Origin: a bacterium | GTDB taxonomy: Bacteria > Zhuqueibacterota > Zhuqueibacteria > Residuimicrobiales > Krinioviventaceae | Assembly (NCBI GenBank): GCA_963674595.2 | Contig: CAXXFV010000023.1 | Location: forward strand, 886,647-950,646 | Reading direction: 5' to 3' | DNA length: 64,000 nucleotides | Part shown: positions 1 through 64,000 of the stretch, one piece after another | Layout of the letters: each line of letters opens with the position of its first letter | How positions within the stretch are numbered: position 1 is the stretch's first letter | Program-made: the position numbers and the translations under genes | The notes under the pieces: model-generated | Seen by the model: only the letters and a program-made list of their open reading frames with translations | Told to the model about the DNA's origin: nothing | Database searches by the model: none

Positions 1-516
1 GAATCCCGGATTACGCCATAAGCTAATGTTTTCCATGCCCCGGGACCGAGCCTGCCTGAGATGCCTCTTCAGGCAAAAAATTAGCCCAGAAGGCCCTGTG
101 GAGGTTGTCCATGAAGCCTTATCCAGCAGGTTACAGTTCAGATACTCCAGGCAACTCTAACTGGAAGCCCTATTTCCCAAGAACCTCCAGCACTTTAAGA
201 GCCAGGCTCCTGAAGGTCTGTCTTCCCCCCGTTAGAGCCGATAGCCCACAAACTGCGGAACAGGTTAAAAGCATGAGACAAAACCAATTATTACTGAAAA
301 TTCGTACTTCGATACGACCACCTGTGATAGATTAACCTGATTAGTTGCCGGTGATTAGTGAGCCAAATGCTCACGGGCAATCTTGCTTTTCGTTAGCCGC
401 AGCCTGCGAAAATCAAGGATTAAATCAAATTGTATTGTTCGGAACCAGTCCGAATTCCATTGAAAATATGGAATCGCGGGACATTCCTCAAGTAAAGGCT
501 ACAAAGGCGATAGTAA

Positions 517-2136
517 ATGGGATACCAGGATTCTTCAATTAACAGGGCAACCATTATCCTCCTCTATCTTTTTGGAGGCTTTTACTCCTTGATCCTCACT
601 TCAAACATACCGGAAATCCGAGCTGAATCCGCATCAGCTGATGGCGAGATCCAGCAGCTCATCGACCGCTCCACACAATTGTTTTCGGTGCAGCAGGAAA
701 CCTCTGTACAGCTCGCGAGAGAGGCAGTAGAAAAGGCGAATGAAATTGGCAATAAAGCATTGGAGGTTGACGCCTTGAATAACCTGGCCCTTTTATATTA
801 TCGCCAGAGCAAGATGGAAACCGCGGAAGCAGTGCTGCGTAACGCGATCGAAATCGGCCAGGAAAACGGTTACATGAGAGGGGCCGGAATCGCCCTGAAT
901 CGACTGGGCAATGTCCTCTGGTTTCTTGAAAAAAGGCTGGAGGCCAAGACTTGTTTTGACCGTGCCCTTGTAATCCACTCGGACCTGGGTGACTGGAGGG
1001 AAATAAGCAGGACCAAGAACAACCTGGCCAATGCCTACCGCTACTGGGATGACTATCCACGGGCTATTGAACTTTTTCTCGAAGCCCGGGAAGGATATCA
1101 GAAAGTGGACTACCAGGAAGGAACCGCCTGGCTCAGCTATTCACTCGGCATCCTCCACAAAAAACTGGAAGACTATGACAGCGCGCTGGAGGCAATTGAA
1201 TCAGCTTTGGAAATATACACGGTTATGGCCCAGAAAGATGGCAGCTACAACGGTGTCATGATCTGCTACGGGCAGCTGGGAGACATTTACAACCTTACCG
1301 GGAAACCAGAGCTGGGTCTCGAATATCACCGTCGAGCTCTTCGGCTTCGTGAACAGTCCGGGAACAAAGTTGCCATCGCGGATGGTATCAGCGGGGTTGC
1401 GGAATCCTTCTTTTACCTGGGAGATTTCAAGCAGGCTCTGGAATATTTCGTCCAGTCCCAGGAAATGCGTGACGCAATCGGTATCAAAGACGGCACCGCG
1501 ACCAACATGAAATTCATAGGTGAAATATATCGGGATACGGGGAATTATGACCTGGCACTGGAACATTTCAATCGTGGGCTGGCCGCGGCCCGTGAGTTGA
1601 GCGACCGGGATACTGAAAGCGAAATCCTGGAGATGACGGCTGACCTCTACGCCCGGCAGGGCCGATACAAGGAAGCCTGGAATTCTTTCCAGGAACACCG
1701 GACTGCCCAGGACCAGGTGCTGAACGCGAAGATCTCAAAAAGTGTCGCGTCCCTGCAGCTTCAGCATGAAATCGAAATCCAGACGACGGAAAATGAACGC
1801 CTGCAGGGGGAAAACAGGATCAAGGACCTGCAATTGGGACGATCCCGAACTCAGTCCATACTGCTTATCGTGATCATTCTTTTCACGGTTTCAGGAGCTC
1901 TTTTCCTCTTCTACCTGCATCGGAAGCAGCTGCAGATCAAAACCCTGCAAGGCCTTATCCCTATCTGCTCCCACTGCAAAAGCGTAAGAACCGACAGTGG
2001 TTTTTATGAACAGCTGGAAACCTATATTTCAGCCCACACCGATGCCCAGTTCAGCCATGGAATCTGCCCGGATTGCTACCAGAAATACTACTCCGAAGAA
2101 CTGGAAGACTCTCCTCAAACTAGAGACCTCAAGTAG
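517..2136 (+). CDS. TPR-repeat membrane sensor protein with C-terminal Cys/His (CxxC...HGICPxC) module
   Basis: N-terminal hydrophobic segment; multiple TPR-like repeats (ALNNLALLYY, ALNRLGNV, NNLANAY, YGQLGDIY, FIGEIY); coiled coil; TM helix SILLIVIILFTVSGALFLFYL; then TLQGLIPICSHCKSVR...FSHGICPDC. Confidence 0.85.
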   Translation: MGYQDSSINRATIILLYLFGGFYSLILTSNIPEIRAESASADGEIQQLIDRSTQLFSVQQETSVQLAREAVEKANEIGNKALEVDALNNLALLYYRQSKMETAEAVLRNAIEIGQENGYMRGAGIALNRLGNVLWFLEKRLEAKTCFDRALVIHSDLGDWREISRTKNNLANAYRYWDDYPRAIELFLEAREGYQKVDYQEGTAWLSYSLGILHKKLEDYDSALEAIESALEIYTVMAQKDGSYNGVMICYGQLGDIYNLTGKPELGLEYHRRALRLREQSGNKVAIADGISGVAESFFYLGDFKQALEYFVQSQEMRDAIGIKDGTATNMKFIGEIYRDTGNYDLALEHFNRGLAAARELSDRDTESEILEMTADLYARQGRYKEAWNSFQEHRTAQDQVLNAKISKSVASLQLQHEIEIQTTENERLQGENRIKDLQLGRSRTQSILLIVIILFTVSGALFLFYLHRKQLQIKTLQGLIPICSHCKSVRTDSGFYEQLETYISAHTDAQFSHGICPDCYQKYYSEELEDSPQTRDLK

Positions 2137-2272
2137 CTTCCCGGTGTCCAGTATTTTCCGGCCTCAACTGGCAGGGCTCCCATATAAAATTAATTCACGG
2201 GCGAACTCACCGGGAGTTATCAGCTCATCAACGTTTTTTTACACTGGTGACTGGAAAAGGGAGGTTAAATCC

Positions 2273-3517
2273 ATGAAAAAGCAAGGATTGAATCGGCGCG
2301 GTTTTCTAGGCGGAGCTCTGGCGGTTTCAGCCACGATGCTGAACAACAGAAGGGTAGAGGGATCCAATGACCGGATCAGCATAGGGATAATCGGGTGCGG
2401 CAGGAGGGCACAGGACAGCCTGCTGAAAGACATACTGCTTTTCAGGGAGGATACCAATGTAGAGGTTGTTGCCGTTTGCGACACCTGGAAAAAGATGCGC
2501 GAAGCCGCGGCCGCTCAGATCGGGGACGCAACAGGGGGGAAGCCTCAGCAATTCACCCGTTACCAGGACCTCCTGGCCCTGGATAATGTGGACGCGGTAG
2601 TCATCGCCACCCCGGAACACCAGCACTGCACCCAGTTGATCGCCGCGGTTGAAGCCGGCAAGGATGCCTACGTGGAAAAGCCCCTGGGCATGACCATGGA
2701 GGAGATCAACCGGGCCTATGATGTTGTCACCGAACACAAGGCCATTGTCCAGAACGGAACCCAGATCCGCAGCCTGCCTCAAGCCCTGTCCGCCCGGACA
2801 TTTGTGACCGGCGGAGGCCTGGGACGCATCCTGAAGGCGGAGCAGTCGCGAAACGGAAAGAAACCCTACTGGTATGACTATGCTTCCCGCCAGCTCAACG
2901 CCCAGGATGTCGACTGGGATGCCTTCCTGATGATGCGGGAGAAGAGGCCCTTTGATCCCAAGCTTTACGCTGGATGGTACGGCTACCGGGAATTCTGCCT
3001 GGGGCCCCACACCACCCAGGGGCTGCACTTCGTCGACCTGGTGCATTACGTGACCGGGGTCGGCTGTCCGAGATACGCCACGGCCCATTTTTCCCAGGTG
3101 GAATACAAGGATGGATTCACGGTTCCCGACAGTGTCGAGATGGTTCTGGAATACCCTGAAGGCTGGAGCCTCCGCTACGGACAATTTTTCGGAAACAGCG
3201 GGGGACGCTACCTCAATATCTACGGCTCACGGGGCACCCTGGATGCCTCCGACTGGAGCTGGGACGGAGAATGGCCGCTTATCGGAAGGGACAGCGATAG
3301 CCAGGACAGGATTTCGGAAAGGACAAGGATGCCTGAGTCTGAAAGCACCCCCCACATGAAAAACTGGCTGGAGTGCCTGCGGACGCGGAAAGAACCCAAC
3401 GCCCCGATTGCAGCCGGATACGCCCACGCCGTGGCTGGGATTCTTGCAGACCTTGCTAACCGCAAAGGCCGCAAGATGAGGTTTGATGAAGTAAAACGGG
3501 AGATTCGGGAGGCGTGA
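2273..3517 (+). CDS. Gfo/Idh/MocA family oxidoreductase, Tat-exported
   Basis: Start moved to ATG 2273 (GGGAGG RBS upstream); NRRGFL twin-arginine signal; IGIIGCG Rossmann motif; DAVVIATPEHQH; YVEKP. Confidence 0.9.
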   Translation: MKKQGLNRRGFLGGALAVSATMLNNRRVEGSNDRISIGIIGCGRRAQDSLLKDILLFREDTNVEVVAVCDTWKKMREAAAAQIGDATGGKPQQFTRYQDLLALDNVDAVVIATPEHQHCTQLIAAVEAGKDAYVEKPLGMTMEEINRAYDVVTEHKAIVQNGTQIRSLPQALSARTFVTGGGLGRILKAEQSRNGKKPYWYDYASRQLNAQDVDWDAFLMMREKRPFDPKLYAGWYGYREFCLGPHTTQGLHFVDLVHYVTGVGCPRYATAHFSQVEYKDGFTVPDSVEMVLEYPEGWSLRYGQFFGNSGGRYLNIYGSRGTLDASDWSWDGEWPLIGRDSDSQDRISERTRMPESESTPHMKNWLECLRTRKEPNAPIAAGYAHAVAGILADLANRKGRKMRFDEVKREIREA

Positions 3518-3548
3518 CCTGACGCCAAACCAGTCTCTCCCTCCTCAT

Positions 3549-4505
3549 TCATGATAAAGCCCTCTTGAGGGCCTGGACAACCTCGGCATTACAGCGTTTT
3601 GACACCTCAGCTTCCGGGACCTTGACGTCAAAGGCGTGAAAAGCTCCGGGATAAACGTGCAATTCAACAGGAATCCCGGCCTGAACCAGCCTGCGGGCAA
3701 ACATGATATCTTCGTCGGCAAGCAGGTCTATATCACCTACCGCTATAAAAGCAGGGGGAAGGCCGGACAGGTCAACGGCCCGGGCGGGCGCGGCATAAAT
3801 TGACACATCACCCTTACCAGGTTCCTTTCCCAGGTAGGATTTCCAGCCGAAATGGTTGTTGTGCCGGGTCCAGAAAAGCGTGTCCGGGAAACCTTCGCCC
3901 GCCTGGACGGTATTCCGGTCATCCAGCATCGGGTAAAGCAGAAGCTGATAGCAGATTTTCAGTTCCTCGCGGTCCCGGGCCAGGAGGGCCAGTCCGGCGG
4001 CCAAACCGCCCCCGGCACTGCCCCCGCCGATCGCAATTCGTGTTTTGTCTACACCAATTTCATCGGCCCTCTCAAACATCCATTTAAGGGCGGCATAGCA
4101 GTCCTCAAGGGGTGCCGGATAGGGATGTTCCGGGGCAAGCCGGTAATCTACCGATACAGCGACGCATCCTATCTTCTTTACAATCTCCCCGATCCGAATA
4201 TCGGCCTGTTCAGGAATGCCTGAAACGTAACCCCCGCCATGGATCCATAACAATCCCGGAAGCGGGCCATTCCGTTCTTCAGGTCCGCAGATCCTGATCC
4301 TGACATCCGGCTCTCCCATGGGTCCGGAAATTTCAAGATCCCTGAATCTCAGCCCTTTCGGTATCGGGAGGGCTTTGGCCATCTCCCGGGTTTCCTGGTT
4401 AAACATCTTGCGAAGCCTGACTATATTATCCAGCCGAAAACTGATTTCTGGAAAAGCTTTCAAAGCCGGTTCAAGCTCGGGATCAAGATTAGCTATTTTT
4501 TTCAT
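3549..4505 (-). CDS. Alpha/beta hydrolase, hormone-sensitive lipase (HSL)-like esterase
   Basis: WIHGGGY oxyanion motif, DYRLAPEHPYPA, GGSAGG nucleophile elbow, HAF catalytic His. Confidence 0.93.
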   Translation of the reverse strand: MKKIANLDPELEPALKAFPEISFRLDNIVRLRKMFNQETREMAKALPIPKGLRFRDLEISGPMGEPDVRIRICGPEERNGPLPGLLWIHGGGYVSGIPEQADIRIGEIVKKIGCVAVSVDYRLAPEHPYPAPLEDCYAALKWMFERADEIGVDKTRIAIGGGSAGGGLAAGLALLARDREELKICYQLLLYPMLDDRNTVQAGEGFPDTLFWTRHNNHFGWKSYLGKEPGKGDVSIYAAPARAVDLSGLPPAFIAVGDIDLLADEDIMFARRLVQAGIPVELHVYPGAFHAFDVKVPEAEVSKRCNAEVVQALKRALS

Positions 4506-4753
4506 CTAAATTTTCCTTTACCTGGTGTCCCAATTTCATTATGCCTTACCGGGATAATAAGCAGCGGACCAGTTATGCTTTTATAATAATCCGGAATAGG
4601 TCAGGAATTCAGAGAATGACAGGAAATAGGTGATTAACAAAATCATTTGATAGATAATGCCAAGGTTATTCATATTGAAGCAACGCGGCACTTAACCCGG
4701 ATTTGCATTCCAGGGAATAGTTACGGCCCTGGTGAACTGAAAGAATAATTCAT

Positions 4754-5599
4754 TTGTCCCAAAAGCAGAAAGCGATAATCCTTATTTTCCTGACAGCCCT
4801 GCTCTGGAGCAGCGGCGGATTCCTCATAAAATCTGTTGATTTGAATCCCATCTCTATTGCCGGCTACCGCAGTTTGATATCAGCTGTTTTCCTGTCCCTG
4901 TTCCTGCGTGACATCACCAGGAAAAACCTGAGACACGTTATTGCCGGAGCGCTTTTCTACGCGGCCACGGTCATACTCTTTGTTGTATCAAACAAGCTTA
5001 CTACAGCGGCCAACGTAATCCTGCTGCAGTACTCCGCCCCGATCTGGGCAGCCCTTATCGGGGCATGGTTCCTTAAGGAGAAAGTGAAACTGCTGGACTG
5101 GGTTTTCATTTTCACCATGATGAGCGGGATCTTTTTGTTTTTCATGGATGAACTCACATTCAATGGGAGATGGGGAAATATCCTTGCACTATTGAGCGGA
5201 GTTGGTTTCGCGGGCACTGTTATTTTCATGCGCAGGCTTAAGGATTCATCCCCCCTGCTGATGATCACCCTGGGCAACATTTTCGCGGCATTATTCTGCC
5301 TGCCCTTTTCGGTTTCCGTCACGCGGATTGGTGAACACCTGCCCCTGCTCCTGGTCCTGGGAGTATTCCAGCTGGGGCTGCCCTACATCCTCTACGGCAT
5401 CGCCATTAAATCAGTGCACGCGGTTGAAGCTACCCTTATAGCGAGTATTGAGGCAATCCTGAATCCTCTCTGGGTCTTCATTCTTTTAAGTGAAAAACCG
5501 GGATTCTGGTCTATTACCGGAGGGATTATAGTCTTTACCACCGTTACGGCATATGGGGTTCTCTCGGCGTCAAAAAAAAGCGCATCCGGATCGCCGTAA
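4754..5599 (+). CDS. EamA/DMT family transporter
   Basis: About 10 TM helices; LLWSSGG, LQYSAPIW, FLKEK, IEAILNPLWVF..EKP motifs; TTG start. Confidence 0.9.
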   Translation: MSQKQKAIILIFLTALLWSSGGFLIKSVDLNPISIAGYRSLISAVFLSLFLRDITRKNLRHVIAGALFYAATVILFVVSNKLTTAANVILLQYSAPIWAALIGAWFLKEKVKLLDWVFIFTMMSGIFLFFMDELTFNGRWGNILALLSGVGFAGTVIFMRRLKDSSPLLMITLGNIFAALFCLPFSVSVTRIGEHLPLLLVLGVFQLGLPYILYGIAIKSVHAVEATLIASIEAILNPLWVFILLSEKPGFWSITGGIIVFTTVTAYGVLSASKKSASGSP

Positions 5600-5880
5600 G
5601 CGGATTATTCAAAATTCTCCCCCGCTCCCTGACTGCCGGTTTCATAGCAGCTGGAAATTTAAAAGCATCCTCCTTATTTTTGAAAGGCTGTTGGATGCCC
5701 AGGGTTTTATCTGAATAAATATTCTTAACCATTGCAAAGAATCTTCTAGGCGTGCGGCGACAGTAAAAGGCGTATTTCAAAGCAGCTGCTCAGCGTTCCC
5801 CCTGCATGGGAAAGGAAAAGACATACCGAGGCTGATCAGTTTTTTTATATCTGCCGGGCGCAATTAATCCGGCCCCACTG

Positions 5881-6084
5881 TCAGGAACCGGAACACGCGG
5901 CGCAGAGATTCCCTGTACTCAGGGTGGTTATATGGTTAGTGCAAAACCATTTGTTACATCTTGTGCATTTTCTGGAATGATCAGCACAGGCCCAGTTTCC
6001 GCATTTACTGCAGGCGTGGGCGACATTATGCTCTTCACAGATTATGCAGCGGTACACGGTCCACTTCTCTTTTTCCTCAGACAT
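5881..6084 (-). CDS. Small Cys/His-rich zinc-finger-like protein (67 aa)
   Basis: ATG 6084 preceded by AGGAG; 10 Cys in the pattern CxxC-CxxC-CxxH-CxxC-CxxH-CxxC. Confidence 0.7.
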   Translation of the reverse strand: MSEEKEKWTVYRCIICEEHNVAHACSKCGNWACADHSRKCTRCNKWFCTNHITTLSTGNLCAACSGS

Positions 6085-6174
6085 GTCACGCTCCTGTTCA
6101 GCAGGAAATAATCCTTGGTTGACATCAACTCTCAATCTCTGGTTTTCAGGCCTCCGGCACTCCAGGGATTATGG

Positions 6175-6215
6175 TGGATGGCAGCCGGGGGAATAATGCC
6201 CCCGGCTGCCATCCA
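6175..6215. terminator. Perfect 17-bp GC-rich hairpin downstream of the minus-strand oxidoreductase
   Basis: tggatggcagccggggg-aataatg-cccccggctgccatcca; no clear U tract. Confidence 0.55.
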
Positions 6216-6240
6216 GCCTTATCCATACTTCTTAAACGGA

Positions 6241-7719
6241 CTAGAATTTAAGGATGTTATCCCAGCCTTTGCGGTACTTGGGTCTCCTGATGAATGGATC
6301 TGCTTCAGGAGCATTGGTGGCACGCATATTTTTGTAGTCCCACTCGATCTTCTTACCGGTACGGTAGGCCACATTGCCGAGGTGGTTGGCCTCGGTTGTC
6401 CAGCCGGAATACTGGAAATTCGAGCCGGGTACCGGGCCATTTCCTTTAGCGTAGTCAACCCACTCATTGTAATGGCCGGGTGAGCGGCGATAGACCGGCG
6501 GAGGCATCTCGAAGTCCTTGAATTTCTCCTCCGGAAGCAGCTTCCAGTTTCTGCCTCCCACAAGTTTGCCTCTTTCGCCGATGAAAACGTTGGCGCGATC
6601 GCCCCAATCCTCTGTCCATCCGGGAGGACGGCTGTCTCCCTGGTGCCAGACGAGTTTAAGAGCCGGCTGGGAGCCAACGGCGGCATACTCATATGTTGCT
6701 TTAAGGGTGGCGGGCGCCAGTTCCTTATGGGCCGGACCATTGGGGGAAACGGCTTCGACAGTCAACGGCACCAGTATTTTCCTGCCCATTTCATCTGTCT
6801 GCCAGATATCCAGCACGGTGTAGGGTACGTCATTGTCGTGACTGCCCAGATCGCTCATGGTTCCGTTGGCAAAATCCCACCACCGGTACCAGCGGGGGCC
6901 GGGGAAATAGGTGGCATGGTAGGGACGCCAGGGGGCTGGTCCCAGCCACAGGTCCCAACTGAAATGATCGGGAACCGGCATCTCTTCCTTGAACCTGTCT
7001 ACGATCTGTTTGCCTTCGTAGAATCCGAAGCGCTCGTCATATTTTTTTGCGGATTCCGCGTCCTGGAGGCCCCAGGCTCGGCCTGCCCAGACATGGACTT
7101 CACGAACCTTGCCTATAACTCCGGTGTCCAGAATTTCTTTAACTGTGCGCCGCCGTTCGGATGCATGGCCCTGGTTACCCATCTGTGTTGACAGATGGGG
7201 ATACTTGGCCGCAGTCTCCCTTATCAAGCGGGTTTCCTGGATGTTGTAAGCAAGCGGCTTCTCGCAGTAAACGTGTTTACCATGGGTAAGAGCCAGGTAA
7301 GTGGCAATGGCATGGGTCTGCTCCGCTACTGAAACCACTACGGCATCAAAATCATCAGGGCTGTCAAAGACCCGCCGCATGTCTTTGTAGGTCTTGGCCT
7401 TGGGAAATCGGGCTGACGCGGAGTTCAGGTAATTCTGATCCACGTCGCAGAGAACGGTGACATTCTCATCAGGATGCGGTCCCGCTCCAGGCTCTGGCGG
7501 ACGAGTTGATCGTTCATCTCCCGGGAGGATGAGCAATCCTCTCATGTTGGCGTTGGCCCGGCCTCCGGCACCGATAAACGCAATGTCCAGTTTACTGTTA
7601 AGATTCTGGCCACGCAGAATCGCCGGCGCTCCGGTGGCCACAACACCGGCAGCCAGGGCACCTCCGACAAATTCACGGCGGTTTATCTGATTGCGGTTTG
7701 TTTTCTTGGTTTGATCCAT
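6241..7719 (-). CDS. Gfo/Idh/MocA family oxidoreductase, Tat-exported
   Basis: NRREFV twin-arginine signal; IAFIGAGGR; HVYCEKP; TQMGNQG; WDLWLGPAP. Confidence 0.92.
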   Translation of the reverse strand: MDQTKKTNRNQINRREFVGGALAAGVVATGAPAILRGQNLNSKLDIAFIGAGGRANANMRGLLILPGDERSTRPPEPGAGPHPDENVTVLCDVDQNYLNSASARFPKAKTYKDMRRVFDSPDDFDAVVVSVAEQTHAIATYLALTHGKHVYCEKPLAYNIQETRLIRETAAKYPHLSTQMGNQGHASERRRTVKEILDTGVIGKVREVHVWAGRAWGLQDAESAKKYDERFGFYEGKQIVDRFKEEMPVPDHFSWDLWLGPAPWRPYHATYFPGPRWYRWWDFANGTMSDLGSHDNDVPYTVLDIWQTDEMGRKILVPLTVEAVSPNGPAHKELAPATLKATYEYAAVGSQPALKLVWHQGDSRPPGWTEDWGDRANVFIGERGKLVGGRNWKLLPEEKFKDFEMPPPVYRRSPGHYNEWVDYAKGNGPVPGSNFQYSGWTTEANHLGNVAYRTGKKIEWDYKNMRATNAPEADPFIRRPKYRKGWDNILKF

Positions 7720-8163
7720 ATTCCTGCTCCTTTCCAGGCGATTTCCGCCCGGATAATCCCGAAACTGAACTGTAATCCAGTTTCATCGCTTACATGGTCT
7801 TACTCCCTTAAAGCCCTCCAAGTTTTCCCCTCCTGTCTTAAATTACAATCTACAGTCCCGGAAATGTCAATGTCCTTATTGATTTATGATTAAATGCTTC
7901 GTTTTGTGATTTGCGCATTTAATTCAGGATACTTTCATCCTTATCAAAAATGAACGGCACAGGCAGCTTGACCAACTTCAGAAATCCCCGGCCAGGGTAC
8001 AATCAAGCTTGGAAAAACAGTATTTAACAGGGCTGGCCGCGGCGAAATTCACCTGGTTTAAGTTCCCTCTGATTAAAAACATTACAGCGCTTCTTTATCC
8101 TTTGGAAATTATCATTTTTGGAAATTTGGAACTTTCAATCATTTTCAATGTATAAAACCGGAG

Positions 8164-8472
8164 ATGAAAAATTTCAGTGAGAGGCTGGGTTATAAGGGGC
8201 ACCGGCCATGTTTTTTCTACAAATACGCGATGGTAATGGCAGTGTGCAGCGGATTCGGGACAAAACCTGCTAATCAATATATGAGAGATATATTTACATC
8301 ATTTGGCTTTAATGTATCTGATGTGTATAGAGACAAATACAGAGCAGACTATCAGTATTATAAGGACAAGACTGAACACCCCTATACCGGAAGCATTAAT
8401 CCCTTTAAAAAATTCGCGGCAAAACGCGCGGTTGAAAAATTCTCAAAGGAAATCAGCGAAAACAGATTATGA
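8164..8472 (+). pseudogene. Probable fragment of a flavodoxin-like NAD(P)H-dependent oxidoreductase
   Basis: MKNFSERLGYKGHRPCFF..YAMVMAVCSGFG resembles the internal MKNFIDR...HRP segment of multimeric flavodoxin/FMN reductases; no N-terminal FMN-binding loop; AT-rich. Confidence 0.45.
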
Positions 8473-9800
8473 ATAACAATTCCCCTTACAGGTTCCTTCT
8501 CATTTCAGTTATCGGCCTGATGCTGATTTCCGGTTTTTCCATCGGGCAAGACCGGGACATTAACTCTCCCCGAAAAACAGTTATTTATCGTGTTGCGGAA
8601 TATCCGGATAATCCGGAATTGTTAAAAGCCAGTCTTACGCTCCCGGCGCCGACCAAAGACGAGAATACTGTTCTCTCTCTCAGGGGAACGCAGCTGAATA
8701 TCAAACCGCAGGTAATCAATGTCAGATGCAGAGACAACGCCCTCTCCCTGAATGAGAAAGGCCAATGGATCCTCCCAGAAGGCTGCAGGGAAATCACCTG
8801 GCAGATTGAATTAGCGGCGGTTGAACCTTTCAGCATTGAAATAGCCAGGCAGCAGAGTGTCCTGGTTAAATCGGATCCTTCCTGGATTCTACTAAGCGAA
8901 TTCTCATTCCTTCCCAGGCTTGAATCAGGCGATTATTCCGCGGTAATCGAGTTCAGCCGGGATCTTGAAAAAAAGTTGGTTTCCTTCCTGGATAGAGACC
9001 GGAAAAACAGGAGAATTATATCTGGAGGCAACGGACCGATTTTTCTTGTTTTCGGACTGGAAACTGTAACCCACGACTCACCCTCAGGCATCACACTCAG
9101 CTACCTGGCAGATGACAAGGAGTCTGGCCGGGAAATTAACAGCTTTTATCCCAGCCATTTACAATCAATCAAATATATCCATTCTCTCTTCAGTTACCCC
9201 GAAGACCGGGAGTTCAATTTCAATGTCATATGGCTGGGTCTCAACCGGGAAGGAGGCCTGGGCGGAGCCGCGGGTAACCGCTCCTTCCTTATCAACTATC
9301 CTCGCGAAAACGGCAGGCTGCTCAAAGACAAATTCATCTGGGCCATGATGACAGCTTTTCATGAGCAGTTCCATGTGCTGTATTATGGGACAGGCGCATC
9401 CCAGCCGACCTGGGCCAATGAGAGCCTGGCCCAGTATTACGCGCTTAAATCACTCGGGAAGGCAGGCTTTCCTACCAGTATCACCAGGCCCGTGCGGGAG
9501 CGTTTCCTAAATCCGGAAAGAAAAATCAAAACAGGGCTGGCGGAAGCCAACCGACGCTTCGAATCTGACAATGACTTTTCAGTCTACCACCTCTTTTATG
9601 ACCAGGGCTCCACATTCTGGTTTCAACTGGATAACCTGATCAGTAAAAGCACTTCCGGGGAAAAGGACCTGGATGATTTCATCGGACTCTTTTCAAAAAT
9701 GGTCTTTCCGGAAGATGGGACGCTGCCGGCGGAGTTCCTGGAACTCCTGGAATCGAACGGGGTGGAGAACATTCATAACCTGTGTGAAAAATATCTGTAA
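8469..9800 (+). CDS. Secreted gluzincin-type metallopeptidase (M61/M1-like)
   Basis: Signal peptide; HEQFH (HExxH) followed by WANESLAQYY third-ligand motif; FYDQG. Confidence 0.7.
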   Translation: MNNNSPYRFLLISVIGLMLISGFSIGQDRDINSPRKTVIYRVAEYPDNPELLKASLTLPAPTKDENTVLSLRGTQLNIKPQVINVRCRDNALSLNEKGQWILPEGCREITWQIELAAVEPFSIEIARQQSVLVKSDPSWILLSEFSFLPRLESGDYSAVIEFSRDLEKKLVSFLDRDRKNRRIISGGNGPIFLVFGLETVTHDSPSGITLSYLADDKESGREINSFYPSHLQSIKYIHSLFSYPEDREFNFNVIWLGLNREGGLGGAAGNRSFLINYPRENGRLLKDKFIWAMMTAFHEQFHVLYYGTGASQPTWANESLAQYYALKSLGKAGFPTSITRPVRERFLNPERKIKTGLAEANRRFESDNDFSVYHLFYDQGSTFWFQLDNLISKSTSGEKDLDDFIGLFSKMVFPEDGTLPAEFLELLESNGVENIHNLCEKYL

Positions 9801-9842
9801 ATCTGAATTCCGGATTTCACCGAACAGAACCTCGACAGCCTG

Positions 9843-10214
9843 TTATAGATGGGACAGCATCACTTTGAAGGCCACTGAGAAGACCACGGACCAGGTGACG
9901 TTAACCATTGTTCCGGCAAGATAATAGAAGGAATTCCGCTCCATATCCTCTTTCCGCACAATGGCCTTGGCCGCAAAAACAATGGCCAGGGCCGTGTAGG
10001 CCTCCAGGAGAATAAATGTCAAAATCAGAATGTTTTCACTCTTTCCTATTATCCGGCCGGTTCTGATGATCTTTTCTTTGTCCGATCCCTGACTGGAGTC
10101 TGCCTCTTCACCTTCTTTATCAAAAGGCACGAACCTTTTCACAACTGTCCCACTGGTAATGAGAAGCAGTAGATAACCAAGGAAAACTACGGCAGTTTCT
10201 TCCCAGAATGACAT
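9843..10214 (-). CDS. Small membrane protein (DUF3307-like, SatD-associated)
   Basis: GRIIGKSENILILTF...AAKAIVR...YYLAGTMVN; directly downstream of the SatD-like gene. Confidence 0.7.
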   Translation of the reverse strand: MSFWEETAVVFLGYLLLLITSGTVVKRFVPFDKEGEEADSSQGSDKEKIIRTGRIIGKSENILILTFILLEAYTALAIVFAAKAIVRKEDMERNSFYYLAGTMVNVTWSVVFSVAFKVMLSHL

Positions 10215-10226
10215 TTAAAATCCCTT

Positions 10227-10886
10227 CTAAACCGTGAACCCACCAGAAACAATATTAAAAAAAGCGTTAAGCCTTTTTTCAGCTTCGTTCACACTATGCC
10301 ACTGCCCACTCTTCAGGGCAAGCGAAACAGCCTGCTGGGAGATGCCCAGGCATTCAGAAATCTCCCTCTGTTTATATCCCTGCCTGTACTTTTTAATGAT
10401 TCTCAATTGATGAAGGGACCATTCGTTTTTCCTGGCAATGAGTAAATTCAAGTATCCTTCCAGCAACAGGTCTCGCCCATCTTTGAAAACTGAAACATTA
10501 ACCGCCAGGTTCCTGCTTTTTTTCAAGGCAGCCATCTGGACTGCCGCGTTGTGAAACGCGGGACCGTCCATCAGTGATACATCCCCTTTATCCAGAGCCG
10601 TATCAATAATCCCCGAGGCAACAGCGAAACGAATTCGTACAGGTAGAAGCCCCTCTACTATCCCTGACAAAACCTGGTAAAAATTGGAATGGGGACTAAG
10701 TACAATCCCAATTTCGTCCTTTCCCTTTAATATCTTCATCCCCGCGAAAATTGAATCCCGGTACCGGGTGTTAATCTCATCGCACAAATTCATCATTCGA
10801 TCGTGGAATTCGGCCGGAGATGTAATTCTCCTGGAATCTATAACATCACCAATTATTACTGTCCAGGAATCATTAGCCGTGATCAT
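10227..10886 (-). CDS. SatD family protein with C-terminal HTH
   Basis: VIIGDVIDSR, KGKDEI, MDGPAFHNA, C-terminal QREISECLGISQQAVS HTH. Confidence 0.85.
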   Translation of the reverse strand: MITANDSWTVIIGDVIDSRRITSPAEFHDRMMNLCDEINTRYRDSIFAGMKILKGKDEIGIVLSPHSNFYQVLSGIVEGLLPVRIRFAVASGIIDTALDKGDVSLMDGPAFHNAAVQMAALKKSRNLAVNVSVFKDGRDLLLEGYLNLLIARKNEWSLHQLRIIKKYRQGYKQREISECLGISQQAVSLALKSGQWHSVNEAEKRLNAFFNIVSGGFTV

Positions 10887-11057
10887 GACCCAGCCCCCTA
10901 AGACCTCAGAAAATACAAACCTAAATTATTGTTTATTCATAAAACAATATAATAACATTGTTAATTTAAAAATCCAATATTTTTCTCCAAGGCCGGAATC
11001 AATGCCGACTGCTTCGCGGGCCTATCCCGTAAACAAACCGAAGAGCGGGATTACGGT

Positions 11058-11921
11058 TCAGATAAAAAAACTTTCCAGCTTCTTTTCAAACTCTTCAGGG
11101 CCTTCACAAAAAAAGCCATTCAACCGGGGATGTAAGGTCATCAGGTTCTGTCCCCGCAGCCGATTCACATGATCGCCCAGTGCCGATAAATCTTTTTTAC
11201 TGAAATTATATTCCGGCAGGCGCAGTTCCTCCATGAATACAGATAAATCATGATCGTTCCCCAACTGGTCATTGATCAAATCAAGCTGTTCGCTGTTTGT
11301 TTTAAAACATCCGGGATGCAAAAGCCACAGGAAATCAAGCTGGTAGTACAGGCGTTTCATAAGTTTTCGAAGCGAGTGTAACTTCTCCGCCTGCTTATCT
11401 GCCGGTAATTCCAGGAAGCGCGTATGGCTCTCCAGGTAATTACAGCCTATTTCGTGGATAATCATATCCAATGTAACTTCACAGGCACCGGCATCAATTA
11501 ATCCAGACTTCATTCCTGAAAAGCATTTACTGACAGATCCGTAAAGCTTTTCCGCATCAAAACTGCCGCTAATCAAACCCAGGTTCTTATGCCTCAGTTT
11601 TTTCCCGGTGCTCTTCATTTGTTTTTCAGAAACAAGCCCGCTTCCAGCCAGGTAATCTTCAAAAAGACCTACATTGACATATGACTCGCGCAGGGGAGAA
11701 AGTATTCGGCCGAACCGCTTGATATTCTTCCTGGCCTTGCCCTTTATTTTCCCGGCAATTTGCGGATAAAAACGAAGCAGCGCCCGTAAACGTTTGAATG
11801 ACTTGCGAAGTTCATGCACTGCCAGGTCTGGAGAAATACTTTCAGCGGTGCAATAGTATTCAACTTTTCCCAGCTGTCGAACAATTGCATCGGCTAATTT
11901 TGCACCAGCATCATATTCCAT
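11058..11921 (-). CDS. CHAD domain protein (polyphosphate-binding)
   Basis: VHELRKSFKRLRALL, LHSLRKLMKRLYYQ, LGNDHDL. Confidence 0.88.
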   Translation of the reverse strand: MEYDAGAKLADAIVRQLGKVEYYCTAESISPDLAVHELRKSFKRLRALLRFYPQIAGKIKGKARKNIKRFGRILSPLRESYVNVGLFEDYLAGSGLVSEKQMKSTGKKLRHKNLGLISGSFDAEKLYGSVSKCFSGMKSGLIDAGACEVTLDMIIHEIGCNYLESHTRFLELPADKQAEKLHSLRKLMKRLYYQLDFLWLLHPGCFKTNSEQLDLINDQLGNDHDLSVFMEELRLPEYNFSKKDLSALGDHVNRLRGQNLMTLHPRLNGFFCEGPEEFEKKLESFFI

Positions 11922-12110
11922 ATTAATAATCCCGGCAGTAAAATCTCCTTTGCCCGGCTTACTCCAGGCTCACAGCGATTTAAGAAGGCATCTCCTGGAG
12001 GACAGTTGATCTATCAGCTCATTCAGCCGCAGGCAAAACTTGTCCGTCCTTTCAGGTACTGTACCAAAATGAATCAGCCAAATGGCAGAGTTCAGTTTAT
12101 GCTTTCTTCC

Positions 12111-12323
12111 TCAAATTGCATAAGTCCTGAATACAATCTCTCCACTGTGTGAATTATGAACCGAAAAAGTTGACAGTTATTCCCCTTTCGACGAGAGATA
12201 CACCACCACCTTGATCGAATCCGGAAGATATCCCGGCTGCTTGATCCTGATCACTTCCACCGCATTCAGAGATGAAGCCAGCAAACCAAAAACCAGGGGA
12301 AACAGAAATTTTTCACTAAGCAT
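12111..12323 (-). pseudogene. Truncated remnant of a GH9-type cellulase N-terminus
   Basis: Signal peptide plus IRIKQPGYLPDSIKVVV (cf. IRxNQxGYLPxxxKxAV of the GH9 Ig-like domain); in-frame TAA at 12177-12179, then FSVHNSHSGEIVFR, then TGA. Confidence 0.55.
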
Positions 12324-12363
12324 AAGTGTACTTTTCCTGTTCATCCTCCCCGACTCAGGATCA

Positions 12364-13884
12364 CTATTCAATCCCGGTAAGGGCTTCAAATTCAACTTTT
12401 ATTTCTTCCAGCTTCTCCGGCATTTCTTCGGCCAGATTATTCTGCTGTCCCGGATCAGCATTGATATCGTAGAGCTGGTATTCCGGATACAGCCCTGTCT
12501 CGATATTCACATTAGTATTAACCGGATTGCCTTCATAGGGGGGAATCATCATGTAATCTCCGGAGCGGAAAGCAATTCTCCGGCTGGCTTCAAGCACCAG
12601 GCTGTCCCGCCCTTTTTCAGATTTCCCCAGGAAGGCATCCAGAATATCCTGGCTGTCAGGCCCTGTATTTTCAATCCCCAGATAAGCCGCCAGGGAAGCC
12701 ATCAAATCGATCTGGCAAACCAGGGCGTCTGAAATCCCGGGTTCAATCTGTCCGGGCCACCAGGTTACAAAAGGTACGTTAGTGCCGGCGTTAAAGAGGC
12801 TGTACTTTCCTCCCCTGTAGGGACCTGATGGAGTATGGTCGCCTACTTTCTCGACAGCGTCATCATAGTATCCGTCATTCAGGACAGGCCCGTTATCGCT
12901 TGAGAAAACAACAAGCGTGTTTTCATCCAGGTTCAGTTCTTTCAGCTTGGCCATAACCTGTCCGACACACCAGTCCGCTTCGGCTATGGCGTCACCACGC
13001 GGGCCCATACCGGTAGTGCCCGCAAACCTGGGATGGGGAGTTCGGGGCACATGGGGCTGCTGCAAGGCATAATAAAGGAAGAAGGTTTCATCCTTGTTTT
13101 CTTCAATATATTTCAGGGCCCGGTTCAGGAAATTATCAGCCATATCCTCATCAATCCACATGGCTGATTTGCCGCCCTTCTGGTATCCGATCCGGGGAAT
13201 GCCGTTCCACACGCTGTGGTTGTGGCCGTGATGCCAGCGCAACTTCAACATTTCCGGATTATCTTTCCCCGTGGGTTCCCCCTCAAAATTTTCCTTATAG
13301 CTGACAAAAAGAGGGTCATCAAGAGCCAGATTAGCCACTCTATGGTTCTCAACATAAACGGTGGGCACCCGGTCATTGGTGGCCGCCATTACATAGGAAT
13401 ATTCAAATCCCACAGCATTGGGGGTCAGCTCAATCGGCTTGTTCCAGTCCACCTGGCCATCTCCAATCCCCAGGTGCCATTTCCCTATAACCGCGGTTTT
13501 GTATCCATTTTCCGCCAGCATCTTCGGCAGTGTCGGCTGCTGGGGATCGATCAGCAGCGGCGCGTCTCCCGCCAGGATCGCGGCTCTCTGGTTGCGCCAG
13601 GGATATTGTCCTGTCAGCATCGCGTAACGACTGGGTGTGCAGGTCGCGGAAGTACAGTACCCACTTGTAAACCTCAGGCCTTCTGCGGCCAGATGGTCTA
13701 TGTTGGGAGTCTGCAAAGTACCTGTGCCATAGGCGCTCACATCACCGTATCCCAGGTCATCCATGTAAATAATCACCAGGTTGGGATTTGCCGGGACTGC
13801 CGGAGCCGCAGGTCCCGAACATCCAGCCAATAACAGGGCAAACAATAATAGAATAGTGCAGCTGAGGATATGATTTCTTTTCAT
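12364..13884 (-). CDS. Arylsulfatase (formylglycine-dependent, Cys-type), lipoprotein
   Basis: Lipobox LLAGC; DDLGYGD; CTPSR..LTG; GKWHLG; SSDNG. Confidence 0.95.
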   Translation of the reverse strand: MKRNHILSCTILLLFALLLAGCSGPAAPAVPANPNLVIIYMDDLGYGDVSAYGTGTLQTPNIDHLAAEGLRFTSGYCTSATCTPSRYAMLTGQYPWRNQRAAILAGDAPLLIDPQQPTLPKMLAENGYKTAVIGKWHLGIGDGQVDWNKPIELTPNAVGFEYSYVMAATNDRVPTVYVENHRVANLALDDPLFVSYKENFEGEPTGKDNPEMLKLRWHHGHNHSVWNGIPRIGYQKGGKSAMWIDEDMADNFLNRALKYIEENKDETFFLYYALQQPHVPRTPHPRFAGTTGMGPRGDAIAEADWCVGQVMAKLKELNLDENTLVVFSSDNGPVLNDGYYDDAVEKVGDHTPSGPYRGGKYSLFNAGTNVPFVTWWPGQIEPGISDALVCQIDLMASLAAYLGIENTGPDSQDILDAFLGKSEKGRDSLVLEASRRIAFRSGDYMMIPPYEGNPVNTNVNIETGLYPEYQLYDINADPGQQNNLAEEMPEKLEEIKVEFEALTGIE

Positions 13885-14031
13885 ACCCTAATAGTAATAG
13901 CAGTTGCCTATCCCGGCAAGGGTTGTATGAAACCGGATCAGGCCGGATTGACGTAATACTGTAGATTATGCGCGATCGGTGATGGGTGAAGGAATGGGTT
14001 AAATACGAGTCCAGCCGTCGAATTGTGCGAA

Positions 14032-14816
14032 TCATGCAGGAAAGAAACTTTGGGAAGTGAAAAAGTCGGGACCAGGGATATTTACGCGCCCAGGGGCCGA
14101 TTTTGACTATCTTCATCATTTGGATTTCGGACCCGGCGTATAACGCCGGAGGCGTGTCCGCTAATAGCCCCAGTTGACGACGAACCGAAGGTTCGGAGGA
14201 GCCTGGGGTATGGAGATACCTCCCAACCTTTTCCAGCTCTGGAAGAGCGACATAATTCTCCGAAATATCGTTATTTCCTCACCTCATACGTTGTTGAGTA
14301 AGAGGGGATCAATGACTCAGTCTTTTACGCAGAATCTACAACACGTAATTTTCAGTACAAAATCCAGAGATAACTGGATCGATACATCATGGGAGAAAGA
14401 CCTTTATTCCTATATTGGAGGCATCTTGAAAAGGATCGACTGTAAATTACTTACTGCCGGAGGTATACCTGATCATATCCATTTATTGACATCAATTAGC
14501 AAAAACCTGACTATCCCTGAAGTTGTCAGGAAAATTAAATCATCGTCAACAAACTGGGTGAGGAAAAATATCCGGAATAAAAGAGGCTTCGCCTGGCAGA
14601 ATGGTTATGCGGCATTTTCGGTTAGCAATTCAAAGGTCGATCAGGCGCAAAACTACATCACGAATCAGCGCTATCATCACAAAAAGATAAATTTTGAGGA
14701 AGAATTAAAACAATTTCTCGATAAACACAGAATTCCATATGATGAGAGATACTTGAAGGGCTGATATTGCTGGCTCTTCTGCCGCCCTTCCAGGGCTTGG
14801 GTTGTGTTGTTATGAA
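14032..14816 (+). mobile_element. IS200/IS605-type (RAYT-like) element, copy 1, with hairpin-rich flanks
   Basis: Near-identical to the reverse complement of 31806-32588; left flank has ACGCC-GGA-GGCGT, GAACC-GAA-GGTTC and GCTCT-GGA-AGAGC hairpins; right flank truncated after GCCCT-TCC-AGGGC. Confidence 0.85.
14312..14764 (+). CDS. tnpA: IS200/IS605 family Y1 (HUH) transposase
   Basis: HVIFSTK, DHIH (HUH), FAWQNGY, NYITNQ (catalytic Tyr); GAGGGG RBS before ATG 14312. Confidence 0.93.
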   Translation: MTQSFTQNLQHVIFSTKSRDNWIDTSWEKDLYSYIGGILKRIDCKLLTAGGIPDHIHLLTSISKNLTIPEVVRKIKSSSTNWVRKNIRNKRGFAWQNGYAAFSVSNSKVDQAQNYITNQRYHHKKINFEEELKQFLDKHRIPYDERYLKG

Positions 14817-14880
14817 ATGCGAGATCATAAAAGGAACTGTGGCAATTTATCACCACGCCGAACATCTCACATTTTGTATC

Positions 14881-14908
14881 TCACTCCTTACTCATCACTC
14901 CTCACTTC
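14881..14908. repeat. Short heptamer tandem repeat
   Basis: TCACTCC TTACTCA TCACTCC TCACTTC. Confidence 0.55.
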
Positions 14909-14933
14909 TGAATTCATAACGATTGAACCGGAG

Positions 14934-15713
14934 TCAGGCCTTCACTGCCACGGATATCATGCGGTTATTCATGAATCCATAATCACCCTTCAAATGGTGA
15001 GCAGAAAAATTCTTGAGGATGCTGATATCCGCAAATTCCGACCGAGAAACCAGATCTCGAAGGCTGTTCTCATCGTAGAGCCTTATTGAATAGCTTTCGT
15101 CCCGCACCAGGCCTTTTCCTTTGCTCATTACCATTTCCCTGGTGTTGAGAGAATCCTCCTTCATTTCCCGCTGCCGGCAGACTACGATATCATCACCGGT
15201 TTCATGCCAGGATGTGGGACTGAAAGTATCCCTTACGAAGTCCCCGTCAGCGACGTCTATAAGCAGCCTTCCGCCCGGAACAAGTACCCGCCTGGCCTCA
15301 TTGACGATCAAGCTGTCTGCTTCAGCATCGCTGATATATCCCAGCGAGTTCCCCAGAATACAGACAACATCAAAACTCTCTTCCGGCAAGCCGGTATCCC
15401 GGGCGTCGCCCTGGATCACCCTGATCCTGATGTCGTTTTTCTTCGCCCTGCCGCGGGCCTTTTCAACCAGGGTATGGGAATAGTCAAAAAGGGTACAGTT
15501 CTCAAATCCCCGGGAACAAAATTCAAATGTATGCCGGCCCTGCCCCCCGCACAGGTCAAGAATTCGGTGCTGGGAATTCAACGACAGCAATTCGCAGATC
15601 AAATCCACTTCCCGCCTGGTAATACTTTCATCACCGACTGAGCGGGAATCGGTTATTAGATAAATATCGTCAAACAGGGTTTTCCACCAGTCTTTTTTGA
15701 CGTCAATACTCAT
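14934..15713 (-). CDS. Class I SAM-dependent methyltransferase
   Basis: Start moved to ATG 15713, 1 nt after the upstream stop; ILDLCGGQGRH motif I; QGDAR; FDVVCILGNSLGY; VLVPGGRLLID. Confidence 0.92.
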   Translation of the reverse strand: MSIDVKKDWWKTLFDDIYLITDSRSVGDESITRREVDLICELLSLNSQHRILDLCGGQGRHTFEFCSRGFENCTLFDYSHTLVEKARGRAKKNDIRIRVIQGDARDTGLPEESFDVVCILGNSLGYISDAEADSLIVNEARRVLVPGGRLLIDVADGDFVRDTFSPTSWHETGDDIVVCRQREMKEDSLNTREMVMSKGKGLVRDESYSIRLYDENSLRDLVSRSEFADISILKNFSAHHLKGDYGFMNNRMISVAVKA

Positions 15714-15714
15714 A

Positions 15715-17127
15715 TCAAACCAGCTCCGATCCAAACCCGAACAAACCATCAGAGGCAATAATGGCATGGGAGCCCCCCCAGGGATTCATTCTGGCGATTT
15801 CCAGTTCCTCTTCTTCGATCCGGACAACAGCATCCAGTTCACCTGAAAGCCACATTCGTTCCAGGGTCAGGCAGTCAGACCACATTTTCCCGCAGTATTT
15901 CTCAAGGGCTTTAATCTGTTTCAAGGTTATAAGCCTGGGCCTCAGGGCCAGCCGGATAGGCCCCAGCAGATAGGTAAATTCATGCTCCAGGGCCATTGCC
16001 TCCTGGAGCCTGACCGCATCGGTGATTTCATCAATGCCAGCTGACATGATCACATCATTAATCCTTTTTGCTGCTTCACCTACGGGCATGTCAGATTCCA
16101 GTACGGCCAGGGGTTGAACTCCTCCTCCGCTGCCTACATTGGTTGGGACTCCCCCGAAGCGTCCCATAAAACCGAACAGTCCGTCCGGCCCGGTAAGGCA
16201 CCGGAAATCAGTCTGCACCTTTTCGATCAGCAGCCCCTTCTCATTCAGTGCGGGGATCTCCTCGGCCCACAAATCAAGAGGAACCTTTTCCTGGACAATG
16301 TAATCTTCACTCCCCAGGGCCAGTCCCACCGCCTCGTCCGCGCTGGTATTCACGCCCCCTACCCGGACTCCACGACCGGAATATCCTCTCTCCGGCTTCA
16401 ATACCAGCCTGTCCCAATTGGACCTGGTCCATTCAACCAGGTCATCAATGGTATCGCCTGAAGGACTTTCAGTGCGCCGAGGATAAAACTGCCTGGTCCA
16501 GGGAGTCCGCTCAACAATTTCTTTATGAAAATTCTGCCGATGGCTGCCGGTGATAATTTCATACATGCTTTTTACATTTATCGGCTCTGTTCCCCGGGGA
16601 TTTATAATCCGGCCCTCTTTTACTGCCTGCAGGACCGGCTCAAGCCCATGTTTTCGGTGCAGAGATATCAGCACATCAGTGTTGAAATCCATAAAAATCG
16701 TTGAGACAGGATTCCCTTGCCAGCATACTTTTCCCCTGGATATTTCCAGTTCCTGCGGAGCCATAAGCCTGCCCGAAATCCCCTCTATCGAGTCAAGATG
16801 CCTGGCCAGGTTTTTATTCTCCGTCACATCTTCCAGAGTTTCTTCCTCAGCGATAACAACAATCAGTCCAGGATTGGAACCCTCGCGGCCGCGGTGGGCG
16901 TCTACAAGCATTTCAACAAAGCCGTTGACCGGGAAAAGCCTGGGGTGGTTAAAATCAAGATTGATCCCTGATGGGCAGCACTTCTCAATTCTCTCCCACA
17001 CAGCTTTCCCAATTATCTGGGTTATTCTCTGGTAATCCCAGCCTCCCGGGCTTCCCAAATTCCATTCAGAGTGATATCCGTTGAATTCTTTCAATTTAAC
17101 AAGTACCTTATTTGTCAGTTTTCTCAA
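15715..17127 (-). CDS. ATP-grasp amide/peptide ligase of the circularly permuted (CP_ATPgrasp_2 / glutathionylspermidine synthase-like) type, with rearranged segment order
   Basis: EWNLGSPGG, PWTR, LVLKPERGYSGRGVRVG, YIVQEKVP, NVGSGGG; TTG start overlaps the end of the DUF885 gene. Confidence 0.75.
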   Translation of the reverse strand: MRKLTNKVLVKLKEFNGYHSEWNLGSPGGWDYQRITQIIGKAVWERIEKCCPSGINLDFNHPRLFPVNGFVEMLVDAHRGREGSNPGLIVVIAEEETLEDVTENKNLARHLDSIEGISGRLMAPQELEISRGKVCWQGNPVSTIFMDFNTDVLISLHRKHGLEPVLQAVKEGRIINPRGTEPINVKSMYEIITGSHRQNFHKEIVERTPWTRQFYPRRTESPSGDTIDDLVEWTRSNWDRLVLKPERGYSGRGVRVGGVNTSADEAVGLALGSEDYIVQEKVPLDLWAEEIPALNEKGLLIEKVQTDFRCLTGPDGLFGFMGRFGGVPTNVGSGGGVQPLAVLESDMPVGEAAKRINDVIMSAGIDEITDAVRLQEAMALEHEFTYLLGPIRLALRPRLITLKQIKALEKYCGKMWSDCLTLERMWLSGELDAVVRIEEEELEIARMNPWGGSHAIIASDGLFGFGSELV

Positions 17128-18748
17128 TAGCCCTTAAACGCTGTTCGATCCGGCTGAAAGGAATCTCGCCTCCATCCAGCAGATGTTCATGAAACCTCCC
17201 CAATCCCAGCCCGAATCCAAACTTATTCCTCAATTCCCTGATTTCATAGCTGCCCAGGCAGTAGCAGAGCTGATAGCCGGGATTCAGGCGGAACCTGTCA
17301 ATCTGGACCAATGCTTCCCGTTCAGTAAAGCCCACTTTCTGAAGAAGTTCAGTGGATCCCCCCCTGTCCAGTTTACCGGTCGCTGTCCCAACATCAATCT
17401 GGCAGCGGGCCGCTCTCCAGAGCCGCCTCCTGAAATCGATTAACCTGTCTTCCGGCTCTATAACATATTCATAATCTGACAAAAGGGTTTCAGCATATGA
17501 AGCCCAACCTTCATAAAACAAGGGAGATTCAATCTGCCTCCTCACTGGATTCTCCAGTCTCCGGCGTTTTCTATCCAGGAGATAATGCCCCGGAATGGTC
17601 TCATGGGCTGTAAGAAACCGGAATTCTCTGTGCAGTCTCCGGGCATACCGCTCCCCCTCAGACCCATCCCCGCCGGATCTCCCGGTTGTTATATGAAAGT
17701 AATCAGTTTCACCCTTTCCATCAGCCAGGGAGGCGGCAAAGGAGGCTGAGCCGCGGACTGATCTGAGATAGGCAGGTGTTTCGGTTACGCGCAAAGCAGA
17801 ATATTGGCTGCTGTCAGCCAGGCCCTGCTGCCTGAAAAAAACCTCTATCCTTTCAGCCTCGCTGCTGTACCGGGAAATAATCCCTTCATTTCCCGGGTTA
17901 TCCGGGACTATTTTTTCGTAGACTTCCTGCCAGGGAAGATCCGGTTCTATTTCTTTTCCCACGGCTTCAAGGTTTTCCAGGTTTTCATTCCAGTCATCCA
18001 GGCCGATCTGGAAAATCTCATCAAGGGACCTCCCACACTTGAAGTGATCCCTCAGGGAGGACTCAATTGTATCTGTGAAAAAATGATCGTCAGGACATGG
18101 TTTCACAGATAATAAAAACTTTCTGAATTCCTCGACAACTCCGGTCGCCCTTTTTGACCAGGCCCCTGGCCTGGATCCCTGACTCATTTCAAGACCCGCC
18201 AGTGCCGCGCTGCTTTCAAGATATCGCTTACAGTCAGCAATCATCGAAACTGCGTACCCATAATAAGACTCCGGGACCGTGACCAGGTTCTCAATGCCCT
18301 GGTTTAGAAGGGTCGGAATCGCATCGAGCCTGCTCAAGACACGTTCAACAAGTTCTTTCGATGATTCCGCCGGTTTATTAAGAGCATGGTCCAGGCCTAT
18401 AAAAACTATTTTCAGGTACAAAAGGGGGTTGTTTCGATAGGATTCCCTGGCTTCAAACTCCACAAGGAAACCATCAATATTGGCAATAAGCATTTCCAGG
18501 TCTATCCGCTCTTCAAGGCCCAGGCCCTCCCGGGATCCAATAGCTGAAAAACCGGCCCGGAAATGCTTCAGTTCATCAATGGCATCCTTGATTGAACCGG
18601 CATCAAGGATATCCAGCCTATCGTAGTATTTCGCGGCGTCCCAGGCCCTGGGAAGGAAGTGAAATTCATCGCTGGCGCACATCACCGGAAATCTCTTGGC
18701 TACGAACGCAAAATACTGCTCTGCGAGCTTGTTCAACATTAGACTCAC
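17108..18748 (-). CDS. DUF885 family protein (metallopeptidase-like)
   Basis: AHETIPGH, FYEGWASYAE, LWRAAR..DVG, PGYQLCY..G, FHEHLL..G.IP; no signal peptide. Confidence 0.88.
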   Translation of the reverse strand: MSLMLNKLAEQYFAFVAKRFPVMCASDEFHFLPRAWDAAKYYDRLDILDAGSIKDAIDELKHFRAGFSAIGSREGLGLEERIDLEMLIANIDGFLVEFEARESYRNNPLLYLKIVFIGLDHALNKPAESSKELVERVLSRLDAIPTLLNQGIENLVTVPESYYGYAVSMIADCKRYLESSAALAGLEMSQGSRPGAWSKRATGVVEEFRKFLLSVKPCPDDHFFTDTIESSLRDHFKCGRSLDEIFQIGLDDWNENLENLEAVGKEIEPDLPWQEVYEKIVPDNPGNEGIISRYSSEAERIEVFFRQQGLADSSQYSALRVTETPAYLRSVRGSASFAASLADGKGETDYFHITTGRSGGDGSEGERYARRLHREFRFLTAHETIPGHYLLDRKRRRLENPVRRQIESPLFYEGWASYAETLLSDYEYVIEPEDRLIDFRRRLWRAARCQIDVGTATGKLDRGGSTELLQKVGFTEREALVQIDRFRLNPGYQLCYCLGSYEIRELRNKFGFGLGLGRFHEHLLDGGEIPFSRIEQRLRAIEKTDK

Positions 18749-18836
18749 CGGCTCCGGAAATTACTTCAGGATTGACAACCCATTAATTATTGAACCATAA
18801 AACCATAAAGGAATCAGTAATTTCCGACGAAACCAA

Positions 18837-19820
18837 TCAATAATACTGCCGGTGGCAGCATCGGTAGCAAACCGGATGGGAAATGCCGTTTCTCTGGATG
18901 TTCTGCCTGAATTTCCTTTGCGCCTTGCTGTTCCATATCCTGTTGAGCTTTTCATTTTTGGCGTTGCCGATAACCGCTTCAATCTCTTCACAGGCTATGA
19001 CATCCCCATTGGGCTGAATAAAAAGCACCAGCCACGGCAAGACACATTTATTCCGGTTCAGGGGGAATTCAGGATTGAGGTAGTAGTCCTCGATATCCTT
19101 TATTTTGATATCGGGGAAAAAAAGCACAGGCTTACGCAACTTGCCCTGTTTTAGTTCTGTCACCTGTTTCTTCAGGAGTACCGGATCAATTCCAGGGTCC
19201 CTGTCCTTTGTGAAGATAGCATGCTGAAGGGTGATACAGCGGGCATGACTTCCCTGAAATCTTTCAACTATTTCTATCAGGCTCCCCTGGTTTTCAGTGT
19301 TAATGGGGCAAGCCAGGTTTATATACATCCTGTTATCCCGGTCGAGATCTCTAAAGAGATCCAGGGCGGAAACCTGCTCCTCGAAATTCATGGTGTTCAG
19401 GGACATGTTGATTTCCATCCGGGCGCCGCTGTCGACAAGAGGTTCAACAAGATCCTTCAGGCCGACACCATTGGTGGTCATGGAAAGCCGGTATCCTTCA
19501 CCGGAGAGATATCTCACAATCTCAAAAAAATCACTGTTGATTGTAGGCTCACCGCCAAAAAGGTGTATCCGGGGTTTTCGCCAGAAAGAACGCCTGATAT
19601 TTTTCTCAATCAGCTTTATATCCTCTAGGGTCATATCAGGATGGGTGCTTCTCCGGTCTCGAGACTGGAAACAAAACGGGCAGCTGAGGTTACACCGGTA
19701 GGTTAGGATCATAAAAACGGCCAGGGGTGGAATCGGACTGTATCCGCCAAACAGCCTCACCACATCAAGCAGCTTCCCGGCGCGCGTATTAATAAAATTC
19801 TGCTGTTCTTTCAAGTTCAT
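18837..19820 (-). CDS. Radical SAM protein with SPASM/twitch domain
   Basis: CNLSCPFC; FGGEP; TTNG; C-terminal CVLPW...GDVIAC...GN...IWN...CYRCC. Confidence 0.92.
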   Translation of the reverse strand: MNLKEQQNFINTRAGKLLDVVRLFGGYSPIPPLAVFMILTYRCNLSCPFCFQSRDRRSTHPDMTLEDIKLIEKNIRRSFWRKPRIHLFGGEPTINSDFFEIVRYLSGEGYRLSMTTNGVGLKDLVEPLVDSGARMEINMSLNTMNFEEQVSALDLFRDLDRDNRMYINLACPINTENQGSLIEIVERFQGSHARCITLQHAIFTKDRDPGIDPVLLKKQVTELKQGKLRKPVLFFPDIKIKDIEDYYLNPEFPLNRNKCVLPWLVLFIQPNGDVIACEEIEAVIGNAKNEKLNRIWNSKAQRKFRQNIQRNGISHPVCYRCCHRQYY

Positions 19821-20070
19821 AGTATTCCAACAGATCCCAATGATAAGGCAGGCAAGAGATGGTTAAAACCCTTTACCTAATTATTTCAGGTCTGGTTTCT
19901 GTAAAGGATCAGATAGGATAGCAGCCAGTAAGCGGATTCTTGCATGTCAAACAACTGACATTCTGACATTTACCATCCAGCACGGCTGATCATCGATAGA
20001 TTCCCCGAAAAGAGAATCGAAATGGTTGGAAAAATCCTTATTGCGCTTTTTGCTCCCCGGACCAGGAGAA

Positions 20071-20730
20071 TCATTGAGAACTGCTGATAGTTTCCAGGAC
20101 AGTGTCCAGCTTTTCAGACTCCAGCAAAAGCTTGATTATCCTGCCCTCCAGAGGTTTGTAGTACCTCCCTCCAGTAACTATCTTCTTTGAGAAGTCAATT
20201 TCATCACTTTTGAATTTTTCAATCACTTCATCAAAAACGGGCAGAATCAGGCTAAGCATTTGTTTTTCATTAAACCTGTAGCTTTCCTGGTAATTGATCG
20301 GAAATCTTCTCTGGGACACAACCCGTCCGGCGTCGATCTTTTCATTCATCACGTGAGCACTTACCCCGCCCTGTCTCTCACGGTTTAAAACAGCTTGGGG
20401 AAGGGGGTGTCTCCCCCTGTAGTATGGCAGGATTCCTGAGTGAATATTTATTATCTTCCTGTCAAGGTATTCAATGATTTCTGGGGGAACAATGATTCCA
20501 AAACTACAGACAATGGTCAGGGAAGGGGGCGGTGCAGAAAACACCTTCTCAATCAAATCGCTTTTTGTTTCAATGAATGCATGCTTCACCTGGTTTTCCT
20601 CGGCAAAACCCGTCAGCTCTTTCGGACATTTGTCTTTTTCAAAGATGAATCGTGAAATGCCCTTGCTATATTTCGATATGACAATTTCACTTACCCTTCC
20701 CCAGTAACATATATCAGTGTTGTTTTTCAT
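20071..20730 (-). CDS. Formyltransferase (FMT-like, probably sugar N-formyltransferase)
   Basis: INIHSGILPYYRGRHP; IDAG; next to WbqC. Confidence 0.85.
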   Translation of the reverse strand: MKNNTDICYWGRVSEIVISKYSKGISRFIFEKDKCPKELTGFAEENQVKHAFIETKSDLIEKVFSAPPPSLTIVCSFGIIVPPEIIEYLDRKIINIHSGILPYYRGRHPLPQAVLNRERQGGVSAHVMNEKIDAGRVVSQRRFPINYQESYRFNEKQMLSLILPVFDEVIEKFKSDEIDFSKKIVTGGRYYKPLEGRIIKLLLESEKLDTVLETISSSQ

Positions 20731-20767
20731 ACAGTTCTATAGATTCGGCATAACCTCCGGCCTTCAG

Positions 20768-21475
20768 TCAACTCCTTAGGGAGGGACAAGAATTCCGTAT
20801 GTAGCTGGAAGCGAGGGGCCCACAATTGAAAATCAGATCCATAATGGAAACCTGGTGGTCAAATACTCCATGCAGTTGCTTGTATTCCGGATATTCATAC
20901 CTCATGTATTCGATTGCGATATCGTTTTCTCTGAATTTTTCTGGATCGATATAACTCCTGGCCGAGGGGCCAGAGACATAGCAACGGGCACCCAGCCTTT
21001 TACATATTGCTATTATCTTTTGCTCCTTCCCCTCAGAGACAGGAATCTCTGCCATTGTTATGAATTCAGTCCTGATGCCAAGGATTTCACAGAGCAGTTT
21101 AGTCGAAAAGATGTTTAATTCAGAGAGCTTTTCCCATTTGTTTTCGAGGTAGATATTGTCAATGATCCACCGGTACTCGTCAAAGAAAGGGGCTTTTGCA
21201 TAATTGACCTGAAATGCGCAGTGGTGCTTTCTCTGCCAATTGTAACTCGTTTCGATTACCACATCTGACAATTTCTGTCTGAATCTTCCTTTAGTTTTTA
21301 CCGGTACTGTGATCCACTTGGGCCCGTGACAGGTTTTAATCCTGTTCCGATTTCTCCAGTCACCTTTCGTGTATTGGACTCCTTCATAGAACACAAAGGT
21401 ATCGACTCTGTTAATCAGGTCAAAAACCCCCTTCCAGGGAAGGTAATTGGACTGTAATATTGCTGTCCTGCCCAT
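20768..21475 (-). CDS. WbqC family protein
   Basis: ILQSNYLPWKGVFDLI, QYTKGDWRNRNRIKT, NYAKAPFF, YVSGPSA, YKQLHG..SIMDLIFNCGP; start moved to ATG 21475. Confidence 0.92.
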   Translation of the reverse strand: MGRTAILQSNYLPWKGVFDLINRVDTFVFYEGVQYTKGDWRNRNRIKTCHGPKWITVPVKTKGRFRQKLSDVVIETSYNWQRKHHCAFQVNYAKAPFFDEYRWIIDNIYLENKWEKLSELNIFSTKLLCEILGIRTEFITMAEIPVSEGKEQKIIAICKRLGARCYVSGPSARSYIDPEKFRENDIAIEYMRYEYPEYKQLHGVFDHQVSIMDLIFNCGPLASSYIRNSCPSLRS

Positions 21476-21858
21476 AAGGTTCTCTTTTACTTTTTTCCCG
21501 ATATTACGGCTGCATAAATCCCTGGTTTGATTGTCGGGCACACCCAAGACCCTATCCGAACATCCTTAAAGCTCCAGGCACCTTTCCGGCCCTGTCATAC
21601 ATTAGGTCCTGTTGTTCTTTTAGATTCATGCCCTTCCGACAGGTCCCAATAATACCGTACCAACAGCCTGTAATGAAAACCTAATTGATTTTTAAATCCT
21701 GGAATCCAGACGGGGAGGGATTAATGCCATGGGTATTGCCACTTATGTCTGTGTTTTGTCCCATTGACACCGAACCTGACGGCGTTTACTCTCTAGAAAG
21801 AACTGTTAAAAAAGGCCCATCGTAATGACGGCCAGATTTCCCGGAAAAGAGAAAACCC

Positions 21859-24654
21859 ATGATAAACAGAAGCCTGATCGCAACAGTTATAATCACAATG
21901 ATTTCGATTGCACCTCTCCTTGCCGACCAGTCTATCGATACTGAAGCAACCCAAAAAATAAAAGAGTACACCACTGATCCCCAGTACCTCACTCCTCTGG
22001 TGGACCACCTGCCCGCGTCAGAAAACGTTCCCGCTCCCCATGAAGTCCTGGGTTACGTTACCGGAGCTCCCGGCCACATGACCTATTACCGGGATATTGT
22101 CCGTTATTACAGGGAACTGGAAGAGGCCAGCGGCAGGGTTAAAATCTTCGAGGTCGGGAAAAGCCATGGAGGCAATACAATGATTGCCGTTGTTGTCGGG
22201 AGTGAAGACAGCATCACCAATCTGGACAGATACCGGTCCAATACCAAAAAGCTGTCTGATCCCCGCCTCTGCGATGAAGCGCAGATGAAAACTCTTCTCA
22301 AAGAAACCAAACCAATCTACATGCTCACCGGAGGGCTGCATTCACCGGAAACGGGAAGCCCGGAAATGCTCATGGAAATGGCCTTCCGCCTGGTGGTTGA
22401 AGACAGCCCGATGATCAGGGAAATCCGTGAAAACGTGATAACAGTTATCATTCCGGTCCTGGAAACTGACGGCTGGAACCGGCAGGTGGACTGGTACTAC
22501 CGCCACACCAAAAAATTTGGGGAAGATGAGTGGGACGACATACCTCGCACATCTCCTCCATTCTGGGGGAAATACACCGTTCATGACAATAACCGTGACG
22601 GCATAATGCTGAGCCAGCCTTTGTCCAAAAACATGAACAAGACCTTTTTCATGTTTCATCCGCAGGTTGTGCATGACCTGCATGAAAGCATTCCCATTCT
22701 CTACATAAGCACAGGAACCGGACCCTACTATCCGACAATGAGCCCGATTGTACGGAATGAATGGCAATGGCTGGCCTTTAATGAGGTGACCCGCATGACC
22801 AGCCTGGGCGTGCCAGGTGTCTGGACCTGGGGCTTCTTTACCGGATGGTTTCCGGGTTACGGGGCCTGGCCGGGAAATAACCACAACGCCATCAGCCGCT
22901 TCTATGAGACTTTCGGCAATGCCGGGGCCAACACCTACGAACGAATCATCAGCCAGACTCCCGGTGAGGGACGGACTTCCGAGGAATGGTACCGGCCCCT
23001 TCCGCCGCCGGCCAAGACACTCTGGAGCCTGAGAAACAACACCAATATAATGCAGAGCGCCTGCCTGGTGGCCCTGGAATTCACAGCACGCCACCGGGAC
23101 ACAATCCTGGAGAATTTCTGGAAGAAAGGACACAACTCCATATTGAAGGGTGAGTCGGAAAAGCCATATGCCTGGATCATTCCCACAAAACAGAATGATC
23201 CGCTTGCCGCCCGGCGCATGCTGGATATTTTCAGGATGCACGGCATCGAGATTCAACAACTGACTGAAGATTTTTCAGTGGATGAGACCGGCTATCCTGC
23301 CGGAAGCCTGGTTGTACGGATGGACCAGCCTTACCGCAATTTTGCCAAAACCCTGCTTGAAAAGCAGGAATGGCCGGAAAAAAGCACAACCCGTCCCTAT
23401 GACGCGACAACCTGGACCATCAGCTTGATGCTGGGAGTCGAGACTTCCTGTATTGAAGATGAATCCATACTGCAGGCGCCCATGCGAATGCTCGACATTG
23501 ATCCTTTCAAGGGGGAACTGCAGGAAGTATCCTCCCCAACGCGGATAGTGATCCCGCCCCAGGGAAATGCGACTCTGGCTGCCGTCCTGGCCCTTCAGGG
23601 AGAAGATATCAGGATTACAGACGAGGATATTGAAACGGAAGAGAGCATCATCCCTGCCGGCAGCCTGGTTCTCGGTGCTGAATCCAGAAGCAAAATCGAG
23701 AAGCTCTGCAGTGAATCAGGGATCAAAGCTATCGCGGTTAACCGGGAGATCCCTGCCGCCCGCAAGCTGGCCCTGCCCAGGCTGGGGCTTTATTCCGCCT
23801 GGTTCACAACCCAGGACCCCGGATGGGCCAGATACGCGTTGGACGCCGCCGGGATTCCCTGGACCTGGATTACTAAAGAACGGGTTCGCCAAGGCGGGCT
23901 GAACAGTGCATTCGATGTAATAATTGTTCCCCACCATGGAGGACGAACCAGCGGCCTCGCCTTCCTGCGGGGCATTGACTCGCGTCACAGCCCTCTCGAC
24001 TATAAACGGACCGAGGAATTTCAGTTCCTCGGCTCCCCGGTTGAATCAGGAGACATAACCGGGGGACTGGGACTGGAGGGGCTGGCGGAGATCGAAGGAT
24101 TCGTCAATGAAGGGGGAATCCTGATCACCCTGGGATCGGGAAGCCGTTTGGTCACCGACTTCGGAATGCTTTCCGGCGTGACTGCCAGGTCAGCGTCCGA
24201 CCTGGTCTGTCCCGGAACCCTGGTTTCCGGCTGGGTAAGGCAGGAGAACAATCCTGTCGTTTATGGGATCAGCGAACATCCGGCTATTTACCAGAGCAGC
24301 ATGCCGGTATTTGAAGTGGCTAAACACCTTCGTTCGTCTGTTGTAATGCAGTTCGGCACCGAACTTCCCAAGGATGTTATGAACGAGATGAGTGATGAAG
24401 ACAAAAAAGCGCACAAAAATATGCAGAAGGAACACTCATTAAGAATCAGCGGGCTTCTGAAAGGCGAAAAAACACTGGACGGAACAGCCGCGATTGTCGA
24501 TGCCCCGCTTGGCAAGGGCCGGGTTGTTCTCTTTGCCTATAATCCTCTATATCGCTGGATGAGCCAGGCCAGTTTCCCAATGGTATTCAATGCCATACTC
24601 AACTGGGATGCTCCGGGAAACCTGGGGAGCCAGCCCAGCCAGGATGGGATGTGA
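21859..24654 (+). CDS. Secreted M14 family zinc carboxypeptidase
   Basis: Signal peptide; GLHSPE, HDNNRD, HDLHE; C-terminal GATase-like domain (LEGLAEIEGFVNEGG). Confidence 0.9.
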   Translation: MINRSLIATVIITMISIAPLLADQSIDTEATQKIKEYTTDPQYLTPLVDHLPASENVPAPHEVLGYVTGAPGHMTYYRDIVRYYRELEEASGRVKIFEVGKSHGGNTMIAVVVGSEDSITNLDRYRSNTKKLSDPRLCDEAQMKTLLKETKPIYMLTGGLHSPETGSPEMLMEMAFRLVVEDSPMIREIRENVITVIIPVLETDGWNRQVDWYYRHTKKFGEDEWDDIPRTSPPFWGKYTVHDNNRDGIMLSQPLSKNMNKTFFMFHPQVVHDLHESIPILYISTGTGPYYPTMSPIVRNEWQWLAFNEVTRMTSLGVPGVWTWGFFTGWFPGYGAWPGNNHNAISRFYETFGNAGANTYERIISQTPGEGRTSEEWYRPLPPPAKTLWSLRNNTNIMQSACLVALEFTARHRDTILENFWKKGHNSILKGESEKPYAWIIPTKQNDPLAARRMLDIFRMHGIEIQQLTEDFSVDETGYPAGSLVVRMDQPYRNFAKTLLEKQEWPEKSTTRPYDATTWTISLMLGVETSCIEDESILQAPMRMLDIDPFKGELQEVSSPTRIVIPPQGNATLAAVLALQGEDIRITDEDIETEESIIPAGSLVLGAESRSKIEKLCSESGIKAIAVNREIPAARKLALPRLGLYSAWFTTQDPGWARYALDAAGIPWTWITKERVRQGGLNSAFDVIIVPHHGGRTSGLAFLRGIDSRHSPLDYKRTEEFQFLGSPVESGDITGGLGLEGLAEIEGFVNEGGILITLGSGSRLVTDFGMLSGVTARSASDLVCPGTLVSGWVRQENNPVVYGISEHPAIYQSSMPVFEVAKHLRSSVVMQFGTELPKDVMNEMSDEDKKAHKNMQKEHSLRISGLLKGEKTLDGTAAIVDAPLGKGRVVLFAYNPLYRWMSQASFPMVFNAILNWDAPGNLGSQPSQDGM

Positions 24655-24673
24655 ACCAATAAATGAACCGTCA

Positions 24674-24701
24674 ATCAGCGGTCCAGGACCGGGCCGCTGA
24701 T
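24674..24701. terminator. Hairpin between convergent genes
   Basis: atcagcggtcc-aggacc-gggccgctgat. Confidence 0.45.
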
Positions 24702-24781
24702 CACTCCCAAGTCATATTCAAACGAAACTGTGGGCGGAAATTTTTGAAACGCTTCCTGTAAAGCCCCGGGAATTCCCCTAT

Positions 24782-25909
24782 CTACTCTTCTTCGGTCAAA
24801 TCCTCATCGCCAGGATGGTTTTTCTCCATGCAGCTGGGACAGATCCCATGGCTGAATTCCGCCTCTGTATGTTTTGAAACATAAGCGTCGACCTGGTTCC
24901 AGTATCCCTGGTCATCCCTTATTTTCTTACAATATGAACAGATGGGAACGATGCCTTTGAGCGTTTCAATTCTTTTTTGATAAGACGATATGCTCACGTA
25001 TACAAGAGCTAGAACAACTAGCGTGATCAAAAAACAGATGCCAAGATTGATCAGCAGGGTAGTGAAAATTCGCCTGGTTACCTGGTCTTCGGACTGCTCC
25101 ACAATAAGATGCCAGCCTAATTCAGATATATAACGGGTATTTATATGAAGAACATCATTTCCGTTTTTATACTTAAAATATTCTTCGTCGAGGGTAAGCA
25201 CTGAATCCCTGTATTCTGGACTTAATCTCCCGCTGAAGACATTATCTATAGCTTTAGGGAAATCGGATCCCGCAAGCTTAACGTCACCAATCTCATCTAT
25301 AAAATAAATACTTCTGTCATATTTCTCCTGATACTCCTCAATCAGCTCCCTTACGGCATTGACTGCCAGGCCTACGCCCGCGGCTCCTATATAATTACCC
25401 TGATAGTCCCGCACCTGATAGTTCACAAAAATTGTTGTAGTATCCTCGTTGGCCATATCAGGATCGACATTGATTTCATAATCATCCGTCATCTTCCTGA
25501 CCCTGAAATACCAGACATCCCGCTCTTCATCGGGGGAGACTTCCTTTAGAATCCCTTCGGCATAATAGTATTTACGGGATTTCTCGGAAACAAAAAAACT
25601 GGTGAGGGTTTTGTACTTTGTTTTGATTTCACTCAGGTATTTAACGATTCTGCCTTCATCGATCTCCCCTGCAATAATCCAGTCCTTTAAAAAAGTGTCA
25701 TTGGCCATCAACGACGAAATGAATACAGGGCGGAACAGATCCCTCTGAATTTCGGAATAGATATTGTCGCTTGTCAGCGGCAGGGCAGTGGATGAAATCT
25801 CAGATCGCAGGGACTCGACGGAAACATAGTAACTGGCAAGGCTGGTGATCAGGAAACCAACGATCAGCAGCAGGCTGATAACGGCAATCAGTCTTTTTTC
25901 TTTTGTCAT
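24782..25909 (-). CDS. dCache-type periplasmic sensor with C-terminal CxxC...HGICPxC module
   Basis: TM - LPLTSDNIYSEIQRDL...RDVWYFR...IFVNY...IGAAGVG...GWHLIVEQ - TM - TLKGIVPICSYCKKIRDDQGYW...FSHGICPSC. Confidence 0.85.
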   Translation of the reverse strand: MTKEKRLIAVISLLLIVGFLITSLASYYVSVESLRSEISSTALPLTSDNIYSEIQRDLFRPVFISSLMANDTFLKDWIIAGEIDEGRIVKYLSEIKTKYKTLTSFFVSEKSRKYYYAEGILKEVSPDEERDVWYFRVRKMTDDYEINVDPDMANEDTTTIFVNYQVRDYQGNYIGAAGVGLAVNAVRELIEEYQEKYDRSIYFIDEIGDVKLAGSDFPKAIDNVFSGRLSPEYRDSVLTLDEEYFKYKNGNDVLHINTRYISELGWHLIVEQSEDQVTRRIFTTLLINLGICFLITLVVLALVYVSISSYQKRIETLKGIVPICSYCKKIRDDQGYWNQVDAYVSKHTEAEFSHGICPSCMEKNHPGDEDLTEEE

Positions 25910-26133
25910 ATTATAAATAACCAATCGATACAAAAAAAAGGAATGCACAAGAATACATCATCTATATGGTCTTCTATCAGCGATTTATGGACATCTCAAG
26001 AAAGCGGTCCGGGAGCAATCCAGATTAAATCCCCGTAATTTTGGGCAAAATACGGCCCGTGAATGTCCAGGATTTTTAAATGGGGCCGCGATCTCCCTTT
26101 TGGAGAGGACGGGTTGGTGAATCCCCCGAAACT

Positions 26134-27219
26134 TCAGGGGAAAAATACCATTTTCCGCTTTTCCTCATCCCATAATTTCAGATGGGGGCAGGATAGGCTT
26201 TCCAGGAGTGTTACCGGTCTTTCTATCTGCACCACGGGAACCGAATCGTAACACCTTTTGAGATTATAATTGGGAATTAACGGATTAAGGTGGTGTATAT
26301 GGTGATAACCGATATTACCTGAACACCAGCGCAGTATGGCAGGCATCCGGTAGAAGGAACATCCTTCCATTGAGGCTTTCCACCTGTCCCAGTCCTCTCC
26401 CCTGGCCCAATATCCATTGGAAAACTGGTGCTGTACGTAAAACAGCCAGATTCCCGCCGCACCGGCCATCCAGATCACCGGTATCTGTATCAGGAAATAA
26501 GTCCACAATCCAATAAACTGGGCTGCCGAAAAGACCAGCGCCAGTATCAGCAGATTTGTGAACATGACGCTTACTATTACTTTTTTACCCGCCCTGCGGT
26601 CTGGATACCTGTTGATGATCAGGAACAGAATTAAACCACCCAGGAAAAACAATACCACTGGATTTCGGTAAAGCCTGTAAAGGCCACGCCTCCATTTCGA
26701 TAATTTCCTGTATTCGGCTACCGTCAGTGTCCAGACATCGCCATATCCGCGCTCATCCAGGTTGGCAAAGGAAACATGATGCCTGAGATGGTTGTACCGC
26801 CACTCCGCGAAGTCAGTAAACACGAGGACACCGCAAATGTAGCCAAAAAAGCTGTTGGCTTTCTTCGAGCTGAAAAAGGAACCGTGCGCGCAGTCGTGAA
26901 AAAAAATAAAAATCCTGACCAGGAAAGCGGCAGCGGGCACTGCCAGCAGTAATGTCCATAAATAGGAATATCCCAGCTCGACTGATCTGATCATCAGGTA
27001 CCAGGTACAAAAATACAGTACCAGCGTGGATGTCAACTGCCAGATGGCTTTCCAGTTTTCGGATTGCCGGAACGGTGCCAACATCCTGTAAATATCAGAT
27101 ATCGAAATGCCGGGATTCCTCCCGTTTGTCGAATTTTCGATCCTGTTTGGATTATCCTCAGTCATAATCATAATCCTTAACGACTGATTCCTGTTTTGGA
27201 AGATTCGAGCTTCATTCAA
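26134..27219 (-). CDS. Membrane fatty acid desaturase (Bacillus Des-like)
   Basis: Three His boxes HDCAH, HLRHH, HHIHH plus YVQH; true start probably a little downstream. Confidence 0.93.
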   Translation of the reverse strand: MNEARIFQNRNQSLRIMIMTEDNPNRIENSTNGRNPGISISDIYRMLAPFRQSENWKAIWQLTSTLVLYFCTWYLMIRSVELGYSYLWTLLLAVPAAAFLVRIFIFFHDCAHGSFFSSKKANSFFGYICGVLVFTDFAEWRYNHLRHHVSFANLDERGYGDVWTLTVAEYRKLSKWRRGLYRLYRNPVVLFFLGGLILFLIINRYPDRRAGKKVIVSVMFTNLLILALVFSAAQFIGLWTYFLIQIPVIWMAGAAGIWLFYVQHQFSNGYWARGEDWDRWKASMEGCSFYRMPAILRWCSGNIGYHHIHHLNPLIPNYNLKRCYDSVPVVQIERPVTLLESLSCPHLKLWDEEKRKMVFFP

Positions 27220-27437
27220 TGAAACTCAACAGGAGCAAAAAAACAAGTCTGGAAATGCAGGCTGGATTATCAATTAACAGTATTATCCAGACTACTGTTT
27301 ATCTTACCAAATTCAGAAAGAATGTCTATTGATTACAAAAACATATGAGTCACTTATTGCTGTAATTGATAAGCTTTTGGATGGTACTATTTAAATTAAG
27401 CTAAAGTGCATTATCAATAATCCTGCAAAGGAAAAAT

Positions 27438-29807
27438 ATGAGAAACATCATGCAAAAAAGGCTCTGGATGGTATTAGTCTTATTATTCTTTTTCTCCATC
27501 ACTCCCCTGCAGGCCCAGGTCAAATGGCTCACATCGTTCGAAGAGGCCAAAGAGATCGCGACCAGGGATAACAAATTCATTGTCATTGATATCTCTGCCT
27601 CCTGGTGTGGTCCCTGCCGAAAGATGGCTCGTGAGGTTTATCCGGATCCGGATTTCATAGCCTTCACTGAAAAAAATGTATTCATGCTCGTCGATGCCGA
27701 AGAGGACAATGAAGGAATTGTCCTGGCCCGGAAATTCAAGGTTCACTCCTTCCCCACCATCCTGGTTCTTAATTCAAGGGGAGAGGAAATCGACAGGCTA
27801 TCCGGCGGAAGAGATACAGAGACGCTGATTGAAGATCTTCAAAATATCTTCACCTATAGTATCCCCAGAAAAGAATTAAACCGGAAAGCTGATAGAAACT
27901 TCAGCGATTTTGAATTACAGAAGGTCGCAGGATTTCGCGCTTTTGACCGCCATGATTTCAAACAGGCTGAGAGGTATTTGAGTAGAGCTGCCAAGCTTGC
28001 TGTTGAGGATGATCCGGGAACCCTTTTCTCAATTTACATGTTTCTAAGCCAATGCCAGTTCAAAGAAGAGCATTTTGAAGAGTGTATAGACAGCCTGGAG
28101 AAGATGGAGAAACTATTACCGCTATCCGCTGAGGTCAACTATGTTGCTCTTCTCAAGGCCAAGGCGTTGGCAAATCTGGAAAGGTATGATGAAGCTTTTG
28201 CCATATTAGGGGAATTCATCAAATCCCCCGAGATGAAGAACCTTGCAGATGTCCGTGAAGTCCTGAAAAAACTGCCGGAGGAATATCGAAAAGATCAGGA
28301 AACCGTCGAAAAGCAGAACAAAAAAGCAGCAGAGCTGGCCGAGAAAAACAAGCTTCAAGAAGCTGAAATCCTTGTAAACAATTCACTGGAACTGGATCCT
28401 GAAAACATCGATTCACTGCTCATCAGTGCCGGGGTCCAAATCGTAATCGCCAGCCGGAATCAAGAAGATCCTGAATCGCCAAAACGGGTAGAAACAGCTT
28501 TAAGACAGGCCCGTATGGCCATACGGCTGGCCCCTGGTGATTTTTCTGTCTACAACAAAGCAAAAAGCCTGCATATTTATTCCCCTGCCGGATATATTTT
28601 GCCCAAAAATCCCGAGGCGGTAAAGGAGTTCAATAAAGCCGAACAGGATTTTGCCAAGGCCAGATATGAAAATGCAGTAAGACATTACCTGAAAGTAATG
28701 GAGCTGGAACCCATGTTCAGCTACACCTATCTTCATCTAGGAGACTGCTTCTTCGCGAACAAGCAGCTGGAGCAGGCCCTGAAACTATATGAACAGGCCA
28801 TTGCCCTGTCTCCGCTTAATCCAGCAGGCTACCGGTATGCGGCTGATACATGTGCCAAACTCGGCCAACCTGAGAAATGCAGGGAATACCTGATCGAATC
28901 TGTAAAGGCCGATCCTTCTTACCCCACAACCTGGCAGTACATGAACAATTCCAAGTATGGAAAAAACGGGATCGAAAGACACTATCACTTAATTCCTACC
29001 AAGCTTCTCCTCTGCCGAAGCGAAGATGACTACGAATCCCTGCTGAGTGACTTGCCCTCCCGGACTCTCCCGGCCTGGCGGGCTTACATCAACAAGAAAC
29101 TCAGCTATGAGAACCGGGAACGAAAACCCGGAATAATCCACTGGCCATCAGCCGGAGGGGAGCTGGAATGCCTCAGGGAACTGGTAGCCACATGGAGTGC
29201 CCTTAAGCTGGAAATCTGGGACCTGCACGATGCCGATCTGGATTTCATCCGCCAGGTTTCAATTGATGGTCACCTGGACACGTTTGTCTTCCTTGAGCTC
29301 TACACCGAAACATACAGGCCTGAATTTGAGCTGTGGAAAAAAAAGAATGGGCGCAAAATCAACGAATACCTGGAAAATTACATCTTTGATATCCCCCTGT
29401 ACTCACTGAAGTCCGGACAGAATACCTCTGCCGTAAAAGCTTACAACAAAGGGGTTGACCTTCTTTCTTCAGATTCGGCAGCTGCTATAGCAGAATTCCA
29501 GAAAGCCCTGTGGCAGGATCCGTATATGACCCCGGCAATGCAGAATTTAAGCGTTTTGCTGGCCAATGCTGAACAATATCAAGAAGCCATGGAAGTCGCG
29601 GAAAGATGGCACCAGGCCTACCCGGATTCGCTGGATGCCGTGAACCAACTCTCCTATATATATCTAAAACTGGAAGAATTTGAGAAGGCTATCACGTTGA
29701 TCGAAGAGACATTACGTGATGATGCCGTGAAGAAACCGACTTCCCCGGATTTGATCAGCAATCTGGAACAGATGCTCCAATTCTGCAAGCAAAGGCTATT
29801 ACTATAA
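27438..29807 (+). CDS. Exported thioredoxin-family protein with extensive TPR repeats
   Basis: Signal peptide; ASWCGPCRKM; SFPTILVL; many TPR helices (YLHLGDCFF, ALKLYEQAIALSP). Confidence 0.85.
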   Translation: MRNIMQKRLWMVLVLLFFFSITPLQAQVKWLTSFEEAKEIATRDNKFIVIDISASWCGPCRKMAREVYPDPDFIAFTEKNVFMLVDAEEDNEGIVLARKFKVHSFPTILVLNSRGEEIDRLSGGRDTETLIEDLQNIFTYSIPRKELNRKADRNFSDFELQKVAGFRAFDRHDFKQAERYLSRAAKLAVEDDPGTLFSIYMFLSQCQFKEEHFEECIDSLEKMEKLLPLSAEVNYVALLKAKALANLERYDEAFAILGEFIKSPEMKNLADVREVLKKLPEEYRKDQETVEKQNKKAAELAEKNKLQEAEILVNNSLELDPENIDSLLISAGVQIVIASRNQEDPESPKRVETALRQARMAIRLAPGDFSVYNKAKSLHIYSPAGYILPKNPEAVKEFNKAEQDFAKARYENAVRHYLKVMELEPMFSYTYLHLGDCFFANKQLEQALKLYEQAIALSPLNPAGYRYAADTCAKLGQPEKCREYLIESVKADPSYPTTWQYMNNSKYGKNGIERHYHLIPTKLLLCRSEDDYESLLSDLPSRTLPAWRAYINKKLSYENRERKPGIIHWPSAGGELECLRELVATWSALKLEIWDLHDADLDFIRQVSIDGHLDTFVFLELYTETYRPEFELWKKKNGRKINEYLENYIFDIPLYSLKSGQNTSAVKAYNKGVDLLSSDSAAAIAEFQKALWQDPYMTPAMQNLSVLLANAEQYQEAMEVAERWHQAYPDSLDAVNQLSYIYLKLEEFEKAITLIEETLRDDAVKKPTSPDLISNLEQMLQFCKQRLLL

Positions 29808-30299
29808 TCAGATAAACTTCCCCATCAGGATTATATTGTCGTACACTCCATTGAGCTTTCGCCCCTTGATCCTCTTTCCCTCGATGTTGAAACCTGCTTT
29901 TTTGTATAAATTCACAGCAGGCAGATTGGACTCAAAAACCTCAAGGTCCACTCTTTCGATCCTGTTAATTTGCCGGGCATGTTGTATAGTGACCTCAAGA
30001 AGCCGCGCGCCAATGCCCCTTCCTCTCCATGCCTTCAGGACCCCCATAGCCAGTATTCCCGTGTGCCTCATCCCTTCATGGCCGCGGGGGAGGATATCAC
30101 ACCACCCGATCACCAGGTCCCCTTCCAACGCGTAATACTGGGCCAGGTTTCCCTCAACAATTGTCTTCACAAATTCCCGGGTGGATTCAAGCGGAAAACC
30201 GGTTGTGGCAGCCAGGTATTTCCTTTCCCTGGCCACGGTTTCTACAGCCCGGCCAAAGGATTTCACATATTTAATTGAAGCCTGCTGAATAATCATCAA
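29808..30299 (-). CDS. GNAT N-acetyltransferase
   Basis: MGVLKAWRGRGIG; LEVFESNLPAVNLYKKAGF. Confidence 0.92.
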   Translation of the reverse strand: MMIIQQASIKYVKSFGRAVETVARERKYLAATTGFPLESTREFVKTIVEGNLAQYYALEGDLVIGWCDILPRGHEGMRHTGILAMGVLKAWRGRGIGARLLEVTIQHARQINRIERVDLEVFESNLPAVNLYKKAGFNIEGKRIKGRKLNGVYDNIILMGKFI

Positions 30300-30550
30300 T
30301 CAGTTCCCTTCAAATAAAGATTAACAAGGTTTCAAATAATTTCACTAAAAAATCCCGGAAGTCGATTCAGAAGCTCCTGTCTTGTGCCGATATCTTTACA
30401 AATCTTCACAGAGTTTCTCGCCATTAATGTAATACTTCCACGTCAATTCCCGTCTATAGAAAATAAGAGGAGCATACCTTATTTAAAAAACTTCAAAAAT
30501 TAAAAACAAGCCTGGATAACGATCATTCCCACATTTTGTAAGGAGACAAG

Positions 30551-31438
30551 ATGAGAAGATTAAAAAAATCTATTTTAGTAACGGTTTCATTTGCTTTACT
30601 TTCATCTGTATTTTTCCAGCCCGTACAGGCCAGACCAAAGGTTAAATGCACCGCAAAAACCGCGGTGATTACGATCGATGGAATCAATCAGGAATGGGAG
30701 GGTTCATTAGAAGTAATCGAGGATGAAAACCTGGCCCTGAATGTAATGAGGGATGAACAATTCCTGTACCTCGGTGTTCTTTTCAGCGGCTCCGACCAGC
30801 AGAGGCAGGCCATGATCCAGGGATTGACCGTCTGGTTCGACACCGATGGAGGCAAGGATGAAGATTTCGGAATCAGGTTCCCCAAGGGGCTTATGGATTC
30901 CGACTATATGCAGGAAAACGCCGGAGACGGCAGACCTGACCCCGAAGAGATGGTTCGGGCTGCTGAAGAACAACTGGTCGAAGCCGACTACTTCATGATC
31001 CTTGGACCGAAAAAAGAACAACAAACCCCGGTTGAATTTATGGATGCTGCTGATGTTAATGTCCGGGCCACCCTGGAAGAAGGAGTTCTGTTTTACGAAC
31101 TCAAGATCCCCTTGGCGCGAACCGAGGCACAGCCATTCGGAATTGGTGTCCGTGAAGGCAAAAAACTGGGTATCGGTTTCACAACTCCCAAGATGGAGAG
31201 CCGTCGTCCGCAAATGAGCGGCGGCATGAGCGACCGCGGCGGTATGGGCGGCGGTATGTCAGGCGGTATGGGCGGCGGTATGTCAGGCGGCATGGGCGGT
31301 GGTATGTCAGGCGGCCGTGGCGGCGGTATGGGCGGCGGCCGTGGCGGTAGAGGCGGAGGAATGGACCGCCCCGAAATGCCGGAGAGACTCAATCTCTGGA
31401 TACAGGTTGAGGATATCGACAAGGCGCTGGAGAATTAA
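30551..31438 (+). CDS. Exported hypothetical protein (DOMON/CBM9-like start) with Gly/Met-rich low-complexity tail
   Basis: AGGAG RBS; signal peptide; ITIDG..EW; LYLGV; YELKIPL; GGMGGGMS repeats. Confidence 0.75.
   Translation: MRRLKKSILVTVSFALLSSVFFQPVQARPKVKCTAKTAVITIDGINQEWEGSLEVIEDENLALNVMRDEQFLYLGVLFSGSDQQRQAMIQGLTVWFDTDGGKDEDFGIRFPKGLMDSDYMQENAGDGRPDPEEMVRAAEEQLVEADYFMILGPKKEQQTPVEFMDAADVNVRATLEEGVLFYELKIPLARTEAQPFGIGVREGKKLGIGFTTPKMESRRPQMSGGMSDRGGMGGGMSGGMGGGMSGGMGGGMSGGRGGGMGGGRGGRGGGMDRPEMPERLNLWIQVEDIDKALEN
31238..31356 (+). repeat. 24-bp coding tandem repeat (GGMGGGMS)n
   Basis: ggcggtatgggcggcggtatgtca repeated about 3 times, then degenerate GGRGGG units. Confidence 0.8.
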
Positions 31439-31473
31439 CCGTATCCCTTCTAAACAAACAGCAGAAACAAAAT

Positions 31474-31507
31474 CTAATCCTTCCGTGTTGTAACACGGGA
31501 GGATTAG
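31474..31507. terminator. 16-bp stem hairpin after the 30551-31438 gene
   Basis: ctaatccttccgtgtt-gt-aacacgggaggattag. Confidence 0.55.
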
Positions 31508-31625
31508 CCGATTCCTCCACAAAAAACAGCATGGGGATAATTCTTCGATAAGAACTCTGAAGTTGGATTTCGGATATAAGATGTGAGATGTTCGAACTGA
31601 ACTTCACAAATCACCTATTTAACAT

Positions 31626-31744
31626 CTAACTTGAAACTTGGGATGGTTCAGGAAGAGCGATAATCTGGCAACTCATTTGTTTTGCTATATTTTTCAGGCA
31701 GGAGAAGTGTTTTATTGGAACCTTTATTCAAACGCCGGAGGCGT
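31626..31744 (+). repeat. ~119-bp imperfect direct repeat, left copy
   Basis: ctaacttgaaacttggg...tttttcaggcaggagaagtgtttt.ttggaacctttattcaa.cgc.ggaggcgt, also at 32611-32729. Confidence 0.85.
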
Positions 31745-32588
31745 GGCCTCTAATAGCCCCAGGTGGATCCCGGGCCGAAGGCTCGGGAGAACCTGGGGTT
31801 TAGATTCATAACAACACAACCCAAGCCCTGGAAGGGCGGCAGAAGAGCCAGCAATATCAGCCCTTCAAGTATCTCTCATCATATGGAATTCTGTGTTTAT
31901 CGAGAAATTGTTTTAATTCTTCCTCAAAATTTATCTTTTTGTGATGATAGCGCTGATTCGTGATGTAGTTTTGCACCTGATCGACCTTTGAATTGCTAAC
32001 CGAAAATGCCGCATAACCATTCTGCCAGGCGAAGCCTCTTTTAACCCGGATATTTTTCCTCACCCAGTTTGTTGACGATGATTTAATTTTCCTGACAACT
32101 TCAGGGATAGTCAGGTTTTTGCTAATTGATGTCAATAAAAGGATATGCTCAGGTATACCTCCGGCAGTAAGTAATTTACAGTCGATCCTTTTCAAGATGC
32201 CTCCAATATAGTAATAAAGGTCTTTCTCCCATGATGTACCGATCCAGTTATCTCTGGATTTTGTACTGAAAATTACGTGTTGTAGATTCTGCGTAAAAGA
32301 CTGAGTCATTGATCCCCTCTTACTCAACAACGTATGAGGTGAGGAAATAACGATATTTCGGAGAATCATGTCGCTCTTCCAGAGCTGGAAAAGGTTGGGA
32401 GGTATCTCCATACCCCAGGCTCCTCCGAACCTTCGGTTCGTCGTCAACTGGGGCTATTAGCGGACACGCCTCCGGCGTTATATGCCGGGTCCGAAATCCA
32501 AATGATGAAGATAGTCAAAATCGGTCCCTGGCCGCGTAAATATCCTTGGTCCGGACTTTTCACTCCCCATAGTTTCTCCCCTGCATGA
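31732..32588 (-). mobile_element. IS200/IS605-type (RAYT-like) element, copy 2, bracketed by inverted hairpin-rich units
   Basis: Inverted units at 31732-31837 and ~32372-32479 (ACGCCGGAGGCGT..TAATAGCCCCAG..CCGAAGG..CCTGGGGT..GCYCTGGAAGRGC) flank tnpA. Confidence 0.85.
31857..32309 (-). CDS. tnpA: IS200/IS605 family Y1 transposase, HUH motif mutated (EHIL), probably inactive
   Basis: Same protein as 14312-14764 apart from 6 residues, including DHIH to EHIL. Confidence 0.88.
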   Translation of the reverse strand: MTQSFTQNLQHVIFSTKSRDNWIGTSWEKDLYYYIGGILKRIDCKLLTAGGIPEHILLLTSISKNLTIPEVVRKIKSSSTNWVRKNIRVKRGFAWQNGYAAFSVSNSKVDQVQNYITNQRYHHKKINFEEELKQFLDKHRIPYDERYLKG

Positions 32589-32610
32589 CCCGGTGAGGCC
32601 GGAGGCCGGA

Positions 32611-32729
32611 CTAACTTGAAACTTGGGTAGTTTCAGAAAAAGCCATTAGTCAGCAACTCATCTGGTTTGCTGCATTTTTCAGGCAGGAGAAGTGTTTTGT
32701 TGGAACCTTTATTCAAGCGCAGGAGGCGT
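32611..32729 (+). repeat. ~119-bp imperfect direct repeat, right copy
   Basis: Matches 31626-31744. Confidence 0.85.
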
Positions 32730-33083
32730 TAGTTGCCGATTCCGGATTCTAAATAACGATGATTACAACATCAGGTCCTCTGACCTCACATCTATCCCGG
32801 GGTAAATTCTTCTTTCCCCCAAGTTTCTTCCCTGCATGATCCGCCCATGGCGACGGCTGGACTCAGTTCTTTCCTGAAAATCAACCATCCCACCTGAACC
32901 TCCTGCTGTATCACCCAACTTCGCACTTCCCCAAGTGCCCTTTCTCCGTCAAACCCATGGAGTTTTTGCCTGCTCTCAAATAGAATGTATGAATTCAGGT
33001 GACCGGAATTAATGATTCCAGGCATAACGAGAACCGGCCGTATTCACAGGAATGAATTGCCTGGATCCAAGGAGGGGAGACCC

Positions 33084-34543
33084 ATGAAGATTAAACTATT
33101 CTTGATGCTGACATTATCCATTTCCCTTAACGCTATCGCCACACCTCTCCAGCTGCACCCGGAGAATCCCCACTACTTCAGCTATCAGGGGAAGCCGCTG
33201 GTCCTCATCGGCTCCGGCGAACACTATGGAGCTGTGCTAAACCTTGATTTCGATTACTCGGTCTACCTGGAAACCATGGAGAGAGAGGGGCAGAACCTCA
33301 CCCGGCTGTTTGTTGGATCCTATGTGGAAAAACCCGGGGCCTTCGGAATTGAGAAGAACACCCTGGCTCCGGCTGAAAACCGCTTTCAGCCTCCCTGGGC
33401 GCGAAGCGATGTTCCCGGATACGCCAATGGTGGAAACAAGTTCGACCTGGACCGATGGAATCCTGACTACTTCGAGAGACTGAAAAATTTTATCGGGAAG
33501 GCTTCCGATCACGGAATATTCGTAGAAGTGGTTTTGTTTTCGTCCATCTATGGGGGGGATAACTGGGGTTACAATCCTTTCCATCCGGCAAATAACATCA
33601 ATGGAATCGAACTGGATAACCGAAAAAACTGTAACACTCTCAATAACGGAAAAATCCTGTCATACCAGGAAAAAATGGTCCGGAAGATTGTCAGGGAATT
33701 AAATCACTTCGACAATATATATTTTGAAATCCAGAATGAACCCTGGCCCGACAACCCGATCCGGCCGGTGTGATCCTGGAGCACCTGCTCGATGATGAGC
33801 TTCCCACTCCCTGGCAGAATGATGTAGTGCTGGCCAGCAACGCATCTTTGGAGTGGCAGGCGAAAATCGCGGAATTTATTGTTGACGAGGAAAAAAACCT
33901 GGGAAGCAAGCATCTCATTGCCCAGAACTACTGCAATTTCCTGCACCCCCTGCGGGATGTGGATGAAAACATTTCAATACTCAATTTTCATTACGCGATC
34001 CCCCAAAGCGTTGATCTCAACCTGGGCTGGAATCGCCCTATTGCCCTGGACGAAACCGGATTCGCCGGTCCCGGGCCCGATGTCTACCGTCGCCAGGCCT
34101 GGAGGTTTATCATGTCCGGCGGCGCGGTGTTCAACGGACTGGATTATTCATTTTATCCCGGATTCGAAAATGGGACTGGAAAACTGACCGGCCCTGGAGG
34201 GGGAGGCCCCGAACTCCGACGGGAACTCGCCGTCTTAAACCAATTTACCGGGAGATTTGACCTGTCAAAAATGCGGCCCGACAAAACAACAGTTATTCAT
34301 AGCCCTGGATTATTTGTATACCTCTTATCCCGGCCCGGTGAACATTATGCCGCCTACCTGGAAGGAGAAGGACCCGCCAAACTTGTCTTAAATATTCCCG
34401 CGGGTGAATACACAGTCCAATGGATAGAAACAAAAAGCGGCAGGGTTTTAAAGGAACAACATCTGGAGCATACGACCGAACTGGCTGAAATAGAATCAAC
34501 CGATTCTGAGGGAGAAATCGCCCTGGATATCCGACGAAATTAG
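33084..34543 (+). CDS. Secreted glycoside-hydrolase-like TIM-barrel protein with C-terminal collagen-binding-like domain; split by a 1-nt frameshift near 33756
   Basis: GGAGG RBS, signal peptide, LHPENPHYF, YFEIQNEP acid/base motif, DETG nucleophile-like motif; adding one C at 33755-33757 gives continuous ...NEPWPDNPDPAGVILEH... Confidence 0.78.
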
Positions 34544-34683
34544 CAATGCACCGCTCCTGGTTAATATCAGGATGCAACTGGAACCAGCTAATCCAGTCCG
34601 AACAGTTCCAGCGGCTATGTCCCGGTTGACGCCGGGACACAAATTATCTAAGGTTCTGCGAAAGATTTAGCTTTACTGTTCAA

Positions 34684-36069
34684 ATGACAGGCCGGCTCCC
34701 CCCAGGAATTGTGAACCGGGTCTGTCTACGGGAATATGAAATGATTATCCGAGGCGGAAGATTACGAGCCCTGTCCACGATAGTTGCGCAAAACCGCCTG
34801 ACAAAAGCCGAAATTCATAATTTTCAAAACAGGCAGCTGCGCAGGCTGGTTACCCGCGCTTACAGCAAGTCAGATTTCTACCGGCAGCTTTTCAAAAGCC
34901 ATGGACTCAAACCGGATGACATCAGGACTGTCAAACACCTTCCGCTTATACCCCTGACTTCCAAGGATGACTTGCGGGGTACTCCCCTTAAAAACGTACT
35001 CACCCTATCAGCCAGACCTGACTGCCTAATCAGGCGTAAAACCAGCGGCTCTTCCGGCAAACCTTTCACAATCTACCGAACCCCTCTTGAGGATCATCTT
35101 CTCAACCTTTTTCGTATCAGGGTGCGCCAGGGCTACGGGATGCGAATTTCAGACAATATAGCAACGATCAGGGAATTAAGACTGGTACAAGACAAGTTCA
35201 GTATTTTGACCTCGGTGAAAAAAGCCCTCAATCTTTACACAACCACAATAATTGACTGCTACAGTGACGACAGCGAAATCATATCCTCGCTTGAATCGAT
35301 ACAGCCTCAAATCATCACAGGATATCCAAGTACCCTGGCCCGGATTGGCTCCATATTTGAAAACCGAAGAAGGATTGGTATCAGTCCCCGTTTTGTTACC
35401 ACGGGCGGGGGAGTTATGACTGCTGCCATGCGTCGGAGAATCGAGGATGGTTTCCAGGTCCCGGTTTTTGATTTATATGGTTCCCATGAATTCAACATCC
35501 TGGCTTGGGAATGCCCTGATCATCACGGATATCATGTCAGTGAAAACAATGTGATCCTGGAAATCCTCAAGGATGGCCAGCCTGCAGGGCCGGGAGAATC
35601 AGGAGAAGTAGTTGCCACAGGCCTCCATACCCTTGCCATGCCATTCATTCGCTACCAGACCGGTGATATCGCCACCAGGGGGCACGAAAACTGTCTCTGC
35701 GGCTCATCATTTTCTACCATTGAAAACATCCAGGGCAGGACCATTGATTATTTCAAATTGGCCGGGGGCAAGGTAATGCATCCTTACGAGATAACCGCTC
35801 ACCTGATAGGCGCGGAGAATTCCTGGATCAGCCAGCACCAGATGGTACAGGAAACCGAAACCGACATCGTTCTGAAAATTAGACCTTGCCTGATTCCTGG
35901 GAATGATGATCTGGTCCGGCTACAGCATCTGGGGCAGGAAAAGCTGGGCCGAAACATCGTATTCAGGGTTGAGCTGGTAAACGATTTCAAGCATCAGGCT
36001 GGTCAAAAATTCAATCCGTATATCAGCCTGGTTAACCAAAATGCGGTTCGAAAGGATTCAGAAGGCTAA
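34684..36069 (+). CDS. Phenylacetate-CoA ligase / CapK-like adenylate-forming enzyme
   Basis: TSGSSGKP, GYPS, YGSHE, MPFIRYQTGD, IQGR. Confidence 0.88.
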   Translation: MTGRLPPGIVNRVCLREYEMIIRGGRLRALSTIVAQNRLTKAEIHNFQNRQLRRLVTRAYSKSDFYRQLFKSHGLKPDDIRTVKHLPLIPLTSKDDLRGTPLKNVLTLSARPDCLIRRKTSGSSGKPFTIYRTPLEDHLLNLFRIRVRQGYGMRISDNIATIRELRLVQDKFSILTSVKKALNLYTTTIIDCYSDDSEIISSLESIQPQIITGYPSTLARIGSIFENRRRIGISPRFVTTGGGVMTAAMRRRIEDGFQVPVFDLYGSHEFNILAWECPDHHGYHVSENNVILEILKDGQPAGPGESGEVVATGLHTLAMPFIRYQTGDIATRGHENCLCGSSFSTIENIQGRTIDYFKLAGGKVMHPYEITAHLIGAENSWISQHQMVQETETDIVLKIRPCLIPGNDDLVRLQHLGQEKLGRNIVFRVELVNDFKHQAGQKFNPYISLVNQNAVRKDSEG

Positions 36070-36071
36070 TC

Positions 36072-37082
36072 ATGGCACCTCCCGGCATAAGAAAAAAATC
36101 ACACAACTGGCTAAGCGAACATTCAGCTAAACCGCCTGTACTTATAATCCATGATCCGGTTGAAGCCGGGGCTTTGGGCCTTATGCCGGACAACAGACCC
36201 CTCTCTGACCTGGAGGACATTTTCCTGTTCAGAGAAAAACCGAATATCAATGAATACTCCAGACAGCACAGGGTCTTTTCAGAGACACTGCGCAGCCACG
36301 CGGAAGCGGTGATCTACCTCAAGCATCTTGTTGGCGATGAGGCATCTTTCAGCCAGGCAGCCGATAATCCGAACCAGGTCTTTACCCGTGATTCAGTGAT
36401 CACCTTTCCCTGGATGCCCGATTTCTATATTCCGGCGAGAATGAAAAAACAGCTGCGGCATCCTGAAGTAGCTGCCATGCAATCAGCTTTAGAAAAGCTG
36501 GGCCTGCGTAAACTTATAGAGCTTCCAGAGGAGATGGTCCTGGAAGGGGGAGATGTTATTCCGTTTTCAGCGGAAGGGGAAAGAGCTTTGTTGATCGGAT
36601 ATGGACCGAGAACCAGTATAGAATCCATCCGTTTCCTGGCCGACAACCTGATACCGGAACACCTGGACCAAATCATCGGAATTGAACTCGCCGGATGGAG
36701 AATGAATCTGGACGGAGGCCTGGTGCCGGTTACTGAGGACGTTGTTTTATCAGACACTCAAAGCATAGCCAGCTCATTTATCCTGGATCAAAACGGCCGC
36801 GGGAAACTTGATATCTTCGGACTCTTCAATGACCTGAAAATTACAGTCATAGAGGTTTCCCGGGAGGAATCAGTCTATTCCCAGGCCTGCAACTGCGTGT
36901 GCCTGGGAGAAAGAAAAATTATCTACTATGATCTCTGCCCCAGGGTAAGCGAAATCCTGCGGGAGAAAGGAATCGCGGTCATTCACGTACCCGGATCTGA
37001 ACTGGTAAAGGGCCGGGGCGGCCCTCGCTGCATGACCAGGCCGGTCTATGCTGAACCTTCTTTTTCCCAGGCTGGTGAGTAG
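36072..37082 (+). CDS. Arginine deiminase / amidinotransferase (pentein) family protein
   Basis: NQVFTRD, LEGGD, GYGPRT, MNLD, SELVKGRGGPRCMTRP. Confidence 0.87.
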   Translation: MAPPGIRKKSHNWLSEHSAKPPVLIIHDPVEAGALGLMPDNRPLSDLEDIFLFREKPNINEYSRQHRVFSETLRSHAEAVIYLKHLVGDEASFSQAADNPNQVFTRDSVITFPWMPDFYIPARMKKQLRHPEVAAMQSALEKLGLRKLIELPEEMVLEGGDVIPFSAEGERALLIGYGPRTSIESIRFLADNLIPEHLDQIIGIELAGWRMNLDGGLVPVTEDVVLSDTQSIASSFILDQNGRGKLDIFGLFNDLKITVIEVSREESVYSQACNCVCLGERKIIYYDLCPRVSEILREKGIAVIHVPGSELVKGRGGPRCMTRPVYAEPSFSQAGE

Positions 37083-37127
37083 GAATATGGGAATAAAAAA
37101 CCAGGCTTCTTGCGTTTGCGTTAGAAT

Positions 37128-37835
37128 TCAGATCCTCACTCTTCGATTGGGTTTAAGACTCTTCAGGTATTCTCTTGCCTTTGGACCACAATTGAAAAGC
37201 AGATCGAGTACGGACAGGTTTCCGTCGTATGATCCCCAGAGTTGAGGATACTGCTTGTAATCATAATTTTTGAATTCAAGTTCTATTCCCTGGCTGTTAA
37301 ATAGTTCCGCATCGGTATATGGTTCGGCCGTCGGACCTGATAAATAAGAACTCGCTCCAACTTCTTCAAGAATTCTCAGGGGGCGACTGCTCTTACATCC
37401 TTGAGAAGAGAATTCAGAGGCATAAACAATTCGGGTTTCAATCTTCAGCTTGCCCATTAACCAAATGATAAGGCAAACATTCAATGATGATAACTCTGCC
37501 CCTGAGGTATTGATAATCTCCCGAAATTCGGGGAAGTAGTCATCAAAATAGGGGCTTTGTCGATAATTCTCAGTAAGCAGGCTGCAATGGCGCCCAGCCC
37601 AGTCGACACTTCGGTCGATTTTCACCTCACTGATCAGCTTGTGTTTTCTTCCATGGATCAGCGGAACCGTCAACCACCGGGTTCCGTGCCTGGTTTTGAT
37701 TCTGTTCCTGTTACGCCACTTCCTCCCCTGGCCGAACTCGACATCATCATAGATAATAAAAAGGTCCACGTCGTCAATCAGATCAAAATAACCCCGCCAG
37801 GGAATGTAGTTGGACTGTATCATTCCGACCTTCAT
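37128..37835 (-). CDS. WbqC family protein (second copy)
   Basis: MIQSNYIPWRGYFDLI, WRNRNRIKT, YLSGP, YPQLWG..LSVLDLLFNCGP. Confidence 0.92.
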   Translation of the reverse strand: MKVGMIQSNYIPWRGYFDLIDDVDLFIIYDDVEFGQGRKWRNRNRIKTRHGTRWLTVPLIHGRKHKLISEVKIDRSVDWAGRHCSLLTENYRQSPYFDDYFPEFREIINTSGAELSSLNVCLIIWLMGKLKIETRIVYASEFSSQGCKSSRPLRILEEVGASSYLSGPTAEPYTDAELFNSQGIELEFKNYDYKQYPQLWGSYDGNLSVLDLLFNCGPKAREYLKSLKPNRRVRI

Positions 37836-39292
37836 TGTCCCAACCCATTTTTCTTCAAGAGCTCAAAGGCCTGCCCGCATAGAAACAGGCTCCAAAGCTG
37901 CCATCCATAGTTCTTCTTCCCATCGAGAGTTTGTCTTACCATGCGCTCACACTCTCTGCAATTGAGATACTGTTGAGAAAAAGCAGAGCTGTCAAATATC
38001 TCTCCTGTAAGATCGCGGCAGGTGAAATCCAGAAAATAGGGTTTGAGATCAAGCCTGAGACCCCTCTTTGGCTGTTCCAGGAGATATTCCGGATAAATAT
38101 CTTTCAGGGCTTCTCGCAACAGCCATTTGCTCTCTCCATCCCTGATCCGGTATTCATCGGGAAGTGCCAGGAGGGAAGCCATGAGATTCGAATCAGCAAA
38201 TGGATTCAGATAGCTGACACCGAAACATTCTGAAAAAGAACTGTCGATGTAGGCCCATGCCTCCCAGACAGTCCAGAGATCATACTGAATTCGCGCCTTC
38301 ATCGACAGGACATGCAGAGAATCGGCAGGCGCATGATGATCGACTCCCCGTGGCGGAACCGGGCCCAGAATCCGATCAATCATTTCAGGGGCCGTCACCC
38401 GGATTCGCTCCTCATGCCTGGCGGGATCAGAATATTCTTCTCCATACCAACCATAACCCCCCAGAACCTCATCAGCTCCCTGCCCGGTTATTATCAGGCT
38501 GCTGCCCCTCCGAGAAATATCCCTATCCATCATGAACCTGACCAGGTGTGAAGGGTGCGCTATGGGAAAACCGATCCCCTCGGATATCAGGGAGCGTCCA
38601 ACGGCGAACACATCGGCATCATGGAAATCGAAAACCTCCAGGTCCAGGTCAAATTCATTCTCCAACTTCCGCACAACTTCAATCTCTGAGCCGGGACCTT
38701 CACCTCTAAGGCTGCAGGTGGCTGTTCGCACCGTGGACTGATGCAGCTGAGACGCCAGCAGCACCAGTGCTGAGGAATCAAGGCCAGCGCTGAGATGAAA
38801 GCAGCTGCGATCCAAAGGAATGTCAGCTAACTGGTAGGCGAGAGATGACCTGAGCCGGGGTACCAGGCTGCACTCACCATCCAAAAGGGCCGGCGTTTCC
38901 AGCGAGGAACTGCAATACCTGCCCTTCTCAAGGACAACTGTTTCGCCGTTTCTGAGACTGAAGATCCCGGCACAGAAAGTATGCCTGGTAAAGGGACACT
39001 GCCTCGCCAGGTATTCTCGAAGGTAGAAAGTATCAGGGAGCAGAGCAATGCCCCGGCGCCCCAACTCCTGAACAAGCTCAAGCCAGGAAGTCGAAGCGGC
39101 AAAAAAAATCTCTGACGAATAGTAAAACAGTGGATTCCTTAACAGTGCAGTCCGCTGCAAAACCAACCGGCCATCCGGCAGTAATTCAATTGAAATGCCG
39201 GAATCTCCGGCATACCAGGCCAAGCCGTCCTTTTCAAAATTGGATTCCTCCGGCTCCCTTTCGCCATACTGATAAAAGAAGTAGGAGTGCAT
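37832..39292 (-). CDS. Asparagine synthetase B-like amidotransferase (synthetase domain intact, glutaminase domain degenerate)
   Basis: LSAGLDSS PP-loop, TGQGADEVLGGY, NPF.D, KWLLREA, PKRG; no N-terminal catalytic Cys; stop overlaps the WbqC start. Confidence 0.83.
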   Translation of the reverse strand: MHSYFFYQYGEREPEESNFEKDGLAWYAGDSGISIELLPDGRLVLQRTALLRNPLFYYSSEIFFAASTSWLELVQELGRRGIALLPDTFYLREYLARQCPFTRHTFCAGIFSLRNGETVVLEKGRYCSSSLETPALLDGECSLVPRLRSSLAYQLADIPLDRSCFHLSAGLDSSALVLLASQLHQSTVRTATCSLRGEGPGSEIEVVRKLENEFDLDLEVFDFHDADVFAVGRSLISEGIGFPIAHPSHLVRFMMDRDISRRGSSLIITGQGADEVLGGYGWYGEEYSDPARHEERIRVTAPEMIDRILGPVPPRGVDHHAPADSLHVLSMKARIQYDLWTVWEAWAYIDSSFSECFGVSYLNPFADSNLMASLLALPDEYRIRDGESKWLLREALKDIYPEYLLEQPKRGLRLDLKPYFLDFTCRDLTGEIFDSSAFSQQYLNCRECERMVRQTLDGKKNYGWQLWSLFLCGQAFELLKKNGLGQ

Positions 39293-39597
39293 TGTTACTT
39301 CCGAATGATTCGTGACTTCTCGCTGAAGCCAATCGATTTCCGCTTACTGGCTTAACTTTGCCTGAATCCAATTATAGAAAAGTTTCATTGATCGTCAACT
39401 CGAAAAATCACAGCGCCGAGCAGTCAATTGAGTAGACACCGGCCATCTCAAAAAGCAGAGCCGGCAAACTCTTGGGGACGCGGATTCCAAAGATTTATCT
39501 CTGCCCCACTGTTAACCGTTGGCGTTTCATAATATATTTACCTGAATCAGAGATCCTGTCTATGGAGAAACGTTGAAAACCTCAAAGCGAGCGGATT

Positions 39598-40965
39598 ATG
39601 TTTGACCAAATAGTCATTCTATCAGGATGGATTCTCAACCTGATAATACTTGCAGGATACCTGCTTGTCGTCCAGTCTTCCCTGAAGGAAAACCGGTTCC
39701 GCCCGCTTCTGGTCTCTTCACTCTTGGCCATCCCGTTGATTTCCCTGCTCACGGTTCTCCTGTTGTTCCCCTTCGATGCAAAGGTTCTTTTTTTCTCCCT
39801 CGTCCTCTCAGTTTTCCTGTTGCTGTTAGCTGGGGTTACCATTCCCTTCGGGAAGAATCCGGTTCTCAAGATCATCGGCAAGCAGGAAAAACTGGATGAG
39901 CGGGACGCGCTGTTTCACAGATTCTATACACTTCATCCCGGCATGCCCGAATTTGATGAATTCTACGACAGCAATCCTGACCTGAGAAATGACGATAATG
40001 AAATCCGCCGGCTGCCCAGGTTTGAAGAGGCTGGAAGCCGTTCCTATCATCCGCTTTCATCACTCTACCAAAAAGCACTTTTTGACCAGATTGAATTTCT
40101 TTCCAGCGGCATTGAAACTCCCCCGGCCAGCCAGGCCCAGGAAGTATCAACCGAGGAAATCACAAGAAGGCTCAAGGGCTTTTCCCGCTACCTGGGGGCT
40201 TCCCTGGTGGGCACTACCAGGCTCAATCCCAACTATATCTATTCCCATGTCGCGAGAGATGCCGACCACTGGGGAGAACCTATAGCACTTAATCATAAGT
40301 ACGCCATGGTATTTGCCGTGGAGATGTCCCACAAAATGGTGCGGCATGCCCCCTGGTCAGAGGTGATCACTGAATCGGCTTTCCAGTATCTTGAAGCAGC
40401 CAGGATTGCCACTGCCGTCTCCCGTTATATTCAGCTGCTGGGCTATGATGCCCGGGCTCATATAGACCAGAACTACCGGGTAATGTGTGTGCCGATCGCG
40501 GTTGACGCGGGATTAGGAGAGCTGGGAAGACTGGGATTGCTGATCACTCCCGAATTCGGTCCTCGGGTCAGGCTCTCGGTAGTAACAACGGAATTACGAC
40601 TTCTCCAGGACCAGCCTGTTCACTTCGGGGTTCAGGATTTCTGCGAGATCTGCAAAAAATGCGCGGTCAACTGTCCTTCCCGATCAATTGATTTCGGTGA
40701 AAAAAAGGTTTACAGGGGGGTTGAAAAATGGCAGTCGCGGATGGAGAATTGTTTCCGTTTCTGGAGACAGCAGGGTTCGGACTGTTCCATATGCCTCAAG
40801 GTCTGCCCCTATTCTCATCCGGATTCCCTTCTTCATAACCTTGTCCGCGGAGCGGTACGGAAAAATCCCCTGGCCCGCCGGCTGGCACTCTGGGGGGATG
40901 ACCTGTTTTACGGAAGAAAGCCGAAAACCGTATATTCCCAGGAGGAATGGCACAAGCGGGTTTAA
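39598..40965 (+). CDS. Reductive dehalogenase-like cobalamin/2x[4Fe-4S] protein with N-terminal transmembrane helices
   Basis: About 3 N-terminal TM helices; DERD; LGASLVG; YIQLLGYDARAH; AGLGELGRLGLLITPEFGPRVRL; FCEICKKCAVNCP; CSICLKVCPY. Confidence 0.85.
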   Translation: MFDQIVILSGWILNLIILAGYLLVVQSSLKENRFRPLLVSSLLAIPLISLLTVLLLFPFDAKVLFFSLVLSVFLLLLAGVTIPFGKNPVLKIIGKQEKLDERDALFHRFYTLHPGMPEFDEFYDSNPDLRNDDNEIRRLPRFEEAGSRSYHPLSSLYQKALFDQIEFLSSGIETPPASQAQEVSTEEITRRLKGFSRYLGASLVGTTRLNPNYIYSHVARDADHWGEPIALNHKYAMVFAVEMSHKMVRHAPWSEVITESAFQYLEAARIATAVSRYIQLLGYDARAHIDQNYRVMCVPIAVDAGLGELGRLGLLITPEFGPRVRLSVVTTELRLLQDQPVHFGVQDFCEICKKCAVNCPSRSIDFGEKKVYRGVEKWQSRMENCFRFWRQQGSDCSICLKVCPYSHPDSLLHNLVRGAVRKNPLARRLALWGDDLFYGRKPKTVYSQEEWHKRV

Positions 40966-41051
40966 CAACTTTTTGATTTTTTAAACCTGCTGGTTCCAAT
41001 AAAATTGCTGCATTATTGACAATCAAACCTTTATAGGCGCAGGGTATTAAT

Positions 41052-42038
41052 TTGAAACTGCCAAAAAACAAGCTGCAAATGCTCTCCAGCTGGTGGGAGG
41101 GTTATTCCGCCTACGATGCCGACTCTTGCAGAACCAGCCTCACAGGTCCTGTCGGCGTTCAGATTCAGACTATCAATCAATGCAACGGGACCTGTATTAT
41201 GTGCCCTTATTCCACATCAGCTCCCAGCCAGACAAAGACTCAAATGGATGATCGTCTTTTCATCCATGTTATCAATCAAATAAAAAAAACCGGCTCCGTC
41301 AAAACGCTGGCAATGATGCTGCAGAACGAACCCCTGCTTGATTCGGGCCTGGAACAGCGTATACGACAAGCACGGAGCATCCTTGGTGAAGATGTAATAA
41401 TCCGTACAGTTACAAACGGAGTTTTGCTGGACAGGCAGCGCACCGATGCCCTGTTAGGCAGCAGCATTAATCAAATATATGTAAGTATCGACGCCTTCAC
41501 TGCTCAAACCTTTGAAAAAATTCGCCGGGGCCTGCCCTTTGAAAGGGTTGTCCAAAATACCCTCTATCTCTTGCAAAAGGCTCCGGGATACGGGGTAACT
41601 GTTACAGTGAAGTTCCTCAGGCAGGAGATCAACCAGGAAGAGCAAAAAGACTTTGTCAGATTCTGGAGCTCCAGGGGAGCAAGGGTAAGCATCGACAAGC
41701 TCACCAACAGGGCCGGATCAATAGGTGAATACAAAAAGCTGAAAAGAAAGAAACTTTCCCCGCAACAGCTGATCTTACATCCAGTACTGAACCGGATGAT
41801 CCCTTGCTGTCCTTTACCTTTTTCTTCTCTCGGAATTCTTGCGGACGGAAAAGTCGTGTTGTGCTGTCATGACTGGGAGCATAAGGAAATACTTGGAGAC
41901 TTAGGCTCGGAAAGCCTGGGGGAAATCTGGAATGGCGAAAAAATAAATCACCATCGGCAACTTCTTGTTGAAAAAAGGGCGGATGAAAGCGGCACGTGCA
42001 GGGGCTGCAGCCTTTCAAAAAAATTCTGGGGTGACTGA
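41052..42038 (+). CDS. Radical SAM protein with SPASM/twitch domain
   Basis: CNGTCIMC; QNEPLLD; VTNG; NRAG; CPLPF...DGKVVLCCHDW...LG...IWN...CRGC. Confidence 0.92.
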   Translation: MKLPKNKLQMLSSWWEGYSAYDADSCRTSLTGPVGVQIQTINQCNGTCIMCPYSTSAPSQTKTQMDDRLFIHVINQIKKTGSVKTLAMMLQNEPLLDSGLEQRIRQARSILGEDVIIRTVTNGVLLDRQRTDALLGSSINQIYVSIDAFTAQTFEKIRRGLPFERVVQNTLYLLQKAPGYGVTVTVKFLRQEINQEEQKDFVRFWSSRGARVSIDKLTNRAGSIGEYKKLKRKKLSPQQLILHPVLNRMIPCCPLPFSSLGILADGKVVLCCHDWEHKEILGDLGSESLGEIWNGEKINHHRQLLVEKRADESGTCRGCSLSKKFWGD

Positions 42039-42238
42039 TCTACTCCCGATTGACCGCCCAGATGCCCGGGAATTAGGAAGCTGCCTGTCGGGTGAGGCTT
42101 CAGTCCATGAAATATTTCCCCGATGCTGATCCTCCGCGATCACCTTCAGGTCCCCAGCCGCAGGCCCTCTGAAATGTATAAACCGGCGAATCGAGAACAC
42201 CCTCCGCGAATTCCCATGACTTGCAATAAACAGGCGTG

Positions 42239-42267
42239 TAGACAAAAATAGTTCCTGTTCTGATAAT
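42239..42267 (+). promoter_or_regulatory. Candidate sigma70 promoter for rubrerythrin
   Basis: TAGACA-17 nt-GATAAT, 55 nt upstream of the ATG with an AAGGAG RBS. Confidence 0.4.
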
Positions 42268-42322
42268 ATTCCATGACAAACAGGCACTGGACGCAATCTC
42301 AACCAATACAAAGGAGATACGA

Positions 42323-42844
42323 ATGAGCAAAACTACTGACAACCTGAAAGCGGCTTTTGCCGGGGAATCCGAAGCCCGCAATAAATACACTTTTTTCGCC
42401 AAGGTCGCCCGCAAAGAAGGCTATAACTATATCGCCAGAATATTTGAGGAAACCGCGGAAAACGAAATGCGTCATGCCAATGATCATTTCAAAATGCTGA
42501 ATGGCCTCGGTGATACCGCTGCTAACCTGAAAGAAGCCATGGATGGCGAAAATTATGAAACAGTAACCATGTATCCCACTTTTGCCAAGGAGGCGGAGGA
42601 GGAAGGGAACATGGAAGCGGCACTGCTTTTTACCCAGATCGGCAAAGTCGAAGCCGAACACCGGGAAAGATACAAGCGGCTTCTCGAAATGGTGGAAAAC
42701 GGTACCGTGTATAAGCGCGAAGAGCCTATCAAATGGAAATGCTCCCTCTGCGGATGCACCTATATCGGGACTGAGCCTCCGCCGAAATGTCCCTGCTGCA
42801 GCCACCCAACCAAATATTTCGAACCGGCTGACATGGACCTGTAA
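42323..42844 (+). CDS. rbr: Rubrerythrin
   Basis: AFAGESEARNKY, ENEMRHA, GENYE..TMYP, VEAEH, C-terminal rubredoxin-like WKCSLCG...CPCC. Confidence 0.95.
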   Translation: MSKTTDNLKAAFAGESEARNKYTFFAKVARKEGYNYIARIFEETAENEMRHANDHFKMLNGLGDTAANLKEAMDGENYETVTMYPTFAKEAEEEGNMEAALLFTQIGKVEAEHRERYKRLLEMVENGTVYKREEPIKWKCSLCGCTYIGTEPPPKCPCCSHPTKYFEPADMDL

Positions 42845-42929
42845 AAACCTCTCCCGGCCGCCCATTCAAGACCGCGGCCGGGACACAAACCCTGCCGGCA
42901 ATAGTTTATGAACACAGTAGAACCGTTAA

Positions 42930-43265
42930 ATGATAATCGTTTTAATCAGGTTTAACCTATTCTGCGCTGTAACAATTATCACCGTTATAATTGTTTCTGC
43001 TTTAAAAAACGAACACAAAATGGCGGTTTCAGAGCTACAGGATGCCCTGCGTGAAATCAAAACCCTTAGCGGGTTCATACCTATTTGCTCCCACTGTAAG
43101 AATATCCGGGATGATTCAGGCTATTGGAACCAGCTGGAAGCCTATATCCTCAAACATTCTGACGCTCAGCTATCTCATGGTATCTGCCCCTCATGTATGG
43201 ATAAATACTACGGAGAAAAAGTAATGAACTCTGAAGAAACCGATCTGCCCCTCATGTATGGATAA
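42930..43265 (+). CDS. Small TM + coiled-coil protein with CxxC...HGICPxC module (possibly an N-terminally truncated sensor)
   Basis: ELQDALREIKTLSGFIPICSHCKNIRDDSGYWNQLEAYI..HSDAQLSHGICPSC; 3' end altered by tandem duplication. Confidence 0.75.
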   Translation: MIIVLIRFNLFCAVTIITVIIVSALKNEHKMAVSELQDALREIKTLSGFIPICSHCKNIRDDSGYWNQLEAYILKHSDAQLSHGICPSCMDKYYGEKVMNSEETDLPLMYG

Positions 43266-43301
43266 ATACTACGGAGAAAAAGTAATGAACTCTGAAGAAA
43301 C
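43182..43301 (+). repeat. Perfect 59-bp tandem duplication (period 61)
   Basis: atctgcccctcatgtatggataaatactacggagaaaaagtaatgaactctgaagaaac at 43182-43240 and 43243-43301. Confidence 0.95.
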
Positions 43302-43428
43302 AGAGAACAGGGGAGTGATCCCTTTCTATATACAGAAGCGATCCCCTTTCCAACAGCGACATTCTTTGCCGTGGAATTTTAATTCAGGTATGAATCTATT
43401 GAATCCTTGGTAAAAACACCCGCCTCTA

Positions 43429-44376
43429 TCAGGATGCAAACTGCAGGATGCGGTGAATCAGTTCACTGCGGCTGTTAACCCCGGCCTTCTGGTATACGTT
43501 ATAAAGATGATTTTTGACAGTACTGAAGGAGATACAGAGGATATCTTCAATCTCCTTATTGCTCTTCCCGGCCATCACCTGCTGAATAATCTCCCGTTCC
43601 CGTTTAGAGATGCCGAATTTTCCGCAAAATTCCGTCAGCTTCTCTTCATAGCCTTCGGTTATCTCTATTTCAGGATTTCCCTTTTCGTAAAAATACCTCA
43701 GCCACAGAAGCGGACACAGGTTGATAAGCAGGAGCATTACCGGATCGTAATAATTATGAATATCTGAACGAAACAGGTAAAAGTCAAGGTGGGCAACCGC
43801 AAACAGGCTGTAACCAACAAGAAATATCCAGCAAAAGGACCTGACAGAATTCAGATCCCGGCCTTTTCCTACGGGATAAAACAATCCTGAAACAAGAATA
43901 CCCAGGATAATAAGGATCATTGAAAAGATCCATGCCGCATGAACCAGGTAAAAAACCCGCCACTGTGTATCCCTGAAAAGCAGAAGCAGTCCATAGACGG
44001 ATGCCGCCGCAAAAAGGATAACCCAGGCTCCCAGCAGCCGGCCCCCGGCTTTCGACAGCACCCTACCCTTAAGACGTTCCACCAGCCTGCAGAGACTCAG
44101 GGTTATTGCAAACTCCGCGCAAAAAACCCCAAAAAGCAGCAATGAAGCCAAAACCGGAGATTCCATTACCAGGGAAGGATCATTTTTGACTACATTTGTA
44201 CGGGCATACTGGTAACAAAAATCGACGATATTCAGTCCGTTGAAACTGAGGATATAGGCCAGGAGTGTAACCAGAAAAGGCCGGCGCAACCTTCTCCAGG
44301 CCCCGAAGACGTAGAGAAATACCGCTGTCCCGGCTAAAAGGTTTATTACTAGGGCAAAAATTATCAGGTGACTCAT
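43429..44376 (-). CDS. Multi-TM membrane protein with C-terminal LuxR HTH (one-component regulator)
   Basis: About 7 TM helices; FGISKREREII..VMAGKSNKEI..LCISFSTVKNHLYNVYQK. Confidence 0.9.
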   Translation of the reverse strand: MSHLIIFALVINLLAGTAVFLYVFGAWRRLRRPFLVTLLAYILSFNGLNIVDFCYQYARTNVVKNDPSLVMESPVLASLLLFGVFCAEFAITLSLCRLVERLKGRVLSKAGGRLLGAWVILFAAASVYGLLLLFRDTQWRVFYLVHAAWIFSMILIILGILVSGLFYPVGKGRDLNSVRSFCWIFLVGYSLFAVAHLDFYLFRSDIHNYYDPVMLLLINLCPLLWLRYFYEKGNPEIEITEGYEEKLTEFCGKFGISKREREIIQQVMAGKSNKEIEDILCISFSTVKNHLYNVYQKAGVNSRSELIHRILQFAS

Positions 44377-44460
44377 AAAAACCGCTAACCATATTTCATA
44401 CACCCCCGCGGCCAACTGTCAAGCACAATTATCTCTTGCGCCGGTTCCTCTCCATTCTTC

Positions 44461-44505
44461 ATGGGAATAATTTCCCATTTTGAAAAATGAGACTTATTTC
44501 CCATT
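44461..44505. promoter_or_regulatory. Candidate operator between the divergent LuxR-type regulator and esterase genes
   Basis: Palindrome ATGGGAA-TAAT-TTCCCAT (44461-44478) and a second degenerate copy ATGAGAC-TTA-TTTCCCAT; ATTTCCCATTT occurs twice. Confidence 0.5.
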
Positions 44506-44561
44506 TACCGACCGGCTTCGCAGGCCTAGACTGATCAGGAAAAACCAATCTCAATTAAATC

Positions 44562-45929
44562 ATGAAAGAAGAGGAGGCGGGAATAATGAACAGTAACCTC
44601 AGGACGAGCTTAATAATTTTTACGGCAATATTAATTTCAGCGAACCTGGCCGTTACGGCCCAGGATTCCGGAATCACGCGGGACATTCTGAGGGCATCTT
44701 CCATACCGGTACTCTCGATAAATCCTGATTCCGGCGATCAGGACCTGGAATTCCTGGAGGATTTCATCGGGGATGCCCCGATAGTTGTACTCGGTGAAAG
44801 CCAGCACCTGATGAGTGAGCAGTACCTGTTCAAACACAGGGTCACCAGGTACCTGGTTGAGAATATGGGTTTTCGCCACATTGCAATTGAGGACAGCTAT
44901 CCCGGGACAATTGCCATTGATGACTACCTCAAAGGCGCTGACATCTCTCCGGCAAAGGCCCTTGAAAAAACCGGGGCCTGGTATTTATGGGACACCGAAG
45001 AAATGCTTTCCTTGATAGAGTGGTTAAGATCCCATAATGACCAGGTGCAGGCAAATAAAAAAGTCGCCTACACCGGAATCGATATCGAAGATCCCTGGCC
45101 GGGAATCGAATATCTTCTGCGGTATTTCTCCGGGGTCGACAAAGAATTCGCGCGGTATCTTGAAAACCGCCAATCGCTGCTCGCGGTTTTCGATCAGCCT
45201 ATCTGGTTCATCATTAAGAACAAGTATGCTGAACTATCTAAGGATGAAATCTCGGATATAGGCTCCACCCTGGGAAAGACCGGGAAACAACTGCAAAGCC
45301 ATCATGATACCTACCTGGCTGAGAGCGGGAAGAAACGGTACAGGGATTGTGTCGAGGTCGTCAAGAACCTGAAGAAAGCCCACCTGTACTTCATTGAACT
45401 CCAGACCATAGGTGACAGTGAGGTGGGAATCAGGGAAAAAACAATGTTTCATAATATCGTCAGGATAGTAGAAGAAGGAGGACCAGAAGAAAAAATTATC
45501 GTATGGGTTCATAACGCCCACGCGGCCAAGAGTCCCGTCGCCCTGCTTGGCACCAGCAACCGCGACACCGAAGAAATGAAACTGCTTGGTTATATGCTGG
45601 CCGAAAAATATGGAGACCGGGTTGTCTCCATAGGCATGGCCTCACCGGGAGACAAAAATACCAAATCCGACTTTCAGCCGCAGCCGGACGTGCTGGACCA
45701 TCTATTGGCGGAAACCGGCCTCGAATTCTCTTTCCTCAATATCGCAGCCCTGGAATCGCCGGAAAACGGCAAAAATCTGTTGGACTCACCCTGGAAACTT
45801 ACGGCAGATCAGGGCGGACACCTGTTACTGAATCCCGCCGCAGCCTTCGAAGGCATCTTTTTCATAAAGCATGTAACGGGGGCGAGGCATTCCTCAAAAT
45901 CTGCCGAAAGAATGAAAACACTGTTTTGA
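44562..45929 (+). CDS. Erythromycin esterase family protein, exported
   Basis: VVLGESQH, LVENMGFRHIAIE, WDTEEML.LIEWLR.HN, GID, REKTM..N, VWVHNAH; signal peptide. Confidence 0.88.
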   Translation: MKEEEAGIMNSNLRTSLIIFTAILISANLAVTAQDSGITRDILRASSIPVLSINPDSGDQDLEFLEDFIGDAPIVVLGESQHLMSEQYLFKHRVTRYLVENMGFRHIAIEDSYPGTIAIDDYLKGADISPAKALEKTGAWYLWDTEEMLSLIEWLRSHNDQVQANKKVAYTGIDIEDPWPGIEYLLRYFSGVDKEFARYLENRQSLLAVFDQPIWFIIKNKYAELSKDEISDIGSTLGKTGKQLQSHHDTYLAESGKKRYRDCVEVVKNLKKAHLYFIELQTIGDSEVGIREKTMFHNIVRIVEEGGPEEKIIVWVHNAHAAKSPVALLGTSNRDTEEMKLLGYMLAEKYGDRVVSIGMASPGDKNTKSDFQPQPDVLDHLLAETGLEFSFLNIAALESPENGKNLLDSPWKLTADQGGHLLLNPAAAFEGIFFIKHVTGARHSSKSAERMKTLF

Positions 45930-46036
45930 AATAACTCTCATCCCATAGTCAGCCATGAATCCTTTGATGCCCTCCAAAATTCAGTCATCCGCATGGTTAA
46001 ACCTTTTCCTGATTCGGCGGGCACTGAATCCAGGTT

Positions 46037-46067
46037 CCGGCAGGATGGAAAAAATCTATCCTGCCGG
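46037..46067. terminator. Hairpin between convergent genes
   Basis: ccggcaggat-ggaaaaaatct-atcctgccgg. Confidence 0.4.
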
Positions 46068-46200
46068 CGCCGGGAGATCACGTTAATCCTGCTGTTTAGG
46101 TTTCCTCTGTCACTTACACCTCTATAGAGAAAAAAATTTCGTCCATTATAATATTCCCTAAAAACCTTAATCACAGGAAATTATTTGCATATCTGGTAAC

Positions 46201-46914
46201 TTAGGTTCTACTCTTGTTTCTGGAGGGAATAAAGAGCTGGGCCCGCTTCAGTACACTGCACGAAAAAAGAAAAAAACCGGCTGCCAGGAGCAATTCAGCC
46301 ATCTCCTGGTCCCGCCAGGATATCAACTGCCCTGATACAGAAAATCCTGTCGCGGACATTATCCCGCCCAAGTGATATGAAAGCTCAAAATACAGGTAAA
46401 CAAAAATTACCGGAAGAAAATAGGTGCTGATATACCAGGGTGGAACTGCATTGCCCCATCGAGATTTCCCTGATATGAGGGCAGCCAGCCATCCCACAGC
46501 ACCGGCCATTCCGGTCAGGATATAACCCAGGTGCAGCAAAGGCTGGAACACAGACAGGTTGTGAATAGTAAGTTCCCGCTGGACATTATGACGGTCAAAA
46601 AACCCGGGGCTTTCCAGCGCCATTATCCTCTGTCCCCAGCTAATCTCCTCAGCACAAACCAGCGCGAGTCCCAGGCTTAGGGCCAGGTATATCAGGGCGA
46701 AAACCTTTGTTCCCTTCGTGAAGAATAGCCTTGAGGCAACCAGGAAAAATGCCGCGGCAGAAAGATATAAAAACACCTGCGCAATCTCGAAAAAACCGTC
46801 CTCTGCGACAAGGGAACGGCAGAATCCCGGCGAGGAAAATCTGATTGCGGCAAAAATCGAAATAAAAAAAACCGGAAATATAAATAATAAAATTTTGAAA
46901 ATATTCTTTATCAT
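46201..46914 (-). CDS. Uncharacterised integral membrane protein
   Basis: EDGFFE, EEISWGQR, NVQRELTIHN, QEMAE motifs; multiple TM helices; start moved to ATG 46914. Confidence 0.75.
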   Translation of the reverse strand: MIKNIFKILLFIFPVFFISIFAAIRFSSPGFCRSLVAEDGFFEIAQVFLYLSAAAFFLVASRLFFTKGTKVFALIYLALSLGLALVCAEEISWGQRIMALESPGFFDRHNVQRELTIHNLSVFQPLLHLGYILTGMAGAVGWLAALISGKSRWGNAVPPWYISTYFLPVIFVYLYFELSYHLGGIMSATGFSVSGQLISWRDQEMAELLLAAGFFLFSCSVLKRAQLFIPSRNKSRT

Positions 46915-47044
46915 CCTCTGCAAGATTCCTGTTAACTGCCGCGATTCGTTGTCCCCATCATCTTCCGGGAAACTCAAATCCTCACCAAGGACAGCCGCAA
47001 TCCCACTCCTTAAACATCTGAAACAAATCCACCGGGCCATTCAA

Positions 47045-47719
47045 TCATGCGGATTTCTCTTCATGCATGACTTCGATAATCTCCCGAAAACATATCCTGG
47101 CAAAATAACCGGCCCAGGTCACAATTCCAAGGTACTTAAACCCGTCCTCGACCAGGATCCTGTAATTCCCGTCAATATATCGTTCAATCTGATGATGTCC
47201 CATGTCGATAAGGACAGACATTCCCCAAAATCCAAATACAACCAGCAGAAGAATGTATTCGGTATTCAGCAGCTGTTTCCTGAAAACCACCCCGCCAATA
47301 AAGAATAAAAAAATGTAGGCCGCATAAGAATGGAGCTCCTGCAGGCCTAAATAGGCCTTAAACAGGCATTCATGAAACATAAAAAAATCATCTGCCAGAA
47401 GAATCGAAGTCAACACCGCGGAATAAAGGAGAAAAGGTAAAAAATCCCTTTCCTTGTTCAAGCGCCATAAAACAAAGCTGGAGAAAAAAAGGATGGCCGC
47501 GCAGGCCGCGAAAAACAGCACCCCCAGGTTGGATATCACTCCGGCCAGGGGATGGAGTCCCCCCAGGACCTGGGGTTCGCGCATGAAATAATGAACAGCG
47601 ACGCCCCGGTCCAGATGCCTTACCAGTACCGCTGCCAGGCAAAGAACAGGAAAAAAATACAGGAAAGCCAGGAAAGTCAACATTTTAATTAACTTTGTGT
47701 TCACTTCATAAATCCTCAA
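47045..47719 (-). CDS. Uncharacterised integral membrane protein
   Basis: GVISNLG, LLADDFFMFHE, EDGFKYLGI motifs; 6-7 TM helices. Confidence 0.75.
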   Translation of the reverse strand: MRIYEVNTKLIKMLTFLAFLYFFPVLCLAAVLVRHLDRGVAVHYFMREPQVLGGLHPLAGVISNLGVLFFAACAAILFFSSFVLWRLNKERDFLPFLLYSAVLTSILLADDFFMFHECLFKAYLGLQELHSYAAYIFLFFIGGVVFRKQLLNTEYILLLVVFGFWGMSVLIDMGHHQIERYIDGNYRILVEDGFKYLGIVTWAGYFARICFREIIEVMHEEKSA

Positions 47720-48073
47720 TTAACTGAATCCTTATACCAAAAATGCCTGTCTGCTTTGAGCCAGTTCTGCCGCATATATCTTGAACCACGGAAGATCATC
47801 ACCTGAAAATCCCGGTTCTTTAAGGCCTTCCCTAAAATCAAAGCTAAGAGGAAATCCAGGGAATACAAACTGCTCTCACCGGAGAGAACCTGAATCCTAT
47901 CAATCAGCTATCGTGCAGAACAGCCTGTCCTCACCGGATAAATAACGCGGAAGTAAGAATACCCATGAAAACCTTCCAAAGCAAAATTATCACCTCACTG
48001 GATCTTTTTATGTTTTCATAGTCATGAATCATCAGTTGAATCACGTCAAAATAAAAGGGAGCAGAGTTGACCT

Positions 48074-49478
48074 ATGACAGATCCGTCAGAATCAAAAATC
48101 CCGCTTTCAAAAAAGATTAGCCTACTCATTTCCGGCATTTTCCCTGGCTGTAGTGGGGATTCCGGTCTATGTTTACATACCGAAGTTTTATACCGATGTA
48201 GTCGGAATCAACATCATCCTTCTAGGTTACATACTGCTCAGCGTTCGGGTATTTGACGCCCTGACAGACCCGGTCCTGGGATACATTTCGGACCGGACTC
48301 GTTCCAGGATGGGCCGAAGGCGTCCTTACATAGCATGGGGTTCGATATTTGTAGCTCTTTCCATGTATTTTCTTTTTAATCCCCCCCACGCTTCCCCCTC
48401 CCAGGAAACCGTCTGGTTCATGGTTTTTATATATGTGCTTTTTCTAAGCTGGACAGTTGTTACTGTCCCTTATGAGGCGCTCGGTCCCGAAATAACCTTT
48501 GATTACAATGAACGCACCACTATTTTCGGGATAAGGGACGGCCTGCTCATAGCCGGCACCCTGGCCGCCGCGAGTGCGCCAGTGGCCGTGGAGTGGATTT
48601 TCAGCCTCTCGAATGATCCGGACGGTGAGAGGCTCAAATTTTTCTGGATATCAATAATTTACGCTCCCCTTCTAATCGGATCCTGCTGGCTCTGCGTATT
48701 TGCCGTCAGGGAAATACGGTTACGGCACGATCCGGGAACCACCAGTATTTGGAATGGTCTCCGCCATACATTCCGCAACCGGCCCTTTGTAATCCTCCTG
48801 TCGGCCTATACGATAAGCGCCATCGGCAGCAACCTGCCGGCAGCGTTGATTCTGTATTACGTTGAATACGTACTCCAATCCCAAATGGCCGAAGCTTTCC
48901 TCCTGCTCTATTTCGTTACCGGGATCATATTTCTGCCGGGATGGATTGCCATCTCAAAAAGCAGGGGTAAAAAGACAGCCTGGCTGGCATCAATGGCTAT
49001 CAACAGCGGGGCCTTTGCCGGGGTATTTTTTCTTGGCCCGGGAGACACCACCCTTTATGGAATCCTGGTTTTCCTCTCGGGAACCGGATTTGGTGCAACC
49101 CTGGCCATACCTTCCTCCATACAGGCCGACGTTATTGATTATGATGAACTGATGACCAATGAAAGAAGGGAGGGACAGTACGTAGGCCTCTGGGCCATCT
49201 CCAAAAAACTGGCAGCCGCTGTGGGGGTGGGGGCCGGCCTCTCGATCCTGGGAATGTCAGGCTACGTTCCCAATGCTGAGCAAACCGAACAGGTACGGCT
49301 GGCCCTGCGCATCCTATACGCCCTGGTCCCTTCAGCCTGCAACCTGCTGGCAATCCTGATTGCCCTCAAATATCCGATCACTGAATCCCTGCATAAAGAA
49401 ATCCGGGAAAGTATTAGCATGAGAAAACAGGGGCAACCCGTGGCAAACCCTTTGAACACTGATCAGATTATTGCCTGA
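48074..49478 (+). CDS. MFS glycoside-pentoside-hexuronide (MelB/GPH) family transporter; 1-nt frameshift in A6 run at 48109-48114
   Basis: RVFDALTDPVLGYISDRTRSRMGRRRPY, PYEALGPEITFDYNERT, ADVIDYDEL...RREG; removing one A joins MTDPSESKIPLSK to RLAYSFPAFSLAVVGIP. Confidence 0.88.
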
Positions 49479-49529
49479 AAAGCTCTGCGATATCCCACGT
49501 GAAGCGACTGGATCAGGGCCAATTATTGA

Positions 49530-50555
49530 TCAAATTTTTCGGATCTTAATCTTAAATGCTTTTTGCGGATTTTCCCTCACCAGTGTCCTGATCTCTTCTG
49601 GCGGGTAACCCTCTGTCTCCAGAGCCGGAATAAAAATGGTGAAGAGGAAGTCATAATTTTTAGGCACACTTTTTTCTCCGACCGCGTTGTAGGAATTTCC
49701 GTCATGGGAAAGGAGAACCCGATCCAACAATCCTCTTTTCTTCATCTGGTTCACCAGTTGAAGGTGGGATTCAGCATTCTTTTCACTTACCCCGTCAAAC
49801 TCGATCCATGCGCCCTGGTCAGCAGCCCAGGCCAACGCATCAATATTTTTGACATTCTGGGCATGAACCCAGATCCAGGCACTGGGATCAACCCCTTCTT
49901 CCCTGAGGATTTCAAACTGCTGCTTTACAGCCTCCAGGTTGTCCCCGGTATGAATCGCCATAACCATCCCGGTTTCCAGGTGGGTAATTGCCGCTCCCCG
50001 TACCAGCTTGGCATCAATCTCTGACAGGGGCCCCGGATCAATTCCAATCTTGATAAAACCGGGCCTGATTCCAGTTCCTTTTATCCCGTTTTTAAATTCT
50101 TCTATCCATCTTCGGGCTAATTTCTCCGGAGGTTCTTCATAAGCATGTTCCGGGACATAGCGGTCATCCGCCGCTCCGTAATAGCCGGTATTGGCAATCA
50201 GGTGCAGCCCGCTTTTTTCCGACATGTCTCTCAGGATTCCCGCATCCCTTCCAAAATACCTGGTGGTGCAATCAGCTACAGTCCCACATCCCAGCCCTTT
50301 CAGATATTCCAGATACGGCCGAACCCTTCCGTTTAATATTCGATTGTCATATACCGGATCATCACTGATTTCCGCGCCGAACCTGGACATAATATGCTCA
50401 TGGGGCAGCATTATCCCTGCTTCGGTATGATCAATAGGACCCCTGACAGTCATTATCTTTCCCAAAGGAGAGGTGCTCCCTGAAGCTGAAGTGGTATATG
50501 ATGCCGAGCCGGCCAGGCCGGCACCCGTAATTTTCAGGAAAGTTCTTCTTCTCAT
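49530..50555 (-). CDS. Phosphotriesterase-related amidohydrolase, Tat-exported
   Basis: RRRTFLK Tat signal; MTVRGPI; PHEH; GFIKIG; AIHTG; WVHAQ; LLSHD. Confidence 0.92.
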   Translation of the reverse strand: MRRRTFLKITGAGLAGSASYTTSASGSTSPLGKIMTVRGPIDHTEAGIMLPHEHIMSRFGAEISDDPVYDNRILNGRVRPYLEYLKGLGCGTVADCTTRYFGRDAGILRDMSEKSGLHLIANTGYYGAADDRYVPEHAYEEPPEKLARRWIEEFKNGIKGTGIRPGFIKIGIDPGPLSEIDAKLVRGAAITHLETGMVMAIHTGDNLEAVKQQFEILREEGVDPSAWIWVHAQNVKNIDALAWAADQGAWIEFDGVSEKNAESHLQLVNQMKKRGLLDRVLLSHDGNSYNAVGEKSVPKNYDFLFTIFIPALETEGYPPEEIRTLVRENPQKAFKIKIRKI

Positions 50556-50743
50556 TTCAACCTCCGCCCTTCAAGAATATCAATCACTTAAACAAATCCT
50601 ACTTTATCCAGTGTACGAAAAAAATCAGGGTGATTGGAAAAAAGTGTTTCCCGCATTGATTAAGGAACCCGGATCCTCGGCTGTTTTGTCCAGCCTGAAA
50701 GGGGAATCTGATTTCAAATGCGGTGGAGGATAGATACTTCCGG

Positions 50744-52273
50744 TCATTTCCGCCCGAATAAACCCAATATGGTGTCTTTAAACCAACGTATAGGGTAGGT
50801 GAGCCTCCAGCTGCTGGAATTCAACAGATTTTGTTTATGTCTTCTCTCGGTCCTCAACAGCCTCCTCATTCCGGCTAAAGAGGCTTCAGCTTCCAGTAAT
50901 TCAGCCTTCAGCCTCTTCTCCAGGTGGAACCTCTCACTAAGCAGCTGCTGCTTGAAACCGTCATTTCCAGACTCGAACGTCCCGCCGTAAAAACCCGATT
51001 CATTCCTATAGGGTGAATACCTGTTTATGGCCGGGTTTGATCCGGCCCGGTCTTCAAAACACATATCATTCTCTGGAGCCCGCCTGCCTGTTGAGCAATG
51101 CTGACTTCGGTCCCCGGCCTGGCCATCTTCATGTACACGACTCAACATTGAAGAATCCGAGTATTCTATGCCCGGGAAAAGGGCAGGTATTTCATTCCCC
51201 CTGCAGAACACAAGAATATTCTGCCTGTACCACCATTCAACCTGGTCATTGTCCCAGATTTCAGGCCTGATTATATCCAGGGCCCGATAACCGTGACTAT
51301 CAAACAGGCCGGCCCAGTATTCCGGCCATTGCTCGTTGAGGTGCCGGACCCCGCCCTGGGATGGAACTGCGGCTGAAAAAAGAATCACGTTACTCAACCG
51401 GACAAGTTCAGCAATAAAGCTCTCTGCCCTTCCTGACGGGAGATGTTCAGCCACCTCCAAAGATAATGCCAGGTCGAAAGGTCCATCAACCGGCAGCGGC
51501 AGGTTGAGATCTGCCGGAATAAAGGTATGGGGTTCCAGTTTATAAATTTTTTCAGCCCAGGACCCATCAAGTCCCAGCACGTTATCCGCCCCCAGTGAAC
51601 GGATCACGCTTAGCCAGGCTCCGCTTCCGCATCCGGCATCAATTACCCTTTCAGGCTGAATCCATTTGAATAACAGGGGAATCACGATTTCAGCAGACCT
51701 GAGGCTTCCTTCGTGAATCTTGTCATAAAACTCTTCACCGTATTCATTTTCAAGATAGGCATCAGAACAGCTGACCCTGAAAATTCCGACATTATCCCTC
51801 CACTGCTCCTCCGGGGTGATGTAACTCTCCAGCAGTTCAACCTGGGGAAAAGCTGATGAAAGGGCTTTAAACGCATCCTTTTGAAACCGCCAGCAATCAA
51901 CCGGATGGGGATGGTATGGTCCTTCTGAAGGTACATTCAGATAAATCAGGGCCCCGTCACGGGATACCCTGATCATCTCCGCAAAGGTGTTCCAAAAGGC
52001 CAGGTCATGTTCGAGGCAGGAGGATGAGACGATCACATCAAATGAGTCGTTCTCAAAAGGAAAACCTCCGTCAGGCATGATGAAGTAATTAACATTTTCT
52101 TGCGGGGTGCCCTTGTAATCAAGGCCCACATAATCCCATCCTGATTTTTCAAAACAAGGCTTCAGGGAGCCGTTGACATCATAGCTGCCTACATCCAGAA
52201 CTCTAATCTCAGGCATCCTGGAGAGATACTTTTCGACAAATCTCAATCCATTACTCATCGCGCTGGGATGCAT
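50744..52273 (-). CDS. Tandem class I methyltransferase with C-terminal coiled coil (glycan-capping WbdD-like architecture)
   Basis: MT1 VLDVGSYDVNGS...SSSCLEH; MT2 VIDAGCGSG...SLEVAEHL...AAVPSQGG.RHLNEQW; coiled coil ending SSSWRLTYPIR. Confidence 0.82.
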   Translation of the reverse strand: MHPSAMSNGLRFVEKYLSRMPEIRVLDVGSYDVNGSLKPCFEKSGWDYVGLDYKGTPQENVNYFIMPDGGFPFENDSFDVIVSSSCLEHDLAFWNTFAEMIRVSRDGALIYLNVPSEGPYHPHPVDCWRFQKDAFKALSSAFPQVELLESYITPEEQWRDNVGIFRVSCSDAYLENEYGEEFYDKIHEGSLRSAEIVIPLLFKWIQPERVIDAGCGSGAWLSVIRSLGADNVLGLDGSWAEKIYKLEPHTFIPADLNLPLPVDGPFDLALSLEVAEHLPSGRAESFIAELVRLSNVILFSAAVPSQGGVRHLNEQWPEYWAGLFDSHGYRALDIIRPEIWDNDQVEWWYRQNILVFCRGNEIPALFPGIEYSDSSMLSRVHEDGQAGDRSQHCSTGRRAPENDMCFEDRAGSNPAINRYSPYRNESGFYGGTFESGNDGFKQQLLSERFHLEKRLKAELLEAEASLAGMRRLLRTERRHKQNLLNSSSWRLTYPIRWFKDTILGLFGRK

Positions 52274-52307
52274 CTAACCGTACTCCAAATTTAATTCCAT
52301 GAAATTC

Positions 52308-52335
52308 TTGTCCAAGTACCTGCTCCCGATATAAT
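52308..52335 (+). promoter_or_regulatory. Candidate sigma70 promoter giving a near-leaderless transcript
   Basis: TTGTCC-16 nt-TATAAT, ending 9 nt before ATG 52345; no clear RBS. Confidence 0.4.
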
Positions 52336-52344
52336 AGTCAGGTA

Positions 52345-54588
52345 ATGCAGTCAAAAACAACTTCCAGACTCAACCAGGTCCAGTCCGTTTCCTTTCCCCG
52401 CTCAGGTCATCATCTGCTTGAACACACCCTGTCTGCCTACTTCAGGGCAAAAATATCATGCGATTATTACGAATGCTGCCGTTCCATTCCCTGTGCCAGG
52501 GATTATCCCTTCCGAAAGAACCATGACATGGAGGGAACTCTCCCCAATGATGCCTCGGGAACCTATGTTATCCAGTTGAGGCGCAATCCCCAGGCCCAGT
52601 TCCTGGCTTACTTCAGGTTCTTCAGGCAGCTCTACGCGGAGGGAGACCGTGAGTTTGAAGTGCAGAAATACTTTGATTACTTCATTGGATATTACGATAA
52701 ATATTTCCGCGTTTTCCTGGAAGAGCCGGGCAACAGTGAATCCCACCAGGATTCTTACTCCAGGTTCGTGGCGGATCACCTCGAGTATTACCGGGAATTT
52801 GTTGAAAAATGGCTCCTGTCAAATGCCAACGCCAACACCTACCTGCTGTTCTATGAAGACCTGTTATCCCATCCGGAGGATCATGTATCAAATGTCATAC
52901 GATTGCTCAGGGATGACCACAGGATTGACAAGGCTCATCTATCGAACGTCCTAGCCGCAGAATCAATCGCCCTGAAACACGACCTTACTGAGAGCCCTTT
53001 TCATGATCACTCCTTTAATAAGCACCATAATCTTCCCGAGCTCCATCACTTTCGAAGCGGGCCACTGTTTTCCTTACCCGCTGAAAAAAATCCGGTTGCC
53101 GGCAAACTCCAACGGCGCCTCAAGCCCTTCGGTACACAGGCTGTTCTGCCTACGCGGACAAAGACCGCTGTTTTCATTCTCAATTACAACTTTCCCGAAG
53201 CAACCGACCGCCTTCATGACTTGCTGAGCCCATACCAGGGAAAGGACCATGACCTGTTTGTGCTGGACAATGGATCATCAACCTGGGGGATTGCCGAGTC
53301 CACTACCCACCGGCTCGAAAAAAACCTCTTCTGGGGAGGAGCTCTCAACTGGGCCTTCCGCTTTATTCTCTCGAAAAGACAGTATGACAGCCTTCTATTC
53401 CTTAATAATGACATCTCATTGAACCCTGCCTCCTTTGTATCCAGGCTTCGTCGGGAATTGTTTAATGGAAACTTCCAGCTGATTTCCCCCTGCCTGGCGG
53501 GACCGGCTCAGCCCTGGCCCCAAATGCAGTGTTGGTACACTGGCGCCACGCGCACCGTGAAGTGGATAGATATGCAGGCTCCTCTGTTCCACCGCATGCT
53601 TATTGAGCGCGTCAGCCAGTTCAACTCGAGCCTCGATTATGGATGGGGGCAGGAACTGGTTTGTGCCAGAATTTGCGAAAAAAATTCCTGGTCTACCGGG
53701 GTTGCTGACCATATCTGCATAGAGCACCAGGGAATGGCAACCCTGAAACAGATATCGGGATGGAAAGCAGGCAAAGAAATCAACACTCCCGTCTCACTGG
53801 AGGATTATCATAACAAGGCGCGCTCCAATTATGAAAAACTCGTCAACAGCGATCCTGTGTTCTATGAACCTCTTGTCCAGTGGGGCTGGGATTATGATGG
53901 CTTGCGGGACCACAAGCCGGATAAAGTCGCACCCCAAAGGCCCAACCGGACTGACATAATAAACAGCCTTATCAACAGATTCGATTTCAAAACCTACCTG
54001 GAGATTGGTGTGGCTGATGGCAAAAATTATAATAAGGTTGAAGCGGCAGCCAAAGTGGGAGTTGATCCCAATTCCGCCATGGAGATAGCCAACAAAATTT
54101 CCTCCGACAGCTTCTTTGCATCCCTGGATCCTGAAACTGAATTCGACCTGATATTCGTGGATGGGCTCCATGAAGAGAAACAGGTCCTGAGGGATATACA
54201 CAATTCACTCAAACACCTGGCCAGGGGAGGCTTTATAGTGGTGCATGACTGTAATCCGCTAGTTGAAGCTCAGCAGCTCCCTGGACCCTGTCTCCAGGAA
54301 TGGTGCGGTACTGTCTGGAAAGCCTGGGCTCGGCTGAGGTGTACCAGGCGAGACCTGGAAATGTTTGTAATCGACTCCGACTGGGGTGTTGGGGTGATTC
54401 GAAGAGGCAACCAGGAGCTCTTCCAAGGTGAAATTGAACAATTCGACTGGCGTTTTTTTGACTCCAGCCGGGACAGCCTGTTGAACCTCATTTCACCTGA
54501 AACATTCTTTAACAGCCTGGCCGCATCGGATTCAGCGGTCAGTAATCTTGTATTGCCGGATTATACCCGGAAAACGAACCCTGTCTAA
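52345..54588 (+). CDS. Multidomain sulfotransferase-like + GT2-like glycosyltransferase + class I methyltransferase
   Basis: SFPRSGHH (PAPS-loop-like), LFYEDL; FILNYN...LDNGS...WGGALN...LLFLNND; YLEIGV...DLIFVDGLH...IVVHDC. Confidence 0.78.
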   Translation: MQSKTTSRLNQVQSVSFPRSGHHLLEHTLSAYFRAKISCDYYECCRSIPCARDYPFRKNHDMEGTLPNDASGTYVIQLRRNPQAQFLAYFRFFRQLYAEGDREFEVQKYFDYFIGYYDKYFRVFLEEPGNSESHQDSYSRFVADHLEYYREFVEKWLLSNANANTYLLFYEDLLSHPEDHVSNVIRLLRDDHRIDKAHLSNVLAAESIALKHDLTESPFHDHSFNKHHNLPELHHFRSGPLFSLPAEKNPVAGKLQRRLKPFGTQAVLPTRTKTAVFILNYNFPEATDRLHDLLSPYQGKDHDLFVLDNGSSTWGIAESTTHRLEKNLFWGGALNWAFRFILSKRQYDSLLFLNNDISLNPASFVSRLRRELFNGNFQLISPCLAGPAQPWPQMQCWYTGATRTVKWIDMQAPLFHRMLIERVSQFNSSLDYGWGQELVCARICEKNSWSTGVADHICIEHQGMATLKQISGWKAGKEINTPVSLEDYHNKARSNYEKLVNSDPVFYEPLVQWGWDYDGLRDHKPDKVAPQRPNRTDIINSLINRFDFKTYLEIGVADGKNYNKVEAAAKVGVDPNSAMEIANKISSDSFFASLDPETEFDLIFVDGLHEEKQVLRDIHNSLKHLARGGFIVVHDCNPLVEAQQLPGPCLQEWCGTVWKAWARLRCTRRDLEMFVIDSDWGVGVIRRGNQELFQGEIEQFDWRFFDSSRDSLLNLISPETFFNSLAASDSAVSNLVLPDYTRKTNPV

Positions 54589-54635
54589 GGTGTAAGTGGA
54601 ACCTTTGGGACGGAACCAAAAATCAAAGCTCCATT

Positions 54636-57600
54636 CTACTCCAGCCCGTCAAAAACCGAGGTTTCCTTAGCCGGGACAGGCACAAGGGATTTAACCAGGC
54701 TGAGCTTGCCTTTACGGGCGTGATACACGCCCTGGCTCTGGAAATTCCGGATCACGTACTCGCCGAAATCCAGGCAGGTTCCGTCGGTTCCTTTCAACGG
54801 CTGCTCGGCCACTGTAGCCAGGCTGAGAGTTTCCGGGTAGGACTCACTGGCCAGGACATATAGTTTCTTCGGCTGCCAGGGCTCCAGGCCCAGGCGGGTC
54901 AGCTCCGGCCAATGGTCTTCAGCTCCTCCAGCGGTTTCAAAAGCGGGCAGTCCCGCTCTCCCGGAAACCTTGTGGCCAGGCTTGTCATAGTCGCCGAAAA
55001 CTCCCCCGTGAGTGATAATAATTTCAGGCCGATACGCCCGTATCGCCGCCACCATGTGCCGGACAACGCTTTCTTCACCTTCCCAGAGACGTTCATTGTA
55101 GTGGTAGTAATCACTGCCGTTGTTACCGGTTTCGAACTCGTTAAAATTCGTAGTAGTCCTGACCCCGACCATCCACATGTTGCGGTCATGCTCCAGGTTA
55201 TAGGTTTCCTCGTATTCGCTGCTGTGGGTATCGCTCATAACCCCGGCTTCAACGATGGTCCGCCCCTCGTTGATGCAGTAGTGCGAAAAGAAAGCATTCA
55301 GGTTTATCGGGGCGTCATCCCCATGGGCCAGGAGCACAAGGATATCGGCCTTGGCCCTGTCGCCGCGGGCAGCATCCCAGGAATATCCCCTGTCGGCGGA
55401 AAGCCGGACTTTCTCCCTCTCCCCGGCGATCACAACCTTCCCATCGGCATCGGCCCAAACCGACCTCATCCATTCGGTATCAGGAAGCGGCCGATACGAC
55501 CAGCTGTTACCTCCGTCTTCAGTTACCATCAGGCGGGTTCCCAGTTCCCCCACCGCGTAGCCCAGTTTCGGAGTAGGGAAAATTACCCTTCGCAGGTCCA
55601 TAAGGTCCCTGATTTCCGACTTGAAATAAGTGGCAGAAGGCTTCCAGGATTCCCCTCCGTTGTGAGATATCAGGAGGCTTCCGTTCTGCCCCGCAACGCA
55701 TCCGGTTTCGCCATTGAATGTAATGTCGCGATAGATGGGCTGAAATCCGTATGGCCTCCGGTCGGCGCCCGCATCCAGCGGAGTCCAGGTTCGACCTCCG
55801 TCTTCGGTTTTAATGACAGTTTCCCGCATCCCCACGGCAAAACCCCGATTCCGGTCCCTGAATGTCAATCCATAAAGCCAGTTAATGGTCCCGGTGGTAC
55901 TCAATTCTTTCCAGGTTTTACCGCGGTCCTCGGTCTTCAACAGGATTCCCCGCTCTCCGCAGGCATATCCGGTATCAATATCCACAAAATCCAGGCCGAA
56001 CAGCAGCCTGCCCCGCTCTCCATACTGGCAGGCCCAGGTTTTACCGCCATCTTCAGTGAAATAGATAGCGCCGTATCCACCTCTTTTGTCATGGCGCATG
56101 GATTCATTGGTTTCAGCGATTCTAATCCGGCCTCCGGCGATCCAGCCATGCCGATCATCCACAAAATCAACCCGGTAGAAATCATAGTCACTGTCCAGAT
56201 CCACGCGATTCCAGGATTTTCCCCCGTCCTCGGAACGCAGCACGGTACCCAGGGCCCCTACCGCCCAGCCATTGTTCCCGATAAACTGCAGATCCATTAT
56301 CGGATACCCCCCGCTGACCGGGTGTGGTACAGATTTGTAATACTCAGCTGACTCGATTATGCCCGCCATATTGTCAATTCGGCACAAGGTTTCCTGAGCT
56401 GCCCGCAAGTCTCCTGCTTCACTGAATCGGATTCCTTTTATCAGGGTGTCGAGCTCAGCGGCCTTGCCCGGATAGGATTCATGCAGGGCTGCGACTTTTT
56501 CCTTGACGGCATCCAACCTGTTCTTCATGCCCGCGGCAATCGTCTCCGGATTGATTTCAGGTATTCCTTCGAGGAGTCCAAAGCTTACGGGATTAAGGTA
56601 ATCATTCCCGGTAAATCTCCAGGCCAGCAGTTCGTATCCCCCGTCTTCCAACAGGCGGTTGCGGAAAACATTAAGGCCCCAGCCGTCGGCGGAATCCAGG
56701 GGGAGGTTCAGGGAAGAGATATCAATATTGACCTCAACACCCCAGCCGCTTTCGGTGTCATACAGGTCCACTTCCGCCCTGGGACTCCAGGATCTGGAGG
56801 GGGCTCCGAACCGGTCGTAATGAGTTGCCCTTATGTCGCCGCTGTTATTGACGATGATGTGATAAAAATCCTGGTGAACCTGGTCGGCGTTCCGGTCCCG
56901 GGGCTGGAGGATAATCCAGAAACATTCGTCCTCGAAGACAGCCCGGTCCACAAACACCCCGTTCACCCCGCTCATCTGAGCGGCCATACCTTCGCCCAAA
57001 TCCGACGCGACTGAAGTTTCCCGGGATATTTTTGCTCCTTCAGCCTCCAGCGAAAAACAGAGATTCTCACCGGCCCAGCCAACACGAGCAGCAGCCCGGT
57101 TCATAGCCAGGGGCTCTCCCATGCGGTCCCCGCGGAAAATTTCCGCCCGCGGAATTGAATCCCAAAGATGGGTGTCGGGCTGCTCATTCACCAGGGGTTT
57201 TGATGCCAATGGCTTCACCTGCAGAACACTCCTGTCCCGGAGACTCAAATCAGGCTTCACCTCCTCCATGAAACCAGGCCTCGGCCAGTAATAGGAAACC
57301 AGGCCGGGACGGCGGACCCTGATACCCTGTTCCACGGTGATGCCAATATTGGCGGAGCTTATCCTTGTATCATCGGGCTGAACATTGCTGCCGTGAAAAA
57401 ACTCCAGTCCCCATTTCCATCCCGGATCCGAAAAGACATCGAGTCCTGAGAAGGGAATTATCATTTCAGCGGTCCACGCACTGCCCTTCCTGGCCACAGC
57501 GGTTTTTGAACCTGAATCCCAGGATGTAAAAAAGAATCCATCCAGGAATGGATCAAAATAAGCATCAAATACCGAACCCAGCGGATTTATCGCTATGGTG

Positions 57601-58055
57601 TAGTAATAGCCCCGGGCATGTTTAATATCATCGGGAAGCCAGGGTTTCAGGTCTACCCTTATATGGTCCTCCCCGGTGATTACCGCGTCATCTTCGGTTT
57701 GGGAAGCGTTTATCCCACCAGTTTCATAGACTTCCCAGAACAGGTAGATATTTCGCTTATCATATAGAACCCGGACCTCAGTTTGATCCGTTCCATCCCC
57801 GCCCTTGAAAGGAGTAATTCTTGAGGCTTCCTTCCATTCCAGCTCATCCATATGGCCATCAGGGATTATCTCCAGGCGGGAAAACAACCTGCCCTTTTCA
57901 AACAGTATCCTGCCCGGTTCCGACCTGGCTGATATAAGGCGGTTCCCCCTTACCACCCTGTCCCCTTCGGCAAGATGAGACTGAGCCAGCGGGGTTACCG
58001 GAAGAATTGCAATATATAAAAACAGTGCCGCAATAGAATAAAACCTGTATTTCAC
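54636..58055 (-). CDS. Secreted multidomain protein: CBM9/DOMON-like domains + Ycf48/BNR beta-propeller + PIG-L/LmbE-like deacetylase domain
   Basis: GTG 58055 with GAGGGAG RBS; DG.MDE.EW...VRVLYD...WTAEMIIPF; WGLNVFRN; repeated (S/T)EDGGKTW Asp boxes; LLAHGDD...AAIRAYRPEIIITH..PGH...WQPKKLY. Confidence 0.8.
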   Translation of the reverse strand: MKYRFYSIAALFLYIAILPVTPLAQSHLAEGDRVVRGNRLISARSEPGRILFEKGRLFSRLEIIPDGHMDELEWKEASRITPFKGGDGTDQTEVRVLYDKRNIYLFWEVYETGGINASQTEDDAVITGEDHIRVDLKPWLPDDIKHARGYYYTIAINPLGSVFDAYFDPFLDGFFFTSWDSGSKTAVARKGSAWTAEMIIPFSGLDVFSDPGWKWGLEFFHGSNVQPDDTRISSANIGITVEQGIRVRRPGLVSYYWPRPGFMEEVKPDLSLRDRSVLQVKPLASKPLVNEQPDTHLWDSIPRAEIFRGDRMGEPLAMNRAAARVGWAGENLCFSLEAEGAKISRETSVASDLGEGMAAQMSGVNGVFVDRAVFEDECFWIILQPRDRNADQVHQDFYHIIVNNSGDIRATHYDRFGAPSRSWSPRAEVDLYDTESGWGVEVNIDISSLNLPLDSADGWGLNVFRNRLLEDGGYELLAWRFTGNDYLNPVSFGLLEGIPEINPETIAAGMKNRLDAVKEKVAALHESYPGKAAELDTLIKGIRFSEAGDLRAAQETLCRIDNMAGIIESAEYYKSVPHPVSGGYPIMDLQFIGNNGWAVGALGTVLRSEDGGKSWNRVDLDSDYDFYRVDFVDDRHGWIAGGRIRIAETNESMRHDKRGGYGAIYFTEDGGKTWACQYGERGRLLFGLDFVDIDTGYACGERGILLKTEDRGKTWKELSTTGTINWLYGLTFRDRNRGFAVGMRETVIKTEDGGRTWTPLDAGADRRPYGFQPIYRDITFNGETGCVAGQNGSLLISHNGGESWKPSATYFKSEIRDLMDLRRVIFPTPKLGYAVGELGTRLMVTEDGGNSWSYRPLPDTEWMRSVWADADGKVVIAGEREKVRLSADRGYSWDAARGDRAKADILVLLAHGDDAPINLNAFFSHYCINEGRTIVEAGVMSDTHSSEYEETYNLEHDRNMWMVGVRTTTNFNEFETGNNGSDYYHYNERLWEGEESVVRHMVAAIRAYRPEIIITHGGVFGDYDKPGHKVSGRAGLPAFETAGGAEDHWPELTRLGLEPWQPKKLYVLASESYPETLSLATVAEQPLKGTDGTCLDFGEYVIRNFQSQGVYHARKGKLSLVKSLVPVPAKETSVFDGLE

Positions 58056-58202
58056 GATTTTCTCCCTCGAGTTTACAGATGCCCGATCCAGCATCAAATC
58101 CGCGGTACATGTCCGGCCAATCAAATGACAATCCAGCACCACCCGGCCAAGATTCCGAGCAAAACCGAAAGAGCTCTTCAGAAATCAACCAGGAAGGGTC
58201 TC

Positions 58203-58232
58203 TTGAACATTCGCATCTTCCGGCTATATAAT
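58203..58232 (+). promoter_or_regulatory. Candidate sigma70 promoter upstream of the hybrid kinase
   Basis: TTGAAC-18 nt-TATAAT. Confidence 0.35.
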
Positions 58233-58509
58233 CGAAATCGAGTACTTACCCAATCTGTCTTTACATAATATTACACGGAAAGAAAACATTCTTGAATGTA
58301 AGTATATTTATCCTGAAACTTATCCAGGTTGTCCCAAATCATTGAATAGAATCTCAAGGACAAAACGACCATAAAAAAACAGCCCAGGCCTATAGATCTT
58401 TCGTGATATTCTGCTCTAAGGATGGAGATTAAGAATCAGTTTCACCACATTCGTTTTTCTGTAGTCCCATATTAATTGCACAGGCAGATCCTGGAAAAGG
58501 CATCTTGTA

Positions 58510-60519
58510 ATGACTTTTAAAAAAAAACAGAACGAACAGTTGAAAGGTTCACCCGCCCACCCAGCCGGTCAAACGGCAAAAGAAATTCTAGAAGAGCAGC
58601 TCAGTGAATCCCAGAGACGCATGTCAACCCTCCTGCAGAACCTCCCGGGAATTTCTTACAGTTGCCTGAAAGACAAGTACTGGACCATGCTTGATATCAG
58701 CGAAGGCTGTAAGGATTTGACTGGGCATGAACCTGCAGATCTCATCGGCAACAAGGTGCTGGATTATAAAAGCCTCATCCACCCTGATGACCGCCGCCAT
58801 GTAACCGAAGAAATTGAAAACGCCGTCGAAAACCAAAGAGCCTTCACTATTGAATACAGGATAACTGACAGGAATGATGTTGAAAAATGGGTGTGGGAAA
58901 AAGGCGTGGCCACGGGGATTGATGCGGAAGGCAGACAAATCCTGGAAGGATTTATAAGCGATATTTCAGCCCGGAAAAACGCGGAGAAAGCCCTGCAGGA
59001 ATCCCATGAGAGATTTCTGACGGTCCTTGACAGTATTGACGCCACGATCCATGTAATTGATATTGAAACCCATGAAATCCTGTTCATGAATAAATACATG
59101 CTCCAGTTATATGGTGAAGATTTAACCGGAAAACCCTGCTGGCAGGCGTTCAAAAACAGGAAGGAACCCTGTCCGTTCTGCAATATCCCTCAGCTTTTAG
59201 AGGGATATATCGATTCTGAAAATGTGAAAGCATGGCAGGATTGGCACCACGTTGAAGGGAGATGCTACCTATGCTACGACCGGATTATAAGATGGACAGA
59301 TCAACGCCCTGTGAAAATCCAGATCGCCACGGATATTACTGAGCTGAAAAAGCTGGAAGAGGATCTTCGCCAGGCCCACAAGATGGAGGCCATCGGCACT
59401 CTCGCCGGAGGTATTGCCCATGAATTCAATAATATCCTGGGAATAATCCTGGGAAACGCCGAACTGGCCATAGACGAAATCCCCGAATGGAGTACCGCCG
59501 GAGAATTCCTGTCAGAGGTCCGCAAGGCCAGTTTGAGGGGAAAGGATGTAGTCAAGCAGCTTTTGAGTTTCAGCCGAAAGAGCATACAGAACAAAAAGCC
59601 GACTAATATGGTGAAAATCCTCAAGGAAGCCCTGGTTCTTCTCAGGGCTTCCTTTCCGGCAACAATCCAGCTTAATGAATTGATCCCTGCCACCTGCCCT
59701 CCGGTTAAGGCGGACCAGACCCAGATAAACCAGATTCTTATAAATCTCTGCAATAATGCCTACCAGGCCATGGAAGAGGATGGCGGCATCCTTGAAATCA
59801 CCCTGGAGCATATACAACTTAAACAAAAACGAATCTTCCTGGACCAGAAGCTTGATCCGGGTGAATATGTGCGTCTCGGCGTTTCAGACACCGGCCCGGG
59901 AATACCAGAATCAATCCAGGAGCGCATCTTTGATCCCTTCTATACCACCAAGGAAGTAAACAAGGGTTCCGGCATGGGTCTTTCCGTGGTTCACGGCATA
60001 ATAAAAAACCATGATGGTTTTATTGAACTGGACAGTTCCCGGGAGCAGGGAACCAGGATCTACTGCTACTTTCCCGTGTCCGAACTCCCTCCCGTTGAAG
60101 ATGACGAAGAGATTGACAAATCAGTGGGCGGGCAAGAAACAGTTCTTTTCGTTGATGACGAAGAGTCCCTGGTAAAAGTCTGCGAACATCAGTTGGAAAG
60201 CATGGGTTACAAGGTGATCACCAAAACCGATCCTCTCGAAGCTCTCGATTATTTCAAGACCCACCAGCAGAAAATAGACCTTGTCATAAGCGACATGACT
60301 ATGCCGGGAATGACAGGAGACCAGCTGATAGGCAAAATGAAAGAGTACAAACCCGAACTCAAATCGATAATCTGTACCGGATTCAGCACTAAAATCAGGG
60401 AGAAAGAAGGCGAATTCGCCGGTGCCACCGGATATATACAGAAACCCTTTGACAAAAGAACACTGAACCAGAAAATAAGGGAAATCTTCGATTCCCGACC
60501 AGCAAATAGTCGCGGGTGA
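58510..60519 (+). CDS. Cytoplasmic PAS-PAS hybrid sensor histidine kinase / response regulator
   Basis: PAS (IHPDDR..), H-box GTLAGGIAHEFNNIL, N-box NLCNNA, DTGPG, FDPFYTTK, GSGMGL, REC (FVDDE, SDMTMP, QKP). Confidence 0.95.
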   Translation: MTFKKKQNEQLKGSPAHPAGQTAKEILEEQLSESQRRMSTLLQNLPGISYSCLKDKYWTMLDISEGCKDLTGHEPADLIGNKVLDYKSLIHPDDRRHVTEEIENAVENQRAFTIEYRITDRNDVEKWVWEKGVATGIDAEGRQILEGFISDISARKNAEKALQESHERFLTVLDSIDATIHVIDIETHEILFMNKYMLQLYGEDLTGKPCWQAFKNRKEPCPFCNIPQLLEGYIDSENVKAWQDWHHVEGRCYLCYDRIIRWTDQRPVKIQIATDITELKKLEEDLRQAHKMEAIGTLAGGIAHEFNNILGIILGNAELAIDEIPEWSTAGEFLSEVRKASLRGKDVVKQLLSFSRKSIQNKKPTNMVKILKEALVLLRASFPATIQLNELIPATCPPVKADQTQINQILINLCNNAYQAMEEDGGILEITLEHIQLKQKRIFLDQKLDPGEYVRLGVSDTGPGIPESIQERIFDPFYTTKEVNKGSGMGLSVVHGIIKNHDGFIELDSSREQGTRIYCYFPVSELPPVEDDEEIDKSVGGQETVLFVDDEESLVKVCEHQLESMGYKVITKTDPLEALDYFKTHQQKIDLVISDMTMPGMTGDQLIGKMKEYKPELKSIICTGFSTKIREKEGEFAGATGYIQKPFDKRTLNQKIREIFDSRPANSRG

Positions 60520-60606
60520 CATTAGCGCCATGACGCAATGACGCAGGCGCAATGACATCTTGTTGTCGTTGTCGTAACCGTACTACGGGCTTCAAGCCTG
60601 TAGCTC

Positions 60607-60799
60607 GTAGCTGGAGCCGCCGACCGTGGCTGGAGCTGCCAGCTCCAGTAAGGCATAGCAGTCCATAGTTACCAGCTCAATAAAAAAACCCGATAATTCA
60701 CACCGAGGGGGGTAATTCTCAGCCTTCAGCCGCAAGGCCAATCCGGAGTTACTGGAGCCGGCGGCTCCAGCCACGGCGGATCAGGAGATCCGCGCTCCC
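60607..60799. repeat. REP/REPIN-like cluster
   Basis: GTGG-CTGGAGC-TGCCA-GCTCCAG (60626-60648); inverted CTGGAGC-CGGCG-GCTCCAG-CCAC (60752-60774); partial GTAG-CTGGAGC-CGCCG (60607-60622); GCGGATC-AGGA-GATCCGC-GCTCCC (60776-60799). Confidence 0.8.
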
Positions 60800-60876
60800 G
60801 GCGAAGAATCTGTTGTTATTTGTTTTTTTTGCAACTAATCTCCTTCTCGGGCATCTTAATAAATACCCGACCAGGA

Positions 60877-63829
60877 ATGAGATTTATCAAGATGAAAAAC
60901 AACAGCTTCTTTTTGGCATTTGTCTTTATATTATTCCTTTCCCTTCTCCCTCTGCACGGAGAATGCGACTGCGCAAATGTAGCCCGCACCGGTGTCATAC
61001 AGTCAGAATGTGAAATTTTACTGACTCTCTATGGAACTATGGGAGGAGTAGACTGGTCGGAAAACCAAGGCTGGAATTCATCATCCCCGATCAATAATTG
61101 GTTAGGCGTGACCGTAGAAGATAGTCACGTTACCGAAATCATTCTTCATCACAATAGACTAACAGGATTCATCCCTCCGGAACTGGGCAACCTGGAACAC
61201 CTTCGAATCCTGGAATTGTGGGGTATGACTGAGGTAACCGGCGGTATTCCGCCGGAAATCGGGAATCTTTTCAACCTCCAGGCACTGGAACTGAGAGGCG
61301 ATTTAACTGGCGCGGTGATCCCTCCCGAACTGGGAAATCTCCTCAATCTGCAGGTTATGTATCTTAACTGCGGGCTAACAGGAGAGCTTCCGCCAGAGCT
61401 GGGTAATTTAAAAACCCTGCGGGAACTTAAATTTTATAGAAATAGTTTTAATGTCCCAATTCCTCCGGAATTAGGAAACCTTACCAGCCTCCAGAAACTG
61501 TACTTATCAAGGAACCAGTTTACCGGATCAGTCCCCCCTGAGCTGGCAAATTTGGAAAACCTCCTGGAGTTGGCCCTGGAAAACAACCAATTAACAGAGA
61601 TACCTCCAGAAATTGGGAGCCTGACAAATCTAAGGGAATTGAGCCTTCACGGCAATCAACTGCAGGAAATTCCAGGGAGTATAGGTGACCTGTCAAATCT
61701 ATGTAAATTGGGACTCGGATACAACCAGCTTAGAGAACTTCCCTCAAATTTTTTTAACTTGGACAATTTATATTATCTATACCTGTATGGGAATGAATTC
61801 AGCGGTGAGATCCCAGCTGAATTTGGACAACTGTTAAATCTGAGAACACTTAATCTCAGCGGAAATCATTTTTCCGGTCAAATACCTCCCGAGATTGGGA
61901 ATTTGCGCAATCTGGAACTGTTGTATATCAACGGAAATAAATTGATTGGACCCATCCCCCAGGAGATAACCAAGATACCGGATCTTGGAGGATATGGGGC
62001 TTTAGCAGTTCATTATGCGGAAGCAGACTACAACGCCCTGTTTACTGATGATCCAGATATTCAGGATTTCATGCAAGTCAGTTTCCCCGGTTGGAGTCTG
62101 AGGCAAACTGTCTGTCCCCTCAATATCGGATTGGAAATTCCGGATCATCTGTTCCCGACCGGGACTGCCCCAGGTGAGACTTCCTCGGGCGGCAGTAACC
62201 TGGTCAAATTGACCTGGGATCCAATTATTTTCCAGGATTTCGATGGCGGCTATGAAGTCTGCCTTAAGGAATCCGCAGAAGGATCATGCCTGCAGGGCGC
62301 TGGGATAACCGGATACAAGAGTGAATCATCCCTGGTTATCTCAAACCTTAAGCCGGGCACTGAGTATTTTTTTGAAATCGTAAGCAAGACTTATCCGATG
62401 GAAAACAAGAATCCTAATACTGTAACCAGCACCCCTTCCGACACCTATAGCATCACCACCGGCAGGACGGCAGTAACCGCTTTTCCTCTTTGGAAAATGG
62501 AATCAGGAAATTTTATCGGGATGGCGTTTTCAAATTACGGAAATGAACATGCCGATTTTGTCCTGACTGCCTATGACGAAAACGGACTGATCCAGTCCGT
62601 GCCCCAGAATCCATCCCTGTTTTCAGTAGACGGCGGCAGCCAGTTCGCCCGGATCGGGACTGAAATGTTCGGGATAACTCCTGATATTCCGAAAAAACTT
62701 TCCTGGATAGAAGCGACTTCGGACCAGCTGGCCGGAAGCTTCTTCACCTTCGGCTCCACCGACCTGCGGATGCTGGACGGAGCCGTGACCCAGAGCCGGC
62801 CCTCCCGGCATCTCTGGTTCTCCCGTCCCCTGCCGGCAGGAATTCCGGCTGACCCGGAAGAACCGGTTGAGATTTACTTCTCCCTGGTGAATCCGATGGA
62901 CGCGGAGGCCGAACTGACCATCTCCCTGGTTCGAGACAATGAAACCATCCGCGAAGCCGAGAGTACCATCGCCGCCAAAGGCATGCTTTACTTCACTCCG
63001 GAAGAGCTCTTCGGCACCCAGGCCCTTCCAGAAGATGGCTTCATTGAGGTCAAGGTCACTGAAGGAACCGGCGTCATCGGCTTCTCCCGGGTAGTCTTTC
63101 CGGAAACAAAAACCACCCTGGGACTGAACGCGGCCGAACCTTCCAGCGCGGAAAACCTCTATTCAGCCCAGCTGGCCAGCGGACCTGCCGCCGGTACCAC
63201 CGGAATGGAAACCCATATCCGCCTGGTGAACTCGATGTATGAGGACCGGGAAGCCACCTTCACCGCTGTAGCCGAGGACGGAGCCCTGCTGGCCGATCCT
63301 GTTACCAGGACAATGGAAGCGCGGACTGCTGCCGGTTTCCGGGCCAGTGAACTTTTCGATTTCCCGACCGACGCGTCCATTGGTTCCCTGGTGGTCGAAC
63401 TGGATGCCGGGGGAGTTATCGGCGACGTGGTCTTCACTCCCTGGAGCGGGGTCGAATACGCCGCGGCCATGCCCCTGCAAGCCCGTCCGGTGACTGAAGC
63501 GGTCTTCAACCATATTGCCAACTCTGATGAGATCTACAACCGGTTTGGCCTTTTTCAATCCCGGAGAAGAAGAGAACGAAATCGCCATCGAAGCCCGCAA
63601 CGCGGCTGGAGTCATCACCGGGACCAGGGTGATTTCCCTGGGCCCGGGAGAGAGGATATCAAGGACGCTCAAGGATCCGGACATGCTTCCGGGAACCGCT
63701 TCCCAGTTGAACGGATTCATCAGTATCCTGGCCACCAAACCGGTTGTCTGCCAGCAGCTTTACGGCGGAACCGCCCTCCAGTTCCTGGCTGCTGTCCCGC
63801 CCACCACCGGCTGGGGTGAGATGTTTTAG
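60877..63829 (+). CDS. Exported leucine-rich repeat protein (plant-RLK-like LRRs) + FN3-like + C-terminal beta-sandwich domains; 1-nt frameshift near 63538
   Basis: Signal peptide; LRR N-cap (LYGTMGGVDW...WLGVTV); about 12 IPPELGNLxxLxxLxL repeats; ISNLKPGTEY FN3 motif; removing one A gives ...DEIYTGLAFFNPG... in frame to the stop at 63829. Confidence 0.85.
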
Positions 63830-63836
63830 ATTCATC

Positions 63837-63988
63837 GTGGCATAAGCTGCCAGCTTATGCTCCGGAAGCCTCCGGGTTGTTGTCTGGCGTTGCTGGAGCG
63901 GGCCACTCCAGCTACTATCCGTTGTCGATTCTTGTGGGTACCCTCGGTGCCGTTGATTGAAATGCCGATCTGGAGATCGGCGATCCAC
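63837..63988. repeat. Second REP-like cluster
   Basis: GTGG-CATAAGC-TGCCA-GCTTATG (63837-63859); inverted CTGGAG-CGGGCCA-CTCCAG-CTAC (63893-63915); GCCGATC-TGGA-GATCGGC-GATCCAC (63964-63988). Confidence 0.75.
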
Positions 63989-64000
63989 AAAGGCCGCGTC

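Follow-up and report, generated by a model that had tools for sequence, protein, structure and literature searches.

We found that three genes on the minus strand of the window, which is the whole analysed stretch of 64,000 nucleotides, form a conserved cassette encoding a DUF885 protein, a predicted ATP-grasp amide ligase whose chain appears to be re-permuted, and a class I SAM methyltransferase. We consider it rather probable that this ligase and methylase together produce a cytoplasmic compound, a small N-methylated dipeptide or amide, which the DUF885 protein turns over, as in NAGGN operons.

The DUF885 zinc-metallopeptidase-like gene (17108..18748, minus strand) starts at either GTG 18748 or ATG 18739 and encodes a predicted soluble protein of 546 aa (PF05960). 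It is followed by the gene of the predicted re-permuted ATP-grasp amide ligase (15715..17094, minus strand, 459 aa, start TTG 17094), assigned from a structural model and alignments, and by the methyltransferase gene (14934..15713, minus strand, 259 aa), assigned from a Pfam match. The stop of the ligase ORF at 15715 is separated from the methyltransferase ATG at 15713 by 1 nt, as given in the initial annotation. The same annotation placed the DUF885 stop inside the start of the ligase (TTG 17127), which is true of the longest ORF only. The ligase likely starts at 17094, 13 nt after the DUF885 stop, because its protein database entry (P0001) has 459 aa, the consensus of 50 ligase sequences begins with MKxFxGYHSEWN and AAGG is located upstream of TTG 17094. 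At the two nearest loci the gap between DUF885 and the ligase was 17 and 13 nt. All three proteins lacked a signal peptide in a crude hydropathy and lipobox check. Approximately 80 nt past the methyltransferase stop there is a weak terminator-like stem-loop (14839..14856, minus strand); terminator-like sites were only slightly more frequent than in shuffled sequence (12 observed, shuffled mean 8.1, sd 3.0).

Of 400 genome loci with a match, we compared the arrangement at the best 80 (identity 63-77%); they come mostly from related genome bins, so that the counts are not independent. Wherever the flank measured 700 nt or more, the methyltransferase was located downstream of the ligase (72 of 72 loci). 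DUF885 was located upstream of the ligase in 58 of 68 testable loci, and both partners were in place in 53 of the 61 fully testable loci. Since the trio recurs at this frequency, its coupling is more than chance, and the claim that the three minus-strand ORFs are tightly coupled is upheld in part, the overlap excepted. Ligase homologues lying apart from DUF885 and the methyltransferase had been set beforehand as the refuting observation; we found them adjacent. In 10 of the 68 loci the ligase had no DUF885 gene next to it; these loci belong to at least three separate branches (a clade of L035, L042, L043, L048 and L055; L022 with L028; L069). DUF885 is a dispensable, accessory member of the cassette, while the methylase was kept wherever this could be tested. 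In the 10 loci DUF885 may be located elsewhere in the genome. At L038 there was no methylase within the downstream flank of 511 nt. Across 47 taxa the distance matrices of the three proteins gave correlations of 0.76-0.88, whereas 500 permutations reached 0.46 at most; shared host descent also produces such a correlation. Among the best 80 of 400 loci the trio was found mainly in sulfate-reducing bacteria and their kin, and the whole trio is present in the cultured Desulfospira joergensenii DSM 10085 (L061).

The ligase of the window matched neither Pfam nor NCBIfam, including the NCBIfam glutathione synthetase profile. Among PDB sequences nothing scored better than E = 0.56, and with a wider profile 3n6x was detected at E = 0.093. 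The best match to CP_ATPgrasp_1/2 (PF04174, PF14403) was E = 0.019, in one of 50 ligase members, which falls short of the cut-off. The family comprised 1903 proteins at E <= 0.001 among 8000 scored, and 400 matches were obtained in species-level genomes; there are also divergent permuted subfamilies and degenerate paralogues, whereas the 80 loci compared above represent the best matches. No longer fused forms (820-2340 aa) were seen among the 8000 candidates, which is weak evidence. One ligase fragment joined to a methylase (P0271) resembles a frameshift join and was left uncounted as a fusion. The motifs of the family are E10-W-N12, K175, K233, Q268, D296-x-R298, R312, N319-V-G-S-G-G-G and A447-S-D449. 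Sixteen of the 17 positions checked, with E10, N12, D449, K175, K233, Q268, D296, R298 and R312 among them, had the same residue in 82 of 82 sequences; two of these motifs had themselves served as search patterns for collecting the loci. The ligase carries the Mg/ATP residues (E-x-N, the strand Asp, two lysines and Gly loops), whose roles were assigned by analogy.

All top structural matches of the predicted ligase model (pLDDT 85.7) were ATP-grasps, the best with Z 15.9 and rmsd 3.7 over 304 aligned residues. The best matches were small-molecule ligases, namely homoglutathione and glutathione synthetases, YgiC, GspS and Cp1B (identity 11-18%), and the fold was closest to GSS. In the model the ligase is an ATP-grasp fold with predicted pre-grasp, lid and C-terminal domains, and we infer that it would join a carboxylate to an amine using ATP. 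Model residues 1-333 aligned to the C-terminal part of GSS, YgiC, GspS and 3n6x (Z 13-16), and residues 76-455 aligned in order to RimK, GshB and LysX from their N-terminus (Z ~11). In HHalign the C-terminal piece 335-459 corresponded to the N-terminus of unpermuted relatives (probability 97.9, E = 4e-13). For 27 of 28 relatives its match was on the N-terminal side of the core, and for 14 of the 28 at E < 0.001. Because the N-terminal segment of the relatives stands at the C-terminus of the ligase, the chain order appears to be cut between the two metal-binding strands. The model thus points to a circular permutation unlike the classical or the glutathione-synthetase order, with the E-x-N strand first and the Asp strand last. 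The order of CP_ATPgrasp_1/2 (helices, Asp strand, E-x-N strand, pre-grasp, lid) is not matched. Of the earlier assignment as a CP-type ATP-grasp, the ATP-grasp part is borne out by the model structure, but the CP part is not, as there was no library match and the order is not the known CP one.

The circularly permuted ATP-grasps (PF04174/PF14403, 3n6x; eukaryote-type glutathione synthetase; GspS/YgiC; Cp1B) have the fold in common with the ligase (Z 11-16). The ligase profile detected unpermuted proteins of ~460 aa at E 1e-17 to 1e-22, and the profile of those proteins detected 3n6x at E 1.3e-15 and Cp1B at 4e-10. Similarly to 3n6x, the ligase has a small residue for the R of R-x-D and also the arginine of D-x-R. 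However, the first ~130 residues of the permuted proteins (helices and Asp strand) are C-terminal in the ligase. R-x-D was invariant in 25 of 25 unpermuted relatives, and A-x-D was found in 82 of 82 ligase sequences. The classical ATP-grasps (RimK, LysX, GshB, Ddl) also possess D-x-R, but their last strand (E-x-N) forms the N-terminus of the ligase. Another shifted start is present in the GshA-type ATP-grasp 3k1t, to whose chain positions 14-423 ligase model residues 1-416 aligned (Z 9.7); this alignment does not reach the Asp strand (446-453), which hints at another cut point. The chain order of the ligase is not described in the available parts of PMC2034487.

The methyltransferase matched Methyltransf_25 of Pfam at E = 9e-19. 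Its nearest solved structure was NmbA (9RI2), found at E = 1.2e-14 with the single sequence and at 2.6e-29 with the profile, for which the next best match had 1.8e-17. The match spans residues 7-236 at ~24% identity (~54 identities in 223 columns, counted by hand), which is below the 35% used for homologues in the available part of PMC12719100. As far as that part goes, NmbA acts on bacillithiol by methylating the cysteinyl amine, needs an aminoacyl-amide and does not methylate glycine, and its methylase fold group also contains C- and O-methylases (Table 2, PMC12719100). None of the bsh genes (BshA, BshB, BshC) was present in the cassette or among the flanking genes scanned. Judging by its sequence, the methyltransferase is a member of the NmbA / glycine-sarcosine / CypM group, mostly amine N-methylases. 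NF051855 was below its cut-off. The acidic residues E83, E92, D136 and D140 of the methylase are conserved.

Among longer methyltransferase homologues 35 of 38 were fused to PF07478, a Ddl-like ATP-grasp. The methylase subfamily has thus paired with two separate ligase families, as these fusions exist beside the permuted-ligase cassettes. In the fusions (e.g. P0273, P0302) the methylase domain is mostly 39-44% identical and the cap residues are in common; they differ from the cassette in that the ligase is classical and Ddl-like and is joined in one protein rather than adjacent. The source names them only 'D-alanine-D-alanine ligase' or 'methyltransferase', and we found no paper on a Ddl-methyltransferase fusion in a literature search.

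The DUF885 protein matched PF05960 at E = 2.5e-46 (159.8 bits vs the cut-off of 32.4). The metal-ligand-like motifs that had been pointed out in it, HETIPGH (382-388) and EGW (413-415; E413-G-W), were there and were invariant in 49 of 49 aligned proteins. The motif is HE-x4-H (HE-x-x-P-G-H with EGW), not HExxH, and is common to solved DUF885 proteins. The predicted model (pLDDT 91.3) matched the DUF885 structures 3o0y, 3u24 and 3iuk at Z 29-32, while M32 carboxypeptidases, M3 oligopeptidases and ACE matched at Z 11-14 only, for a helical protein. The model points to a soluble zinc-hydrolase-like protein with an M32/M3-like fold. Its probable cytoplasmic location, proposed earlier, agrees with the crude signal peptide check and with the metallopeptidase-like model. 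We found no assay of any DUF885 protein in the available parts of the literature searched.

No fourth gene was conserved across contexts (80 loci, 58 flanking genes scanned), and no transporter, regulator or precursor-supply gene was conserved at the loci. The usual partners of CP_ATPgrasp proteins are alpha-E, transglutaminase, NTN peptidase, GCS2 and M20. None of these was conserved at the 80 loci, and GCS2 occurred once among the 58 flanking genes (L017). At L017 an asparagine-synthase-like gene follows the cassette, once. The 166 flanking and intergenic segments contained no precursor peptide, target, carrier, alpha-E gene or conserved short ORF beyond close relatives, in line with the initial annotation, which saw no precursor peptide nearby. 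We do not count the genes for radical SAM, formyltransferase and WbqC proteins upstream as parts of the system, because none had a homologue beside the trio in 80 loci; the two radical SAM matches adjoin an anaerobic ribonucleotide reductase gene. Rfam gave one sub-threshold match, inside a gene, in positions 14000-22000 of the window, and no conserved RNA element was found at the loci. Promoter-like sites were at chance level, and repeats were short, chance-like pairs only. On plasmids the ligase had no match, and the methylase and an unpermuted relative had distant matches only; the trio was absent from the four regions inspected.

The function that we propose starts from the observed gene order, conservation, folds, motifs and permutation, and its steps were derived from folds and motifs and from the nearest methylases. 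With ATP and Mg, the permuted ATP-grasp would convert a carboxylate into an acyl phosphate, which would then be coupled to the amine of an acceptor amino acid; R312 is the likely anchor for the carboxylate of this acceptor. The methyltransferase would then put one or more methyls on the free amine of the N-terminal residue of the product, which would cap it against aminopeptidases. Finally DUF885, as an accessory, would hydrolyse the amide from the carboxylate end and so keep its level in check or recover its parts. The likeliest product is an anionic solute the size of a dipeptide, which could serve as osmolyte, redox buffer or storage compound. Conserved arginines are numerous in both the methylase and DUF885, which hints at an anionic substrate. 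The available parts of the literature describe an operon with the same logic, asnO-ngg-dipeptidase of NAGGN: a dipeptide is made non-ribosomally, its ends are capped and a peptidase gene lies next to the synthesis genes (PMC5563000, PMC8070244). The dipeptidase has been proposed to balance the pool (PMC5563000). NAGGN differs in being capped by N-acetylation and amidation, whereas the cassette has a methylase, another ligase family and DUF885; neither Ngg nor the AsnO amidotransferase is in the cassette. The trio had been suggested to build, methylate and reverse or mature a peptide, solute or tag. From this suggestion the three-gene unit, the ligase of ATP-grasp fold and the metallopeptidase-like partner remain, but the peptidase is dispensable. 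We found no paper on the trio in literature searches, consistent with the claim that it has no characterised pathway.

The three activities could also be used in another manner. In ergothioneine (EgtA/EgtC), butirosin (BtrJ/BtrG) and LysX/LysK systems a temporary handle is used, and the ligase of the cassette might add such a handle, on which the methylase would act before DUF885 removes it and frees a methylated amino acid or amine. This agrees with one operon holding all three activities, with DUF885 as its first gene in 58 of 68 loci, and with the likeness of the DUF885 model to carboxy-terminal peptidases. Nevertheless, we regard it as unlikely, given that the 10 loci where DUF885 is missing beside the ligase represent at least three branches and that the methylase persists wherever testable. 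Reversible protein tagging seems improbable too; here the ligase would extend the C-terminus or a side chain of a protein in the style of RimK or tubulin ligase, with trimming by DUF885 and capping of the tag by the methylase. RimK, LysX and TTL do match the ligase at Z 10-11, but small-molecule ligases outscore them (Z 13-16). An unpermuted relative, P0266, carries a piece of M32 carboxypeptidase, possibly through a frameshift join, and the ligase is the slowest-evolving of the three proteins (mean tree distance 0.74 vs 1.16 and 1.93 for the other two), as a protein target could impose. Against this, the relatives of the methylase act mostly on small molecules or peptide N-termini, and the 166 segments held no conserved short ORF; the tag branch of the initial annotation is less likely, as neither a target nor an alpha-E or carrier gene was conserved.

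We also doubt a scheme in which the methylase would come first, methylating a free amino acid, or O or S, and the ligase would capture what it has made, perhaps in the detoxification or salvage of a metabolite. After NmbA, the best matches of the methylase include glycine/sarcosine N-methyltransferase (profile E = 2.2e-16), and the four conserved acidic residues could bind a methylated, cationic amine. However, the glycine methylase scores worse than NmbA by 13 orders of magnitude, and NmbA, in the available part of its description, left glycine unmethylated. Within the proposed synthesis of an N-methylated dipeptide or amide, there is a slim chance that the product is an undescribed low-molecular-weight thiol or redox buffer of sulfate-reducing Desulfobacterota, for which the GSS-like permuted ligase would join a cysteine unit to an amino acid, with an NmbA-like methylase and recycling by DUF885. 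If so, the fusions of methylase and Ddl-like ligase would have arrived at this molecule class by convergence. There was no thiol term among the matches listed for the sulfate-reducer thiol literature.

In summary, the ligase belongs to a family that is common, yet missed by Pfam and NCBIfam, and its predicted chain order, which differs from the ATP-grasp structures compared here, would be a clean natural case of fold permutation. The cassette provides a testable substrate hypothesis for DUF885, which has three solved structures and no function in the available parts of the literature searched. It also points to an unrecorded methylated metabolite in sediment sulfate reducers.

We analyzed the surroundings of ligase relatives and observed that the trio of DUF885, ligase and methyltransferase genes is a real, conserved system. 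The genome scan gave 400 ligase relatives, and our conclusions on neighbourhood cover the best 80 of 400 loci (63-77% identity; NCBI labels Thermodesulfobacteriota 43, titled Deltaproteobacteria 14, unassigned 11, Pseudomonadota 4, Spirochaetota 4, Aquificota 2, Acidobacteriota 1, Lentisphaerota 1). A flank of at least 700 nt was demanded, which excluded 12 loci upstream and 8 downstream as short. Among these best 80 loci the methyltransferase followed the ligase in 72/72 testable cases, DUF885 preceded it in 58/68, and both partners were present in 53/61. Thus, the trio proposed in the initial annotation was borne out by the neighbourhood search with the ligase. L038, a locus excluded as short, lacked the methylase in its 511 nt downstream flank. 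The ten loci without adjacent DUF885 were spread over at least three branches. Genes flanking the trio differed among loci (citrate synthase, transporters, desaturase, transposase, others), and in 166 flanking segments only close relatives had a short ORF or DNA motif in common. Over 47 taxa, tree distances of the three proteins were correlated (0.76, 0.88 and 0.77; permutation maxima 0.28-0.46), as would also follow from host descent alone. The window, L001 and L002 clustered together in each tree.

Several loci showed variations of the operon. L017:3589-6596 alone carried asparagine-synthase-like amidotransferase and GCS2 ligase genes after the methylase, reminiscent of NAGGN (capped dipeptide) and gamma-glutamyl pathways. 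A TehB-like methyltransferase of approximately 185 aa lay upstream of a ligase gene in five loci of related Desulfobacterales (L035, L042, L048, L053, L055), four of them without DUF885, and a UbiE-like one in L022 and L028. Gaps of 200-460 nt within the operon (L006, L012, L013, L014, L042, L043, L047, L053, L073) contained imperfect repeats, inverted or tandem, that are composed of short units, as would result from insertion of small repeat elements between the genes. Split reading frames of DUF885 (L021, L033, L057) and of the methylase (L021, L033) may be assembly errors.

In the window, the three minus-strand genes were placed as initially annotated: DUF885 at 18748-17108 (PF05960, E 2.5e-46), then the ligase, then the methyltransferase at 15713-14934 (Methyltransf_25, E 9e-19), whose ATG is indeed 1 nt from the ligase stop. 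The DUF885 stop had been described as overlapping a ligase start at TTG 17127. Because of the database call (459 aa), the homologue consensus MKxFxGYHSEWN at the start and AAGG before the codon, translation most likely begins at TTG 17094, and therefore the junction would be a 13-nt gap with no overlap. A crude check found neither hydrophobic leader nor lipobox in any of the three proteins, in agreement with the lack of a signal peptide reported for DUF885. An IS200-like Y1 transposase (14174-14764, plus strand) is convergent with the end of the trio. On the same strand as DUF885, and 88 nt upstream of it, lie radical SAM/SPASM, formyltransferase and WbqC genes (18837-21547, minus strand), which are probably surface-sugar genes; they are not conserved with the trio and were rejected as members. 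A fatty-acid desaturase (26134-27219, minus strand) is 60% identical to that of an Acidobacteriota bin (L002:1180-2223), which adjoins DUF885 directly upstream, while in the window approximately 7.4 kb separate the two.

The ligase matched no family in Pfam or NCBIfam (lowest Pfam E-value over 50 family members, 0.019) and nothing in PDB by sequence better than E 0.56. When a homologue was used to query Atlas features, clusters of GSH-synthase, GspS, AnkG and CP-ATP-grasp emerged, as leads only. The best matches of the AlphaFold2 model (pLDDT 85.7, pTM 0.86), with Z 11-16, were homoglutathione and glutathione synthetases, YgiC/YjfC, 3n6x, GspS and Cp1B; Z 10-11 was reached by RimK, LysX, GshB and Ddl. 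Of the earlier description as a circularly permuted (CP-type) ATP-grasp ligase, the fold is upheld by these model matches, while the known CP order is not, as the chain is differently permuted. Alignment of model residues 76-455 with classical ATP-grasps begins at the chain start of the latter (RimK 1-254). A whole-library profile search found proteins of approximately 460 aa whose residues 190-470 matched ligase 64-330. In these unpermuted relatives the equivalent of ligase 335-459 precedes the core, whereas in the ligase it is C-terminal: its profile matched N-terminal to the core in 27/28 relatives (E < 0.001 in 14/28), and profile-profile comparison gave probability 97.9 (E 4e-13, 116 columns). 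For residues 9-38 a weak match was obtained at columns 144-174 of the relatives' profile. Since the structural alignments and the profile matches of the displaced pieces agree, the chain opens with the E-x-N strand and finishes just past the Asp strand, the cut falling between both. The order was retained in full-length members as low as 26-30% identity. The GshA-type ATP-grasp 3k1t, aligned over model residues 1-416, may represent yet another permutation point within the superfamily.

Residues E10, N12, K175, K233, Q268, D296, R298, R312, N319 and D449 were invariant in 82/82 sequences (window, 80 loci, one paralogue), conservation near D136 and N319 being partly built in, as motifs there served as scan patterns. 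Residue roles are presumed by analogy with GshB and GSS. The R-x-D arginine, present in 25/25 unpermuted relatives, is Ala in the ligase, which has a D-x-R arginine. As G-V-D and D-L-R in 3n6x follow the same pattern, the arginine supply looks switched between strands, not lost. Four full-length relatives of the same permuted order (P0122, P0123, P0134, P0140) had several Mg/ATP residues gone; they look inactive and are possibly partners or regulators. L053:2666-4060 is a second ligase paralogue (47% identity, intact motifs) directly upstream of DUF885, giving two ligases in one operon, and groups with a divergent subfamily (P0127). P0266 combines an unpermuted relative with the first part of an M32 carboxypeptidase, a DUF885 fold relative; this combination may be a frameshift artefact.

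The DUF885 model (pLDDT 91.3) was closest to the three DUF885 proteins of solved structure (Z 29-32). Next came, with Z 11-14, M32 carboxypeptidases, oligopeptidase F, Dcp, neurolysin and ACE, but helical proteins can attain this range through a common arrangement. H382, E383, H388 and E413 were invariant in 49/49 sequences. Pfam assigns DUF885 to the zinc-peptidase clan (PMC12572635), and we infer a peptidase.

For the methyltransferase, the closest solved structure was 9RI2 (E 1.2e-14 with a single sequence; 2.6e-29 by profile, runner-up 1.8e-17). This is NmbA, which was shown to methylate the cysteine amine of bacillithiol, but not glycine or glutathione (PMC12719100). Since identity is only approximately 24%, the methyltransferase is a relative of NmbA and not an orthologue. 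Among 38 longer homologues, 35 (mostly 39-44% identity) contained PF07478, a Ddl-like ATP-grasp; of the remaining three, one is probably joined to the ligase by a frameshift, one is fungal and one matches only distantly. N-terminal and cap residues were common to cassette and Ddl-fused methylases. The subfamily is therefore paired with two distinct ligase families, the best clue that the methylase may modify what an amide ligase either makes or consumes. The fusions (P0272-P0306) come from bacteria and from one archaeon or more, and the sources call them merely D-Ala-D-Ala ligase or methyltransferase; in the fungal P0307 the methylase is joined to another domain.

The core obligate pair is ligase and methylase, with the hydrolase accessory and no target, precursor or exporter. 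We consider it somewhat better than an even chance that the pair would make a small dipeptide or amide, N-methylated and probably anionic, which would be retained in the cytoplasm and turned over by DUF885. NAGGN operons, in excerpts of PMC5563000 and PMC8070244, combine a dipeptide synthetase, end capping and a neighbouring dipeptidase, a like working logic with different genes. It is improbable that DUF885 instead strips a temporary handle, and protein tagging, also offered in the initial annotation, seems just as unlikely. Methylation could precede ligation or hit another atom, an order of events to which we give little credence. The product might also be a hitherto unknown N-methylated thiol made by sulfate reducers, since the nearest characterised relatives of both enzymes belong to thiol pathways (glutathione synthetase in fold, NmbA in sequence); however, identities are low and a conserved cysteine-pathway partner is absent, which makes this reading doubtful.

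We found no description of the trio in the literature searched, nor of the ligase's chain order in the literature searched, which did not cover the main review of the field. In summary, the pathway logic of the cassette is of a known kind, while the permutation of the ligase, the methylase subfamily dedicated to ligases and the association with DUF885 had no precedent in the literature searched.
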